From: an uncultured delta proteobacterium
GTDB taxonomy: Bacteria; Desulfobacterota; Desulfobacteria; Desulfobacterales; JAFDCJ01
NCBI GenBank assembly: GCA_963769935.1
Contig: CAVYNY010000032.1
Coordinates: 215,621-279,620 of the forward strand
DNA: 64,000 bases
Direction of reading: 5' to 3'
Shown here: piece by piece, positions 1 through 64,000 of the stretch
Position numbering within the stretch: position 1 is the first letter of the stretch
Layout: every line of letters begins with the position of its first letter
Made by a program: the position numbers and the translations under genes
The notes under the pieces: model-generated
The model's database searches: none
The model's input: the letters and a program-made list of their open reading frames with translations, nothing else
Told to the model about the DNA's origin: nothing

Positions 1-185
1 TGGATTGGTTTGAGAGCCCGGATGAGTGCTGTACCAAGATCGCTTACTATCTGGCACATGATGACGAACGGCAAAAAATTGCGGCGGCGGGTTATCGGTT
101 GGCGCATAGCGAATATAGTTATGATAAGATGGTGGAGCGGATTGTTGGAGAGGTGCAGGAAGAGGGGCTGATGCATAAGGCATAA
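1..185 (+). CDS. 3' end of a glycosyltransferase (CgeB/Glyco_trans_1_2-like), partial
   Basis: Frame 3 reads DWFESPDECCTKIAYYLAHDDERQKIAAAGYRLAHSEYSY...* with TAA at 183-185, a typical C-terminus for this family. Confidence 0.7.
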   Translation, partial: DWFESPDECCTKIAYYLAHDDERQKIAAAGYRLAHSEYSYDKMVERIVGEVQEEGLMHKA

Positions 186-600
186 GGCGCACGACTGACG
201 GTGCAGGGAATCGATGTCGGAGGTTGGAGGCGGGGCCTTCGGTCGGGAGAGGTTAGAGGTTGGAGGCAAAAGGTGGGCGCTGGCGCGCCAGTTCATAGCT
301 CATAGCTGATAGGTTAGAGGATAAAGGCTAAAGGCTAAAGGTTAGAGGAAAAAGGCGCACGACTGACGGTGCAGGGAATCGATGTCGGAGGTTGGAGGAT
401 AGAGATAGGCGGCACCATCTCGATATCCCCGTTTCTCCGTTTCCCCGTTTTCCAGCCTTCAAGCCTCCCAGCTTCTGTCCTCTGACACCTGAAACCTATA
501 ACTGCTGCAGCATCGAGCGCCAGCAACTTCAAGATAGAATCCGATAACTATCATCCAGTAATCAGTGTCCAGAATCGAGTATCCAGAAACCAGCAATCGG
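186..600. repeat. Modular intergenic repeat with 7/8-mer arrays
   Basis: Module ggcgcacgactgacggtgcagggaatcgatgtcggaggttggagg occurs twice (186, 355), with aaaggct, catagct and ccgtttc arrays; related blocks at about 5.0, 18.6, 24.7 and 32.3 kb. Confidence 0.85.
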
Positions 601-604
601 TAAA

Positions 605-1708
605 ATGAAAATCCTGCACATCAACACCGAGCGCACCTGGCGGGGCGGGGAGCAGCAGACCTTGTATCTGCTGGAAGGCCTCAAGGCCCGCGCCATAGCC
701 TGCCACCTGGTCTGCCAAGCCGGATCGCCGCTGCAGGAAAGGGCCGACGAAGCCGGTATCGATGTGTTTCCGGTTGTGATGCGCGGGGAGGCTGATTTGT
801 TTGCCGGCATGCGCATCCGCCGGCTGATCAAAAAATATAGCTATTCTATCATTCATTCCCACACCTCGCATGCCCATACGATTGCCTATCTGGCCTCGGT
901 CGGCACCGCAGTCCGGCGCCTGGTCACCCGGCGGGTGGATTTTTCCATTTTTCGCAGCAGTTTTCTGCACTTGAGCGGTTTCAAGTACCGCTTTATGGCC
1001 GATGACTACATCGCAATCTCCAACAGGATCAAGGCGGTGCTGGTCAATGACGGCATTTCGGATCGGCGTATTTTTGTGGTGCACAGCGGCGTCGATCCGG
1101 AAAGATTCCGGCAGGCAAGCGGCGACCATCTGCGGTCTGAATTCGATATCAAAGACCACGAGAAGATCGTCATCAATGTTGCGCACCTGGCGGGTCATAA
1201 GGGTCAAAAGTATCTCATACGGGCGATTCCGTATGTTCTGACGAAAATGCCCAATACCCGGTTTTTCATTGTCGGACGGGGCGAGTTGATGGAAGAGCTG
1301 CAAGCGCTGGCTTCCTCCCTGGGGCTGAAAGGGCAACTCGTATTCACCGGCTTTCGCGGCGATGTGGGGGACTTTTATAAAATCGCCGATCTATACGTGA
1401 TGAGCAGTGTTGAAGAAGGCCTTGGCACCGCGGTTCTGGATGCCATGGCTGCCGGCAAACCCGTCGTGGCAACCACGGCGGGAGGCCTGCCGGAAATCGT
1501 GTGTGACGGAAAAACCGGCCGGCTGGTTGCGCCGGCCGATCCGGCGGCGCTGGCCGAGGGAATGCTCGATTTGTTGACCCGCCCCGAGCTGGCCGACGCG
1601 ATGGCCGCCGAGGCCCGGGCCAAAGTGCGGCAATGTTTTTCCATTCAGGCCATGGTTGATAAAAACATCGAAGTATATAGAAAAATCCTGGCAACAGATG
1701 ATGATTGA
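605..1708 (+). CDS. GT4-family glycosyltransferase
   Basis: WRGGEQQ N-terminus, HKGQKYL, EGLGTAVLDAMAAGKPVV motif. Confidence 0.92.
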   Translation: MKILHINTERTWRGGEQQTLYLLEGLKARAIACHLVCQAGSPLQERADEAGIDVFPVVMRGEADLFAGMRIRRLIKKYSYSIIHSHTSHAHTIAYLASVGTAVRRLVTRRVDFSIFRSSFLHLSGFKYRFMADDYIAISNRIKAVLVNDGISDRRIFVVHSGVDPERFRQASGDHLRSEFDIKDHEKIVINVAHLAGHKGQKYLIRAIPYVLTKMPNTRFFIVGRGELMEELQALASSLGLKGQLVFTGFRGDVGDFYKIADLYVMSSVEEGLGTAVLDAMAAGKPVVATTAGGLPEIVCDGKTGRLVAPADPAALAEGMLDLLTRPELADAMAAEARAKVRQCFSIQAMVDKNIEVYRKILATDDD

Positions 1709-2471
1709 CTCCGTAAAAATTTCAGCAGTTGTCATTACCCTTAACGAAGAAAAAAACATCGGCCGCTGTCTTGACTCCGTCAGGCAGGTTGCAGATGAAA
1801 TCGTCGTGGTGGACTCTTATTCAACGGATCAAACCCGGGATATTTGCAGCGGCAGGGGCGTGCATTTTATGCAGCACGCTTTCGAGGGGCATATCGAGCA
1901 GAAGAACTACGCCGCTTCCTGCGCCGGTCATGATCGGGTTTTATCGCTGGACGCCGATGAGGCCCTGTCGGAAGAATTGGTGCAATCCATTTTATCTGTG
2001 AAACATAATTGGCAGCACGATGGATATTCCTGCAACCGGTTGACGAACTATTGCGGCCAGTGGATTCGACACAGCGGCTGGTATCCGGATACCAAGCTGC
2101 GGTTGTGGGACCGACGAAAGGGGCAATGGGGCGGGATTAATCCCCATGATAGGATCCTGATGGACGGCGGCAGCCGCGTGGCCCACCTTGACGGCGACTT
2201 GTATCATTATTCCTATCCCACCATCCGGGATCATATCGAGACGATCAACAACTTTTCTGAAATTGCTGCACGGGCAGCCCACACTGACGGCAGACATGCC
2301 AACCTGGTGCTGGATATTGTCCTGAACCCGCTGCTGACCTTTTTCAAGAAATATTTTTTGAAATTGGGAATTTTGGACGGGTATCCGGGATTTGTGATTG
2401 CGGTCCACACGGCCTACGGCAAATTTCTCAAATACAGCAAATTGAGGGAATTAAATAAAAAAAACGGATAA
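1698..2471 (+). CDS. GT2-family glycosyltransferase (WaaE/KdtX-like)
   Basis: ITLNEEKNI..VVDSYSTDQT, LSLDADE, GWYPD; start set at the ATG overlapping the upstream gene end. Confidence 0.9.
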   Translation: MMIDSVKISAVVITLNEEKNIGRCLDSVRQVADEIVVVDSYSTDQTRDICSGRGVHFMQHAFEGHIEQKNYAASCAGHDRVLSLDADEALSEELVQSILSVKHNWQHDGYSCNRLTNYCGQWIRHSGWYPDTKLRLWDRRKGQWGGINPHDRILMDGGSRVAHLDGDLYHYSYPTIRDHIETINNFSEIAARAAHTDGRHANLVLDIVLNPLLTFFKKYFLKLGILDGYPGFVIAVHTAYGKFLKYSKLRELNKKNG

Positions 2472-2477
2472 TCGTAT

Positions 2478-3773
2478 TTAGCCACTTTTCTCAAACAGGA
2501 CCGATTCAATAAAACGGCAGGCTTGAGCTGTACCGCCGCGGCGGGCTGTGATAAAGCGCAGCGCTGCGGCGATTATTCTATCGCGGGACGGTGCGCTGTC
2601 TAAATCCTTTAAAATGAGAGCGGCAACCTCCTGCCAATCGCCGGCAATCCTGAGCAAACCGGAATCAATGATCTCCCGGCCGACCCAGGCAAAATTTTCC
2701 CACGATGGGCCGCTGACCGGAATGATCCCGCTCACCAGCGCTTCTAAAAAATTCTGGCCGCCAAGCGGCGCCAGGCTGCCGCCCACGAAGGCGGATTGTG
2801 CCAGGCGGTAGGCCGACATCAGCTCCCCGAAGCTGTCCCAAATAATAACATTGCCGGCCGGTACCGGTTGGGAAGCTGTTGATCGCAAAGACCATTTGAC
2901 TTGCATGTGAGTTAACGCATCCTGCCAGAATTCTATACGTTGGATGTGGCGCGGGAATAAGCCGATGACCGTCTTCGGCCGCCGGTCCAAAACTTCATGA
3001 ATGATTTTTTTGACCTGTGATTCTTCCTCACGTCTGACCGAGGCCAGAACGACAAATGCGACGCCGGCCGGCACCATCGCCTTAATTTCTTTTTCATTAG
3101 CTTCGTTTGCATTCGGCGGAGTGATTCGATCATATTTTATGTTGGCCATAACCTCAATCCCGTTCGGTCCGAAGAGTTGTCTGAACCGTTCGGCATCACC
3201 TGCCGATATTGCCAGAATTTTATCCGGCCGAAGGGCCTGCCAGATTGACGGCCAGAGAAGATATCTTTGAAGGCTCCGGGGGGTGATCCGGCCGTTGATG
3301 ATCGCTATCTGACAGCCCTGCGTCTTTAGGGCGCGCAATAGGCCGGGCCAGATTTCCGTTTCCATGAGCACCATCAGCTTGGGCCTGATGCCGGCCACCG
3401 CCGTTGCCATAATTGCCGGTTGATCGAAAGGAAAGAAGCGCACGTCGGCCTGAATCCGCTTTTTGTTTTTGATCAGCCTGAGGCATCCGTCGGTGAGGAT
3501 TTCAATACCCTGGCGGGTGTTGGAAGTCAGCAAAACACGAAGGGGGAATTTCGTTTCGAGAGTTCTTATCACCTCCTGAGCCAAATAGGATTCCCCGACC
3601 GAAGCCGCCTGGATCCAGAGATCGGCCGTTTGCGGTGGACGGCCTCGCAATGTGCGCTCCTGATAACCTGCGGCGAGACGATGATGGAACCTGAGCCACG
3701 GCAGGGCGATACGCCAAGCCAGGTTGTAAACCCCGAAGGCGGTTTTTGGGATGAGGTTTGTCGGCATGATCAA
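2478..3773 (-). CDS. waaA: 3-deoxy-D-manno-octulosonic acid (Kdo) transferase
   Basis: WIQAASVGE, METEIWP, FVGGSLAPLGGQNFLEA motifs. Confidence 0.92.
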   Translation of the reverse strand: MIMPTNLIPKTAFGVYNLAWRIALPWLRFHHRLAAGYQERTLRGRPPQTADLWIQAASVGESYLAQEVIRTLETKFPLRVLLTSNTRQGIEILTDGCLRLIKNKKRIQADVRFFPFDQPAIMATAVAGIRPKLMVLMETEIWPGLLRALKTQGCQIAIINGRITPRSLQRYLLWPSIWQALRPDKILAISAGDAERFRQLFGPNGIEVMANIKYDRITPPNANEANEKEIKAMVPAGVAFVVLASVRREEESQVKKIIHEVLDRRPKTVIGLFPRHIQRIEFWQDALTHMQVKWSLRSTASQPVPAGNVIIWDSFGELMSAYRLAQSAFVGGSLAPLGGQNFLEALVSGIIPVSGPSWENFAWVGREIIDSGLLRIAGDWQEVAALILKDLDSAPSRDRIIAAALRFITARRGGTAQACRFIESVLFEKSG

Positions 3774-4075
3774 TTTTCAACTCAGTAAATTCTAAACCTT
3801 TTGCATTAAAAGTTTTTATATGACAATAAAATGCCAAATCTCAAGCACCAAATTATTTGCCCTGTTAATAATTCGCCAAATGGCGTGACCGTCTTCGGCA
3901 GGAAGATTGCATTGTCCATCGCTGACAGCCGAGATTGTTTATATTTTGTGGGCAATGCCCACCCTACGATACAAAATTTTTGCAACGTTCGCATTTGAAA
4001 CCAGGTAAATTTGACAGTCGGACGTTAGTCTGCTACTCGTAAGGCCATTTTTTCGTTATTTCAGCCGGCTAAGCA

Positions 4076-4999
4076 ATGCGTACTAAAGATCAAAATCGAC
4101 AAATACAGCGTGCCCTGCTGCTGGGTCGAATTCTCGGCTCGGCGGCATACGTGATGGATACATCGCACCGGCGCATCGTCCGCCGAAATTTACGATTTGC
4201 ATTTCCGGACTGGACCGGGGAACAGATCCGGCAGACAACCCGGCATGTTTTTCATCATCTGGGCGCCACCTTTGTGGAGGTTTGTCAGCTGGCGGTCGCG
4301 TCAAGGGACGATCTGACGGCGCGGGTTAAGGTTGTCGGCGCGGAGCGCTGGCAGCAGGCCCTCGCCGGCGACCGGGGGCTGATAATTGTGTCGGCCCACC
4401 TGGGAAACTGGGAAGTCGGGATGCAATACGCGGCGTGCTTCATGCAAAAACCCGCCCTTGGGATTGCCAAAAGAATCCGGTTTCAGCCCCTTAATCAATG
4501 GGTCCATAAACTGCGAACACGATTCGGCAATAAAATTATTTATAAAAAAGGCGCCTTGCCGGATATGCGCCGGGCCCTTCGCGGCGGCGGAGTTGTTGCC
4601 ATGCTGGTTGACCAGAGCAGGCGCCGGGAGGGGGTTGAGGTAAATTTTTTTGGCCACAAAGTACCCACCACACCGGCAGCCGCATTTCTGGCCATACGAT
4701 GCAAGAGCCCGGTTTTGCCGATCTTTTGCATCAGGGAAGCCGATGGTCAATTAACCATCCACGTGGATGCGCCCTTAAATTTCGAGTGGACCGGCGATCT
4801 GCGCGCGGATGTTCAAACCAACACGCAGCTGATAACAGACGCGGTCGAGCGTGCAGTTCGCCAATATCCCGAGCAGTGGTTCTGGGTTCATAAACGCTGG
4901 AAGAAATATTATCCACATTTGTATCCCGAGTACCAGCTGCGGCGACAGCGACGAAAAGCCAGAGAGGAACGGCGGGAGAGCCGGCGAGCCGGCCCGTAG
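4076..4999 (+). CDS. Lipid A acyltransferase (LpxL/HtrB family)
   Basis: AHLGNWE, MLVDQ, PEQWFWVHKRWK motifs. Confidence 0.9.
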   Translation: MRTKDQNRQIQRALLLGRILGSAAYVMDTSHRRIVRRNLRFAFPDWTGEQIRQTTRHVFHHLGATFVEVCQLAVASRDDLTARVKVVGAERWQQALAGDRGLIIVSAHLGNWEVGMQYAACFMQKPALGIAKRIRFQPLNQWVHKLRTRFGNKIIYKKGALPDMRRALRGGGVVAMLVDQSRRREGVEVNFFGHKVPTTPAAAFLAIRCKSPVLPIFCIREADGQLTIHVDAPLNFEWTGDLRADVQTNTQLITDAVERAVRQYPEQWFWVHKRWKKYYPHLYPEYQLRRQRRKAREERRESRRAGP

Positions 5000-5475
5000 G
5001 TCATAGCTCATAGCTGATAGGTTGGAGGATAAAGGCTAATGGTTAAGGGCTAAAGGTAAAAGGTTAAGGGCTAAAGGAGAAAGGCGAACGGCTTACGGTG
5101 CAGGGAATCGATGATGGAGGTATGAGGTTGGAGGCGGGGCCTTCGGCTGGATGAGGTTTGAGGTTAGAGGTTGGAGGCAGGAGATACAAGGTGCAGGGAA
5201 TTGATGGTGGAGGTTGGAGGCAAAAGATACAAGGTGCAGGGCTTACAGGGCCAGCTGATAGTTGATTGGTTTGACTGACGGATGGGTTCCCTGAATGCTC
5301 ATGAGCTTTGATGCTCACGAACTTACGAGCTCACGAACTTCAGCAGCTTGCCTACCACGCAGCTTCTCCGCTTCTCCGCTTCTCTCCCAGCTTCTCCGCT
5401 TCTCAGCTTCTCCGCTTCTCAACTTCTCATCTTCTCGGTTTCCCAGCCTCCAACCTCTTACTCCTGACACAGGTT
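5000..5475. repeat. Modular intergenic repeat with a conserved ~105-bp core
   Basis: Same modules as 186-600; core 5243-5349 recurs inverted at 18740-18845; cttctc(a/c)g 8-mer array follows. Confidence 0.85.
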
Positions 5476-5485
5476 ATTTAAATCT

Positions 5486-6637
5486 ATGCGGAACCTCAAG
5501 ATATTACACCTGCTCAGCAACTGGAAGTGGACCGAGATATCCGAGCCCGCCGTTGATTTGGCATTGGCCCAAATGAAACTGGGTGCTGAAATCGAATTTG
5601 TGTGTGGCCGGGGTCCCGCCGATCGATCCAAACGCCGCGTTGATTACAATGCCCGTCTAAAAAAACTGGACTCGATTCAGGTGCTGGAAATGCCCAAGCA
5701 TTTCAGTGTTCTTGCCGCGTATAAGGATTGTATTAATTTGCGTTCCATGCGGAAACGATTTCAGCCGGATGTCATCCATTGCCATAAAGCCAACGCCCAC
5801 CTGATGGGATTCCTGAGCAGAGGTATTTCAAAACCCCCTGTAATTGTGAGAAGCTGTTATGATCCCGAAGGTCCTCAGCATGATATGAGGTCCAGGTTGT
5901 TGTATAAATTCGGCACCGAGGGAATGGTGGTCATCAATGAAAAAAGTAAGCAAACGGCTGTTGCCTGCAATGGATTATCGTCAGAAACCGTGCAGGTAAT
6001 TGAGCCGGGTATCGACCTGGATCGATTTTCCCCCCAGCGCCAAATTTCGCAAGATCGAAGCGTATTTGGGTTAAAACAGGATGCCTTTGTGGTCGGGATG
6101 GTCAGCCGCATCAGAGACAGTCGTCGCTTGGATATGCCTTTGAAGGCCATCCATGCGCTGGCCGGAACGCATCCGCACCTTCAGATGCTGCTGGTCGGAC
6201 GGGGGCGGGAAGGGGCGGTGGAAATGGTGGTGGAAAAGCCGGCGCGGGAAATGGACATTTTGGATAGAATTGTCATGGCGGGATACTGTGAAGGCGATCG
6301 TCTTGTCGCCGCCTACCGTGCCATGGATGTTCTGGTCTATCCGACTCCCGGTTCGGACAAATCCTGCCGGACCGTACGGGAAGCCATGGCTGCCGGCAAA
6401 CCGGTTGTAGCGCCGGGAATCGGTTTTTTGCCCGAACTCATCGAGGACCATGTTACCGGCCGACGGATGGCTTCTTCCTGGGAAAGCTTGGCCGATATTC
6501 TCACAGAACTTATGCCGGATAAAAATAAGCTGCGCGGCATGGGACAGCAGGCCCTTGAATGCGCCGCCCGGCGGTTTGCACCGGATCTGCAGGCCCGGAA
6601 AACGTTAGACTTTTATCAGCGCTTGCTGAAAGGATAG
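5486..6637 (+). CDS. GT4-family glycosyltransferase
   Basis: PDVIHCH, PGIDLDRF, REAMAAGKPVV. Confidence 0.88.
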   Translation: MRNLKILHLLSNWKWTEISEPAVDLALAQMKLGAEIEFVCGRGPADRSKRRVDYNARLKKLDSIQVLEMPKHFSVLAAYKDCINLRSMRKRFQPDVIHCHKANAHLMGFLSRGISKPPVIVRSCYDPEGPQHDMRSRLLYKFGTEGMVVINEKSKQTAVACNGLSSETVQVIEPGIDLDRFSPQRQISQDRSVFGLKQDAFVVGMVSRIRDSRRLDMPLKAIHALAGTHPHLQMLLVGRGREGAVEMVVEKPAREMDILDRIVMAGYCEGDRLVAAYRAMDVLVYPTPGSDKSCRTVREAMAAGKPVVAPGIGFLPELIEDHVTGRRMASSWESLADILTELMPDKNKLRGMGQQALECAARRFAPDLQARKTLDFYQRLLKG

Positions 6638-6639
6638 AA

Positions 6640-6825
6640 GGCCGGAAGGCTCGCCGGCTGGGAAACATTCCAGCATTCCAGCTTCCTCGCTGCCCACCTT
6701 CTCAACTTCTCGTCTTCTCAACTTCTCGTCTTCTCAACTTCTCGTCTTCTCAACTTCTCAACTTCTGATTTTTCTTATCTTCTTATCTTCTCACCTTCCC
6801 AACTCCCCAGCCTCCCTGCTTTCAA
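6640..6825. repeat. 8-mer array (cttctcaa/cttctcgt) between convergent genes
   Basis: Direct tandem repeats visible at 6698-6765. Confidence 0.8.
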
Positions 6826-6828
6826 TGT

Positions 6829-7554
6829 CTAACCGGCCGACCGGAACCAGGGGATCACATAATATTTGTAGAGTTGGAGCGGCGTCGAACGCCGACCCCA
6901 GTTCACGCGCGGCAGGCGGAAGGGATCGATATTGGTCGAGACGAGTTTCTTCTTCCGGGTAGTAAATGCCAGTTTGTAGCCGGCCTCTTTGACTTTTTGG
7001 ACGGCTGACTGCGTTGTTGCACCCCATGGATACGAAAAATAGGGAACTTCTATGTTGAGAGATTCCTCCAGCCGGTCTTTTGCCGGGCGTAATTCCTGCC
7101 ACAACTCATCGGCCTGCAGGCGGGTCAGATCACGGTGGTTGTAACCGTGGGCACCGATTTCGACCAGTCCGGTCTTCAGCATCGTTTTTAGCTGCTCGAG
7201 ATCAAGGTGGCGGCGCATCTGTCCTGAGGGGTGCTTCGAAAAGCGGCTCTTGCGGCCGATGAAACCGGCGATAACAAATATGGTAATGGGAATCGCTTGC
7301 TGTTCCAAATGGGCAAATACGTTTTCGAAAATTGAAACGAGGGCGTCGTCGAAGGTCAGGACGGCAGCGCGCTTAGGGATCGTTTTTTCCCCCTGAAGCC
7401 AGGCTAGAAACCGGGTCATGGGGATAAATTGAACTCCCAGGCGGTTTAACCATCGCAGCTGGTGCAAAAACGCGTCAAGATCAATGGTGCCCCGCTGCTT
7501 TTCGCCGGGCGCCAGCGGAATCACATTATGGCAGGTGTAGACGACACAGCTCAT
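6829..7554 (-). CDS. Polysaccharide deacetylase family protein
   Basis: LTFDD, IGAHGYNHRDL, FSYPWG motifs. Confidence 0.9.
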   Translation of the reverse strand: MSCVVYTCHNVIPLAPGEKQRGTIDLDAFLHQLRWLNRLGVQFIPMTRFLAWLQGEKTIPKRAAVLTFDDALVSIFENVFAHLEQQAIPITIFVIAGFIGRKSRFSKHPSGQMRRHLDLEQLKTMLKTGLVEIGAHGYNHRDLTRLQADELWQELRPAKDRLEESLNIEVPYFSYPWGATTQSAVQKVKEAGYKLAFTTRKKKLVSTNIDPFRLPRVNWGRRSTPLQLYKYYVIPWFRSAG

Positions 7555-8402
7555 AATTTGCGCAGCCCGTTTTTGCAGGTAACTTCAGGATCCGGCCGCT
7601 TGAAATACGGGTGTTCATTTAAATTGAGGATTTGCGGGGCGGTGCGCCATTTTTCCACCCGATGGTACAAATGATACGTGCGGGCTTTGGAGTGCAGCGG
7701 GACTGCCCGGAACGATCCCTTGACAAGGCGGTTGCGGATGTCGGAATCGCTCTTGTTGTATCCATCGTAATTTTCGTCATAGCCGTTGATTTTTTCAAAT
7801 ACGTCCCGATTGATCGCACAGTTTCCGCCCCAGATTTTGGGTTTGCGAACTTTAAATGCGTGGTAAAACCTGCTTTTCCAGTAGCGTTTAAAATTGCGGG
7901 TGGCCGTCCCCTTTTTTTGATTTCGCAGCTGAGCGGCCCCGGTCCAGAATTCCTGCGGTGCAAAAGACCGGAAATTCGCCAGCGCAGCCTCTGTAAACTG
8001 CCGGGTCAGATAGTAGACGCCGCCGAGGTAAAAAGCCTCCGGCGCTGAATGGGCTGCGTAAGTGGCCAGAAGATTTGCGGCCGGCAGACAATCGCTGTCC
8101 AGAAATATTAAAATGTCGCCGCCGGCCTTCCGGCTGGCCTGATTGAGAATGAACGCCCGTCTGTACATCCGGTGTTCGTGCCAACAATGTTGGATTTCGG
8201 GCGCTGCATGGTTTGAACGGGCTTCTGATATCACCTGCGGTGTATGGTCGGTCGATCCGTCATCGGCGACGATAATTTGCCAGTGGCCTTTATAGTCCTG
8301 GGCGGCAAGGCATGCCAGGCTGAGGCGCAAATAGTCGGCCCGGTTGTAGGTTGCCACCAGGACCGATATGGAGGGAAGCTGGTATCCCCTATCTTTCATC
8401 AA
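7551..8402 (-). CDS. GT2-family glycosyltransferase
   Basis: VATYNR, ADDGSTD, FLDSDC, INGYDE. Confidence 0.9.
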   Translation of the reverse strand: MMKDRGYQLPSISVLVATYNRADYLRLSLACLAAQDYKGHWQIIVADDGSTDHTPQVISEARSNHAAPEIQHCWHEHRMYRRAFILNQASRKAGGDILIFLDSDCLPAANLLATYAAHSAPEAFYLGGVYYLTRQFTEAALANFRSFAPQEFWTGAAQLRNQKKGTATRNFKRYWKSRFYHAFKVRKPKIWGGNCAINRDVFEKINGYDENYDGYNKSDSDIRNRLVKGSFRAVPLHSKARTYHLYHRVEKWRTAPQILNLNEHPYFKRPDPEVTCKNGLRKL

Positions 8403-8770
8403 ATTATACCTTTTCTAATTAATCTTCCTGCTACCATATTCCCGAAAAAAAGAAAAGGTCGGCCTTAATTGATTTGGACTTGACCCTTAACGCTCTTTCA
8501 AGTAATTTATTGATCCCTGCTGCCGAGTCTCATCCCTTAATCATTTTTTATGCAGGCCAATTCAAATTTATGCTTGCCATCCTCTGAATTCTGCAATAAG
8601 AAAGGGCAATCCTGGATGAGGGGCATTCAATCAAATAAAGCGTCCTCCTGAAACTGTTTTTCACTATTTTTCTTTAAAAATCTGCAGAACTTCGGCTGCC
8701 GTTAATCAGCCGATTTCGCTTTAAATTAGGCCGCTAATAGATTGTAATTATTTAATCACGGGAGATAGCC

Positions 8771-8947
8771 ATGGCGATCAGTCAGGAACTTTTAGACATC
8801 TTAGCCTGTCCGAAATGCAAGGGCGACATTTATCTGAATGACACCAAAGACGGGCTGATTTGCGATCAATGCAAATTGTTGTATGAAATTCGGGACGATA
8901 TCCCGATCATGCTGATCGATGAGGCCAAGCCGCTTGGAGAACCTTAG
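8771..8947 (+). CDS. Trm112-family protein (58 aa; absent from the ORF track)
   Basis: GGAG RBS, then MAISQELLDILACPKCKGDIYLNDTKDGLICDQCKLLYEIRDDIPIMLIDEAKPLGEP*. Confidence 0.92.
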   Translation: MAISQELLDILACPKCKGDIYLNDTKDGLICDQCKLLYEIRDDIPIMLIDEAKPLGEP

Positions 8948-9126
8948 AATCAGGAAAGTGCGGGGCCGACTTTTTTGGGCTTGCGATTTCGTTTCAGCTC
9001 ATTATATGACATAGGTTGAAGGGTTCAGGGTTTCACGTTCAGGGTTGAAAAATCCCCAATCCATTATGTTTATCGGATGTATCCTTTGAACCTTGAACCC
9101 TGAACTTGGAACCGATTGGTATCGAG

Positions 9127-9654
9127 ATGAGTACACCGCAAGCGCCGAAGCCTGCGAAGCTGATAATCGGGCTTATAATGAAGGACAAAACGCTGATTGA
9201 ACCTCTGACCGTGGCGCTTTGTGCGGCGTATGGTCCCCTTGATTTGGTCAGCGCATGGCTGCCCTTTGACTACACAACATACTATGAACCGGAGATGGGA
9301 GCGCAGCTTGTCAGACGGATGCTGGCATTTAAAAACCTGGTCCCCCAAGGTGACCTGCCGGCGATCAAACTAGCGACCAATCGTCTGGAAGAAGCGTATT
9401 CTCAAAACGGCAAGCGCCGGGTCAACCTTGATCCGGGGTATTTGCTGCTGGAACGCCTGGTCCTGGCTTCAGGGAAGAATTTCAGCCACCGGATTTATCT
9501 TGGCGACGGAATTTACGCGGATTTGACCCTGATTTATCGGCATGGCGCCTTCGAAAAATTACCATGGACCTATCCCGACTATGCAGATCAACCCATGCTG
9601 GGATTTCTGCAGCAGGTTCGCAGCAAGTACGCGGTTGATTTAAAGGCAAACTGA
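9127..9654 (+). CDS. DUF4416-family protein
   Basis: FDYTTYYEPEMG, RRVNLDPGY, KNFSHRIYL; sits upstream of yicC. Confidence 0.85.
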   Translation: MSTPQAPKPAKLIIGLIMKDKTLIEPLTVALCAAYGPLDLVSAWLPFDYTTYYEPEMGAQLVRRMLAFKNLVPQGDLPAIKLATNRLEEAYSQNGKRRVNLDPGYLLLERLVLASGKNFSHRIYLGDGIYADLTLIYRHGAFEKLPWTYPDYADQPMLGFLQQVRSKYAVDLKAN

Positions 9655-9752
9655 GGTTTGGGTCCTTGGTCCGTGGGGGATTAGGCTTCAGAGGCTTATA
9701 TCGGAAAACCTATTGCAGAAACCCGAAACCCATAAAATGGAGCCCCCCAATT

Positions 9753-10634
9753 ATGATCAAAAGCATGACCGGTTTTGCGACAGCTGAAATAATTACCGAA
9801 GATATTACGGTGGCGGCCGATATCCACGCTTACAACAGCCGGCACCTGGATGTCGTTCTGCGCGTCGCGTCGGGCTTTATGGCGCTGGAAGAAAAAATAA
9901 AAGGACTCATCGCCGGAAAGATCGTCAGGGGCCGGCTGGAGGTGAAAGTCCAGATCAAAGATGCATCCGCGGGGACCGACGCCTTTGAAATTGACTGGTC
10001 CAGGGCCGAAGGCATGCATGCCGTGCTGGTCCAACTGAAAAATAAATTTGGCCTGCCGGACGACATTTCCATGGACCACCTGCTCGGGGTGGGGGGCATA
10101 ATTAAACCGGTTGAAACGGCAGATGAATCCGACCGATTTTGGCCGCCGATCGAGGACTGTCTCAGCCGGGCCCTCGCAGACCTGGAGGCCATGCGCCGGA
10201 AAGAAGGCGATTTCATTGCCGCCGATCTGCATGCGCGGTTGGATTACATTGCGGGCTGCCTGGGCGAAATTAAGCATGATACAGCTGATCTTCTAAGCCA
10301 GTATATGGAACGATTGAAGGAGCGCATCGCCGTTTTAACCCAGGAAACCGTTGAACTTGATCCGGCACGCCTTGCGCAGGAAGCTGCCTATCTGGCTGAC
10401 AGAAGTGATATTTCCGAGGAAATCGTCCGAGCGCAAAGTCACATTGAGCAATTTCGGCATATCATGAACTCCGAAGAACCCGGGGGCAGAAAGCTTAATT
10501 TTCTGTTGCAGGAGCTTCACCGGGAATTCAATACCATCGGATCCAAGATAGGCCATGCCGATACCACCCACCGGGTTGTCGATGTAAAATCCGAGCTGGA
10601 AAAGATCAGAGAGCAGATTCAAAACGTGGAATAA
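9753..10634 (+). CDS. yicC: YicC/YloC family endoribonuclease
   Basis: MIKSMTGF start, GRKLNFLLQELHREFNTIGSK, EKIREQIQNVE end. Confidence 0.95.
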   Translation: MIKSMTGFATAEIITEDITVAADIHAYNSRHLDVVLRVASGFMALEEKIKGLIAGKIVRGRLEVKVQIKDASAGTDAFEIDWSRAEGMHAVLVQLKNKFGLPDDISMDHLLGVGGIIKPVETADESDRFWPPIEDCLSRALADLEAMRRKEGDFIAADLHARLDYIAGCLGEIKHDTADLLSQYMERLKERIAVLTQETVELDPARLAQEAAYLADRSDISEEIVRAQSHIEQFRHIMNSEEPGGRKLNFLLQELHREFNTIGSKIGHADTTHRVVDVKSELEKIREQIQNVE

Positions 10635-10748
10635 AACCTGGCCTAGGACACAGGGCATGGGGCAAAGCGTTGACTGCGACCCAATGCCGTTTTTGTTTAA
10701 ACGCTTAGCTCGTTGCGCTCTGTCCTGCGCACATTGATTGGAGGTCGA

Positions 10749-11003
10749 ATGGATCAGAATTTGTTAAACATAGGCTTTGGAAGTACCGTGGTATCCGAGC
10801 GGGTCGTTGCCATTGTATCACCGAATTCCGCCCCGATGAAGCGACTCAAAGATGAGGCCCGGGATGAAAAACGGTTGATCGATGCAACCCACGGCCGCCG
10901 GACCCGCTCCATTATTATCATGGACAGCAACCACGTCGTTCTTTCAGCCATCCAGGCTGAAACCATATCCCAGCGGTATGCAACATTGAAGGAACCTTCC
11001 TGA
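10749..11003 (+). CDS. remA: RemA/DUF370 family protein
   Basis: [29 protein letters not shown]; yicC-remA-gmk synteny. Confidence 0.92.
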
Positions 11004-11009
11004 TTTTCC

Positions 11010-11624
11010 ATGAGCAAACGGCAATCGAAAAAGGTCGGGACAGAAGCCGCCGCCAGGGTGCCGGCCGGATCCGGCCTTCTATTTATCCTTTCGGCGCCCT
11101 CCGGAGCCGGCAAGTCGACGCTGTGCCGGGCCGTGCGGCAGCATTTCCCGGATCTGCTATATTCGATCTCTTACACCACAAGACCGCCCCGTCCAGGGGA
11201 GCAAAACGGAGTGGACTACCATTTCATTACCAAAACGGCGTTTGAAAAAAGAATTGCCCGCGAGCAGTGGGCGGAATGGGCCGAGGTTCACGGCAACTAT
11301 TATGGTACCGCCGCCGAATTAATAGACCAGGGGCTCAGGGACGGACGGGACTTTTTGCTGGACATTGATGTTCAGGGTACCCGCCGAATTCTGAAGCGAT
11401 ATCCCGCAGCGATTACCTTTTTTATTATGCCGCCGTCGCTGGAAGCCCTGCGCCGCCGATTGGAAAGCCGGGGTACCGACAGCCCTGAGGTGATCGCCGT
11501 TCGCCTGGAGAATGCCAAGCAGGAGATGGCCTGCAAAGATCGCTACCGGCATGTCATAATCAACGATCGACTTTCGGATGCAGTGGCCGAGCTGATCGGC
11601 ATCATTGAGAGATACCGCTCGTGA
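11010..11624 (+). CDS. gmk: Guanylate kinase
   Basis: SAPSGAGKST, SYTTRPPRPGEQNGVDYHF, HGNYYGT. Confidence 0.97.
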   Translation: MSKRQSKKVGTEAAARVPAGSGLLFILSAPSGAGKSTLCRAVRQHFPDLLYSISYTTRPPRPGEQNGVDYHFITKTAFEKRIAREQWAEWAEVHGNYYGTAAELIDQGLRDGRDFLLDIDVQGTRRILKRYPAAITFFIMPPSLEALRRRLESRGTDSPEVIAVRLENAKQEMACKDRYRHVIINDRLSDAVAELIGIIERYRS

Positions 11625-12370
11625 AGACCGAGATTTTATATGGTATTCATCCGGTGTATGAAGCACTGGCAGCCCGGAGCCGCCGGATTTACGAGATCTA
11701 TCTGGCTAAGGATAAAAATGCCGCACGGTTTGACCGGATTCTATCGCTGGCTGAATCCCGTGGTATTGCCCACCAGACCATCGAACCCGGTGATTTCAGC
11801 GGACTCGTGGGGACAGCGCGGCACCAGGGAGTGGCAGCCAGAGTCAGTCCGTATTCGCCCATCGCTTTTTCAGACCTGTTGCAGACGGTGCGAAGCCGGA
11901 GCGCCAATTTTTTTTTGTTGATGCTCGACAACATCCTCGACCCCCAGAACCTGGGGGCCGTCATCCGGACCGCACTGTGTGCCGGCGTCGACGGCGTGGT
12001 CGTGCCCAAAGACCGCAGCGCCTCACCCACACCTGCGGTATCCAAAGCCTCGGCCGGCGCCCTCGAACACGTCCGGTTGAGCCGGGTGACCAATCTGGTG
12101 CAAACCATCAAACAGTGCAAAAATAGCGGGATGTGGATTATTGGACTGCAGAGAGATGCGACGCAGTCCATTTATGCCGGTGACCTGACCGGATCCATCG
12201 CCCTTTTGCTTGGCGGTGAACAAAAAGGCCTGCGTCCACTGGTAAAAGACAACTGTGATTTTTTATTATCCATTCCCCAGCAGGGTCCGGTGGACTCTCT
12301 CAATGCCTCGGCCGCCGCTGCAATCGCCATGTATGAGGCGGTAAGGCAGCGGCGGGAGCTGATGGAATGA
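11621..12370 (+). CDS. rlmB: 23S rRNA Gm2251 methyltransferase
   Basis: HQGVAA, DPQNLGAVIRTA, SKASAGA, SLNASAAA SPOUT motifs. Confidence 0.93.
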   Translation: MKTEILYGIHPVYEALAARSRRIYEIYLAKDKNAARFDRILSLAESRGIAHQTIEPGDFSGLVGTARHQGVAARVSPYSPIAFSDLLQTVRSRSANFFLLMLDNILDPQNLGAVIRTALCAGVDGVVVPKDRSASPTPAVSKASAGALEHVRLSRVTNLVQTIKQCKNSGMWIIGLQRDATQSIYAGDLTGSIALLLGGEQKGLRPLVKDNCDFLLSIPQQGPVDSLNASAAAAIAMYEAVRQRRELME

Positions 12371-12399
12371 CAAATGAGTGATTAATAACGAGGCCGACC

Positions 12400-13248
12400 G
12401 TGATTCCCGGCTTTTTTCAGAAACTATACCAGGTTTTAGGCCAGGCCGTTTTTCCGCCAAAATGTCTGGTTTGCAGAACCTTTTTTCAACCACCGGCCCG
12501 GGATGCCGACATGGATTCCAAGCCGGTTGACAGCTATGCGCCCACCAGGGTCCCGTCGCTGCAAAGCCAGCTGGACAGGCTGCTGGCATACTATTTATGC
12601 CCGGCCTGCCTTCGCGGATTGGTTGAGGTTGAATCGCCGATTTGCGTCTGCTGCGGGTTGCCGTTTAAGAGCCGGCAGGGGGATGACCACCCCTGTGGGG
12701 ATTGCAGCGCCTCGCCCAAGAAATTCAGAATTGCCCGTGCGCCGCTGGTATATGAACAGATTCTGACCAGGGTTATCCATTGTTTCAAGTACAAAGGCAA
12801 AATTCAACTGGCGGAGCCCCTTGCCGCAGTTCTTCAATCAACATTTCGACGGTTCTGGGATCAGGACAGTATCGATATGATCATACCGGTGCCGCTTCAC
12901 ATAAAAAGACTCCGCAAGCGAGGGTTCAATCAGGCTTACCTTCTGGTTCGAAACTGGAATACTGCCGCCGGACAAAGCTGCTCCGGGCTGACCGATCTGC
13001 GAATCGAACGCGACGTTTTGGTTAGAACAGTGTCCACGGCCCCCCAATCGGCGCTTGGTCGAACGGATCGGGCCGTCAATATCAAAAATGCCTTTACACT
13101 GATTGATCCGGATAGGATAATAGGCAAACGGATCCTGCTGGTTGATGATGTCTTCACCACCGGTGCAACGGTGGATGAATGCGCCCGTATATTGTTAAAA
13201 TTCGGCGCCGAGCACGTCGACGTACTGACGCTGGCCCGGGCGGTTTAA
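12400..13248 (+). CDS. comF: ComF family protein (Zn ribbons plus PRTase)
   Basis: Multiple CxxC, PVPLH..RGFNQA, LLVDDVFTTGAT. Confidence 0.92.
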   Translation: MIPGFFQKLYQVLGQAVFPPKCLVCRTFFQPPARDADMDSKPVDSYAPTRVPSLQSQLDRLLAYYLCPACLRGLVEVESPICVCCGLPFKSRQGDDHPCGDCSASPKKFRIARAPLVYEQILTRVIHCFKYKGKIQLAEPLAAVLQSTFRRFWDQDSIDMIIPVPLHIKRLRKRGFNQAYLLVRNWNTAAGQSCSGLTDLRIERDVLVRTVSTAPQSALGRTDRAVNIKNAFTLIDPDRIIGKRILLVDDVFTTGATVDECARILLKFGAEHVDVLTLARAV

Positions 13249-13350
13249 CGCGGTTTTATTCCAACTTCGAAATTCCGGTCATCCGGACTGTTTCATTCCC
13301 GCTGGACGACCATAACCGAAACCGAATGCCATGGGGTAGGAGATCGTCGA

Positions 13351-13836
13351 ATGGATGTATCTGCCAAAATAGCAACAGCCGGCAAACTGATTTCCGGTTT
13401 GGATAAAGCGCGCCAGGCCGGTAAAAAGATCGTTTTCACCAATGGCTGCTTTGACATCCTGCACGTCGGTCACGTCAGGTATCTTGCGGCCGCCAGGTCC
13501 GCAGGCGACCTGTTGGTTGTCGGGCTGAACTCAGATGCATCCGTGCGGTCGATAAAAGGCGATCGGCGGCCGCTGGTAAACCAGGACCAGCGTGCGGAAG
13601 TTCTGGCAAGCCTGATGTGCGTGGATTATGTCGTGGTATTCGATGAGCCTGACCCGCTGAGATTGATTCAAACGCTAAAACCGGACATACTGGTCAAAGG
13701 TGCTGATTGGGGAGAGGAAAATATTGTCGGCGCCGAGTTTGTAAAATCAAGGGGCGGTAAAATTATACGGGCGCAACTGGTGCCGGAGACTTCTACCACT
13801 CAGATCATCGATCGCATTGTCAGGAGATTCTGCTGA
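13351..13836 (+). CDS. rfaE2: D-glycero-beta-D-manno-heptose 1-phosphate adenylyltransferase
   Basis: VFTNGCFDILHVGH, GLNSDASV, LVKGADW. Confidence 0.93.
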   Translation: MDVSAKIATAGKLISGLDKARQAGKKIVFTNGCFDILHVGHVRYLAAARSAGDLLVVGLNSDASVRSIKGDRRPLVNQDQRAEVLASLMCVDYVVVFDEPDPLRLIQTLKPDILVKGADWGEENIVGAEFVKSRGGKIIRAQLVPETSTTQIIDRIVRRFC

Positions 13837-14609
13837 TGATTCACACCAGCAAAAACGGCACATCCTATTACCGGTTTGAAAACCTGGCGGGCTGGGACGG
13901 AATCGACCATAGGATTTTCACACGCGGCAACGGTTTCAGCCCCCGGCCTTTTGCCAGTTTGAATGTCTCCCTGGGCATCGGAGATGCTGAAACAAATGTT
14001 GTCCGAAATCGGGACCTCATCCGCCGGAGCATGGCAGGGGGCGATTTTGTTTACGCCCGCCAGGTCCACGGATGCAGTATTGCCGTGCTGAAAGGTCCTG
14101 GACCGGAGCCAGGCGCCGAAACTGCTGCCGGTGCCATAACCGCAGACGCCCTGGTAACCGACCTGCCCGGCAAATATCTGGTCATTCAGGTGGCGGACTG
14201 CCAGGCTGTGCTTTTATATGATCCTGTCCGCCGGGTGATTGCCAATGTACATTGCGGCTGGCGGGGCAGCCTGCTCAACGTCATCGGCCGCGCACTCGAG
14301 GCGATGACGCATCATTTCGGCTGCCGCCCTGAGCGTATTCGGGCCGGGATCGGCCCTTCCCTGGGTCCCTGTTGTGCTGAATTTATCAATTATAAAGCGG
14401 AGATTCCCGCTGACTTGTGGACTTATAAGGAGGCCAACGATCATTTTGATTTTTGGGCCATCAGCCGCGATCAACTGATGCGCGCCGGGGTTGTGGAGAA
14501 AAACATTGAAGTCAGCCGGATTTGCACCCGCTGTCGAACCGATGAGTTTTATTCCTATCGCGCTGCCAAGACCACCGGCAGATTTGCGGTGGTGATCGGG
14601 ATTAAATAA
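13836..14609 (+). CDS. pgeF: PgeF/YfiH family protein
   Basis: QVHG, ADCQAV, HCGWRG, FYSYR. Confidence 0.92.
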   Translation: MIHTSKNGTSYYRFENLAGWDGIDHRIFTRGNGFSPRPFASLNVSLGIGDAETNVVRNRDLIRRSMAGGDFVYARQVHGCSIAVLKGPGPEPGAETAAGAITADALVTDLPGKYLVIQVADCQAVLLYDPVRRVIANVHCGWRGSLLNVIGRALEAMTHHFGCRPERIRAGIGPSLGPCCAEFINYKAEIPADLWTYKEANDHFDFWAISRDQLMRAGVVEKNIEVSRICTRCRTDEFYSYRAAKTTGRFAVVIGIK

Positions 14610-14658
14610 TTGAATATCGAATATTGTAAATCTTCAATCTTCAATTGAGAAGGGGGCC

Positions 14659-15456
14659 ATGCATCAACAACCTTCAAAAGTATTGTTCAACGAAAAAGTC
14701 GGACCGGTCTATTACAAAATCGGCTTGTCATGTTCCGATCATTACAGCCTTGCCAAGCCCGGCCAGTTTATTATGCTGCGGGTAACCGGACAGGCAGGAC
14801 CTCTGCTGCGCCGCCCCTTTTCGATTTACAATCTCATCGCGTCCGACGGGGCCGCCGAAGGCCTTGAATTGTTATACAAGGTGGTGGGGAAAGGAACCGC
14901 GGCACTTGCCTTGCAAAAACCAGGAGATACCGTCGACATTCTCGGCCCCCTGGGTTCCGGTTTTCTGATTCCCCCCCGGGCAAAACACATTTATATTGCG
15001 GGCGGCGGAATCGGCATCGCCCCCCTGGTCTTTCTGGTTTCTCAGCTGCACCGCCAAAAAGCCGATCTCTCTAATTGCCGGGTGTTTATCGGAGGCCGCA
15101 CCCAGGAAGATCTTTTGGGCCTTGCCGATTTGGCCCAGCTTGGGGTGAGCGTGCAGACCAGCACCGATGACGGCAGTGCCGGTGACCAATGCCTGGTGAC
15201 CCATCCGCTGGAAAACGCGGTCGAACATCTGGCGCCGGATATTATCGCTGCCTGCGGGCCGATGGGAATGCTGGCATGCATAATCGGTATCGCCGAAAAA
15301 TACGGCGTGCCGTGCCAGGTTTCCATCGAAACCATGATGGCATGCGGCATGGGAGCCTGCCTGGGATGTGCGGTCGAGGGGCGCGGGCGCCACGATCGCT
15401 ATCTGCACGCCTGTCTGGATGGTCCGGTTTTTGATGCCGCGATGCTGAAAATTTAA
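14659..15456 (+). CDS. pyrK: Dihydroorotate dehydrogenase electron transfer subunit
   Basis: LRRPFSI, GGGIGIAP, MACGMGACLGC..CLDGPVF. Confidence 0.92.
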   Translation: MHQQPSKVLFNEKVGPVYYKIGLSCSDHYSLAKPGQFIMLRVTGQAGPLLRRPFSIYNLIASDGAAEGLELLYKVVGKGTAALALQKPGDTVDILGPLGSGFLIPPRAKHIYIAGGGIGIAPLVFLVSQLHRQKADLSNCRVFIGGRTQEDLLGLADLAQLGVSVQTSTDDGSAGDQCLVTHPLENAVEHLAPDIIAACGPMGMLACIIGIAEKYGVPCQVSIETMMACGMGACLGCAVEGRGRHDRYLHACLDGPVFDAAMLKI

Positions 15457-15566
15457 TGTGAAAAGATGAAATTTGCGTTGACTTGCAATCAATCCTTTGT
15501 TAGGTACAAAATCTTTAATCTGGTCTGGTTTCTATTTTCTCCCGGCACGGGGAGGGGACCATCTCG

Positions 15567-15785
15567 ATGAGAAGAGAAACCAGACGCGCCTACAAGGAAC
15601 TGGCTTATTACAGCGGCCTTGGAATTTCCGTTTCATTTGCAATTTTCATCGGCCTGGGGATCGGGGTTTTGTTGGATCGTATATTCGACACGTCGCCCTG
15701 GTTTACGCTGATTTTTCTGGTATTGGGAATTATTGCCGGTTTCAGGAACATCGCGCTGATTATAAAAAGGGCCCGCAAACTTTAG
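15567..15785 (+). CDS. AtpZ/AtpI-family ATP synthase accessory protein
   Basis: Two hydrophobic segments, LD..F.TSPWF motif; first gene of the F0 operon. Confidence 0.88.
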   Translation: MRRETRRAYKELAYYSGLGISVSFAIFIGLGIGVLLDRIFDTSPWFTLIFLVLGIIAGFRNIALIIKRARKL

Positions 15786-15869
15786 ACGCTCACACCCCAT
15801 CGACAACCTGCTGTCGATGAGGAAATATGCTGTTCTCTATTGCTGATTGACGGTTTGAAGATTAACAAA

Positions 15870-16256
15870 GTGGAGATTCAAAAACGCATACTGACGTTTG
15901 TGACCCGTTCAAACTGGATCCTGTTTGTTGGGATCAGCATCCTGGGTTTTTTGCTTTTGCCGGCTGAATTTGCCAGAGGCATGCTATTTGGCGGTCTGCT
16001 TGTCACCCTGAATTTTCATTTGCTGGCGAGAACATTAAAACGAGCCCTTACCCCCCCGCATCTTTCCTCCCACAATATTGTTATTGCAAAATACTTTCTG
16101 CGCTTCATCGGCACCGGATTCATCATCTTCATCCTGATTGCCGGCAACTTTGTAAATCCTCTCGGACTTATTATAGGGCTTTCCGTGGTGGTCCTCAGCA
16201 TCATGTTTGCGACCATGTGTGAAATTGCAAAACTTATTTTCAAGGAGGCAGTATAA
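15870..16256 (+). CDS. atpI: ATP synthase protein I
   Basis: Four hydrophobic segments, directly upstream of atpB; start uncertain. Confidence 0.85.
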   Translation: MEIQKRILTFVTRSNWILFVGISILGFLLLPAEFARGMLFGGLLVTLNFHLLARTLKRALTPPHLSSHNIVIAKYFLRFIGTGFIIFILIAGNFVNPLGLIIGLSVVVLSIMFATMCEIAKLIFKEAV

Positions 16257-16258
16257 GG

Positions 16259-16948
16259 ATGGAACATCCCTATCTATTTTTAGTCAAGCTGTTTGAGGCG
16301 ATCGGGCTGGGACATTTCGCCCATCTCTATCCCCATGTGATTTATTCCTGGTTTGTGATCCTTCTGCTGATTGTCTTTGCGATCCTGGCAACCCGCAAAA
16401 TAGAGATGATTCCCACCAAGGGGCAGAACTTTTTTGAGATTGTTATCTCCGGCATGGAAGAGTTCATGGTCGATATCACCGGTGAAGAAGGGCGCTGGTT
16501 CTTCCCGATTATTGCTACCATATTTATTTATATTGTAGTCTGCAACTTATTGGGACTGGTCCCCGGGTTCTATCCCCCCACGGCCAGTCTCAATACAACC
16601 GTATCCTGTGCCATTCCGGTGTTTGTGTTTACGCATTTTATCGGTGTCAAATATCACGGCCTAAAATATATCAAACAATTTATCGGACCTGTCTGGTGGC
16701 TGATTCCAATTTTCTTACCCATTGAAGTCATCGGCCATCTGGCAAGGGTTCTGTCCCTATCCTTTCGTCTTTTCGGCAACATGACCGGTCATGAACTGGT
16801 GCTGGGGATCTTGTTCATGTTGGCCGGCGCTTTCTTCGCGCCGCTGCCGATCATGGTCATGGGTATTTTCGTGGCATTCGTTCAGGCCTTTGTCTTTTTC
16901 CTGCTGTCAATTATGTATTTCACCGGCGCCATGGAGGAAGCACACTAG
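16259..16948 (+). CDS. atpB: F0 ATP synthase subunit a
   Basis: QNFFE, NLLGLVPG..PTA, LSLSFRLFGNM, VQAFVF. Confidence 0.97.
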   Translation: MEHPYLFLVKLFEAIGLGHFAHLYPHVIYSWFVILLLIVFAILATRKIEMIPTKGQNFFEIVISGMEEFMVDITGEEGRWFFPIIATIFIYIVVCNLLGLVPGFYPPTASLNTTVSCAIPVFVFTHFIGVKYHGLKYIKQFIGPVWWLIPIFLPIEVIGHLARVLSLSFRLFGNMTGHELVLGILFMLAGAFFAPLPIMVMGIFVAFVQAFVFFLLSIMYFTGAMEEAH

Positions 16949-16964
16949 GCGCAATAAGAGATTT

Positions 16965-17096
16965 AATATTTTCGATTGAATATTGAAAATTTGAGGTTCG
17001 CCTTCGGCGGATCCATTTATAATAATTCAGCAAAGACAGCGCACAACGACATCCACGAATATTCAATATTCAATTTTCATTATTCAATGATTTCAA
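16965..17096. repeat. Inverted heptamer arrays (attgaat ... attcaat) around a spacer
   Basis: ttgaatattgaaaatt ... aatattcaatattcaattttca; similar at 14610-14648 and 28737-28835. Confidence 0.7.
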
Positions 17097-17151
17097 TGGG
17101 TGAAATGGAAGAAGCCCAATAACATATCAACCGAAGGAGGTAAACTACAGT

Positions 17152-17433
17152 ATGGAAACGAAAGCATTAGAGTTTTTTATCGCATGTGTTACGGCGGCCG
17201 GTTTCGGAATCGCGATTGCGGCCTTTGGATGTGGTATCGCCCAGGGTATCGGATTGCGAGCTGCAGTCGAGGGTATTGCCAGAAACCCCGAGTCATCCGG
17301 TAAAGTTACCGTTACTATGCTGATCGGTCTTGCTATGATCGAATCGCTGTGTATCTATGCGCTCGTCGTTGCGTTGATCCTTATTTTTGCGCATCCCCAG
17401 GCAGCCGCAATTAGCGCTCTGTTTGCACATTAA
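17152..17433 (+). CDS. atpE: F0 ATP synthase subunit c
   Basis: GIARNPE, LAMIESL; GGAGG RBS. Confidence 0.97.
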
Positions 17434-17463
17434 TAATATAAGATGCGCTCGTTCATCCCAAAA

Positions 17464-17497
17464 GGCTGTGCCCGGCAGACGGGCACAGCTTTTTTTT
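17464..17497 (+). terminator. Rho-independent terminator after atpE
   Basis: gctgtgccc-ggcagac-gggcacagc followed by a T8 tract. Confidence 0.88.
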
Positions 17498-17710
17498 ATG
17501 CTAACATTGAAAAACGGGTCCATTCCAATATCCTACTCTGATGAAACGATTCTTTGCAGCTTTAATCGTATTGCCGGATTTCCTGAGACCGGCATACCCA
17601 CCAAGAAAGTCCTGATTTATCGCTTTAGTTTCCCGACTGCCTGCCGATATAGGCCTTAAGATGCTGTCTTCTGTATGTATTCAAATAAGATTCACTTAAG
17701 GTGATGGATT

Positions 17711-18571
17711 ATGGACGAAAATCATATCATGCAGCAGCTGAATAAAATCAAGGATATTCCAACGCTGCCAACCATTGTATTTGAGCTGAACAAACACCTG
17801 GAGAACCCGGAGACCTCCATTGCCAAAGTCAGCGAGACCATCGAAAAAGATCAGGCGATGGCCTTAAAAATACTCAAGCTGGTCAATTCGGCCTTTTATG
17901 GCTTCAAATCCAGGGTCAGTAATATCAAAAATGCCGTGGTCCTGCTGGGCTTTAATGCCGTACGCAATGCAATTGTGTCCGTCTCCATCATCAATACCCT
18001 GCCCAAGACCCTTTTGTTTCAGGATTTTGAAATGAACGAGTTCTGGAGGCATTCCCTGGCAGTGGCGGTGACCAGCAAAAATATTGCCCAGCGGGCGGGA
18101 CTGGAGTCGCCGGACAATTGCTTCGTCGGCGGACTGCTGCACGATGTCGGCAAAGTGATCCTGGCCCAATACTTCCAGGATCTGTTTGTCAAGGTCTGGT
18201 CCCGCATGCAACAGAAAAGTGTGTCCTTTCATGAAGCTGAGCTGCACGAACTGCCGGTCGATCATGCCAAGATCGGTGCTTATCTTGCCGAGCGCTGGGC
18301 GCTGCCCCAGGGGTTGATCGATGCATTACGCTGGCATCACGAGTTTCAGCCGGATATCCCCAACACCAATTTTGTCATGATCATTTATCTGGCCAACATT
18401 CTGGTCAATGGCTATGACGAAAATCCGGATTGTACGATTGATATGAGTGCCATGCATCCGGAGGCAGTCAAATTTTTGATGAGCCAGCTGCAAGGTACGG
18501 CGGACTGGTATTCCAGTCTGGCTGGTGAAATTGAGGCGGCCTACGAACTATTCCTGGAGCCGGACGCCTGA
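17711..18571 (+). CDS. HDOD domain protein
   Basis: IPTLP, KILKLVNSAFYG, FWRHS, GLLHDVGK. Confidence 0.93.
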   Translation: MDENHIMQQLNKIKDIPTLPTIVFELNKHLENPETSIAKVSETIEKDQAMALKILKLVNSAFYGFKSRVSNIKNAVVLLGFNAVRNAIVSVSIINTLPKTLLFQDFEMNEFWRHSLAVAVTSKNIAQRAGLESPDNCFVGGLLHDVGKVILAQYFQDLFVKVWSRMQQKSVSFHEAELHELPVDHAKIGAYLAERWALPQGLIDALRWHHEFQPDIPNTNFVMIIYLANILVNGYDENPDCTIDMSAMHPEAVKFLMSQLQGTADWYSSLAGEIEAAYELFLEPDA

Positions 18572-18572
18572 T

Positions 18573-18925
18573 GCGGGTTGCGGGTTGCGAGGTGCGTGTT
18601 GCGAGTAGGCAGAGGACAGAGGCTGAGAAGCGGGGAGACGGGGAGACGGAGAAACGGGGAGACGGGGAGACGGGGAGGCTGAGAAGCTGAGAAGCTGAGA
18701 AGCAAAGAAGCTAAGAAGCTGAGAAGCTGAGAAGTAGGGAAGCTGCTGAGTTCGTGAGCTCGTAAGTTCGTGAGCATCAAAACTCTTGAACATTCAGGAA
18801 ACCCATTTGTCAGTTAAACCGATCAACTATCAGCTGGCCCTGTAATCCCTGCTGCCGTGAACCCAGCACTTTATACCTTAGCCCGGTACCTTTCATCTCT
18901 TGCCTCCAACCTCCAACCTCCAACC
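18573..18925. repeat. Modular intergenic repeat (inverted relative to 5000-5475)
   Basis: ggggagac and gagaagct arrays, inverted core 18740-18845, cctccaa array. Confidence 0.85.
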
Positions 18926-21763
18926 TCAAGCCTTCAGGATTTTTGCCAGGTACTGGCCCGTATAGGAATCACTGATCCGGGTGATTTCCTCGGGCGTCCC
19001 GCACCCGATAACATAACCTCCCGCCTCGCCTCCCTCCGGTCCAAGATCAATGATGTGATCGGCGGTCTTGATGACATCCATATTGTGTTCAATGACGATG
19101 ACGGTATTGCCCGCCTCCACCAACTGATTGAGTACATCCAGCAGTTTGCGGATGTCATCGGCATGCAGTCCGGTGGTCGGTTCATCAAGAATATAAACCG
19201 TTTTGCCGGTTCCTTTTTTGCTGAGTTCGCGGGAAAGTTTTACCCGCTGGGCTTCTCCGCCGGATAACGTTGTGGCCGGCTGCCCGATCTGGATATATCC
19301 CAAACCCACCTCCTGCAGGGTTGCCAACTTTGATTTGATTTGCCCGATCCGCGCGAAAAAAGCCGTGGCCTGATTGACGGTCATCTCGAGGACTTCCTTG
19401 ATGTTTTTGCCTTTATAGCGAATTTCCAGTGTTTCACGGTTATAGCGCTGGCCCTGACATACATCGCAGGCGACATAGACATCGGGCAAAAAGTGCATTT
19501 CGATTTTGATGATACCGTCGCCTTGGCAAGCCTCACAGCGGCCGCCCTTGACATTGAAGCTGAAACGGCCGGGTTTATAGCCCCGCAGGCGGGCTTCGGG
19601 CGTGCGGGAAAAAAGATCCCGGATGTGTGAGAACACACCGGTGTACGTCCCGGGATTGGAACGGGGCGTTCGGCCGATAGGGGACTGATCGATATTGACG
19701 GTTTTGTCGATATATTCAATGCCCCGCACCCGGGAGTGGGCGCCGGCCGGGATACCGGCCTGGCGAAGCCTTTGAACCAGGGCGGGATAAAGGGTTTCCA
19801 GCACCAGCGTAGATTTGCCGGATCCGGATACTCCGGTCACACAGGTAAAACAGCCCAGCGGAAAGGTAACATTGATATTTTTTAAATTATTGCGCGAAGC
19901 ACCTTCCACTATCAGCGCTTGGCGGCGATGGGTGCGTCTGGCGGCGGGAACCGGAATGGATTTGCGCCCCGATAAATACTCCCCCGTCAGAGAGGTTTCA
20001 TGGGTCAGCAAATCGGCAGGCGTACCGGCAAAAACCACCTGCCCGCCGTTAACCCCCGCGCCGGGTCCCATGTCGACGATATAATCGGCGGCCCGAATGG
20101 TTTCTTCGTCATGTTCCACCACCAGCACGGTGTTGCCGAGATCGCGCATTTTAAAAAGCGTGTCCAGCAGGCGCTGATTATCTTTCTGGTGCAGTCCGAT
20201 GCTGGGCTCATCCAGTACGTACATCACCCCTGTCAGCTTGGATCCGATCTGGGTGGCCAGACGAATGCGTTGACTTTCACCGCCGGACAGGGATTGGGCG
20301 GCGCGGTCGAGGGTCAGGTAGGATAGTCCGACATTTTGCAGAAATCCGAGGCGCTCTACGATTTCCCGCAGGATTCGGCGGGCAATGATCTCTTTGATGC
20401 CCTTCAGGCGGAGATTCAGGAAAAAGTCGCGACAGCGAGCCACTGACAAAGCCGTGATGTCGGAAATATTGCGGTTGTCGATTTTCACTGATCGACCGGC
20501 TTGATTTAATTTTGTGCCGCCACATTCCGAACAGGGCCGAAAGTTCATGTAGCGGTTAATATCCACCCGGATGTAGTTGGAATCGGTCTCGCGGTAACGG
20601 CGTTCCAGATTGGGAATGACGCCTTCAAACGGCTTTTGATACGTATAGCGGCGATTGCCGCGTTCAAAATAAAACGTGATCGGCCGGCTGCCGGAGCCGT
20701 AAAGCAGGACGTGCTGGAAATCTTCCGGCAGATCTTTGTAGGGCGTGTAGATATCAACACCGTATTGCTGGGTCAACGCATCCAGAAATTCGATGAAATG
20801 CATGCTGTTTCTTTTGGACCAGACAAGCACGGCGCCCTCGCGCAGGGAAAGCGCACGGTTTGGGATGATAAGTTCCGGATCCAATTCGGTCGTCCACCCC
20901 AGACCGTCGCAGTTGGGGCAGGCACCCTGGGGAGAATTGAAAGAAAAGCTGGCGGGTGAAAATTCGGGATAACTGATACCGCATGCAAGGCAGGCGGATT
21001 TTTCACTGAAAAGGATTGTTTCTTTGTCCGGTATGTCCACCGCGACGAGTCCACCGGCTTGGGCCAGGGCCAGTTCCAGTGAATCCGCCAGACGTTTGCG
21101 GACAGCCTCTTTAATAATGAGGCGGTCGACGACCACGTCGATATCATGCTTTTTGGTTTTGCCGATTTCTGCGACGTCTTCGATGTCCAGCGTCCGGCCG
21201 TCAACGCGCACCCTTGCATAGCCTTCTTTTTTCAGTCGCCTGAACAGTTTTTCGTGACTTCCCTTCTGACCTCTTATCAGGGGGGCGAGGATCATTACCC
21301 GGGTACCCTCGGTCAGTGACATGACGCTGTCGACGATCTGGTCGATAGTTTGGGATGCAATGGGACGGCCGCACTGATGACAGTGCGGTGTTCCGACCCT
21401 GGCATACAGCAGACGCAGGTAGTCATAGATTTCAGTCACCGTGCCGACCGTCGAACGCGGATTATGACTGGCTGTTTTTTGCTCGATGGCAATGGCCGGC
21501 GAAAGACCTTCGATCAGGTCCACATCAGGTTTATCCATGCGTTCTAAAAATTGACGGGCGTAGGTCGAAAGGGATTCGACATAGCGGCGCTGGCCTTCGG
21601 CATAAAGGGTGTCGAAGGCCAGGGTCGATTTGCCCGAGCCGGACAGGCCGGTGATGACCACGAGTTTGTCGCGCGGCAGCTCAATGTCGATATTTTTAAG
21701 ATTATGCTGCCGCGCTCCCCGTACAATTATTTTTTCAGAAGACATGGTGTTCTTTTTTTCCAC
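18926..21763 (-). CDS. uvrA: Excinuclease ABC subunit A
   Basis: GARQHNLKN, two Walker A motifs, LSGGE motifs, Zn fingers; start may be 21745. Confidence 0.98.
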
Positions 21764-22363
21764 AATTACGGTTTTGCCCTGAACCCTGACGCGAAACCTT
21801 TAAATACTGGCATGGTTCACTTTTTTTTTCAAATAATTTTGCCGCAGGGACCGCGCGGGGTATTATCGTACCCGCTAAGGACCTATTCTGATTGAAGTTT
21901 ATTGCCCCAAAGTTATGAACATTTTATTTTAATCGCTTTTTTAAAATTTGAAGATATTGAAAGAGAATTAGAGAATTCATGAGAAGCCGCGATTGTTAAC
22001 AACTAACGGCAGTTCATGGATATGCTTAGAATGCTTGATAAAATCAATAGGCGTCCAAAGTTTGTGTTTAAGCCTTGTCGTCAAGTGGCCTATGAATAAC
22101 TTAAATGAAAACGGGAAGATAAAAATTGTTCAAAAAAGGTTTCCCCCACAACTTAAACCACAGTTTATCAGGTTTGACACATTTAGCCGGATGCCTTAAA
22201 TGGAGGCTCATGTTTGCTTCTGGCTAGTGCATAATCTGATGTAAACCTTCCCAGCCGAATAACTTCATTCGAATAACATTAACTTAAACCCGGCGGTTTT
22301 TTTTAGCCGCCAAGCTTTGGTTTTATCCTCCAAGCAGGATAACGAGTCGGAATATTACACCCT

Positions 22364-23703
22364 ATGGAAGCCGTCTGGAACAAGGTAAAATCTACAATTA
22401 AGAAACGCATTCCCGCCCACAGCTACAAGATGTGGATTGAACCACTGCAAGTTGGTCAACCCGACAACCATTCCCTGCTTGTGCTCTGCCCGAATTTCTT
22501 TTCCAGAAAACGGGTGCAGGGCCTGTATGGTGAGATGCTGAAAATTGCCTTCGAAACCGTCTTGGGGCACGAATGTGAGCTTACGTATGAAATATCCATA
22601 AGGCCGATGAACCGAAACCTAAAGAGGTCGAGGATCCTCAGCTGCCGTTGCCCAATGACAATGTGCGGCCATATAACGGCCGGTTTTTACGCCGGGATTT
22701 TACCTTTGATCAGTTTGTTGTCGGCAGCAACAATGATTTTGCCTATTCAGCATCCCTGGCATTGGCCTGCCGCAAAAACACCCAGCAAAATGCCTTATTC
22801 CTGCTGTCCAAGACCGGCATGGGGAAAAGTCATCTGTCCCAGGCGATCGGTCATCATGTAATGTCAATCCAACCCACGGACCGGGTCTATTATATTACGG
22901 CTGAAGATTTCAGCAACGAGATGGTTCAGGCATACCGGCACAGTTCCATAGATAAATTTAAGGATAAATACCGCAACCACTGTGATGTTTTACTGTTGGA
23001 GGATGTTCATTATCTCAGCGGTAAGGAGCGCACCCAGATAGAGCTTGCCTTGACCCTGGATACCCTGTTCGAATCCGGCAAACGCATCATTTTTTCCAGC
23101 TGTTATCTGCCGGCGGATATTCCCAAACTCAATGACAAGTTAAGTTCCCGTTTGTCCTGCGGGCTCATATCAACCATCGATCCGCCGAATTTCAGGACCC
23201 GCGTGCGGATCCTGCAAAAGAAGGTGTGGACCAACTCGTATCAGCTCCCTGAAAACGTCATTCATTATCTGGCGGATGAATTGACCGAGGACGTCCGGCA
23301 GCTTGAAAGCGGACTCAACGGTGTCGCCGCCAAATCATCGCTGCTGGGAATACCGGTTGATCTCAAACTGGCTGAAAGTGTCGTCAAAAATATTGTTCGC
23401 CAGCGCAAACGCATTACCATCGATGTTATCAAAAGACTGGTATGCAAATATTATAATGTCGGCTTGGATGAAATTGATTCACGCTCCCGCAAACAAAACC
23501 ATGTCCGACCCCGGCAAATAGCCATCTACCTGGCACGGCAATATACGGATGCTCCGTTGCAGACCATCGGCAAATCCTTCAACCGCTATCATGCCACCGC
23601 CCTGCATTCCATCAACTGCATTGAACGTGCGATGAAACAGGACAGCGCTCTTCAAAAACAGGTGGGGTTCTTCCGCCAGAAGCTGGAAAACGGCAAGTTC
23701 TAG
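22364..23703 (+). pseudogene. dnaA: DnaA-family replication initiator with a frameshift near 22598 (pseudogene or sequencing error)
   Basis: Domain I (SYKMWIEPL..PNFFS) in ORF 22364; linker, AAA+ (FTFDQFVVGSNN, GMGKSHL) and domain IV (RPRQIAIYLAR) continue in another frame. Confidence 0.85.
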
Positions 23704-23850
23704 GAATGTCGAATGTCGATTGACGAATGACTCTGGAATGTCGAACGAAGAATGAAGAATGCCGAATGAAGGTATTCTATCATTTTTTAAAATAAATGAT
23801 GGAGCGCAGCGGCCTCAACTATTCGACATTCGTCATTCTTCATTCCTGAG
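23704..23850. repeat. Inverted heptamer arrays (gaatgtc/gaatgaa ... ttcgaca/ttcattc)
   Basis: Visible between the convergent dnaA and suhB genes. Confidence 0.7.
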
Positions 23851-23858
23851 TCATTCCC

Positions 23859-24635
23859 CTATATTTTCAATAGTCCAAGCATTTCCTCATGGATATGGCC
23901 GTTGGTTGCCAGAAGCTCCTGATCATCCAGCGTGTAGGGCAAATTGCTGAATGTGGTTACCGTCGCTCCGGCTTCAGCCGCGATCAGGGCCCCGGCCGCC
24001 GCATCCCACGGCTTCAGGAATTGCTCCCAGAATCCTTCAAAGCGGCCGCCGGCCACATAGCAAAGATCAAGGGCCGCCGAGCCCAGCCTGCGTACGGCCT
24101 GAGAGGCTTTCAGACAATTGCCGTACCGGGTCATTATCGGTTCAAATACTTCCCGGATTTTATACGGAAAGCCGGTTACCAGCAAGCTTTCTGAGACCGG
24201 ATGGTTTGAGGACACCTGAATCGGCCGGCCGTTGAGCTGCGCTCCCTGCCCGCGGATAGCTGAATACAGCTCACCGTTGACAGGGTTTAGAACGATTCCG
24301 AGAACAATGTCCTGTCGAAAAGTCAGGGCGATGGATATGCTGAAAATCGGAATCCGGTGGGCGAAATTGACCGTACCGTCCAAAGGATCGATAATCCAAC
24401 GGTATTCGGTCGAGCCTTCTTTCAGGCCGCATTCTTCGCTCAGGAAGGCATGTTCCGGAAATCTGGCCTGGATCGTGGTGATAATCTCTTTTTCGGATTC
24501 GGTATCAGCCTCGGTAACAATTTCTACAGCATCCTTTTTGCGGACATGGGAAATGTTGCCGAATCGCGATTGCAGTATGCGCGCCGCTTGATAAGCGGCC
24601 CTAACCGCCACCTGCTTATAGGGTTCAAAATCCAT
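23859..24635 (-). CDS. suhB: Inositol monophosphatase family protein
   Basis: WIIDPLDGTVNF, RRLGSAALDLCYVA, PWDAAAG. Confidence 0.93.
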   Translation of the reverse strand: MDFEPYKQVAVRAAYQAARILQSRFGNISHVRKKDAVEIVTEADTESEKEIITTIQARFPEHAFLSEECGLKEGSTEYRWIIDPLDGTVNFAHRIPIFSISIALTFRQDIVLGIVLNPVNGELYSAIRGQGAQLNGRPIQVSSNHPVSESLLVTGFPYKIREVFEPIMTRYGNCLKASQAVRRLGSAALDLCYVAGGRFEGFWEQFLKPWDAAAGALIAAEAGATVTTFSNLPYTLDDQELLATNGHIHEEMLGLLKI

Positions 24636-24659
24636 AGTATCCTCACTATAAAAGGGTTT

Positions 24660-25005
24660 AGAGGTTTGGGGCTCCGCCCTTCGGGCTTCGACCCCACACG
24701 CAGGGCTGAGTTTTAAGTTTGAGAGGTTGTGAAGCTGGGAGGCTCGGAAGCTGGGAAACGGGGAAGCGGGGAAGCGGGGAAGTTGAGAAGTCGAGAAGTC
24801 GAGATGGTGCCTCCGACCTCTAACCTCAAGCTTCCAACATCACTACCGTCTGCCCTGCACCTTTATCCTTTAACCTGTCAGCTATGAGCTATCAACTGGC
24901 GCGCCGGCGCCTTGCTTTTTACGCTATGCGCCATGCTCTATGCCCCCTGCCCACATCCTGCAACCCGCAACACGCCTCCAACCTCAAACCTCAAGTCCTT
25001 ACCAC
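24660..25005. repeat. Modular intergenic repeat (reverse orientation)
   Basis: Reverse complements of the 186-600 modules (cagctatgagctatcaactggcgcgcc, cctccgacctctaacctcaa). Confidence 0.8.
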
Positions 25006-26640
25006 TCAGGCACCAGCGATCTTCTCAATGATAGTCTCCATCCGATCAATCAGGGGCAGCAATGTCGATCTATCGCGCGCCGAAATGGCGATGCCGTTGA
25101 GCTGCCGGCTTAATCGTTCAATGGTTTCGGGATCGAGAAGATCAATTTTATTCAATACCTGCAGGGTCGTGGTCTGCTGCAAATCAAGATCGGCCAGGAT
25201 TCTTTCAACGGATTGGATCTGATCTTCAAACTGCGGATTGCTGATATCGATGATATGCAGCAAAAGATCCGCATTTTCAAGCTCTTCCAGCGTGGCGCGA
25301 AATGCGAGCATCAGGTCTTTGGGCAAATCCTTGATAAATCCAACCGTATCCGTGATAATGACTTCAATATCGCGCGGAAACCGCAGCCGCCGGCTGGAGG
25401 GATCCAGCGTGGCGAAAAGGCGGCTTTCGGCAATTACATTGCTTTTGGTCAGCGTGTTGAGCAGGGTTGATTTGCCTGCATTGGTGTATCCGATGATGGA
25501 GACAATCGGCAATGCTTTTTTGAGCCGCCGGGATTTTTGCTGACTTCTATGTTTGCGGACCGCGAGCAAGGCCTTCTCCAGTTGCGCGATGCGATCGCGT
25601 GCCCGCCGCCGATTGATTTCCAGCTTGGTTTCACCCGGTCCGCGTCCGCCGATACCGCCGGTTAAGCGGGACATGGCGGTGTTTTTGGTCACCAGGCGCG
25701 GCAGCAAATACTTCAGCTGGGCCAGCTCGACTTGCAGCTTGCCCTGCCGTGTCTGGGCCCGCTGGGCAAAAATATCAAGTATGAGCTGGGTGCGGTCGAT
25801 AACTTTTAAATCGATATGGTCCGTAATGGACCGAATCTGGGAGGCGTTGAGCTCCTGGTCGAAGATGATCATGCCGGCAGCTTCCTGCAGCGCAAAAATG
25901 GCCAGATCCTGCAGTTTGCCGGGACCGATCAGCAGCCGGGAATCCGCTTTGCTGCGGTGTTGAACCACGGTCCCGACGACATCGATGCCGCCGGACCGGG
26001 CAAGCTCTCTGAGTTCGGTCAGAGCTGCTTTGGATTTGGGTTTTGTCTCAGTCGACACACTGACCAGCAGGGCCCTTTCAGTTCCAGGGTCGGCGTGATA
26101 CCCGATGCTCCCGCGGGAAAGCTCGTCTTCCAGGGCCTGGATGAGCTCCAGACAGTCGATGTCCAGGTTGCCGGGGTTCAGCGGCGGCAGCATCCGGTAA
26201 GGCTTCTTCTGTGACTCACTGGGCATGATGTGCGCCACATGGACCTTCTGGGGAATTCCATCTTCACTGCTGTTGATTACCGCAATTAAATCCAGCCTTA
26301 ACAGAGCCAGGTCGGTGAGATCGTCCGTGGTCAGCGCTTCATGGTCCAGATGGGTGTGGATGCATCGCAGGCCGATTAAACGCCCGGGGGCGGCGCGGTA
26401 TTCGGCGGTGTGTGGAATGACGATTCTTTTACTGTCGCCGACAATGACAAAAACCACCTTGCTGCGCCGGTTTACCATAATTCCAATCTGCCGGCGTATC
26501 TCACGCGACAGCCCGCACAGATCGCGCGCTAATTCATGGGGCAGCAGAAATTCCGGCGGCCAGCGGCGGCGGTATAAATTGCCCAGTCTTTTGATTTGAT
26601 TCGGCTTCAGGCCGGTAGTATTTCCGTAAAGTTTTTTCAA
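25006..26640 (-). CDS. hflX: GTPase HflX (long form)
   Basis: LILDIFAQRA, GGRGPGETKLE, GYTNAGKSTL, DTVGF; TTG start assumed. Confidence 0.95.
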   Translation of the reverse strand: MKKLYGNTTGLKPNQIKRLGNLYRRRWPPEFLLPHELARDLCGLSREIRRQIGIMVNRRSKVVFVIVGDSKRIVIPHTAEYRAAPGRLIGLRCIHTHLDHEALTTDDLTDLALLRLDLIAVINSSEDGIPQKVHVAHIMPSESQKKPYRMLPPLNPGNLDIDCLELIQALEDELSRGSIGYHADPGTERALLVSVSTETKPKSKAALTELRELARSGGIDVVGTVVQHRSKADSRLLIGPGKLQDLAIFALQEAAGMIIFDQELNASQIRSITDHIDLKVIDRTQLILDIFAQRAQTRQGKLQVELAQLKYLLPRLVTKNTAMSRLTGGIGGRGPGETKLEINRRRARDRIAQLEKALLAVRKHRSQQKSRRLKKALPIVSIIGYTNAGKSTLLNTLTKSNVIAESRLFATLDPSSRRLRFPRDIEVIITDTVGFIKDLPKDLMLAFRATLEELENADLLLHIIDISNPQFEDQIQSVERILADLDLQQTTTLQVLNKIDLLDPETIERLSRQLNGIAISARDRSTLLPLIDRMETIIEKIAGA

Positions 26641-26653
26641 GAATGTGGTGAAG

Positions 26654-28033
26654 TCAGCTTCTGGCCAGCGCTTCTTCCGCTGCCAGATTCTCAAAACGGG
26701 TATAGGAATTAAGGAACGTCAGATGAATGTCGCCTGTGGGACCGTTGCGTTGTTTGGACAGCAGAATTTCGGCAATCCCGCGGTTGGGGTTGTCTTCTTC
26801 TTTATTATATACTTCGTCTCGGTATATGAATGCAACGACATCGGCATCCTGTTCCAGCGCTCCGGATTCCCTTAAATCCGAAAGCCGGGGCCTTTTATCG
26901 GTGCGTTGTTCCAGCATCCGGTTAAGCTGCGACAGGGCCATCACCGGCAATTCAAGCTCTTTGGCAAGCGCTTTCAAAGCCCGGGATATCTCGGATATTT
27001 CAAGATCCCGGCGTTCGGCGCCTGCCCGACCCTGCATGAGCTGTAAATAATCAATGATGATTAATCCGATATTTTTATCCATTTTCAGCCGGCGGGCTTT
27101 GGCGCGAATTTCCATGGCCGACATACTCGCTGAATCGTCGATGTATACCGGTGCTTCCGATAAAATTCCGGCGGCGTCGGTTAGCCGGTGCCAATCCTCC
27201 ATACTGAAAAAACCGCCCTTCAGGCGGGATGAATCGATGCGAGCTTCCGAACACAGCATGCGCAGAGACAGCTGCTCTTTGGACATCTCCAGCGAAAATA
27301 TGGCCACCGGAACCCCGGCGTCCACGGCTGCATTGCGGGCTATATTCAACGCCAGCGCAGTTTTGCCCATGCTGGGACGAGCGGCTAAAATAATAAGGTC
27401 GGAGTTCTGCAATCCCGAGGTCAGATTATCCAGGTGGCTGAACCCGGTCGGAACTCCGGTCACCAGGCTGCGATTACCCTGGTTCTCCTCCAGGGTTTCG
27501 ATGTTGCTGAGTATGATTTTGCTGAGCGGGAAAAAAGACTGCCGGGATTTTTTTTCGGAAATTTCAAAAATCGCCGTTTCCGCATAGTCGATAACATCGT
27601 CGACATTGCCTCTTTCTTCAAAACAGCGTTTGACAATGGCGTTGGATTTTTCAATCAGACGACGCAGGGATGCTTTGTCGTGAACAATTTTAGCATAGTG
27701 CTGGGCGTTGATTGCCAGCGGGACCGCGTCAACCAGCCTTGCCAGATAGCTGGCGCCGCCAACCGCTTCCAGTTGGCCTTTTTCCTTGAGTTTATTGGCC
27801 AAGGTTACCAGGTCCACCGGCTCGGCCTTGTCAAACAGGTCGATAATAGCGGCATAGATTTTTTGGTGGGCGATGCGGTAGAAGTCCCCCTCCGCCAGTG
27901 TTTCGATAACTTCCAGCAAGGCATCGTTATCGATCAGGACGGCACTGATAATGGCTTCTTCCGCTTCGATGTTTTGGGGCGGCAGACCATAAGGGGTGAC
28001 ATCCTTGGATATTTGTCCCTGTTGTTCGGACAT
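26654..28033 (-). CDS. dnaB: Replicative DNA helicase
   Basis: AARPSMGKT, IIDYLQLM, DLRESGALEQDAD, KQRNGPTG. Confidence 0.98.
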   Translation of the reverse strand: MSEQQGQISKDVTPYGLPPQNIEAEEAIISAVLIDNDALLEVIETLAEGDFYRIAHQKIYAAIIDLFDKAEPVDLVTLANKLKEKGQLEAVGGASYLARLVDAVPLAINAQHYAKIVHDKASLRRLIEKSNAIVKRCFEERGNVDDVIDYAETAIFEISEKKSRQSFFPLSKIILSNIETLEENQGNRSLVTGVPTGFSHLDNLTSGLQNSDLIILAARPSMGKTALALNIARNAAVDAGVPVAIFSLEMSKEQLSLRMLCSEARIDSSRLKGGFFSMEDWHRLTDAAGILSEAPVYIDDSASMSAMEIRAKARRLKMDKNIGLIIIDYLQLMQGRAGAERRDLEISEISRALKALAKELELPVMALSQLNRMLEQRTDKRPRLSDLRESGALEQDADVVAFIYRDEVYNKEEDNPNRGIAEILLSKQRNGPTGDIHLTFLNSYTRFENLAAEEALARS

Positions 28034-28273
28034 GAGGCCTCAGACAAGCAGTTGCGTGGTTTTTAGGTTATTGTTTGACAGACGAATTTAACACAATGCC
28101 TTCTTAAACCGCCCTCGAGTTGGTAAGTTGGTAAGTTATTCAGCTGGTAAGCCCGATAAAATAAAATTAGGAAATCCTTTTCCGCTTAACAGCTTATGAG
28201 CTTAATAGCTTACCAGCTTTTCCTCCAACCTTTTGCGCTTAACAGCTTACGAGCTATGAGCTATTTACTCCGC

Positions 28274-28717
28274 TCACTCGGGTACGATTTCAACGGTAAT
28301 TTCAGGTTCGACCTGCTTGTAAACCCGAATCGGAATTTTGAAACTGCCAAGGGTTTTCAGCGGCTCGTTCAGCATTATCATTCTCTTTTCCACGACGATG
28401 TTCTGGGCGGCCAAGGCATCGATAATGTCTCTGACCGTGACCGATCCATACAGCCGGTCTTCTTCGCTGACCTTGGCGTGTATTTGACAGGAGACGCCTT
28501 CCAGCTTGGCGGCCATATCTTCGGCCAGTTTTCGTTCTTTGGCAATCTGAATTTCAAATTTGGCCTTTTCCTGTTCCATCCGGCGGCGATTTTGCGGTGT
28601 GGCCAAAACCGCTTTGTCCTGAGGCAGCAGGTAGTTGCGGGCATAACCGGGGGCTACCTTAACTTCGCTGCCGATAATTCCCAGTGAACTGATGGTCTCT
28701 TTTAAAATTATTTTCAT
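28274..28717 (-). CDS. rplI: 50S ribosomal protein L9
   Basis: MKIIL..VAPGYARNYLLP, LYGSVT. Confidence 0.97.
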   Translation of the reverse strand: MKIILKETISSLGIIGSEVKVAPGYARNYLLPQDKAVLATPQNRRRMEQEKAKFEIQIAKERKLAEDMAAKLEGVSCQIHAKVSEEDRLYGSVTVRDIIDALAAQNIVVEKRMIMLNEPLKTLGSFKIPIRVYKQVEPEITVEIVPE

Positions 28718-28835
28718 TATCAAAACCTCCGCTAGTTGATTGAATATTGAAGATTGAAAATTGAATATTTGTGGAATTCTATCTGAATATAAACTTCATT
28801 TTTTTCGAGTTCGTCAAAACTTCAATCTTCAATTT

Positions 28836-29762
28836 TCAAGGTACCGGTTTCCCCAATCTTCTGAAATTTACCCACATATCAAAAAAACCTAAGCCGATGA
28901 CGGCCAGCAGTATCAACTGCTGCAGCGCAATCAAGGCGTACAGAAAAAACCGGATAACCCGGGGAAACTTCTTTTTCTCAAAATAAAACGATACGATCGC
29001 GATTCCCTGAAAAAAATAAACGGTCATGGAGATTAAGAGGCCGTTTAGGCCGATAATTTTCACGGCTGCTATCGGTATAAACAGCGCCAGACCGCAGCCG
29101 ATAACCCCCCATACCAGAATTTCAGGCGCTTTCCACAATTGCAAGGGACCGAAATCCGGATAAAAAAGCGATCGCCTTTTCAGGATCGGTTTTGCCAAAA
29201 GAATATTGGTCCAGGCAACAAACAGCGTCGACATCGTCACCAGGGCCGGCAGGATGGTCACCAGAACCTGCCCGATCTGGTTCAGCGAACGGGATATCAG
29301 CTGAACATTTTCTTCCGACATCCCCATGCCCCGGTACAATGCCAGGGTCAGCTCCAGATTTTTAGCAACATATTTGGATACAACGGTGAAAATACCATCA
29401 CCGGATATCAGGCTGAATATGATCAGGCCGATCAGACCGGAAAGCAGCACGCTGCCGCTGGCATAAAGCAGCGTTTTTTCAATCGAAAGATTAAACTCGA
29501 TCAATTCCCCCAGCATGAACCCCAGCAGCAGTAAACCGGCAAAGAATACCATGTCCGTGGACATATCGCCGATCGCAATTATCAGAATCAGGCCGGAAAT
29601 CAGCGGGATAAGGCCCCCGGTTTTCCTTCCCAGCTTCAGACGGTAAAAGAGGATCGGCAAGGGAACAAACAGGGCACCAACGAACCCGACGATCGGAATA
29701 AACACCGACACTAAAAAAAACAGGCTTGTGATTACTACGCCATTGACGATATCCTTTGCCAT
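28836..29762 (-). CDS. YybS/DUF2232 membrane protein
   Basis: Multi-TM protein, YFFQG, GLGFFDMWVNFR; located between rpsR and rplI. Confidence 0.9.
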   Translation of the reverse strand: MAKDIVNGVVITSLFFLVSVFIPIVGFVGALFVPLPILFYRLKLGRKTGGLIPLISGLILIIAIGDMSTDMVFFAGLLLLGFMLGELIEFNLSIEKTLLYASGSVLLSGLIGLIIFSLISGDGIFTVVSKYVAKNLELTLALYRGMGMSEENVQLISRSLNQIGQVLVTILPALVTMSTLFVAWTNILLAKPILKRRSLFYPDFGPLQLWKAPEILVWGVIGCGLALFIPIAAVKIIGLNGLLISMTVYFFQGIAIVSFYFEKKKFPRVIRFFLYALIALQQLILLAVIGLGFFDMWVNFRRLGKPVP

Positions 29763-29826
29763 TGCTCTTCAATTGCTGCTTAAAAGGTTGGGGGGAATCC
29801 GCTTCACTGCCCCGCAGCCGAAATGT

Positions 29827-30108
29827 TCAGCGAAAATCGACCGTCCCGACATAAGGCAGCAGGGCAATCGTTCGGGCCCGTTTGATTGCGTGGGTGAGGG
29901 TTCGCTGATGTTTGGCACAACAGCCGGACAATCTGCGGGGAATGATTTTCCCGCGTTCGGTAATAAAGTATCTAAGCGATTTTGCATCCTTGTAGCTGAT
30001 CTCAAGGCTTGTATCCGCACAGAACCGGCAAACTTTCCGGCGATGAAAAACTCTTCTCTTTTTTCTGGTTTTCTGGTCTTTTTTGTTGGTTCTTGAAGGT
30101 GCGGCCAT
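29827..30108 (-). CDS. rpsR: 30S ribosomal protein S18
   Basis: [25 protein letters not shown]. Confidence 0.97.
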
Positions 30109-30111
30109 GTT

Positions 30112-30657
30112 TTATGCCTCCTCTTTCTTTTCGGCTGGGATTATCTCTTCGGCAGATTCTTCAGCATCAGAGGCGGCTGCTTCCGGCGCCGCTTCGGCGT
30201 CTTCCTGAGCTTCTTTTTCTTCTACCTCTTTCTCCTCCACCACCGCTGCTGCTGCTTCTACAGGTGAAGCTGCAGCGTCTTCCGAGGCCTGTTTTTCCGC
30301 CGCTGCCTTTTCAAGCTCGCGTTTGCTTTCCGCCGCTGCCTGTTCTTCCTTGATTTTTTCAAGATCGGCCTCTTGGTCCAGCAAAACGGTCATATACTTG
30401 AGTGTCCGGTCGTCGATGCGAAAGAACCGCTCAATTTCATTGACCAACTCCGCCCCACCGCAGTAGTCGAACCTGACGTAATAGCCGCGTTCCTTTTTCC
30501 TGATCTCGTAGGCCAGTTTTCTGTCGCCCCAGTGATCCTCGAAAACCAGCATCCCCTCCATCTGGGTGACGAGTTCTTTGACCCGTTCAAGCACCAGATC
30601 GCGTTGTTCCTGTGAGACATCAGGATCAATAATAACAAATGTTTCGTACCTTCGCAT
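30112..30657 (-). CDS. rpsF: 30S ribosomal protein S6 with acidic tail
   Basis: MRRYET..WGDRKLAYEI. Confidence 0.97.
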   Translation of the reverse strand: MRRYETFVIIDPDVSQEQRDLVLERVKELVTQMEGMLVFEDHWGDRKLAYEIRKKERGYYVRFDYCGGAELVNEIERFFRIDDRTLKYMTVLLDQEADLEKIKEEQAAAESKRELEKAAAEKQASEDAAASPVEAAAAVVEEKEVEEKEAQEDAEAAPEAAASDAEESAEEIIPAEKKEEA

Positions 30658-31269
30658 TTAATCTCCTTTCGGCTTTTAAAGCCCCGGTTTTTCCAGAGCA
30701 AGGATGAAATAGATTCTGCTATATGATTTAAAACCAATTTTAATAGCATTTATAGATTTTATATGTCAATGATATTTTAAATAATGATCCTGCTTCTAAT
30801 TTATTTTTCAGCCCGGCGGCAGTTGCCGCCGGTGGTGCCGGCGTCCAACAAAAAGGGTTAGCTTCCGGTAAGAGCTAACCCCGTTGTTTTCCTTAAGCGT
30901 CTGTTCACCAATAATTTTTGATCCAAACCCGGCCGATCAATGACAGAATTTGTAAGACACCGAGTGCAGGATGTCAAGGGATAACTCGCCTTCAGCCTGC
31001 CGGATGATGAAATGTTGATCACGCTGAAATCCGGAAAAAGATTTCACGGGATAAAAGCATCGGATCAAAAATAGGAAAGATTATATGATTTTTGCTCTTT
31101 TAAAATTTGAGTTAGCCACGAATGGACACGAATAGCCGCGAATTAAGGGAATAGGTAAAAGCAGGATCATTTTCCGGTTATCTGCAGTCGGCGGCAACCT
31201 CCGATCTGGAAAATGAGTTGAGCATCCTCAGACAGTCTGTTATAAAAGCCGGAAAAGAAGGAGCATTTT

Positions 31270-32028
31270 ATGGTCAGTTTTTCACTCAAAGATAAAACAG
31301 CCCTTATTACCGGCGCCAGCCGGGGTATTGGCGAAGCGATTGCGCTGACGCTGGCAGAAAACGGTGCCCGCTGCATCCTCACCAGCCGAAAGATGGAAGG
31401 GCTGCAGGCCGTGGTTCAAAAAATCGGATCCGCGGGCGGGCAGGCCGAGGCCTTCGCCTGCAACGTGGGCCGCAAGGAAGACATCGATAAGCTGTTCGAA
31501 CACGTGCAGCAGGCATACGGTGAGCTTCACATTCTGGTCAACAATGCCGCCACGAATCCTTATTTCGGAGATATGATGGGAGCCGATGAGCGGGCCTGGG
31601 ACAAAACCAATGACGTCAACCTCAAGGGCCCCTTCTTCATGATTCAGCATGCCGTCCGGCTGATGGAAAAAGCCGGCGGCGGTGCCATCGTCAATGTCGC
31701 ATCCATCAACGGTGTGCGACCGGTACCCAGGCAGGGGATATATTCCATAACCAAAGCCGGTCTGATATCCATGACCAAGGCCTATGCCAAAGAGCTGGCC
31801 GGCCGAAATATACGGGTGAACGCCCTGCTGCCGGGGCTTACGGAAACTAAATTTTCGGAAGTGCTTATCAAGAACGACCGGATCTATGAGCAGGTCGTCA
31901 AGAGCATCCCCCTGCAGCGGCATGCCCGGCCGGCGGAGATGGCCGGCGCCGTGCTCTATCTGGTATCCGATGCCGCTTCATACACCACCGGCACGACGAT
32001 TATCTGCGACGGCGGTGCGTTGGCCTGA
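31270..32028 (+). CDS. SDR-family oxidoreductase
   Basis: TGASRGIG, NNAATNP, YSITK. Confidence 0.93.
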   Translation: MVSFSLKDKTALITGASRGIGEAIALTLAENGARCILTSRKMEGLQAVVQKIGSAGGQAEAFACNVGRKEDIDKLFEHVQQAYGELHILVNNAATNPYFGDMMGADERAWDKTNDVNLKGPFFMIQHAVRLMEKAGGGAIVNVASINGVRPVPRQGIYSITKAGLISMTKAYAKELAGRNIRVNALLPGLTETKFSEVLIKNDRIYEQVVKSIPLQRHARPAEMAGAVLYLVSDAASYTTGTTIICDGGALA

Positions 32029-32029
32029 A

Positions 32030-32620
32030 AAAGGTGTCAGGTGTCAGCGCCGCCGCCGGCCAAGACAACGGCCGGTCTGATCATGAAGAAACGGAAACAG
32101 ACATAGTTCGACCGCAGCAGCCCACTTGCAGCCTCCGCCCATAGGGCCTACGCCCCGGCGGGCCGTAGAACGCCGAGAAAGAAAAGTTAAATTAATCTCT
32201 GCGCTCTCTGCGCTCTCAGCGGTGAGACACTTCGTAAAAATGGCATCGAATTTAAGGAAGTTTCATTTGAGGTGTCAGACGGAATTGGAGAAGCGGGGTG
32301 TGGGTTGCGGGGAATGGACATAGAGCATGGCGCATAGGGTAAAAAGCAAGGCGCTGGAGCGCCAGTTGATAGTCAAAGGCTAAAGGTAAAGGTTAAAGGA
32401 TAAAGGCGCACGGCTTACGGTGCAAGAAATTGATGTTGGAGGTTGGAGGCGGGGCCTTCGGCCGGAAGCGGTTTGAGGTTGGAGGCAAGAGATGAAAGGC
32501 ACCGGGCTAAGGTATAAAGTGCAGGTTAGATTCAAGATTTGCGTCTTCTTAACTTCTCAGCTTCTTTGCTTCTCAGCCTCCCCGTTTCTCCGTTTCCCAG
32601 CCTTCCAGCCTCAAAACTTT
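32030..32620. repeat. Modular intergenic repeat
   Basis: Modules shared with 186-600 and 5000-5475 at 32350-32530, plus cttctcag array. Confidence 0.8.
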
Positions 32621-32631
32621 GGATTGGATCG

Positions 32632-34065
32632 ATGAAACTGCTGCAGACGGATTTAGAAAAATTTTTCATGCCTCGGCATGTGGCCGTTGTCGGTGTCTCC
32701 ACCGGCGAGTATAAATTGGGCGGCATGAGTTTTTTGTTAAAACTTCAGGAAAGCGGTTTTAAGGGCAGGCTGTCGCCGATCAATCCAAGGGCTGCTGAGA
32801 TCAAGGGCCTCAAGGCCTATCCGGATCTGTCGTCGCTGCCGGATGTGCCCGATCTGGCCATCGTGTGCGTGGCGGCCAGGTTGGTTCCGGCGGTTCTGGA
32901 AGAATGCGGCCGCCTCGGTTTGAACCACATCCATATCCTTTCGGCCGGCTTCAAGGAAACAGGGCGCCAAGAGGGTCGGGCGCTGGAAGAGAAGATCGCT
33001 GCCATTGCGGCCGACAAGGGGCTGAAGATCATCGGACCCAACTGCATGGGGCCTTATTGTCCTGCCGCAGGCCTTACCGCCTGGGGCGCCATGCCCGGTT
33101 TGAGCGGTTCTCTGGGGATTATATCTCAAAGCGGCGGGTTGACCCAGCGCCTGACCGAATACACCAGTTCGCTGGGCGTCGGGGTCGAAAAAGCGGTGAG
33201 TTTCGGCAACGCGGCGGTCCTTGACAGCACTGATTTTCTGGAAGCTATGGCAACGGACCCCAAAATCCAGGTCATCGCCATGTATCTTGAGAGCGTCGGC
33301 AATGCGCGCCGGCTCCTGGAGATTGCCCGAGAGGCCGGCCAAACGAAGCCGATCATTCTGTGGAAAGGCGGCGCAAGTGAAGCGGGTGCGGCCACGGCTG
33401 CGTCACATACCGGCGCCCTGGCCGGCAATCAAAAACTGTGGCAGGCCTTCTACCGTCAAAGCGGTGTAATTCCCGTGCGCTCGATGAACGAATGCGTGGA
33501 TGCCGTCCTGGCCTTCAGTCTGCTGCCGGCACCGGCCGGCAACGGCGTCTTTATCATCGGCGGCGGGGGCGGGAACAGCGTGGCCGGCAGCGATATTTTC
33601 AGCCGCCAGGGATTTGAAGTTCCGGCCTTATCTGAATCCAGTATGAAATTTCTGTGGGGCAGCGTACCGCTTGCCGGGTCAATTGCCGGCAATCCGCTGG
33701 ATATGTGGCGAACCTTCATCGATGCCGAATATCTCGCGCAGGTTATAGCGCTCGGCTACCGGGATCCAGCTGTCGCCGCCATTGTCGTCGACCGACTTAT
33801 CCCCCGTAAAGCCTACCATTTTCCGGATCTGGCCGACCCAACCCCGGAGACCATCGCGTTTCTGAAAAACCACCCCAGGGCCAAACCGACCGTTTTTATC
33901 ATAGACTCCGACGGCGGAGACCCCGGTCTGGCCGAAACCGGCGCACGTTTGCGAGCGCGGTTTTGCAGCGCCGGAATCCCGGCCTATCCGTCGGCCGGGC
34001 GGGCGGCGCGAGCGCTTTATCACCTTTTACATTTTTACGAAAGACGTCAGAAAGGCGACGCGTGA
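32632..34065 (+). CDS. CoA-binding acyl-CoA synthetase (NDP-forming) alpha-type subunit
   Basis: IIGPNCMG, ISQSGG, ASHTGALAG phospho-His motif, NPLD. Confidence 0.9.
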   Translation: MKLLQTDLEKFFMPRHVAVVGVSTGEYKLGGMSFLLKLQESGFKGRLSPINPRAAEIKGLKAYPDLSSLPDVPDLAIVCVAARLVPAVLEECGRLGLNHIHILSAGFKETGRQEGRALEEKIAAIAADKGLKIIGPNCMGPYCPAAGLTAWGAMPGLSGSLGIISQSGGLTQRLTEYTSSLGVGVEKAVSFGNAAVLDSTDFLEAMATDPKIQVIAMYLESVGNARRLLEIAREAGQTKPIILWKGGASEAGAATAASHTGALAGNQKLWQAFYRQSGVIPVRSMNECVDAVLAFSLLPAPAGNGVFIIGGGGGNSVAGSDIFSRQGFEVPALSESSMKFLWGSVPLAGSIAGNPLDMWRTFIDAEYLAQVIALGYRDPAVAAIVVDRLIPRKAYHFPDLADPTPETIAFLKNHPRAKPTVFIIDSDGGDPGLAETGARLRARFCSAGIPAYPSAGRAARALYHLLHFYERRQKGDA

Positions 34066-34709
34066 AGATCAAAGCCGTATTTTGGGATTTTGGCGGCGTA
34101 TTGACGACGAGTCCATTCGACGCCTTTAACAGGTTCGAGCAGGAGAATCATTTGCCCCCCGACTTCATAAGGCGGGTGAATGCCGCCAACCCGGATACCA
34201 ATGCCTGGGCCGGGCTGGAACGCAGTGAGATTACCCTGGAAGAGTTTGACCGGCAATTCGAACGGGAGACGACGGCAGCCGGTCATGCGGTAAGGGGAAT
34301 GACCGTCCTGGAGCTGTTGTCCGGGGATTTGCGACCTGAAATGGTGGCGGCGCTGCGCAGGTGCAAGAAGAAGTTCCGCACCGCCTGTCTGACCAACAAC
34401 ATGAAGGGGCTGCATGAAGCCGGCATCAAGCAGTTCAGCCGGCGGGCCGCCGAAATGCAGGCCGTCATGGATATTTTTGACCACGTCGTCGAATCAAGCA
34501 GGATCGGTTTTCGCAAGCCGAATCCGCGCTTTTACGAGATCGCCTGTAACATCGTGAAAGTTGCGCCCGCGCAGGTGGTTTTCCTTGACGATCTGGGAGT
34601 CAATCTGAAGCCGGCCCGTGCCATGGGCATGACCACCATAAAGGTAGCCGAACCTCGCCAGGCTTTGGCCGAGCTTGAATCATTGCTGGGGATGGTGCTG
34701 ATCGGATAA
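34062..34709 (+). CDS. HAD-IA family hydrolase
   Basis: WDFGGVL, LTNN, RKPNP, FLDDLGVNL. Confidence 0.9.
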   Translation: MKIKAVFWDFGGVLTTSPFDAFNRFEQENHLPPDFIRRVNAANPDTNAWAGLERSEITLEEFDRQFERETTAAGHAVRGMTVLELLSGDLRPEMVAALRRCKKKFRTACLTNNMKGLHEAGIKQFSRRAAEMQAVMDIFDHVVESSRIGFRKPNPRFYEIACNIVKVAPAQVVFLDDLGVNLKPARAMGMTTIKVAEPRQALAELESLLGMVLIG

Positions 34710-34837
34710 AATGCTGACCGGTTCCAAGATAAAGCTACAATTAAACCTTGAGCATGCTGGAGTATTGGAGTATTGGATTGATGGAGTATTGATAGAAACA
34801 ATAGTGGAAATTTTCCATTAGGCACGGGGAGGCGGTT

Positions 34838-35959
34838 ATGCCGCTGGTATGTGGATCCAAGGAATTAATGGACGATGTTCATAAACGGGAATTGTGCATC
34901 GGGTGCGGTGCCTGCGTGGATATCTGCCCCTACTTTAAAAACTACAAAGGCAAAACCTCCCAATTATTTCCGTGCACGCTGGATCAGGGGCGCTGTTTTG
35001 CCTATTGCCCCAAGGCCGAGGTGGACCTGGATCACCTCTCCCGGCAGATATGCGGGGTTCCCTACGACGGCAGCCCGCTGGGAAACTACCGCGAGGTGCT
35101 GGCCGGCCGGGCCGGCCGGAGAATCGAGCGGGCCTCATTTCAGGCCGGCGGTACCGTATCGGCGCTGCTGGCATTTGCAATGGAAAAAGGCATGATTGAT
35201 GCAGCGGCCCTCACCGACCGTGAGGCGCTGACGCCGGTTGCGCGTCTGGTGACAAACCGGCGCGATATTGCCGGCTGCGCCGCCTCCAAGTTTATGGCCG
35301 CTCCGACCGTATCCTCGGTTAACAGGGCCGTGCGTGAAGGCTATACCCGCATCGGGGTAGTTGGAACACCCTGCCAGATGGTGGCGGTGGCGCAAATGCG
35401 CTGTAATCCCCTGGCCAAAGCCGAACACCGCATCCCGCTTGCGTTCGCGGTCGGGCTGTTCTGCAACTGGTCGCTGGATACCCGGCAGCTGATTGACCTG
35501 ATGTCGCAAAAGGTCGACCTATCGGGCCTCCGGGGCATGGACATCCCGCCGCCGCCGGCCGCCGCCATGGTGCTGGACACTGAAAACGGACCGGTCGAAA
35601 TACCGCTTTCTGAGATCAAACCGCTTATACCGCACACCTGCTTTATCTGCCCGGACATGACCTCGGAACTGGCCGATGTCTCCGTCGGAATGTTCGAAGG
35701 GCGGCCGCACTGGAACACGCTGATCATTCGTTCCGACAAAGGGGCCGAGGTGGTCGACCAGGCCCGGCGGGAGGGGTTTCTCGAAACGGAAGATTTTCCC
35801 GCCCAGAATTTAAAACATCTCTCCCGGGCCGCCGCCGACAAAAAGGACCGTTCGCTGAGAACGCTGCTTCGCAGGGGGCTGATCAATAACCAGGACGGTG
35901 AACGGGCGGCCCTGCGGATACCGCCGGCAGTGGTGGAGAAGATTTTAAATAAAGGTTAG
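34838..35959 (+). CDS. F420 hydrogenase/dehydrogenase beta-subunit (FrhB) family protein
   Basis: CIGCGACVDICP, AGGTVSAL, VGTPCQ, GLFC, CFICPD..ADVSVG. Confidence 0.88.
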   Translation: MPLVCGSKELMDDVHKRELCIGCGACVDICPYFKNYKGKTSQLFPCTLDQGRCFAYCPKAEVDLDHLSRQICGVPYDGSPLGNYREVLAGRAGRRIERASFQAGGTVSALLAFAMEKGMIDAAALTDREALTPVARLVTNRRDIAGCAASKFMAAPTVSSVNRAVREGYTRIGVVGTPCQMVAVAQMRCNPLAKAEHRIPLAFAVGLFCNWSLDTRQLIDLMSQKVDLSGLRGMDIPPPPAAAMVLDTENGPVEIPLSEIKPLIPHTCFICPDMTSELADVSVGMFEGRPHWNTLIIRSDKGAEVVDQARREGFLETEDFPAQNLKHLSRAAADKKDRSLRTLLRRGLINNQDGERAALRIPPAVVEKILNKG

Positions 35960-36098
35960 CCGAGTTGGCCCGTCAGCCCGTTGAGCCCGTTAGGCGACTA
36001 ACAGATAGTAAAATGGAAATGTTCATCAGCTTAACCGGCTAAACCGGCAAACGGGCCAACCGGCTTAACCGAATATGTTTTCTTAACACGGAGGCAGC

Positions 36099-38033
36099 AT
36101 GTCAGTTGTTTCAACCGGCCGCCAGGGAGAGCGGCATTTGCTGATGGGCAACGAAGCCATTGCCCGCGGCGCGCTGGAAGCCGGCGTCAGTGTCGTCGCC
36201 GGGTACCCCGGAACGCCTTCATCCGAAATTGTCGAAACTCTGGCCAAGGTTTCCAAAGGCCATAATCTATACGTCGAGTGGTCGGTCAATGAAAAAGTGG
36301 CCATGGAGGTAACGGCGGCCGCATCATTTGCCGGCTTGCGATCGCTTTGCGTGATGAAGCAAAACGGCGTCAACGTGGGTTCGGATTTCCTGCTGCATTT
36401 GGCGCTGACCGGAACCCGGGGCGGCATGGTACTGGTACACTGTGATGATCCCGGTGCCCTTTCCAGCGCCAACGAAGGCGAATCGCGCCACTTTGCCCGC
36501 ATGCTGGAATTGCCGCTGCTGGAGCCCGGCGATTTTCAGGAAGCCCACGACATGGTCAAATGGGCCTTTGAGCTTTCCGAGCGGATCCGCAATGTTGTCA
36601 TGGTGCGCAGTGTCACCCGCCTGTCCCATGCCAGCGGCAGCGTTGTTTTCGGGAAGCTGCCGGATGTGACACGCAAGGCGTATTTTAAACACGGCGGATT
36701 TATCCTCGATCCGGCCGAAGGGCCTATGGCAAGCCTGCCGGCACCATACAGGCACCAGCAGCAGCAGGAAAAATTCAAGACGGTTGTGGCTGAATTTGAA
36801 AAGTCGCCGTTTAATTTCTATAGCGGCCCTGAAGCACCGGAACTGCTGGTAATTACCGGCAGCGCCTGTAATCTTTACTGCCGCGAAGCCATCCATCTGC
36901 TGGAGGTGGAGAATCGCGTCGGTTTGCTGAAACTGGGCACCACCTGGCCTCTGCCGCCGCGGTTGCTGGAAAAACATCTGCGTCTGGCGGATAAAATTCT
37001 GATTGTCGAAGAGGTCATTGCCTTTCTGGAGGAAAATGTCAAAATTCTGGCGGCTGAACTCGCGGCCAAAATCGGAATTAAAACCTTTTACGGCAAACGC
37101 GAAGGCAATATCCCCGCCTTTAATGAAATGACGCCGGATCTGGTGGTGGCTGCCCTGGCGCAAATCCTGCAGATCGACTACCGGCCCGTTCCGCAGGCGT
37201 ATGCCGAACGTGCACAGGAGCTGGGCGCTTCAGGCGCCCCCGGACGCGATCTCACATTTTGCGCCGGCTGTCCCCATCGGGCCTCGTTTTGGACCCTGCA
37301 CAATGTCCTTCAGATGGATGGGCGCGACGGATTTGTGTGCGGCGATATCGGATGCTATTCCATGGCCGCGCTGCCCACCGGTTTCAGTACCTTAAAGACC
37401 CTGCATTCCATGGGCAGCGGGGTGGGGCTTGCCAGCGGCTTCGGCAAGCTGGGCCGGTTCGGGATGGACCAGCCGGTTCTGGCCGCCGTGGGCGACTCGA
37501 CCTTTTTCCACGCGGTCCTGCCGGCGCTGATCAACGCGGTTCACCATCAATCCGACATCACGGTCGTGGTGCTCGACAACAGCGGCACGGCCATGACCGG
37601 CTTTCAGCCCCATCCGGGGCTGCCGGTGGATGCCGCTGGAAACGAGGCGCCGGCCATCGACATTGCCGGGGTTTGTGAGGCCATGGGGGCCGTCACCAGG
37701 ACCTGCGATCCGTTTGACATCGACGGCACCCGCCGGACCCTGCTCGAACTCCTTGAGATCAAAGGGCTGAAGGTCCTTGTTTTAAAGCAGTTGTGCGCCC
37801 TGAGTCCGGCCAGGAAGGCCCAAAAAATGTATGCAGTGACGGTGGATGCAAATATCTGCCTCGGACAGTCCTGCGGCTGTAATCAGCTGTGCACCCGCGT
37901 ATTTAAGTGTCCCGGTTTGAACTGGGACAAGGAAAAACGGGTATCCGCAATCGACGAGGTGATTTGCGCCGGCTGCGGCGTATGCGCGTCGATTTGTCCT
38001 GCGGGGGCTATTCAGAGAAAGGAGGTCGCCTGA
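36099..38033 (+). CDS. iorA: Indolepyruvate:ferredoxin oxidoreductase alpha subunit
   Basis: GNEAIARGA, YPGTPSSE, FCAGCPH, GDIGCY, GDSTFFH, C-terminal ferredoxin. Confidence 0.93.
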   Translation: MSVVSTGRQGERHLLMGNEAIARGALEAGVSVVAGYPGTPSSEIVETLAKVSKGHNLYVEWSVNEKVAMEVTAAASFAGLRSLCVMKQNGVNVGSDFLLHLALTGTRGGMVLVHCDDPGALSSANEGESRHFARMLELPLLEPGDFQEAHDMVKWAFELSERIRNVVMVRSVTRLSHASGSVVFGKLPDVTRKAYFKHGGFILDPAEGPMASLPAPYRHQQQQEKFKTVVAEFEKSPFNFYSGPEAPELLVITGSACNLYCREAIHLLEVENRVGLLKLGTTWPLPPRLLEKHLRLADKILIVEEVIAFLEENVKILAAELAAKIGIKTFYGKREGNIPAFNEMTPDLVVAALAQILQIDYRPVPQAYAERAQELGASGAPGRDLTFCAGCPHRASFWTLHNVLQMDGRDGFVCGDIGCYSMAALPTGFSTLKTLHSMGSGVGLASGFGKLGRFGMDQPVLAAVGDSTFFHAVLPALINAVHHQSDITVVVLDNSGTAMTGFQPHPGLPVDAAGNEAPAIDIAGVCEAMGAVTRTCDPFDIDGTRRTLLELLEIKGLKVLVLKQLCALSPARKAQKMYAVTVDANICLGQSCGCNQLCTRVFKCPGLNWDKEKRVSAIDEVICAGCGVCASICPAGAIQRKEVA

Positions 38034-38036
38034 GCC

Positions 38037-38666
38037 ATGACAAACAACCGCCTGCCGTTTGATCCCTATAACGTTATTATAACCGGTGTCGGGGGTCAGG
38101 GAAACGTGATGGCCTCCCGGGTTGTCGGCCGGATGATGTCGCGCCGGGGACTCACGGTCACCATCGGGGAGACCTTCGGTGCCTCCCAGCGCGGCGGTTC
38201 GGTGATGAGCCATTTGCGGATATCCAAAGAATCTTACTGGTCTCCGCAAATTCCCAAAGGCAGGTGCCACCTGGTACTCTCGCTGGAACCCACCGAAGCC
38301 ATTCGTGTGCTGATGAATTACGGCAACCCGAACGTCACCGTTATCTGCAATACCCGGCCCATTCACGCCATCGGCGTGATTTCCGGCGATCAGCAATACC
38401 CTGCCATGGACGATATCAAAGGCTGGGTTGCAGAATTATCGGCCGCCTGCTGGTTTCTGGATGCCACCGCCAGGGCTATGGAACTGGGCAATCCGATTCT
38501 GGGCAATATCATGATGATCGGCGCCGCCGCCGGCATCGGCGCCCTGCCCATAGACCGGGAAAGTTTTGCGGCTGTCATCGCGGCCGTCCTGTCCGCCGAC
38601 AAGCTGGATGTCAACCTGCAGGCTTATGATTTGGGCGTCGGCATGGTTAGCGTCAACGTCGAATAA
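38037..38666 (+). CDS. iorB: Indolepyruvate:ferredoxin oxidoreductase beta subunit
   Basis: GVGGQG, GASQRGGSVMSHLR. Confidence 0.93.
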   Translation: MTNNRLPFDPYNVIITGVGGQGNVMASRVVGRMMSRRGLTVTIGETFGASQRGGSVMSHLRISKESYWSPQIPKGRCHLVLSLEPTEAIRVLMNYGNPNVTVICNTRPIHAIGVISGDQQYPAMDDIKGWVAELSAACWFLDATARAMELGNPILGNIMMIGAAAGIGALPIDRESFAAVIAAVLSADKLDVNLQAYDLGVGMVSVNVE

Positions 38667-38941
38667 ATCTGGAAAAGAGTTTAGGCGGGATCAGTGCCAA
38701 ACCGGCGCTTATCGCAAGGCGAGGCGGATGTTTGCTCCTTGATGCTTGAGGCCGCTGTATTTCACAGATCCGTCCGGGGAAATCGCCGGCCGAATTAACG
38801 GTACGCATTGTCTGGTGAAAGCGATGAGGCCGGAAGGAGCGGATTATTTAGGCCTGCCTTTTGTATTTTACTATTGCATATTGAGGTGTATTCATTATAA
38901 GTTGACAAAAACACTTTATGGAAAGCCGATGAGGTGGAGCT

Positions 38942-39172
38942 ATGGTAGAGTTGATTGCCACAATTGCAAGAGCGCTTGTCGATCAACCGGATCAGGTATC
39001 GGTTGCTGAAATTAAAGGCAGCCACAGCTCAGTCCTGGAACTCAAGGTTGCCAAAAGCGACATGGGCAAGATCATTGGCAAGCATGGCAGGACAGCCCAG
39101 GCAATTCGGACGATATTAAGCGCGGCTTCCGGCAAGACCGGCGCAAGGTACGTGCTTGAAATTCTGGAGTGA
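38942..39172 (+). CDS. khpA: KH-domain RNA-binding protein (KhpA family)
   Basis: [28 protein letters not shown]. Confidence 0.9.
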
Positions 39173-39432
39173 CCTGGTGGGAACATAAAGCTGCGAAAAT
39201 CAGCATCCTATCGTCGTTGACCCCCTGGCGCGAACCCGGCCTGTTGGCAATTTACCCTGATGGAAAGCCAAATCCACAGAGCCTAAAGATCATATCAAAT
39301 CCCCATCCTATCCCCCCCCGGGCGGGCTTGAGCCCTGAACCTGGAATCGTGACCACTTCAGGTAGTATGTAAACTTTATTGCCGGGATGTCCGTCTAATA
39401 GGTTAAAATCTCACAAAGGAAGGAGAAAACCT

Positions 39433-39762
39433 ATGAAGACGCTAATCAAGAAAATTTTGCTGATCGCTGCTGCTATGGTATTTTTCAGTGCCGGAGTTTC
39501 GTTCGCACAGGACCGCAATCCAGGACATGGTTACAACAACTCGCGCGGGCATGCCCCGGGGCAGTTCCATAAAACACCCGCTTATCGTGCGGCCAAGCCC
39601 AGAACCAATTATTATGCTTATAGGAATCCCGGATACGCCGCCGGGCATTATTATAGAGGACGGTATTATCCGAAAAAGAATTACACGGATCATAACTATT
39701 ACCGTCATTACAATAGATATCCCTCGCACGATACGTTCTTTTTCGGTTTTTCGGTGCGCTAA
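39433..39762 (+). CDS. Small secreted Tyr/His/Arg-rich protein
   Basis: AGGAG RBS, signal-peptide-like N-terminus ending SFA. Confidence 0.7.
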   Translation: MKTLIKKILLIAAAMVFFSAGVSFAQDRNPGHGYNNSRGHAPGQFHKTPAYRAAKPRTNYYAYRNPGYAAGHYYRGRYYPKKNYTDHNYYRHYNRYPSHDTFFFGFSVR

Positions 39763-39869
39763 ACTGGTGTTGTTGAATCCGTATCCAGGTTCGGCGGTTC
39801 GGGAGGTTCGGCAAGGCGTCCAATCTCACAAAAAAATGAAAGGTCGGCAGCGTTATTGCGGCCGGCCTT

Positions 39870-40312
39870 TTCCCAACTTTTTAGGATTGCCGCTTTGGCT
39901 TGAATAAACGATCAACGATTTCATTTTGCTTTCCCCCGGCTCGGTGGTGGCCATCAGTATTTGCGGCAGTATTTCGACCACATAAACCTCAAGCCCCATC
40001 TGCCGAAGCACGACAGCAACTTCGACACCGATATATCCCCCCCCCACGATGACGGCTTTCTGTCCTTTGTCGGCCAGGCGGCGCAACGCATCGCAGCACA
40101 CGGAAAACCTGCCCGCTGATAGCAGTCAATTGTTTGGCCCTGACCGAATCGCTGCTGAAAAGCGAACTCTTCATTTCATCGATCGGCAAGTCCGTAAAAC
40201 CGGCAAAGACATTAAGGGGATTTCCCAGCACGCCATGCGTATTTTCCTGGACCACGCCTGGCCGGGAAATGTTCGCGAGCTTGAAAATGCCATTGAGCAT
40301 GCCTTGGTTTTT
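39870..40312. pseudogene. Mosaic relic of flavodoxin, FAD oxidoreductase and sigma54-activator genes
   Basis: Colinear fragments matching 44768-44821, 45674-45830, 48144-48223 and 48564-48703. Confidence 0.9.
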
Positions 40313-40562
40313 GAGTGCAGGCCCCAATGCGGATGCCAATTTATCAGGTTGGTTTTTGACTGCCGCGCGTTGGCCGGCAGCCCCGAGCTTGGGTACAAAT
40401 TCGAATTCCATTATTCCAGGATTGAGGCAAATAGGCAGGCCTCAAAAAATACGCCCTTTATCCAACCAGTTGTAGAAACTCCGAGGCGTTAGATTAAGGG
40501 GCAGTCCAATTACCGCCCCTTAATCGTACAGTATTATGCCGCCTCCCCATGCTGCAGCCGGT

Positions 40563-40922
40563 TTAAGACGCTTCGGCAGGTTTTGCGCTCAGCTCATCAA
40601 TGCGTTTGTTGATGGCGTCCAATGATTTTTGCATGTATTCGGCATCGGCCTTTAACATGTCAATTTCACTGGCGGCTTCCATTGAATAGGCCGGTCCGAG
40701 AGCAGGCGGATACCATCCGAATCCTCTGCCGTACCCGCGTCCCCTGCTCCTGCCGGGGCCGTATGCGCCCCTGAAGCCGTGTCTCAATGCAAGACCGCGG
40801 CCATAGCCGTAAGCGCCCGCAAAAGCAGGGATCGTTCCGGCTGTTGCGGGGTTGCAGCGCCCTCTGGCGCCGCCGGTCATGGGACCGGCACCCATGGGAC
40901 CTGTTCTGTCAAATCCTGGCAT
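40563..40922 (-). CDS. DUF5320-family protein
   Basis: MPGFDRTGPMGAGPMTGGARGRC; GGAGG RBS; C-terminal coiled coil. Confidence 0.9.
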   Translation of the reverse strand: MPGFDRTGPMGAGPMTGGARGRCNPATAGTIPAFAGAYGYGRGLALRHGFRGAYGPGRSRGRGYGRGFGWYPPALGPAYSMEAASEIDMLKADAEYMQKSLDAINKRIDELSAKPAEAS

Positions 40923-40949
40923 AATATCACCTCCTTCAGCCATCCTTAA

Positions 40950-41180
40950 TTAATTTGTTATTAAGACCGGTTGCCGCGGCCTTTTCCGCTGCCTTGGCCG
41001 CCACCTCGACCGCTGCCGCCGGCCGGAACCTCTGCCTGATCCCCGGCCTTGACCTCTGCCGGCGCCTATCCCGCCTTGGTCTTGCGGGGTGGGGGCGCCA
41101 CCTTTAGGACCGCATTTTCCCGTGCCGCGGCCCGTTTTCGGGCCCTGGCCCTGGGGGCCTGTTCTATCTTTCTGTGGCAT
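40950..41180 (-). CDS. Short DUF5320-like Gly/Arg-rich protein (possible frameshift near the C-terminus)
   Basis: MPQKDRTGPQGQGPKTGRGTGKC; GGAGG RBS. Confidence 0.75.
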   Translation of the reverse strand: MPQKDRTGPQGQGPKTGRGTGKCGPKGGAPTPQDQGGIGAGRGQGRGSGRGSGRRQRSRWRPRQRKRPRQPVLITN

Positions 41181-41233
41181 ATTGCTCACCTCCTTTCGGT
41201 ATCGTTGATTATGTAAAATGATTGGTTGATTTG

Positions 41234-41623
41234 TTAAGATTGCCTGCCGCGGCCTCTGCCCTGACCCCGGCCAGCGTCACTGCCTGGTCCCTGGGCTTGA
41301 CCCCTGCCAGCTCCTCTTCGCCGCCGCCGCCGCATACCCCGGAATTCATAGTCTCCGCCTTCCACCCTCAAGGCTTTGCCGGTTACCAGTGCCTCGGAAA
41401 TAACACTACGTGCATGAGCTAAAATCCTGCCATATGTCTGCCGGGATACTTCCATCAAATTGGCGGCGGCTTCCTGATCCAGACCTTCAAAATCGCTCAG
41501 CCTGACGGCTTCGAGTTCCTCAACGGATAGAAAAACCTGGCCGGTTACCGGGACGCCCTCGGGAACAAATGCTGTTAGTGTTGGATAGCCGGACACGAAT
41601 CTTAGCTTTTTAGGACGCGGCAC
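41234..41623 (-). CDS. DUF134-family DNA-binding protein
   Basis: MPRPKK, EELEAVRLSDFEGLDQEAAA..MEVSRQTY, IEGG-like VEGG. Confidence 0.92.
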   Translation of the reverse strand: MPRPKKLRFVSGYPTLTAFVPEGVPVTGQVFLSVEELEAVRLSDFEGLDQEAAANLMEVSRQTYGRILAHARSVISEALVTGKALRVEGGDYEFRGMRRRRRRGAGRGQAQGPGSDAGRGQGRGRGRQS

Positions 41624-41637
41624 GGATTACCTCTCAT

Positions 41638-41712
41638 ATTATGATCATTTGACCAAAATATATATCCTTATAAATAGGATGTCAACAAATATTATGATCA
41701 TTTGATCAAAAT
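41638..41712 (-). promoter_or_regulatory. Twin palindromic operators flanking a sigma70-like promoter of the DUF134 operon
   Basis: ATTATGATCATTTGA(C/T)CAAAAT at 41638-41659 and 41691-41712; TTGACA on the minus strand at 41680-41685. Confidence 0.7.
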
Positions 41713-41730
41713 TAACTTTTTCATCCGGTT

Positions 41731-42017
41731 CCACAGCTAAGAAGTTGTAAAAATTCCAAGAAGCCTAATTGGCTCCCGGTGAGTATCCTGGCTTGCGCCA
41801 ACAGCAGCGATTTTAAACGGTCCAGCGTCACCGGATATCCCTGTATGGGAATCCCCATCCAGTCCGAATGCTCTAAGAACTCCTCAGGTTGCTCGGCCAT
41901 GTATTGATCCACCTAGCCGATGCCGTCCAGCACGATCGCGCCACCCGTATGCCGGGCAAAATTTTCGTTGGCCAGGCCTTTGTCCCAGCCGGATTTGAAA
42001 ATTGAAGAATGCAAATT
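41731..42017 (-). pseudogene. Relic of the DUF1638 gene and adjacent region
   Basis: Matches 50549-50808, then 51266-51297; internal TAG. Confidence 0.9.
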
Positions 42018-42134
42018 TATCTAAAAATAAACTGATTCTTACTAGAGGGAAGTGGACGAATAGCCTGAAAACATACGGAAATTAATATGGGGTAACGTTA
42101 ATTTTTGGCCTTGAGTAACGTTGGGTAACGCCGA

Positions 42135-43529
42135 TCAAATTTTAAAGCTAGGCTCGGCAGGTTCTGTCGAACTTCCGACTGCAGTTGAGTTAAAGGAAAA
42201 TGTAGTTTGCTTACAGCCGGTGGCAAGATTGTCACTCAGCGGGCACAGACCGTAAAGATCCGCCACTGCATCGGAGCGACTGAAAATGCCGACGATTTTA
42301 CCGTCCTCCACTACGGGAAGACGCCCGATATCATGCTTGATCATCAAATAGGCCGCACGGCCCGGGCTATCTTCCGGATGGATCGTTATTATCTTCGTGC
42401 TCATGAATGCCCTGACCGGCGATTGCAATTGGATTTTTTTCTTTATTTTTGCAAAGTCCCTGCGGGAGAGCATGCCGACCAGCTTTTCGTTATGCAGGAC
42501 AGGGGCACCCTTGTAACCCTTTTCCCGTAGCGCTTTTCCGGCCCGATTCATAGTGGTGTCAGGTGTCAGGGTCAATACGGGAAAGGACATCAAATCCTTG
42601 ATTTGCACAGATGTTTGATGGCTTTCACCGATCATCACCCGGATCCAGGCCTCTACAGCGATGGGGTCCGCGGATTTCAACATGGCCGAGCCGGCCCCGG
42701 GGTGGCCGCCACCTCCCATGTGCCGCATAATAACCCCCACGTCGATGCCCTTTGCCACACTGCGACCGATCACCAGGCAGCGGTTTGGATTCAACTCAAA
42801 GACGCCGAAGGCGGCATCCACATTCAATATTTGCCGGTACATCTGGACGACGACGGCAAGATTGCCGACATATCCATTTACCTCTAGCCGATTGATGCTG
42901 ACGCTAAATCCATCGACGATGGTTCTGGGCGCGTTACAGAGCATGCGGAATAACACGTCTTTTTGTTTGCGGTCGTAGGCAGGACTCAGAAATGCACCGA
43001 TGATATGAAGATCGGCTCCGTTTTCCATCAGGTAAGCGGCGGCATGGGCGTCCTCCGCCTTTGTGGATAGAAAGGTGAGATTGCCCGTATCTTCATAAAG
43101 GCCGGCCAGAAAAAGACTGGCCTGAACAGGGGTTATGGGTATTTCCCGCTCCTTTAAGTATCGTATCATCAGGGTAATATTGGCGCCCATCGCTTCCTGG
43201 CAGCGCCACGAGGCATTAATATCTCCCTGATTGGCGTGATGATCGAACAGGGAAATCTCTAGATGCGGGTTTTGCTTTAAACGGTCAAGTCCATCCAGGC
43301 GGTCCCAGCGGTTGATATCGACGACAGTCAGTTTGTCCACCTTATCCGGATCGATCTCCTCCGATCTGCAATAGCCGAAGAGGTCTTTGTGAAGTGACAG
43401 AAACGCCCGAACATTCGGGTTGAGGCTTGCCGGCAAAACACTCACAATGCCGGGATACAGCAGATTTGCCGCAACAATGGATGCCAATGCATCGAAATCG
43501 GTGCCTTTATGGGTAGTTACAATATGCAC
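42135..43529 (-). CDS. DHH/DHHA1 phosphoesterase with tandem CBS domains
   Basis: H..TDFDALAS, LFDHH, EDTG, GGGGHPGA, two CBS repeats; no nucleotidyltransferase domain. Confidence 0.88.
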   Translation of the reverse strand: MHIVTTHKGTDFDALASIVAANLLYPGIVSVLPASLNPNVRAFLSLHKDLFGYCRSEEIDPDKVDKLTVVDINRWDRLDGLDRLKQNPHLEISLFDHHANQGDINASWRCQEAMGANITLMIRYLKEREIPITPVQASLFLAGLYEDTGNLTFLSTKAEDAHAAAYLMENGADLHIIGAFLSPAYDRKQKDVLFRMLCNAPRTIVDGFSVSINRLEVNGYVGNLAVVVQMYRQILNVDAAFGVFELNPNRCLVIGRSVAKGIDVGVIMRHMGGGGHPGAGSAMLKSADPIAVEAWIRVMIGESHQTSVQIKDLMSFPVLTLTPDTTMNRAGKALREKGYKGAPVLHNEKLVGMLSRRDFAKIKKKIQLQSPVRAFMSTKIITIHPEDSPGRAAYLMIKHDIGRLPVVEDGKIVGIFSRSDAVADLYGLCPLSDNLATGCKQTTFSFNSTAVGSSTEPAEPSFKI

Positions 43530-43596
43530 AGCTGACTATTTTTGCATTTCATGCTCTTTTTGGTTCAAGTTTGTCAATTACGATACCGACGTCATA

Positions 43597-43690
43597 TAAT
43601 CCTTTCATGATTTCCTTTTAATCATTATCTGAATTTATATATACGGTGCTCAAGCACATAACTTCCTCCCGCTGCATATTTTAGTTTATT
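43597..43690 (-). pseudogene. CooT-family 5' fragment
   Basis: MCLSTVYINSDND*KEIMK; matches 56380-56470. Confidence 0.75.
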
Positions 43691-43704
43691 TGTAAAAAAC
43701 ACAG

Positions 43705-44064
43705 TTACCACGGACGTATCAATTTCTTCCCGCCTATAAGCTCTCCTCTTATTTTTTGCATGTGACGCAGGGTGGCGAGGTTCCTTTCAAGATCTGTATA
43801 TTTTATTTGTAACATTGCGCATAAATTCGCCGGTTCCTGAGGCCCATCGTTTTGTAGAATCTCAACTATTTTTTGCTGAACAGAGGTCAGCTCGAGATCT
43901 GCGGCTGACCCCTTCACAGATATCATGGCGCTATGAACTGCCCACGGGTCACATGCCTTCAGCGGAGAAAGAAGATCCAGGAAGCAATCTTCGCAAAGGA
44001 TCTGTCCATGAAGCAACCTGTGTTCTCCCTCGGGCACAATCGTCTTACAACGCTCGCATTTCAT
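43705..44064 (-). CDS. Hypothetical protein with Zn finger and C-terminal wHTH-like region
   Basis: MKCERC..LCEDC..CDPWAV. Confidence 0.75.
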   Translation of the reverse strand: MKCERCKTIVPEGEHRLLHGQILCEDCFLDLLSPLKACDPWAVHSAMISVKGSAADLELTSVQQKIVEILQNDGPQEPANLCAMLQIKYTDLERNLATLRHMQKIRGELIGGKKLIRPW

Positions 44065-44119
44065 AGTTTTTTCCCTCATACATCTTTCCCATACCCCCCC
44101 TGAAGGATCACTTGATCTG

Positions 44120-44308
44120 TCAGGTTGGGCACGATGCTTTACCCATATTCGATTTATCCGCTCCTTTGGCTATCCAGCACAAAAGCTTCTTCAGCAATCC
44201 TGGTTTCTCAGGCTTTTCTGGAGAGAATGATTTTTTAGATTGTGTCACTGAGGTAATTTTCAAACAACTAAATTGATACGAAAAATCAAGCATATTTAAC
44301 ATTTGCAT
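44120..44308 (-). CDS. Small hypothetical protein
   Basis: In the operon between flavodoxin and the 43705 gene; start uncertain. Confidence 0.4.
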   Translation of the reverse strand: MQMLNMLDFSYQFSCLKITSVTQSKKSFSPEKPEKPGLLKKLLCWIAKGADKSNMGKASCPT

Positions 44309-44322
44309 TATCTTACTTTAAG

Positions 44323-44821
44323 CTATGCCAAATAATTTTTGGTCAACAACAATTCGGTTATCTGATTTTTCAACACTTCTATATCCGCCTCATCCGGATG
44401 GCCGACGGCATTGGGGGCATCGGCAAGCCAGATTGGAGGATCGGGTTTGCTTTTTACTTTTTCCAGGACTTTTGGATTTACCTCACCCTGACAACTGTAT
44501 GTCCCGATAATTTCTGCGTCGGAAGCCAGGGAGCCGGCATATTCCATGGCGTTTCGGGCGTGATCCGAGCCGGCTGCCGCACCATGCGTGGCAAAAAGAA
44601 ACAGCGGTTTTTTACCGATTTTGGCGAGGTATTCAGCGGACTTGGGATCCGGTTTGCCGCCCTGCAGCCAGAAGCCCAGTGCAATAAAGTCATAACCCGC
44701 CGGATCGGGCGCTTCGCTTACTGCGTATATATCTTTCGGGCCCGTTAGAGATTCAAGCACTGCCTGTGCCAGCTTTTTGGTGTTGCCGCTTTGGCTAAGA
44801 AAAAACGATCAGCGATTTCAT
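44323..44821 (-). pseudogene. Flavodoxin-family protein with a frameshift near the start (pseudogene or sequencing error)
   Basis: MKSLIVFS then shift to SQSGNTKKLA; LGFW, LFATHGA, GHPD; the relic copy at 39.9 kb reads MKSLIVYSSQSGN in frame. Confidence 0.82.
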
Positions 44822-44822
44822 G

Positions 44823-46223
44823 TCATATGCTCCTTTGAATGAGTGTATTCGATCGTAATTGGCCTGCATTAGGGATTGAGCCTGGTGTGGCTTCCCGTTT
44901 ACGGTTGGCCTCCCGTGCGGCAAATACATAGGTATTGTCCGAGGGCTTGGCGGCCAGTTCGGGATGCGTGGCATATTGAAAGCCTAACAGGTCTTCCAGT
45001 GTTGCTCCCATTTGGATGGCCAAGGAGATGAAATCAACATGTTGCGCCGCGTTGTGTCCTCTGCGCATCACACTGCCGCCGATCAACGAACCCGAATCAC
45101 GCGCAAAAATAAGTTTTGTGCGGATTGGTGTCACACCGTCCATCATGGGATATTTATCCAGCACTTCGGAATACCCGGATACCACGTTTAGCCCCGCATC
45201 CACGGCCATTTTTTCCGTCAGACCGGAAGATCCGATACTCCAATCATAGACCGCGGTGGCGTTGGCATTGATGATGCCGGGGAAGACCTTATTGCGGCCT
45301 AAAATATTCTGAGCAACTACCTTGGCCATAAACACGGCATTGGTGCCGAATTCCCCCCGGGTTGGTTTTTGGGTGATAAACGACTTTTTCTCGGCACAGT
45401 CGCCGGCCGCATAAACACCGTCCGCGCTTGTGCGCATGTGCGCATCCGTCACAATACCCAGAGCCGATGTTTGGATGCCGGCCCCGGCGGCCAACTCGAT
45501 ATTCGGCACAACCCCCACGGACAACACAACAAAATCGGCCGTCAATGTTTCTCCTCCTGCGAGAATAACACTGAGCCCATCCCCATTGCGGCTTTGAAAT
45601 TCAGCGACTCTTCGATTATTGAGGAAATGAATCCCCTTTCCGCTGAGTGTTTTTTCAATATCCGTGATGAATTCCGGCTCAGTAGTGGCCATCAGTATTT
45701 GCGGCAGCATTTCGACCACATAAACGTCTAGTCCCATCTGCCGGAGTACCACGGCAACTTCAATGCCAATATATCCTCCGCCCACGATGACGGCTTTCTT
45801 TCCTTTGGCGGCAAAGCGGCGCAAGGTATCAAGATCTGTCAACGAGCGCACCGGCGTGATCCCGGTAAGCTCCACCCCCGGTATCGGCGGTACCAGCGGC
45901 CGGGATCCGGTGGCCAATACCAGATGCCGGTAGCCATAACTTTGACCGTTTTGGGTATGGACTTGCTTATGTTTGGTGTCGATTTTTACAACACGATCGA
46001 CGACCATTTCGGCACCAAAGTCCGTCACCAATTTATTGGGAATCTGGAATTTTTCAATCGGTTTGTCCAGCGGTATGCCATAGGGCACCGCACACCGGTT
46101 GACATTGATTTGCTCGTCCTTTATCAGGGTAGCCGACATGGCGCTGTTTTGACTGTGAAGGGTGTGAACGATAACGCGTCCGGCCGGCCCGCCGCCGATG
46201 ATGACCACATCTCTCTGTTGCAT
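44823..46223 (-). CDS. FAD-dependent pyridine nucleotide-disulfide oxidoreductase (CoA-disulfide reductase/NADH oxidase-like)
   Basis: IGGGPAG, RCAVPY, LATGS, GGGYIGIE, YAAGDCA. Confidence 0.9.
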   Translation of the reverse strand: MQQRDVVIIGGGPAGRVIVHTLHSQNSAMSATLIKDEQINVNRCAVPYGIPLDKPIEKFQIPNKLVTDFGAEMVVDRVVKIDTKHKQVHTQNGQSYGYRHLVLATGSRPLVPPIPGVELTGITPVRSLTDLDTLRRFAAKGKKAVIVGGGYIGIEVAVVLRQMGLDVYVVEMLPQILMATTEPEFITDIEKTLSGKGIHFLNNRRVAEFQSRNGDGLSVILAGGETLTADFVVLSVGVVPNIELAAGAGIQTSALGIVTDAHMRTSADGVYAAGDCAEKKSFITQKPTRGEFGTNAVFMAKVVAQNILGRNKVFPGIINANATAVYDWSIGSSGLTEKMAVDAGLNVVSGYSEVLDKYPMMDGVTPIRTKLIFARDSGSLIGGSVMRRGHNAAQHVDFISLAIQMGATLEDLLGFQYATHPELAAKPSDNTYVFAAREANRKREATPGSIPNAGQLRSNTLIQRSI

Positions 46224-46252
46224 AAATTCCGTCCCTTTCCGGTGTGGCATTG

Positions 46253-46588
46253 TTACGGAGAAACTGAAGTGATTTTCAGCGCTTTGATTAATGAGTCTGC
46301 TCTTTGAAGCCCGATAAAGCGCTTCCTTTCCTGACCTTCTTTAAAGATAACCAGCGTGGGAATACTGTGTATGTTCAGCCGATACGCCGCTTCACGGTTC
46401 TCTTCAGTATTCAGGGAAGTAATCAGCGCCTTACCCTGCAATTCATCGGCCATCTTTTCCAGAATGGGGTGCTGGGCCCGGCAGGGCATACACCAGGGAG
46501 CCCAGCAATCCACCAGTACCGGTATATCAGACTCAAGAACCACATTTTTAAAATTGGTTGCATTTACTTCCTGAATATTTTCAGACAT
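46253..46588 (-). CDS. Thioredoxin (WCMPC)
   Basis: VLVDCWAPWCMPC, SIPTL. Confidence 0.9.
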   Translation of the reverse strand: MSENIQEVNATNFKNVVLESDIPVLVDCWAPWCMPCRAQHPILEKMADELQGKALITSLNTEENREAAYRLNIHSIPTLVIFKEGQERKRFIGLQRADSLIKALKITSVSP

Positions 46589-46683
46589 GATGTTCCATTC
46601 CTCCAATTATTTCACTCAATAACATACAGCGGCGTTTCCGCCGCTGCCTGTCGTTATCGGTGGTTGGCCAGGGCCGTATATCT

Positions 46684-47001
46684 TCAGCCACCGAAATTGC
46701 CGGCGCCCAGCCCTCGCATAGCCTCGTCGGTCTTGACGCGCAAGGTTGCCAGATGTTTATCGAATTCTTCCCTTTCGGTTCTAATATCGTCGATGCCGGT
46801 TTCGGGGGTGCAATTGTCCCGGATATATTCGATCCGGTCATCCATTTCCGAGATCAACATATGCAAGTCCTCGATATTGGGAAGAACCCGGTCTTTTTCG
46901 CCGCCGGGCAGCTCTTCCATCTTGCGCACGATATCATAAACATTGGCTTTCCAGGCCGTTAACTCCGCCTGCATGGTTTTACAACAATTTCGTGCCTTCA
47001 T
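46684..47001 (-). CDS. Hypothetical alpha-helical protein
   Basis: CAT at 46999-47001 and TCA at 46684-46686 place MKARNCC... on the minus strand; GGAG RBS. Confidence 0.8.
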   Translation of the reverse strand: MKARNCCKTMQAELTAWKANVYDIVRKMEELPGGEKDRVLPNIEDLHMLISEMDDRIEYIRDNCTPETGIDDIRTEREEFDKHLATLRVKTDEAMRGLGAGNFGG

Positions 47002-47116
47002 AACACTCTCCTTTCTATTTGATTGGTTGGCTCTTTGTCTGTTGGGGAGCCGGTTTGATCAATAAATGGCTTGCGGCTTCATCAACAATCCCTCATTTTC
47101 AGCTGAACTTTATAAA

Positions 47117-47133
47117 TTCAATATGCGTGCCAA
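47117..47133 (-). promoter_or_regulatory. Imperfect sigma54 promoter
   Basis: TTGGCACGCATATTGAA (-12 reads GA), upstream of the 47001 operon. Confidence 0.5.
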
Positions 47134-47558
47134 TAGCCCGATTTGTTTTGCAAGAAAGCATGGATTTATCTAACCAATTAAAATTAATAGGAAAGACAAT
47201 TTTAAAGGAGCTTGAAAGCCCATTTGTACGGTTATCTGGTGATTCCGGCAAACTCGCATGGAAGCGTTACTTTATGAAAAAGTAACGTTAAAACATGTTG
47301 GTAACTTATAAATTCAGTTATGGACCGGCGTCATTGACGGCTTTATCGCCGATGTTTTACAGGCATTCAAGTTTTAACCGGTCATTACGGTTGAGGAAGG
47401 TCAAAAACCGCTTGCAACACTTCTCCTAATTAAGCAACGTTTTATGACGCCCGTAATACTATTTCCTGGGTTGACATGCCAACGCGCCATGGGTACTATT
47501 CCAGGTAACACCCGGTAACGTTGGATGACCGTCAAACCGAAACCAAACGGGGCTTGCC

Positions 47559-48974
47559 GTGTACTCAAAAACCCATGAAATTTGGAACATTCATTTTATT
47601 GAACAGATTATCGACACTATGGCCGACGGCGTTTTCACCCTCGACAATATCGGTCGCGTTACCTCCTGGAATCGTTCGATGGAACGTATCAGCGGATATA
47701 CGGCTGAGGAGGCCATGGGCAATTTGTGCCAGATTCTAAAATGCAGTCGGTGTTTCGGGAAAAAATGTCCATCGGGCATTCGCAGCTGTAAGATTATCAA
47801 AGAGGGGAAATCCGAGGCCCATGAATGTTTAATAATGCATAAAGCCGGGCATAATGTGCCGGTTATTAAAAACGCCAGAGTGGTGCGAGACGATCATCAA
47901 AAGATTATCGGTGTTGTTGAAACCGTCACCGATCTCAGTGAAATATCTTTGGCCCGCCAGGAAGCCGAGCAGGCCCTGATCCGGTTGGGCGAAAAGCACC
48001 GGCTGGAAAACCTGATCGGCAAAAGCCACGAAATGCAGAAGGTGTTTGCGGCTATTAATGCTGCCGCCGCAAGCGAGGCAACGATATTAATCATGGGTGA
48101 GAGCGGGACCGGCAAGGAATTGGTTGCCGGAGCGATCCATCAGCGCAGCGCGCGCAAATCCTACCCCCTGATAGCGGTCAATTGTTCGGCCCTGACCGAA
48201 TCGCTGCTGGAAAGCGAACTCTTCGGACATGTCAAAGGCGCCTTCACCGGGGCAGTCCAAAACCGCAGCGGGAGATTTGAGGAAGCCGACGGCGGCACCG
48301 TATTCCTCGATGAAATCGGCGAGATCAGCCCGTTTATTCAGGTAAAGCTGCTGCGGGTTCTGCAAGAGCGCGAAATCGAGCGCGTGGGTGATTCAAAAAC
48401 CCGCAAAGTAAATATTCGCATTATTGCGGCTACCAATCGGGATCTTTATAATCGCGTTCAGGAGGGACATTTTCGAGATGATTTGTATTACCGGCTGAAA
48501 GTTTTTCCTATTGTTCTGCCGCCGCTTAGAAAACGTAAAGAAGACATTCCGCTTTTGACACGGCATTTCATTGATCAGCAAGTCCATAAAACCGGCAAAG
48601 ACATTAAGGGGATCTCCCAGCACGCCATGCGTATTTTTCTGGACCACTCCTGGCCCGGAAATGTTCGCGAGCTTGAAAATGCCATTGAGCATGCCTTCGT
48701 TTTATGCAACCGGGAGCAGATCGAGATTTTTGATCTGCCGCTTGAACTTCGACAGCCGGCAGACGAATGCTGGCCGGAAGGCATAGCCGGGGCGGCTGCA
48801 AAGAAAGTTAGAATCAGCAAAAATTTGTCAAAGAAAGAGCTGATGGAACTGCTTGAAAAAAGTGATTGGAACAAAGCGGAGGCTGCCCGGCGGCTCGGTG
48901 TCAGCCGCACGGCGGTATGGAAGTATATGAAAAAGTGGAATATCCCCCTGAAAAATTCCGTGGAGAAACCATGA
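47559..48974 (+). CDS. Sigma54-dependent activator with Cys-rich PAS domain (OrpR-like)
   Basis: PAS with [37 protein letters not shown], Fis-type HTH. Confidence 0.93.
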
Positions 48975-49038
48975 ATATCCGGTCACAGGCGTTTACCCCT
49001 AATTCAGGCAGCAGACCGCTGCCATAGCTTTAGCCGGC

Positions 49039-49233
49039 TCAGGAAAAACCCGATTTAGAACCCGATGCGCATGTAGCCAACGTTGAATCGCTAAAAAAGC
49101 TTGTGCAGCTGATGAGTTTACGTACCTCGGTTCTACCACACTCGGGGCAGTTGACCTTCTTTTCATCACCGGCAAAGACCAGTTGTTCAAAACATTGTCC
49201 GCAGCATTCGCATTCATATTCGTAGATAGGCAT
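49039..49233 (-). CDS. FmdB-family zinc-ribbon protein
   Basis: MPIYEYECECCG..FE..CPECG..KLIS. Confidence 0.92.
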   Translation of the reverse strand: MPIYEYECECCGQCFEQLVFAGDEKKVNCPECGRTEVRKLISCTSFFSDSTLATCASGSKSGFS

Positions 49234-49311
49234 CACGCTCTCCTGAATTATTTTTTTTTATGTTTACAGCCAAATTCTTCTAATACCGTCCAAATGAATC
49301 GGGTCGACTGT

Positions 49312-49417
49312 CAGACAATAAATCGACCCTGCAGGCCGATTCCCCCAGGGCCGATTTACCGCTAGTAGGGGTGATAAATGCAAATGGAGGTAAATGCCAA
49401 ATTATAACCCCGGTGTA
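49312..49417 (-). ncRNA. Candidate sigma54-dependent small RNA, copy 1
   Basis: Conserved with 56036-56138; two hairpins; begins just downstream of the GG-N10-GC promoter. Confidence 0.5.
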
Positions 49418-49427
49418 AAGGTATAAA

Positions 49428-49444
49428 AGCAAATTTAATGCCAA
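49428..49444 (-). promoter_or_regulatory. Sigma54 promoter
   Basis: TTGGCATTAAATTTGCT (GG-N10-GC). Confidence 0.75.
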
Positions 49445-49675
49445 AGTTTAGGAGTTGATTTTTTTCTGCGACGTAACACCGAATTTTTTCATCCGGTTTC
49501 AGACCGTGACCCGCGAAATCCCCACCAGCAGTTTCCAGCGAAATTTCATCTATCGTACCCCTGTGCGTGACGAACTGGTAAATTAAGTCAGTCGTATCGT
49601 TTTGTCCATTGGTAAGAGAAATGCCATTGTGGTATCGCCTATTAGAACCATCAATCAGCCTGCAATAGGCCGGAT

Positions 49676-50350
49676 TTAATCCTCCGCGACACCACCTATG
49701 TTTTCGAGCAGGGCAAAGGTGCCGAGGTTCGGGTATAATTGGCCTCGATACGCCATCGAAATCCAGCCTTTCTCTTCAGACACAACAATAATCAGGGCAT
49801 CACTTACCTGGCTAAGTCCAAGAGCTGCCCGGTGGCGGCTTCCAAGACCGAGGGCTTCCAATTCCTGATTATGCGGGGCTAAGGGAAGTAGGACATTTAC
49901 TTTGTGGATTTTTGAATTCCGGATAATCATGGCCCCATCATGAAGCGGGCTTCCCGGATAAAAGATATTCTTTAAAATCGCCGCGCTGACAGGCGCATCG
50001 ATAATAACTCCCCCTTGAAGATGGTCATCCAGGTTGTCTTCATGCTCTATTGCGATGATTACACCGTGACGTTTTTCGCTCAGACTTGAAAGTGCAAGGA
50101 CAACCTCCGCCGGAACTCTTAATTTAGAAGAGATACAGCATTTAAGGTGGGTCTGTAAGAGGTCCTGTTCTTGTTGATTGAGTTCCACCCGTATTTCGTA
50201 CAATTTCTGTAAAAGATCGCTCAGATGAGAACACCGCTTCAGGCAGAGGATACAATCGTGGAGCTGAGTAACCTTGGACTTTAGTTCTTCCAGTTGTTGC
50301 TTAATTGCATCTTCTTCACTGATTAAGTATTCATCATTTAGCCCGTTCAC
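49676..50350 (-). CDS. Soluble diadenylate cyclase (DAC/DisA_N domain, CdaS-like architecture)
   Basis: IFYPGSPLHDGA and LGSRHRAALGLS catalytic motifs; helical N-terminus; no TM segments. Confidence 0.9.
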   Translation of the reverse strand: MNGLNDEYLISEEDAIKQQLEELKSKVTQLHDCILCLKRCSHLSDLLQKLYEIRVELNQQEQDLLQTHLKCCISSKLRVPAEVVLALSSLSEKRHGVIIAIEHEDNLDDHLQGGVIIDAPVSAAILKNIFYPGSPLHDGAMIIRNSKIHKVNVLLPLAPHNQELEALGLGSRHRAALGLSQVSDALIIVVSEEKGWISMAYRGQLYPNLGTFALLENIGGVAED

Positions 50351-50586
50351 TTTTATACTCCCGTCCTGTCAACGTCTTCTCGCCTGCCACATATCACGCC
50401 AAAAGATCCTTCAACAAAGCAAACAGTCGCGATCATTTTTCATACCCCGCATTCCTTGGCACGGACCGAAGTCATTTAGTGTCAGCCTATCAAATAATTT
50501 CGAGAAAAGCCTCAACGCCGTTTTTCCGCGTTAGATGGGCTCTTGAAACCACAGCTAAGAAGTTGTAAAAATTCCAATACGCCTAA

Positions 50587-51243
50587 TTAGCTCCCGATGA
50601 GTATCTTGGCTTGCGCCAACAGCAGTGATTTTAAACGGTCCAGCGTCACCGGATAACCCTGTATGGGAATCCCCATCCAGTCGGAGTATTCTAAAAATGC
50701 TTCCGGCTGCTCAGCCATGTATTGATCCACATAACCGATGGCGTCCAGCACCATCGCCCCACCCGTATGCCGGGGAAAATTTTCGTTGGCCAGGCCTTTG
50801 TCCCAGCCTTTGAAGACATTGTGACGAAATTTGATCCAGCCCGGTGTCATCCACCAGACCTTATCCCCACCGGCTATTTCTTTGGCGATCAATTCGCGCT
50901 CGGCTTCGCCGGCGATCATGTCCATGCAATGCGTCGCCTTAATTCTTGCAACACCGGGACCCTGTTCTTCAATGATTTTTTGCATGGTGCGGGTGGGGTC
51001 TTCGGCGTTGACATAACAGAACTTGCCGCCATACACGACGAGTACCTTGGCTGCCTTTTCTTTGGCCTTTTTAATTCGCTGTATCAGCTGAGTTTCAAGC
51101 TCATGAATGTCTTCATGCAGTCCCGGCGTCGTAAAAAATAGATGGGAGGTATCCAGAAACCCTTCCTTTTTTAGATAATTGAGCTCAAGGCTCAACGTCC
51201 CGCAGGATACAATGGCGATGTCCGCAAACGATACATTATTCAC
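50587..51243 (-). CDS. DUF1638-domain protein
   Basis: IVSCG..PGLHE..VYGGKFC..HCMDM..MTPGW; GTG start after GGAGG. Confidence 0.8.
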   Translation of the reverse strand: MNNVSFADIAIVSCGTLSLELNYLKKEGFLDTSHLFFTTPGLHEDIHELETQLIQRIKKAKEKAAKVLVVYGGKFCYVNAEDPTRTMQKIIEEQGPGVARIKATHCMDMIAGEAERELIAKEIAGGDKVWWMTPGWIKFRHNVFKGWDKGLANENFPRHTGGAMVLDAIGYVDQYMAEQPEAFLEYSDWMGIPIQGYPVTLDRLKSLLLAQAKILIGS

Positions 51244-51295
51244 TTTAATACCTCCTAATCCGGCATAGCCGGAATTGAAAATTGAAGATTGCAAA

Positions 51296-51658
<363 letters not shown>

Positions 51659-51887
51659 TTTTCCCCCTGAATAGTGGATGCCGGAATAATGCCATTCACC
51701 AGCGGTTTGTAGATCGGATATTCAGCTTTTTCCTCCGATAATTGATCGATCTGATTATTTAGTGAAGTTCTTCCTTTTTAATTTTGCTCAGCCTTCTGGA
51801 GCAAATAGATAAAATCTTTCGCCAAACGTCAGTCAGCACTATTGATTATTTACCTTAATCGGTGTCCAAAGAAATCAGCAATTCGGG

Positions 51888-52343
51888 TCATCCGTGAGCG
51901 AGGCCCGGTAAAAGCGACGGTGGCACGATTAATACTGGACAAGGAGCCCACAAAATAGTTTCAGCTGCGATTGAACCTAAATGACCTGGATTGACACCTT
52001 CTCCCACCGCAAGGGGTGCAGCGGTCGAAGTCCCCATGACCAGCGCGTCGATTCCGGCGTTGCGAGCCAGCTTTGACATCTCGCCGACCACATCCCCGTC
52101 GGACACATTGATCGCGTAGTTTGTAAAGCCGCGTTTTATCATTTTATTAACATATATTTCCTTTAACTTGGCCTCGGCCTGGTTTATGGCTTCAAGGACT
52201 TTTTCTTCGCTTAAATTCAGGCGACCCAGTCCGTGGTAGATCCATAGCTTGGCATCATTTTCTTTGGCCAAGTTAAGGGCGTAGTTAAAAATATGATCAC
52301 AGTATTCCGTCATACATGTGCCAAACAAAATTTTTTTAATCAT
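51888..52343 (-). CDS. Universal stress protein family
   Basis: MIKKILFGT..DALVMG..LGSIAA..APCPVLIV. Confidence 0.88.
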   Translation of the reverse strand: MIKKILFGTCMTEYCDHIFNYALNLAKENDAKLWIYHGLGRLNLSEEKVLEAINQAEAKLKEIYVNKMIKRGFTNYAINVSDGDVVGEMSKLARNAGIDALVMGTSTAAPLAVGEGVNPGHLGSIAAETILWAPCPVLIVPPSLLPGLAHG

Positions 52344-52447
52344 TGTCTCTTCCTCCCTTTTTAAGGTTGAAGATTCTTTTTCGATGCCGGATTGTGGTTC
52401 ACCGTCAAGCCCACCCTTGATATTCATAATCCTTTATTTAAATAAGC

Positions 52448-52464
52448 TGCATGATTGATGCCAT
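52448..52464 (-). promoter_or_regulatory. Sigma54 promoter
   Basis: ATGGCATCAATCATGCA (GG-N10-GC), upstream of the USP-trx-DUF1638 genes. Confidence 0.65.
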
Positions 52465-52635
52465 GGCCACAAACATGTTTGATTAAAGACCGGTTTGACC
52501 AATAAATGCCTGTAAATTTATCTAAAAATAAACTGATTCTTACTATAGCGAAGTGGACGAATAGTCTGAAAACATACTGAAGTTAATATGAGGTAACGTT
52601 AGTTATTGCGTCGAGTAACGTATGGTAACGCTGAT

Positions 52636-53013
52636 TAAATTTTAAGGCTGAGCTCGGAAGGTTTTGTCGGACTTCCCACTGCAGTTGAATTAAAGGAAAA
52701 TATAGATTGCTTACAGCCGGTGGCAAGATTGCCACTCAGCGGGCACAGACCGTAAAGATCCGCCACTGCATCGGAGCGGCTGAAAATGCCGACGATCCAG
52801 GCGGTCCCAACGGTTGATATCGACGACAGTCAGTTTGTCCATCTTATCCGGATCGATCTCCTCCGATCTGCAATAGCCGAAGAGGTCTTTGTGAAGTGAC
52901 AGAAACGCCCGAACATTCGGGTTGAGGCTTGCCGGCAAAACACTCACAATGCCGGGATACAGCAGATTTGCCGCAACAATGGATGCCAATGCATCGAAAT
53001 CGGTGCCTTTATG
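52636..53013 (-). pseudogene. Internally deleted copy of the DHH-CBS gene
   Basis: Matches 42135-42296 joined directly to 43293-43511. Confidence 0.92.
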
Positions 53014-53131
53014 GCTTTGAAACCTTACGGTTGGCAGAAGCTTGGGGGCTTTTCGGTTATTGTACCGGTGTCGGCTTATTTAGGACAAAAACCCTCTAAA
53101 AACAAATAAGAAGGGAAAGAAAGGAGGTTGG

Positions 53132-54526
53132 GTGATGAAGCAAGTAATAAGAGAGTATGGAAAGGGTTTGCCCATCTTTATCTGCATTTTGTTCAGCGTT
53201 GGGACGCAAGTCTTGGCTCAAGAATATGAAAAAGAAACCTATATGCCCGTTGTCATAAAGGAGGATTTTCAGACGACTATGGCCCGGGATAAGGCCGAAA
53301 AGGACAGGTTCATGAAGCGGCAGATGGACTTACTCGAGGAGCGTTACGATCTAAGCAGTCGACCTGCTGATGGGCTGCTAATGTGAGGAGGAAGAAAGCC
53401 TATCCAGGAGGGAGTGCGTGTCAGACTGCCTGCGGGCATGACCTGGGATAAGCTGGCGATGATGTCTCCCGAAGAGATCCGGGAAAAGGATTTGTTTCCA
53501 GAGGGGTTTTTGCCGTTGCCCCATGTAAAGCACAAGACAGGCGGTCAGGTCTTTCCCGCAAACCACATTGACGGAATAATGAAGATGGAAAAACGATCCC
53601 TGGAACGTTTTGATGTGGAATTTGACCTTCCGGATCATTTTATTCCGGAGTTCCCGCCTCCCATGTATCTGACGACCCACCCGGAGCTCGGAGATGTTTC
53701 GCAAGGAAAGCTTCTCAGTATCAAGAACTACTATGAAATCATGCTCGGAATCATCACACCGGTTCAAATGGAAGGCCTGAGGCTGCTTCTGACGCCTTTT
53801 CCTCAGCAGCAGTTTAACCAGACCGAAGACAGGAAAAGTGAAGAGCCAAGCTTCGGCGTTACCTGCTTTGATTGCCACACCAACGGCGCTTTTCATCTTA
53901 ATCCGGACACGCGCCCCCAGGCCCCCCGCCTGAGACTCGACACCGTAAGCCTGCGAGGGATGTACAACCAGCAGATTCACGGCTCTAAACGGTCGCTCAG
54001 GTCCGTTGAAGACTTCACGGAGTTCGAGCAACGATCGGCTTACTTTGACGGTGATCATGTGATCGCCGCTAAAAAAGGTGTAAATTTGCCCGATCGCGCC
54101 AGCCAGGTGGCCCTTATGGCTCAGTTTCAGAATATGCTGGATTTTCCACCGGCGCCCAAACTGAATGAGTTCGGCAAGCTCGACCCGGCAAAAGCAAATA
54201 AAGAAGAATTTTTCGGTCAAGAGGTATTCTTCGGCAAAGGCCAGTGTGCGGCTTGTCATCCAGCGTCTTTCTACCTTGATGACAAGATGCATGATCTTAA
54301 GGTCAGCCGCTTTTACAATCCGAGGATGAGCAACGGAAAGTGGATCACCGGTGTGGGACCCATCAAGACATTTACCCTGCGTGGGATCAAAGATTCGCCT
54401 CCTTATCTGCATGACGGGCGCTGTCTAACCCTTGAAGACACTGTTGAATTCTTCAACCTTGTTACTCGCTTGAACCTGACTAAAGAAGAGAAAAAGGCCC
54501 TAGTAGCATTTATGCGATGCCTGTAG
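53132..54526 (+). pseudogene. Di-haem cytochrome c peroxidase-like protein with an in-frame TGA at 53384-53386
   Basis: ORFs 53132 and 53414 are in frame; CFDCH and CAACH haem motifs; LRGIKDSPPYLHDG. Confidence 0.82.
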
Positions 54527-54650
54527 CGGCAGTTATCAATGAGTGCCGGAAGGATCCCGGCCTTCACATTGGTTGATATTGCATGAGGGAAAATAGATAC
54601 TTACTTAACTGCCTCTGCGATCTTATGAAAATACATTATTGGGGGTATTT

Positions 54651-54997
54651 ATGAAAAAACTGGCCCTGTTTGCTTTTAACGGCGACTCTCTTTGCTTTGT
54701 CCATGTTCTCTTGAATGCTGTCGACCTGAGAGAAAAGGGCATGAAGTCAAGATCGTCATGGAAGGATCAGCCACAGGGCTGATTCCGACGATAGCGGAAG
54801 AGGGCAATCCTTTGTTTTTGCTTTACAGTAAGGCAAAAGAACAAAATCTAATCGCTGGGGCCTGCAGAGCCTGCTCGTCGAAAATGAAAGTCACCGCAGC
54901 GGTTGAAAAGGAGGGATTGCCGTTTTTAGACGAGATGTCAGGACATCCCAGTATGAGCCGATACCTAAATGATGGTTACAAAATAATCGTTTTTTAG
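54651..54997 (+). pseudogene. DsrE-family protein with a frameshift near 54737
   Basis: MKKLALFAFNGDSLCFVHVLLNA, then GHEVKIVMEGSAT..ACRACS..GHPSM. Confidence 0.8.
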
Positions 54998-55037
54998 GGA
55001 TAATATAAAAATCTTTAAGGAGAAAGGAACAGAAACC

Positions 55038-55346
55038 TTGCCTGAATTTGGATCCCCTTTTGCCGGGCTGGCCAAGGACAGAAAGCTTACCCATAAAGAA
55101 TTGATACGCGCGATTCGATTTATGATCGCCGCCGAGTACGAGGCCATCCAGCTTTACATGCAGTTGGCAGAATCCACCGATCATGAATTGGCAATAGAAG
55201 TGCTGAAAGACATAGCCGACGAAGAGCGGGTTCACGCCGGTGAATTTCTCAGACTTTTACATGCACTGGCTCCGGATGAAGAAAAATTTTATAACGAGGG
55301 CATTGAAGAGGTAAATGCGATAATTAAAAAGTTAGGATCAGAGTAA
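55038..55346 (+). CDS. Ferritin-like/rubrerythrin-type protein
   Basis: AAEYEAIQLY, DIADEERVHAGEF diiron motifs. Confidence 0.88.
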   Translation: MPEFGSPFAGLAKDRKLTHKELIRAIRFMIAAEYEAIQLYMQLAESTDHELAIEVLKDIADEERVHAGEFLRLLHALAPDEEKFYNEGIEEVNAIIKKLGSE

Positions 55347-55602
55347 TGATCATTTCGATATTTAGATAGCGACCGAAGCCGCCGGTGATCTGAATCCGGT
55401 CCACCCGATAACGCAACTTTTTTTTCAATCCACGATTGAGCCGATCCAGATCGCTGACGGAATCAGCAAGGCTCGGCGGATCGAGATCAAGGGCGATTTC
55501 AGTCAGCACAGGCGTGATTTCACCGGCGGTTCCCTGCAATTGTTCGCTGGCCTCTTTGGCCATCCCGACAATTAAAAATGACACCTTGCGGGTTTGCAGC
55601 TC

Positions 55603-55797
55603 TTAAGCTGCAGCGCTATCCGCGTCCAGCAGCTTTTGGCCGCCCATTTTTTCCAGAAACCAGATAGGGCATGATGAGCGAAATTTGCAATACAGCTCAG
55701 GGTCCTGGCATTTCAGGCATTCCTCGCACAGGTACCGATCATGTTTCATACATAAAAAGCGGGTTTCGATCTCGGGATGGCAGGCACATGCGCCCAT
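55603..55797 (-). CDS. Small Cys/His-rich protein
   Basis: MGACACHPE..CMKH..LCEEC..C..YCKFRSSCPIW; GGAG RBS. Confidence 0.75.
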   Translation of the reverse strand: MGACACHPEIETRFLCMKHDRYLCEECLKCQDPELYCKFRSSCPIWFLEKMGGQKLLDADSAAA

Positions 55798-56035
55798 AAA
55801 TAAGGTCTCCTCTCGATTCCGATGCTGATCGGCTGTCGGCACCAAATTTAGGCTCTGGCTGCAGCCATGATTTGTTCGCGGGCACCGGCAGTAATTGAGG
55901 ACTTATTTCCTATATGTGATGGATCGATTTCTTTGCCCGATCGAGCCCTATCACTTTCGATATACTGCTCTGCGGCCGTGGCGGCAATGGCGGCATTGCC
56001 TACCGGAATAATTTTCTTAGATCGGCGGTTGCCAT

Positions 56036-56138
56036 CGGATAATAAATCGACCCTGCAGGCCGATTCCCACAGGGCCGATTTACCGCTGATAGGGGCGTGA
56101 GGTACAAATGGAGGTAAATGCCAATTTCTAACCCCTGT
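56036..56138 (-). ncRNA. Candidate sigma54-dependent small RNA, copy 2
   Basis: Conserved with 49312-49417; 17-bp 3' hairpin. Confidence 0.5.
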
Positions 56139-56148
56139 GAAATGAAAA

Positions 56149-56165
56149 AGCAAAATTAGTGCCAA
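56149..56165 (-). promoter_or_regulatory. Sigma54 promoter
   Basis: TTGGCACTAATTTTGCT, near consensus. Confidence 0.8.
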
Positions 56166-56244
56166 AACTTAGTGGTTGATTGTTTTCCACGCCGTAATTC
56201 CATATTTTTTCATACGACTCCAAACCGCGATGCTTTTGAGGGCC

Positions 56245-56442
56245 TTAATCAGTCCTTTTGCCGGCCAGTACAAAGCGGCCGTCCAGCAGATCAGCGGATT
56301 GGATACTGCCCTCAACAAATTTTTTTTCCCCGAATAAATTGATGAGCCAAAATCCCTGACCTTCGGCCTCTATGCGAGCGATGTCTTTCATGATTTCCTT
56401 TTGTTCATTTCCTGAATTCATATATGCGGTGCTCAAGCACAT
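56245..56442 (-). CDS. CooT-family nickel-binding protein
   Basis: MCLSTAY..IMKDI..LFGE. Confidence 0.88.
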   Translation of the reverse strand: MCLSTAYMNSGNEQKEIMKDIARIEAEGQGFWLINLFGEKKFVEGSIQSADLLDGRFVLAGKRTD

Positions 56443-56463
56443 GGCTTCCTCCTGATGCATATT

Positions 56464-57417
56464 TTATAGTTTCTTTCCTTTGGCTTCCCTGCCTGTGGCG
56501 GCGTAATACACCGTGTTTTTTTTACGCTCGGCGCGGATTTGATTCGTGCGCATCAAAATGCCGAGGTATTTTGATACCTCATTCAGATGCATACCGAATA
56601 TATCCGCTATCTGTTGCGCGGTGCAGGGTCGCCGCTGCAGCATGGAAAAAATTGTTGCCTGGTTTGCCTGTATATGGTTGGCATGCGTGGCCCTGAACTC
56701 TGCAATAATTTCTGCCGGCGGGTCAAAAAGAAGGGGCAGGGCCTGCATGCTTTCTTCGGACAGGGCCGTGGCATAATCCTCGGCCGGCGGTCGAACAGCG
56801 GTATTCAACTGGATGCGGTCCGGGCCGATCTCCTTGGCATGGTCGGCGATTTTGCCGACATCAGCCGGCATTGAATTCATCCCGGCGATTAGGAAGACCT
56901 CCATCCAAAGCTGTCCCTTGAATTGCGCCCGAAAGTCTATTTGTCCCTGGACAAGTTGATCAAACTGCAACTGGTTATGAGGACGGTTCACCCACTGGTA
57001 GGAAGCCTGATTCCAGGCGCTCAAAGAGACCTTCACCACGTTGGCACCGGCAGCCGCTTTCCGCACTTCCGGCAATTGCAGCATTGTTCCGTTGGTCAGG
57101 AGAACAGCGGGAATGGCGGTTTTCGAGCGAATGAACTCAAGAACTTTCCCGAAGCCCGAATGCAATGTCGGTTCTCCGGAACCGGAAAGGGTGATATAGT
57201 CCGCTTGACCGTCTGTTTCAAGCCACTCTGCCAATTCGGCCAGGACGTTGTCTGTTGGGACATATTCTTGCCGGGTTACCGTCTTTGCCGTGGTTCGTCC
57301 CAACTGGCAAAAAACACAATCCAGACTGCATGTCTTATAAGGGGTCAGATCAACACCCAGCGACCGGCCGAACCGGCGCGACGGCACCGGGCCAAACAGA
57401 TATTTATAATTCCCCAT
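56464..57417 (-). CDS. Radical SAM protein
   Basis: FGPVPSRRFGRSLG, CSLDCVFC, SGSGEPTL. Confidence 0.93.
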   Translation of the reverse strand: MGNYKYLFGPVPSRRFGRSLGVDLTPYKTCSLDCVFCQLGRTTAKTVTRQEYVPTDNVLAELAEWLETDGQADYITLSGSGEPTLHSGFGKVLEFIRSKTAIPAVLLTNGTMLQLPEVRKAAAGANVVKVSLSAWNQASYQWVNRPHNQLQFDQLVQGQIDFRAQFKGQLWMEVFLIAGMNSMPADVGKIADHAKEIGPDRIQLNTAVRPPAEDYATALSEESMQALPLLFDPPAEIIAEFRATHANHIQANQATIFSMLQRRPCTAQQIADIFGMHLNEVSKYLGILMRTNQIRAERKKNTVYYAATGREAKGKKL

Positions 57418-57511
57418 TGGTCGGTTTTCCTTTATCTTGATTTATCTCCCCGGTCGAAGTGTTTTTCATCCGACCGGCAGGCCGGGTTTGGCCGGACTTC
57501 ATGTAATTATC

Positions 57512-57528
57512 TGCATAATTAGTGCCAT
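57512..57528 (-). promoter_or_regulatory. Sigma54 promoter
   Basis: ATGGCACTAATTATGCA, upstream of the radical SAM-cooT genes. Confidence 0.75.
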
Positions 57529-58029
57529 CGTTTGTTCCAAGGCTCAAAGGCGCCGGTGGGTTCTTGTGGAAATACAAATTATAATAAAAACTAATGAATC
57601 ATACAGAATGATTCCCTAAAGCACAATGATTCCATAAAGAATTGATGAACTAAGGCGGAAAGGGTGAACGGCTGCGCCGGTAACAACCCAGATAAAGTAA
57701 CGTTACAGTAACGCTTAATAAAATTACAGAAAGACCCCACCCTGTCGGTCACAAGCCATGGAATATCGGGTATTACAGGAAAGGGAAACCAAAAGGATAG
57801 GTGAATCCAAGAGCCGTGAGATAGACAGGTGTTGAAAGGTAAGGCGCTGAATGCAGGATGGATGTTGTGAGTTGACGGTTGTCAGTTGTGGACAATAAAG
57901 ATGACGCGCTACATATCATTTCTCTTCGATGAGTGGGATATAATTCCACGCAATTTTTTTGCAACCAACCCCGGACAAAGAACGACTGACACCTGATCAA
58001 TCTTTAATACCTGGATCAAAGCTACGGAT

Positions 58030-58448
58030 ATTTGACGAGATTTGACGTGGTAAAATAAAAAAGGCTTTCAGCACAACTGCCTGAAAGCCTTGATTTTATT
58101 GGTGGGCCGTGTTGGAATCGAACCAACAACCTACTGATTAAGAGTCAGGTGCTCTGCCTAGTTGAGCTAACGGCCCATGCGCATCTCATTTTTAATAACG
58201 GCGTTTGGTACCAACTTTGCAGCCATATGTCAAATTTTTTTTTGAATGTGCGCGATAAAAGTTTGTTGTATGTGGTCGGTTGTCCCTTGTTAAAAAAATC
58301 GCTGTGCCAAAAGCGCTGCGTGCAGTGAGCACTTCGTTTTAGGAGCGCTGCGCTTGAGGCAAAAAAGGATTAATCCATTTTAAAATGTAAGATGCGCCTA
58401 AATTTACGCGTTTTTCAACCACCGCAATTGTTTCGTCTGCCAAATTTC
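58030..58448. repeat. 419-bp direct repeat, left copy
   Basis: Near-identical to 63527-63945; contains tRNA, promoter and hairpin. Confidence 0.95.
58100..58176 (-). tRNA. tRNA-Lys(CTT)
   Basis: GGGCCGTTAGCTCAACTAGGCAGAGCACCTGACTCTTAATCAG...TTCGATTCCAACACGGCCCACCA. Confidence 0.96.
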
Positions 58449-59030
58449 TATGGCACCTACAGAATCTCTGAATGATCGCATACACCATTCGGTAGTGTCC
58501 TAATTTGGGAAAGAAATAAAGGAATGATAAAAATCAATCAAGATTAAGAGTTTGCAAAAGAATCAATGCTTGGAGAAATTCCAGCTTCATAATACTGTGC
58601 ATTTCTATTGAGATAGAGGGAGATTTGCGTATCGTTTTTCTGTTTTTAGTAGTTTCTTGTATTTTGAATTACATAATTTACATACATATTTAAATCCGTT
58701 TCTTTTGTCATTTATTTTTTTAAGCAAATCGGACCGTTGTATATTCAAACTTCGTTAAATCACAATAACAAACTTTATTAAATTTAGATTTAAAAGTGGA
58801 ATCAATGTTTCCATATCAGATAGCGTGTAAAGAGATGGTACAATATTTTTTACACGCATCTTTTCGTGTAGTCAAAACATGAAAAAAATAATTATCAAGC
58901 AAATAATTACCCGCAAGCTTATATTTAGGTTCCTAATTTTATTAGTATAATTGTCTTGTGATTTTTTATCGTAATAAACTTGCTGTTTCAGATTATTTTT
59001 TGCAAGATGTTATCTGGTAGAATCGATTTA

Positions 59031-59502
59031 TTAGAAATTTAAATCAAGAGGTCTTATTTAAACCGACTTATTTTTTAAGGTAGCTCCTATTTTTTTCATT
59101 GGTTTCGTGCGATAAGCTAATTCTGTTAGGGCTTTGTTCCATATCCTTCAAAACTTTCTAGCACCTCATTAATGATTTCTTTTTCTTCTTCCGATATTTT
59201 ATTAAAAGGAATATTATTTTTTTTGCTTATACTGTAGATTATAAATTCGTCCCCGGTATTGGATATGTTTGCGCCCTCTTTAATAATACCTTTTTTTTCC
59301 AAATCATCTAAATATTTATATATTTTTTTATCAAAAGGACCGTAATGATAACGAACATATTTGAAATCTGTTATTTTATTCATCCCCTTAGGATGGCGAC
59401 AAGATCCACAAGGTAGGATAATTTCATCAAGCTGGTAACTGATACATCGGGATGATTTTTGATGATATAAGTTAATGTCTGAAGGGTTTTCAATTGAGGC
59501 AT
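59031..59502 (-). pseudogene. Panacea/DUF4065 (SocA-like) antitoxin, frameshifted
   Basis: TSLMKLSYLVD, ITDFKYVRYHYGPF, EEEKEIINEVLE..LTELAY..PM across frames. Confidence 0.75.
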
Positions 59503-59574
59503 CTTGATATTCCCTGTAGTGTTAAATTATTGGGAATGTACCGAAACAAGGGTGTTTTGTCAAGATGCTAATTT

Positions 59575-60396
59575 TTAAATTGAAAGTTCAATCAAATCTC
59601 CAATTGTCCACAGTCTATTATCAACTTTGGCTTCCATTGCCGGTGTCACATCCAAAGTTTTATGAATCCTCACAAAATTATAATGAGCAAAATGCAATGC
59701 AACAGCAGCTTTCAGGTTTTCAAGCTTTTTACTAAAAGCATTCGTTAATCTTGTGAATCGCCGCATTGACATTCTCATGGTTAAATTTTGACGTTCAACA
59801 TAGGAAGTGGAAATATCTTTATAATTTGGATTACCAACAATAACGTTTTTTTCGACATCGACGACTTTGGGTGGGCTGTACCTACCGGGTCCAATCGCTT
59901 CCGCTTCATATGACTTTACAATCTGACCATAATCAACATTATCACCAAACCCACCTTCAACAGCATCAACATAATGGCAAGCATATCAGAGCTTAATTGA
60001 ATTCTATTAGAAAGCCGAGATGATAAATCATCTATGAATTGATGTTGCCATATCAATATCACGTTTTCCGACTTTATGTGTAGGAACCAATTTAGAATCG
60101 GCATCAATGGCAACCCATGTCCAGAAATCACCACATTGATTAATATCATCTGTTGGTTTTAAATGGCGCTGTTTCTTTCCGACATAACACCATATTTCAT
60201 CGACCTGGATCTTTTTGCATTTCAGATTCACCATTTTTTCATCCATGAATTTTTGACAGGCATTGCCGACATGAACCATCAAGCGTAGTAATTGTATCCC
60301 TATGAACGCCTGTCATTCTTTCAGTGGATCTAACAGAACATCCCTCGACAATGCCGAAATAACCATTTCTTGTTTGTGGGATTTTAATTTATTCAT
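59575..60396 (-). pseudogene. IS1-family DDE transposase with several frameshifts
   Basis: HTH (EGCSVRSTERMTGVH), IQVDEIW, WTWVAIDADSKL, LSSD, STSYVERQNLTMR..RRFTRLTNAFSKK. Confidence 0.9.
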
Positions 60397-60436
60397 TGCA
60401 ATATCCTTAAAATGTATTATATTATTAAAATGAGTT

Positions 60437-60509
60437 TAGTGGAGCCACCGGGAATTGAACCCGAGCAATCGGGTGTAAACCCCAACTACAAGCGCCCAAC
60501 TTTGCCCCC
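60437..60509 (-). ncRNA. Candidate tRNA-like RNA resembling the tmRNA tRNA-like domain
   Basis: GGGGC..GCTCC-ACTA acceptor with G3.U70, T-arm GGGTTCAATTCCC, 9-bp central stem. Confidence 0.5.
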
Positions 60510-60656
60510 ACAGTTTTATTTAAAGGGGAAACAGGTTGAGCCACCAACTTGATTCCCCTTTTTTATTAGCATGTTATTGTTTTCATGGTATATATAATAA
60601 TTTTATTATATTCTGTCAAGAAAAAAAGCTTGCAAATATAATATTTTTGTTATATT

Positions 60657-61035
60657 ATGTGGTCAAATATTCAACTCTACGATTATATTAACCAAAACGG
60701 AAAAAATATTGTAAAAGAATGGGGATTGTCTTTCGAGAAAAGATTTCGAGGAAAATTAGATAGTAAGGTTGATATGCTATTAATCGCTGGCGCCAATCTT
60801 CGCCTAAATTATTGCGAGATTTACTAAATGTAAACATATTAAAGAATTAGCTGTTAATGGTACTATAGCACTTAGATTAATGTTATGCCGTGGTCCTTAT
60901 AATATGATTAAAGAATTCACATTTTTACTTGGAGCAATCGAGAAAGATAGAAAATATATTCCATCTAATGCCCCCAAAAGGCAGATAAAAATAGAAATAA
61001 TCTGATGAATGGGAACGGAGGAAGATGTAAAACAT
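60657..61035 (+). pseudogene. RelE/Gp49-like toxin, frameshifted
   Basis: LYDYINQNGKNIVKEW..HIKEL..ALRLMLCRGP..FTFLLGAIEK; upstream of the XRE gene. Confidence 0.55.
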
Positions 61036-61501
61036 GAAAGATTTAATCAATAGTCTCATCAATAATTTTAAAGATAAGGATTATCGACATGGATATGCTG
61101 ATGAATTTTTAAATGCGAGTATAGCAACTCAAATCAAGGTCTTGAGAGAACAGCGGGGATGGAATCAGAAAGATCTAGCCGATAATACCAATATGAAACA
61201 ACCAAGAATATCCATATTAGAAAATGTTAATTATTCTTCATGGAATATAAAAACATTGAGGCGATTGGCCGAGGCGTTTGATTTAACATTATGTGTGTAT
61301 TTTGAAAGTTTTGGCAAAAGACTGGATGATATAATTAAATTTAGTCGGGAAAATCTTGAACGGCTATCATTTGATGAAGATCCAGCTTTTAAAGATGATA
61401 ATGATCAAATAAAAGCTACTATAAATAATGCATTATTGGCGACTAATGAAGAAATAAATAATAATAATAGTTTTGGCGAGGGACCCATAGATCTTTTCTA
61501 A
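61034..61501 (+). CDS. XRE/HigA-like HTH protein
   Basis: QIKVLREQRGWNQKDLA..MKQPRISILE..TLRRLAEAFD. Confidence 0.88.
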   Translation: MKDLINSLINNFKDKDYRHGYADEFLNASIATQIKVLREQRGWNQKDLADNTNMKQPRISILENVNYSSWNIKTLRRLAEAFDLTLCVYFESFGKRLDDIIKFSRENLERLSFDEDPAFKDDNDQIKATINNALLATNEEINNNNSFGEGPIDLF

Positions 61502-61604
61502 GTATCGTGACAAGGAAAAGATAAATTCTATAAAGAGATTTTTAGAACAAGAAAATGCCAATAAAGATATTAAACAATTTGCAATGAAATGAAAGGTCAT
61601 TAAT

Positions 61605-62260
61605 ATGGATTTAATATCAGTTATGAAGGCACGTTCTGTTTGGTTAATACGAATAGTAGATTTAAACCCAAAAGGTTTATATTTAATTAATTTAGGAAAG
61701 GCAATTTCAGAAAGATACCATTTTTTAACAATCCCTAAAAAAGAAGATATTGAACAAGAAAGAACTAAAGTTTTCTAAGGGCATGTTCATCAATAATCAG
61801 CAAATTCAAATAGGTGTTGGCTTGAGCAGCTTTCAATGATGGATTAGTGGTCGATACACGATCGTCAACAACTGATTCAGATGCATTTCTTGTTGATCTA
61901 CTTGATTGGGCATCTGATAAATGTGAACTTGTTCCTTACGAAAATATACTATCAAAGAGGATGTATTATAGTGAATTATTCGTAAAAACAGATAAAACGT
62001 TAAGCCTGCTCAATCCGAAGCTAACTGATCTAAAAAAAATCTTGATAATTCAATTCCGTGGAAAGTAAATCCAGAAAACCCAATTAAAACAGCGGGTATT
62101 ATAATGGCCTCAGATCCATCCTTACAAAATGCTCCTGGCATGTTCATTTTGAAAGAGCTGCAAATACTCCATTTTCAGAAAATAGATATTATTCTGCAGC
62201 ACCCTTGCAAACAGAAAAGCATTCGAACTTTTAAACAAATTCGAAAAAATATTATCATAA
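61605..62260 (+). pseudogene. Hypothetical passenger gene, frameshifted
   Basis: Starts MDLISVMKARSVWL; coding fragments continue to ..RYYSAAPLQTEKH..KFEKILS*. Confidence 0.5.
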
Positions 62261-62560
62261 ATGAAAACAGAAATAAAAACCGCAATATTAAATCTCCATA
62301 AATGCAAGTCAAAATGGATAGAATCAGTTCCAGTTAAAGAAACCTTCCAAGGTCAAACTGTATGGGAAGGAATTGTTCAAGTATTTGATTTGATAGATCA
62401 CCCAACAGCTAAAAAATGCTATGCATGGTCATATGAAACGGTGATTCAGGGAAAAGAAAGTTTGTTGCGGTATTGCATCAAGATCCGGTTAAATCACCGG
62501 AAGATGCTGTGAGGGCATTTATTGTTAGTGAATATAAAACCAAAAAGGGGATAGAAATAA
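62261..62560 (+). pseudogene. Hypothetical passenger gene with a frameshift near 62440
   Basis: ESVPVKETFQGQTVWEGIVQVFDL..CYAWS, then FVAVLHQDPVKSPEDAVRA. Confidence 0.65.
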
Positions 62561-62805
62561 TGGCCAATAAAAAAAGAACGTCAAAGATCATCGCATCGTT
62601 GTCCGCAAAAATCCTTCAAGATGATAATGCATCAAATATACAAAAACAATTGGCCGCTTCGGCCCTCGCTCAATCACGCACAAAAAAACAAACAGGCGCA
62701 GAGATGGAAGATATCGCTTCAAGGGTATTAAAAAGTAAAAAATATAGTAACGAAACAAAAAGCCTTGCAGCTTCAGTCTTATCTCAATCTGTTAAAGATA
62801 GATAG
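62560..62805 (+). CDS. Small basic protein with two internal repeats
   Basis: KRTSKIIASLSAKIL..KQLAASALAQ / KQTGAEMEDIASRVL..KSLAASVLSQ. Confidence 0.75.
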   Translation: MANKKRTSKIIASLSAKILQDDNASNIQKQLAASALAQSRTKKQTGAEMEDIASRVLKSKKYSNETKSLAASVLSQSVKDR

Positions 62806-62808
62806 AAT

Positions 62809-63081
62809 TTAACATTCTATAAGATCTGTTGTTTTTAATATGCTGCGCGCAGGTATATGAATAACGCCAGAAACTTGTAATGCGTCTCCATTTATATCAC
62901 CCATATTTGGCGCAAGCGATTTCACATCATCATCATCACAAATAAGAAATCCAACAGATGCACATAATATAGGATCCGTTTTTTTATAATTACTCAAATA
63001 TTGCCATTCTGGCGATGGCCTTACACTATCAAGCCATTCGATCATCACCAACCTAACGTCAACTTTTTTTTTATTTTTCAT
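62809..63081 (-). CDS. Hypothetical protein
   Basis: Intact 90-aa ORF (LVMIEWLDS..CASVGFL) just inside the right IR. Confidence 0.7.
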   Translation of the reverse strand: MKNKKKVDVRLVMIEWLDSVRPSPEWQYLSNYKKTDPILCASVGFLICDDDDVKSLAPNMGDINGDALQVSGVIHIPARSILKTTDLIEC

Positions 63082-63526
63082 TTTAAACCCAAATTAGGAC
63101 ACTACCCACCATTCGTTAAATTCCCTTAAAAAATCCAAGTTCAGATCTAAATTTCATTTGACCAAAAAAGACTGGGACTACATTACCACCAAAGGTCTTG
63201 AAACCATCAAAGAGCACGCCTATCAATTTATAAATTCCAGGGTTGCGCCTGCTTTTCCGAAAAATGATGGCAAGCAAACACCGATGAGAGGGCATCCGGT
63301 CTTCATCGCTCAACATGCAACCGCCACCTGTTGTCGGGGATGTATTTCAAAATGGCATGGGATCGAGAAGGGTAGAGCGCTGAATAATTCTGAGGTCGAT
63401 TATATTGTGAGGTTGACTATGGGGTGGATAGAAGGGCAGATGGATTATTGAGAGTTGATGTATAGCGTATATTATGGATATATTTGATCAGTAGATTTGA
63501 CCGCAAATTGACAGCAAAAATGTTTA

Positions 63527-63945
63527 ATTTGACGAGATTTGACGTGATACAATAAAAAAGGCTTTCAGCACAACTGCCTGAAAGCCTTGATTTTATTGGT
63601 GGGCCGTGTTGGAATCGAACCAACAACCTACTGATTAAGAGTCAGGTGCTCTGCCTAGTTGAGCTAACGGCCCTTGAACCATTCATTTTTAATGAACGCG
63701 ATAGGTACCAACTTTGTAGCCATATGTCAAATTTTTTTTTGAATGTGCGCGATAAAAGTTTGTTGTATGTGGTCGGTTGTCCCTTGTTAAAAAAATCGCT
63801 GTGCCAAAAGCGCTGCGTGCAGTGAGCACTTCGTTTTAGGAGCGCTGCGCTTGAGGCAAAAAAAAATTAATCCATTTTAAAATGTAAGATGCGCCTAAAT
63901 TTACGCGTTTTTCAACCACCGCAATTGTTTCGTCTGCCAAATTTC
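63527..63945. repeat. 419-bp direct repeat, right copy
   Basis: Near-identical to 58030-58448. Confidence 0.95.
63597..63673 (-). tRNA. tRNA-Lys(CTT), second complete copy
   Basis: Identical to 58100-58176. Confidence 0.96.
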
Positions 63946-64000
63946 GAAAATTCCCCTTTACACGTTCCAGCCTTTTCTCACCCTCCCACCTTCAGGCGGG

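Follow-up and report, generated by a model that had tools for sequence, protein, structure and literature searches.

Why should an insertion sequence carry, directly in front of its transposase gene, an RNA that resembles an alanine tRNA? The question is raised by a short feature of the window, by which we mean the whole stretch of 64,000 nucleotides analysed from the genome of an uncultured delta proteobacterium. The first-pass annotation had seen there, inside an element of the IS1 family, a miniature tmRNA-like RNA reduced to the tRNA-like domain (TLD). We find instead a structured RNA family which is supported by covariation and apparently undescribed; no description of it was found in the main texts of the open-licence literature. 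The element and its genes are arranged as follows.

58491..63106, no strand: IS1-family passenger-carrying element, 4,616 bp, 33% GC
59126..59383, minus strand: SocA/Panacea-domain passenger piece
59575..60396, minus strand: IS1-family transposase with four frame changes in the assembly (intact relatives have 273 aa)
60657..61501, plus strand: divergent passenger pair, a frameshifted Gp49/RelE-like gene (this likeness is a lead only) and an HTH gene at 61034-61501
62261..62512, plus strand: gene of about 100 aa, present in 39/41 complete elements of the IS clade

The location within an IS1-family element holds. The transposase is of the DDE type, the terminal inverted repeats (58491-58509 and 63088-63106) are 19 bp long and perfect, an 8-bp target duplication lies outside both ends, and the GC content of 33% compares with 51% in the genome. 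The transposase of the relative L001 matches PF03400 with 39.4 bits, and the best match of the transposase is NF033558 with 68 of 100 bits, below the equivalog cut-off. The gene of about 100 aa may be an accessory of transposition. Within 59126-62512 frameshifts are seen in the transposase, the Gp49-like gene, the gene after the HTH gene and the 100-aa gene, which may reflect decay or long-read errors. A 419-bp segment with a tRNA-Lys(CUU) is present twice (58030-58448 and 63526-63944, 96% identity); the duplicates bracket the element together with a DUF4186 gene close to the contig end and may represent a small island at a tRNA or an assembly artefact. The tmRNA of the host genome sits on another contig, and no further copies of the RNA were found in the window's own genome.

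Re-reading the minus strand from 60509 to 60437 returned the sequence, coordinates and strand as annotated. The RNA consists of these parts.

60437..60509, minus strand: tRNA-like RNA; acceptor 60509-60503 / 60447-60441 with G3·U70, A73 at 60440
60490..60502, minus strand: mini D-hairpin, 4 bp with a GG-containing loop, directly after acceptor base 7 and without the U8-A9 linker
60465..60489, minus strand: central anticodon-like stem-loop with a 9-bp stem
60448..60464, minus strand: T-arm, 5 bp with a 7-nt UUCAAUU loop

The acceptor has the G3·U70 pair (60507 and 60443), the discriminator A (60440) and the single mismatch that had been ascribed to it, and the central stem and the T-arm are likewise present. 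Of the stemless, GG-containing D-loop described earlier the GG remains, whereas the region is not stemless, as 60502-60490 form 4 bp. The 3′ tail reads ACTA, therefore CCA is not encoded in this copy; 23 of 79 family copies do encode it. The RNA ends 40-43 nt upstream of the transposase ATG at 60396, in agreement with the distance of about 40 nt given before. Taken in isolation, the 73-mer has as its lowest-energy structure a rod and not a cloverleaf (z -2.3), and our assignment of the cloverleaf is made because of covariation, not single-sequence folding.

An Rfam scan of the window RNA and its relatives gave no family at gathering score. The tmRNA model RF00023, a check proposed in the first-pass annotation, is indeed the best match of the window RNA (23.7 bits, E 1e-6), but it stays under the gathering score of 47, as do all family copies (22-31 bits). 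ARAGORN, proposed as well, makes no call for the RNA in the window and labels several family copies as stop or pyrrolysine tRNAs. Labels of this kind in environmental genomes can therefore be wrong. A family covariance model built without the window copy scores the window RNA with 38.4 bits, members ranging from 38 to 87.

This model was made from 29 sequences of an 81-sequence alignment, and the same subset of 29 served for the pair counts below. From a transposase search of GTDB contigs 80 of 574 relatives were kept, and in 10 of the 80 the covariance model places the RNA directly upstream of the transposase; the RNA also precedes a second transposase copy in L046, and weak matches occur in L043 and L079. 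The pattern used to search metagenomes prescribed the T-loop, the acceptor 3′ end and the first codons of the transposase, so that U70 and A73 were forced, and left the loop and the 5′ strand free, G3 not being forced. It returned 83 loci with the RNA in 83/83. After merging duplicates and leaving out L043, L046, L143, L209, L257 and L306 as non-standard, we work with 79 distinct transposase-adjacent RNAs, which are related, so that counts over them are not independent. Collecting the regions upstream of homologous transposases, as had been advised, thus gave the RNA in the same position, 30-69 nt before the ATG, and with covarying stems. None of the outcomes named beforehand as refuting (a motif absent in relatives, lack of covariation, an att remnant) occurred.

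The RNA is rare. A pattern search of 401 genomes of the window's phylum gave 9 matches, namely 4 ordinary tRNA-Ala genes and 5 family copies (5/401 genomes); the transposase follows in 4 of these 5, and in L416 its first codons are followed by unrelated sequence. A first look with the covariance model, at low sensitivity, found the RNA in 2 of 150 phylum genomes, and a covariance-model search of 40 relatives did not find it. BLAST of the RNA region gave no match among plasmids and a 28-nt stretch of a tRNA-Ala as the sole phage match. Named hosts are mainly of the Desulfobacterota type, with one Myxococcota and one gammaproteobacterial label; the nearest relative, L409, has an RNA 86% identical to the window copy. 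On a quick, unrooted tree of 124 transposases the presence of the RNA needs 4 changes, compared with 41 when labels are shuffled. The idea of a mobile tRNA mimic with alanine identity, which had been put forward for the window, is thus borne out by a family that is conserved and inherited with its transposase clade. The same tree contains a mostly alphaproteobacterial subclade of 27 rows without the RNA, which is therefore dispensable.

How well is the structure conserved? Acceptor pairs 1-4 (G1-C72, G2-C71, G3·U70 and G4-C69) are invariant in 79/79, acceptor pairs 5-7 and T-arm pairs 49-50 covary among the 79 copies, covariation is seen in the central stem as well, and the 7/5 acceptor/T branch is found in every copy. 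In the 29 sequences 95.6% of the cells are paired and 10 of 19 pairs have double changes, a level reached in 0/500 shuffles; slid controls give 47-65% paired cells. G3·U70 is present in all 15 copies that were found via the transposase or the window DNA and not via the RNA pattern, and L043, in which pair 4-69 is flipped, still keeps it. The window copy is somewhat degenerate, as a functionless remnant of an att site or a tRNA would be. Such a remnant has next to no probability and is refuted by covariation: across RNAs that are 58-86% identical to the window copy, conservation extends to both halves and is accompanied by compensatory changes, G3·U70 is retained throughout, and the 3′ end of the window RNA has no match to the tmRNA or tRNA-Ala genes of the host. 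That the RNA is a protein-coding sequence was also ruled out, as frames and lengths vary.

The D region bears on the TLD. A D-stem of at least 2 pairs is formed in 78/79 copies and of at least 3 pairs in 56/79; its second position shows all four standard pair types, and in L409 the stem has a compensatory change relative to the window copy. The copies have 2.71 standard pairs here, compared with 1.76 (maximum 2.08) after exchange of the 5′ strands among the sequences; this swap control was used for the D-helix, a first control having been weak (3.67 versus 3.29). Base 8 is G in 75/79 and U in 3/79. The CGAC D-loop of the host tmRNA and the GAC connector each occur in 0/79. Because the D-stem covaries and both motifs are missing, we regard the RNA as a compact cloverleaf and not as a TLD, which in the portions of PMC4131195 and PMC8012679 drawn on here is described as lacking an anticodon stem-loop. 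A tmRNA consisting of the TLD alone, which would bind SmpB and either inhibit trans-translation or mimic it, would explain the alanine acceptor, the T-arm, the GG-containing D region and the best Rfam match below gathering, and it has a precedent in the mycobacteriophage DS6A RNA (PMC4131195, in the part used). Against it stand the paired D region, the missing motifs, the RF00023 score and the invariant anticodon-like loop, and we consider it highly unlikely. Four short viral RNAs (L148, L212, L214 and L314) retain both tmRNA motifs, that of the D-loop and that of the connector, with a hairpin alone between them and are likely further TLD-only tmRNAs; with our family model they score 29-30 bits, outside the range of the members.

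The anticodon-like loop, which had escaped the first-pass annotation, is closed by two G-C pairs (78/79 each) and comprises nine bases ending in N-A-C-A-N, of which A, C and A are invariant in 79/79. It can be read in two registers. In the window UAC (60477-60475) is followed by A, which gives a valine reading, and one base earlier UUA (60478-60476) is followed by C, which gives a stop reading. In the valine register the family has UAC in 75, GAC in 3 and CAC in 1 of 79 copies, so that variation is confined to the wobble base, and base 37 is a purine. The metagenome scan, in which the loop was unconstrained, likewise gives UAC 80, GAC 2 and CAC 1 in 83/83 loci, and the last seven loop bases are often identical to those of the host's own valine tRNAs. 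The price is a 9-nt loop in which two additional bases precede the triplet; for the canonical 7-nt register, pairing is seen in 18/79. In the earlier register the triplets are UUA 62, CUA 13, UCA 1, UGA 2 and CGA 1, that is, stop anticodons in 76/79 with three serine exceptions. Here the outer two loop bases pair in 43/79, often by wobble, and leave seven, at the cost of an invariant C37 and of C or G at position 33 in 26/79. Viral relatives favour this register (U33 in 24/28, A38 in 26/28); in it they include five UGC (alanine) members and UUA or CUA in 8/28. In the host genome, tRNAs for pyrrolysine and selenocysteine are called at G000:C11:285724-285797 and C3:6328-6425; a stop-reading mimic would therefore compete with native recoding. 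The loop was also considered as a -35 box and rejected, as no -10 box was seen by eye at the right spacing.

Under both readings the predicted acceptor identity and the loop disagree. According to the portions of PMC11415595 and PMC9976931 on which we draw, AlaRS needs no more than G3·U70 and takes no account of the anticodon, and charging with valine is hindered by a G·U at 3-70. The valine identity set A35, C36 and A73 (PMC9976931, same portion) is invariant in the family. A canonical tRNA for alanine or valine, which would have the U8-A9 linker, a full D-arm, a 5-bp stem with a 7-nt loop, U33 and a purine at 37, is not at hand, given U8 in 3/79 and a loop which is fully canonical in neither register.

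On the opposite strand we predict a second transcription unit, of which the first-pass annotation had reported neither promoter nor terminator.

60396..60425, plus strand: predicted antisense sigma-70 promoter, by consensus match only, aiming into the RNA 3′ end
60430..60565, plus strand: predicted antisense RNA of about 135 nt with putative ends, fully complementary to the tRNA-like RNA
60522..60564, plus strand: hairpin and T-run, predicted antisense terminator by its polarity
60591..60666, minus strand: candidate sense promoters for a transcript of hairpin, RNA and transposase, with -35 boxes at 60666 and 60619

The putative antisense -35 box (60396-60401) overlaps the transposase ATG and the -10 box lies at 60418-60423 or 60420-60425. 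Between RNA and ATG a facing sigma-70-like promoter is found in 67/79 copies as against 7/79 on the sense strand; 12.2 are expected in shuffles, and the controls give 7/51 for RNA-less relatives and 12/108 for canonical viral tRNAs. By the promoter rule applied, a facing promoter is absent from L079 and L084. The end of the -10 box is 8-9 nt away from A73 in 34/67 copies (16 nt in the window); antisense transcription would therefore start opposite the CCA end. The hairpin that had been noticed before the RNA is real (60522-60561, z -3.7, 0/200 shuffles). On the sense strand it has an A-run 5′ in 57/72 and a T-run 3′ in 2/72 copies, the hairpin not being called in 7 more; this fits a predicted terminator of the antisense strand. 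For the predicted sense transcript, L003 and L007 have a 12-of-12 promoter match at the equivalent place. A type VIII-like layout of two complementary RNA genes may be reflected in the promoter-like sites in 67/79 and the terminator-like sites in 57/72.

Could the whole arrangement merely restrain transposition? The fold would then be a processing or stability signal acting in cis in the leader, and the antisense RNA or its promoter would do nothing but keep the transposase low. We consider this rather doubtful. The fixed position of the RNA before the ATG fits such a role, as do the antisense -35 box, which overlaps or abuts the ATG, the rarity of a forward promoter adjoining the ATG (7/79 with the RNA versus 20/51 RNA-less relatives) and weak matches of the mascRNA model to family RNAs in the Rfam scan. 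However, processing needs neither G3·U70 nor the invariant ACA loop, each kept in 79/79, and the antisense RNA would leave the ribosome site of the transposase uncovered. Masking of this site by the acceptor CUCC was ruled out, since the acceptor is paired in 72/79 folds. The same fold further occurs away from IS1 starts, in phage loci and in L209, where fold and facing promoter border an IS1595 transposase at its 3′ end; the pair is therefore not tied to the IS1 start.

The passengers offer another view. The 23 distinct complete RNA-carrying elements are 2.7-6.9 kb long and share a common terminal repeat type, and their passengers vary: among 85 scanned proteins there are restriction-modification, NYN, SocA/Panacea, PemK, P63C and HTH proteins. 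With such neighbours, an enlarged and irregular loop and the invariant valine identity set, the RNA could be a decoy or sponge which is charged or bound and never decodes, titrating ValRS, AlaRS or EF-Tu or acting as bait for toxin RNases and anticodon nucleases; among irregular tRNAs some receive an amino acid yet play no part in translation (PMC5389517, in the main-text portions). But the comparison of complete elements shows no nuclease or toxin family common to all, their core being the transposase and the 100-aa gene only, the loop triplets of viral relatives are diverse, and a protective decoy would need no antisense silencer. A decoy thus appears unlikely to us. The 100-aa gene was rejected as a partner of the RNA, as it is present in 17/18 RNA-less elements. 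Very improbable, too, is a useful recoding tRNA, i.e. a mild alanine suppressor benefiting element or host under tuning control by the antisense RNA. The stop and pyrrolysine labels of ARAGORN would suit it, and the mistranslation caused by tRNA-ProX can help under stress (PMC10404621, in the part used). Yet the transposases of relatives are intact and end in TAG about as often with the RNA (15/21) as without (12/18), and no dedicated synthetase is encoded among the 85 passenger proteins.

We tentatively prefer, at somewhat less than even confidence, that the RNA mimics a tRNA, is charged with alanine and miscodes, and that an antisense RNA neutralises it, the two forming an RNA-only toxin–antitoxin module of the transposon. 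Our comparison establishes the fold together with its invariant bases and constant position, and the promoter-like and terminator-like sites; both transcripts, processing, charging, decoding and toxicity we infer. Further points in favour of the module are the fold with its facing promoter in L209 and, as described below, the arm copies of viral relatives, the leader branch and a second irregular tRNA in the slot of the RNA. The upstream promoter would yield a single transcript that spans the hairpin, the mimic and the transposase. From it an RNA of 70-75 nt could be released by RNase P, by trimming of the 3′ end and by addition of CCA; RNase P, CCA addition and RNase III would act here in their general roles. 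AlaRS, reading G3·U70 and not the anticodon, would charge it with alanine. The mimic may then insert alanine, within this model slightly more probably at valine codons than at UAA and UAG stops, for which the chances are slightly below even. The antisense RNA, about 135 nt long and with its start facing the CCA end of the mimic, would anneal and either block folding or lead to decay; as a side effect, its convergent promoter may damp transposase expression. Once the element is lost or silenced, or under stress, the stabler mimic would be left unopposed. Several points weigh against such a module. The loop is non-canonical in both registers, and because the U8-A9 linker is missing the use of the mimic by the ribosome is uncertain. 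Promoters in divergent orientation are frequent in this IS family even when the RNA is missing: in 25/51 RNA-less relatives one lies on the reverse strand no more than 126 nt from the ATG. The dispensability of the RNA also counts against the module, as do the viral relatives with neither facing promoter nor arm copy (21/31), the absence of a facing promoter from L079 and L084, and the inactivity in translation of most allo-tRNA(UAU) tested (PMC5389517). The window copy itself has the acceptor mismatch, a frameshifted transposase and no CreT-like leader.

Such a leader, also not part of the first-pass annotation, characterises one branch of the family. In 26/78 copies a strong ribosome site and AUG-AGA-AGA are found 107-133 nt upstream of the RNA. 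The reading frames comprise 3-80 codons in all three registers (in L360 AUG-AGA-AGA-UGA), and two hairpins and a pseudoknot follow (96.1% paired, 18/30 pairs with double changes in 23 sequences). These leaders, at L001:4310-4456 and 25 other loci, are outside any CRISPR locus seen. L540, a locus picked up solely through the RNA pattern, combines the leader with the transposase. A second type of irregular tRNA is present at L079:4416-4490, L084:1586-1660 and L088:1364-1437 (2/401 phylum genomes), behind a similar promoter and hairpin. By eye it has an ACU/GCU serine anticodon, a short variable loop and an arginine-type D-loop; in L079 it occupies the slot of the RNA, and in L088 likewise beside the window's passenger genes.

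Phage tRNA-Ala(UGC) genes share the architecture of our RNA family, as does a broader group of viral sequences whose loops differ. Among these phage genes, those of L103, L123, L126, L134, L153, L157, L170 and L195 have the mini D-hairpin immediately behind the acceptor stem. Upstream near-copies of the anticodon arm occur in 6/31 viral relatives, compared with 2/108 canonical tRNAs and 0/29 mini-D tRNA-Ala; the copy varies together with the sequence of the loop, and in L420 it lies behind a divergent promoter. In L420/L143, L470, L481, L473 and L435 the fold starts right after a promoter and the arm copy lies 90-200 nt upstream, apparently within a divergent small-RNA unit. Neither facing promoter nor arm copy is present in 21/31 viral relatives. 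Tandem pairs of irregular tRNA-like genes are seen at L043:4337-4491, L457 and L506.

Taken more widely, these RNAs might constitute a new class of RNA-only toxin–antitoxin systems, in which an alanine-charged mimic miscoding valine or stop codons is held by an antisense antitoxin. Spread by IS1, IS1595 and phages, it would have interchangeable anticodons and antisense partners in cis or in trans, and in one branch the AGA-AGA leader would possibly couple release to the supply of tRNA-Arg. We consider this wider claim rather unlikely. Should the module of the transposon function as proposed, miscoding itself would serve as the toxin, and an IS element would secure its maintenance through a pair of small RNAs.

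Control of transposases by antisense RNA is familiar from RNA-OUT of IS10 and similar systems, which have a convergent promoter near the transposase start; in contrast to these, the antisense RNA predicted here would cover the tRNA mimic and not the ribosome site of the transposase. Closer in their irregularity are the allo-tRNAs of Mukai et al. (PMC5389517, here and below in its main-text portions), which also combine identity and anticodon that do not match, have diverse anticodons, are toxic in some cases, and occur in a similar setting near toxin–antitoxin genes and a transposon-related ORF; most of the allo-tRNA(UAU) tested were inactive in translation. Their branches are 8/4 or 9/3, whereas ours are 7/5 throughout, so that our RNAs share the mismatch and the mobile setting but not the allo-tRNA branch. 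They also differ from allo-tRNAs in being about 70 nt long, in the mini D-hairpin, in being fixed in one IS clade and in the predicted antisense unit, no antisense partner being described in the said portions. Our proposal would nevertheless offer a concrete mechanism for a question raised by the allo-tRNAs, namely why mobile elements carry tRNAs with mismatched identity and anticodon. A dual identity is likewise known for tRNA-ProX of Streptomyces and Kitasatospora, whose mistranslation was shown and which is toxic in E. coli; it has proline identity and lies beside a ProRS isoform (PMC10404621, in part), whereas our family has alanine identity, is IS-borne and has no synthetase that we could find.

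In CreTA, a type VIII system, an RNA toxin acts on translation, as we propose for our family, and 26/78 of the relatives have the CreT hallmarks named above, so that CreT-like leaders are now placed outside CRISPR loci. CreA is a crRNA-like repressor which needs Cascade (review PMC12737573, in the part used for these statements), unlike the cis antisense RNA that we predict as antitoxin, and the shared core of our family is a tRNA mimic; the window copy, which has neither the ribosome site nor the tandem AGA leader, is no CreT. The TLD-only tmRNA of DS6A (PMC4131195, in part) is also small, mobile and equipped with an alanine acceptor and T-arm, but our family differs from it by the absent TLD motifs, the D-stem and the conserved anticodon-like loop. 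The phage mini-D tRNA-Ala(UGC), for which the open-licence literature yielded no paper, share architecture and G3·U70 with our family and are plausible ancestors of it; in contrast to our RNAs, their anticodon matches their identity, and a facing promoter or arm copy occurs in 0/29. A compact tRNA body of alanine type that occurs in nature and whose loop varies could be of use in work on the genetic code.
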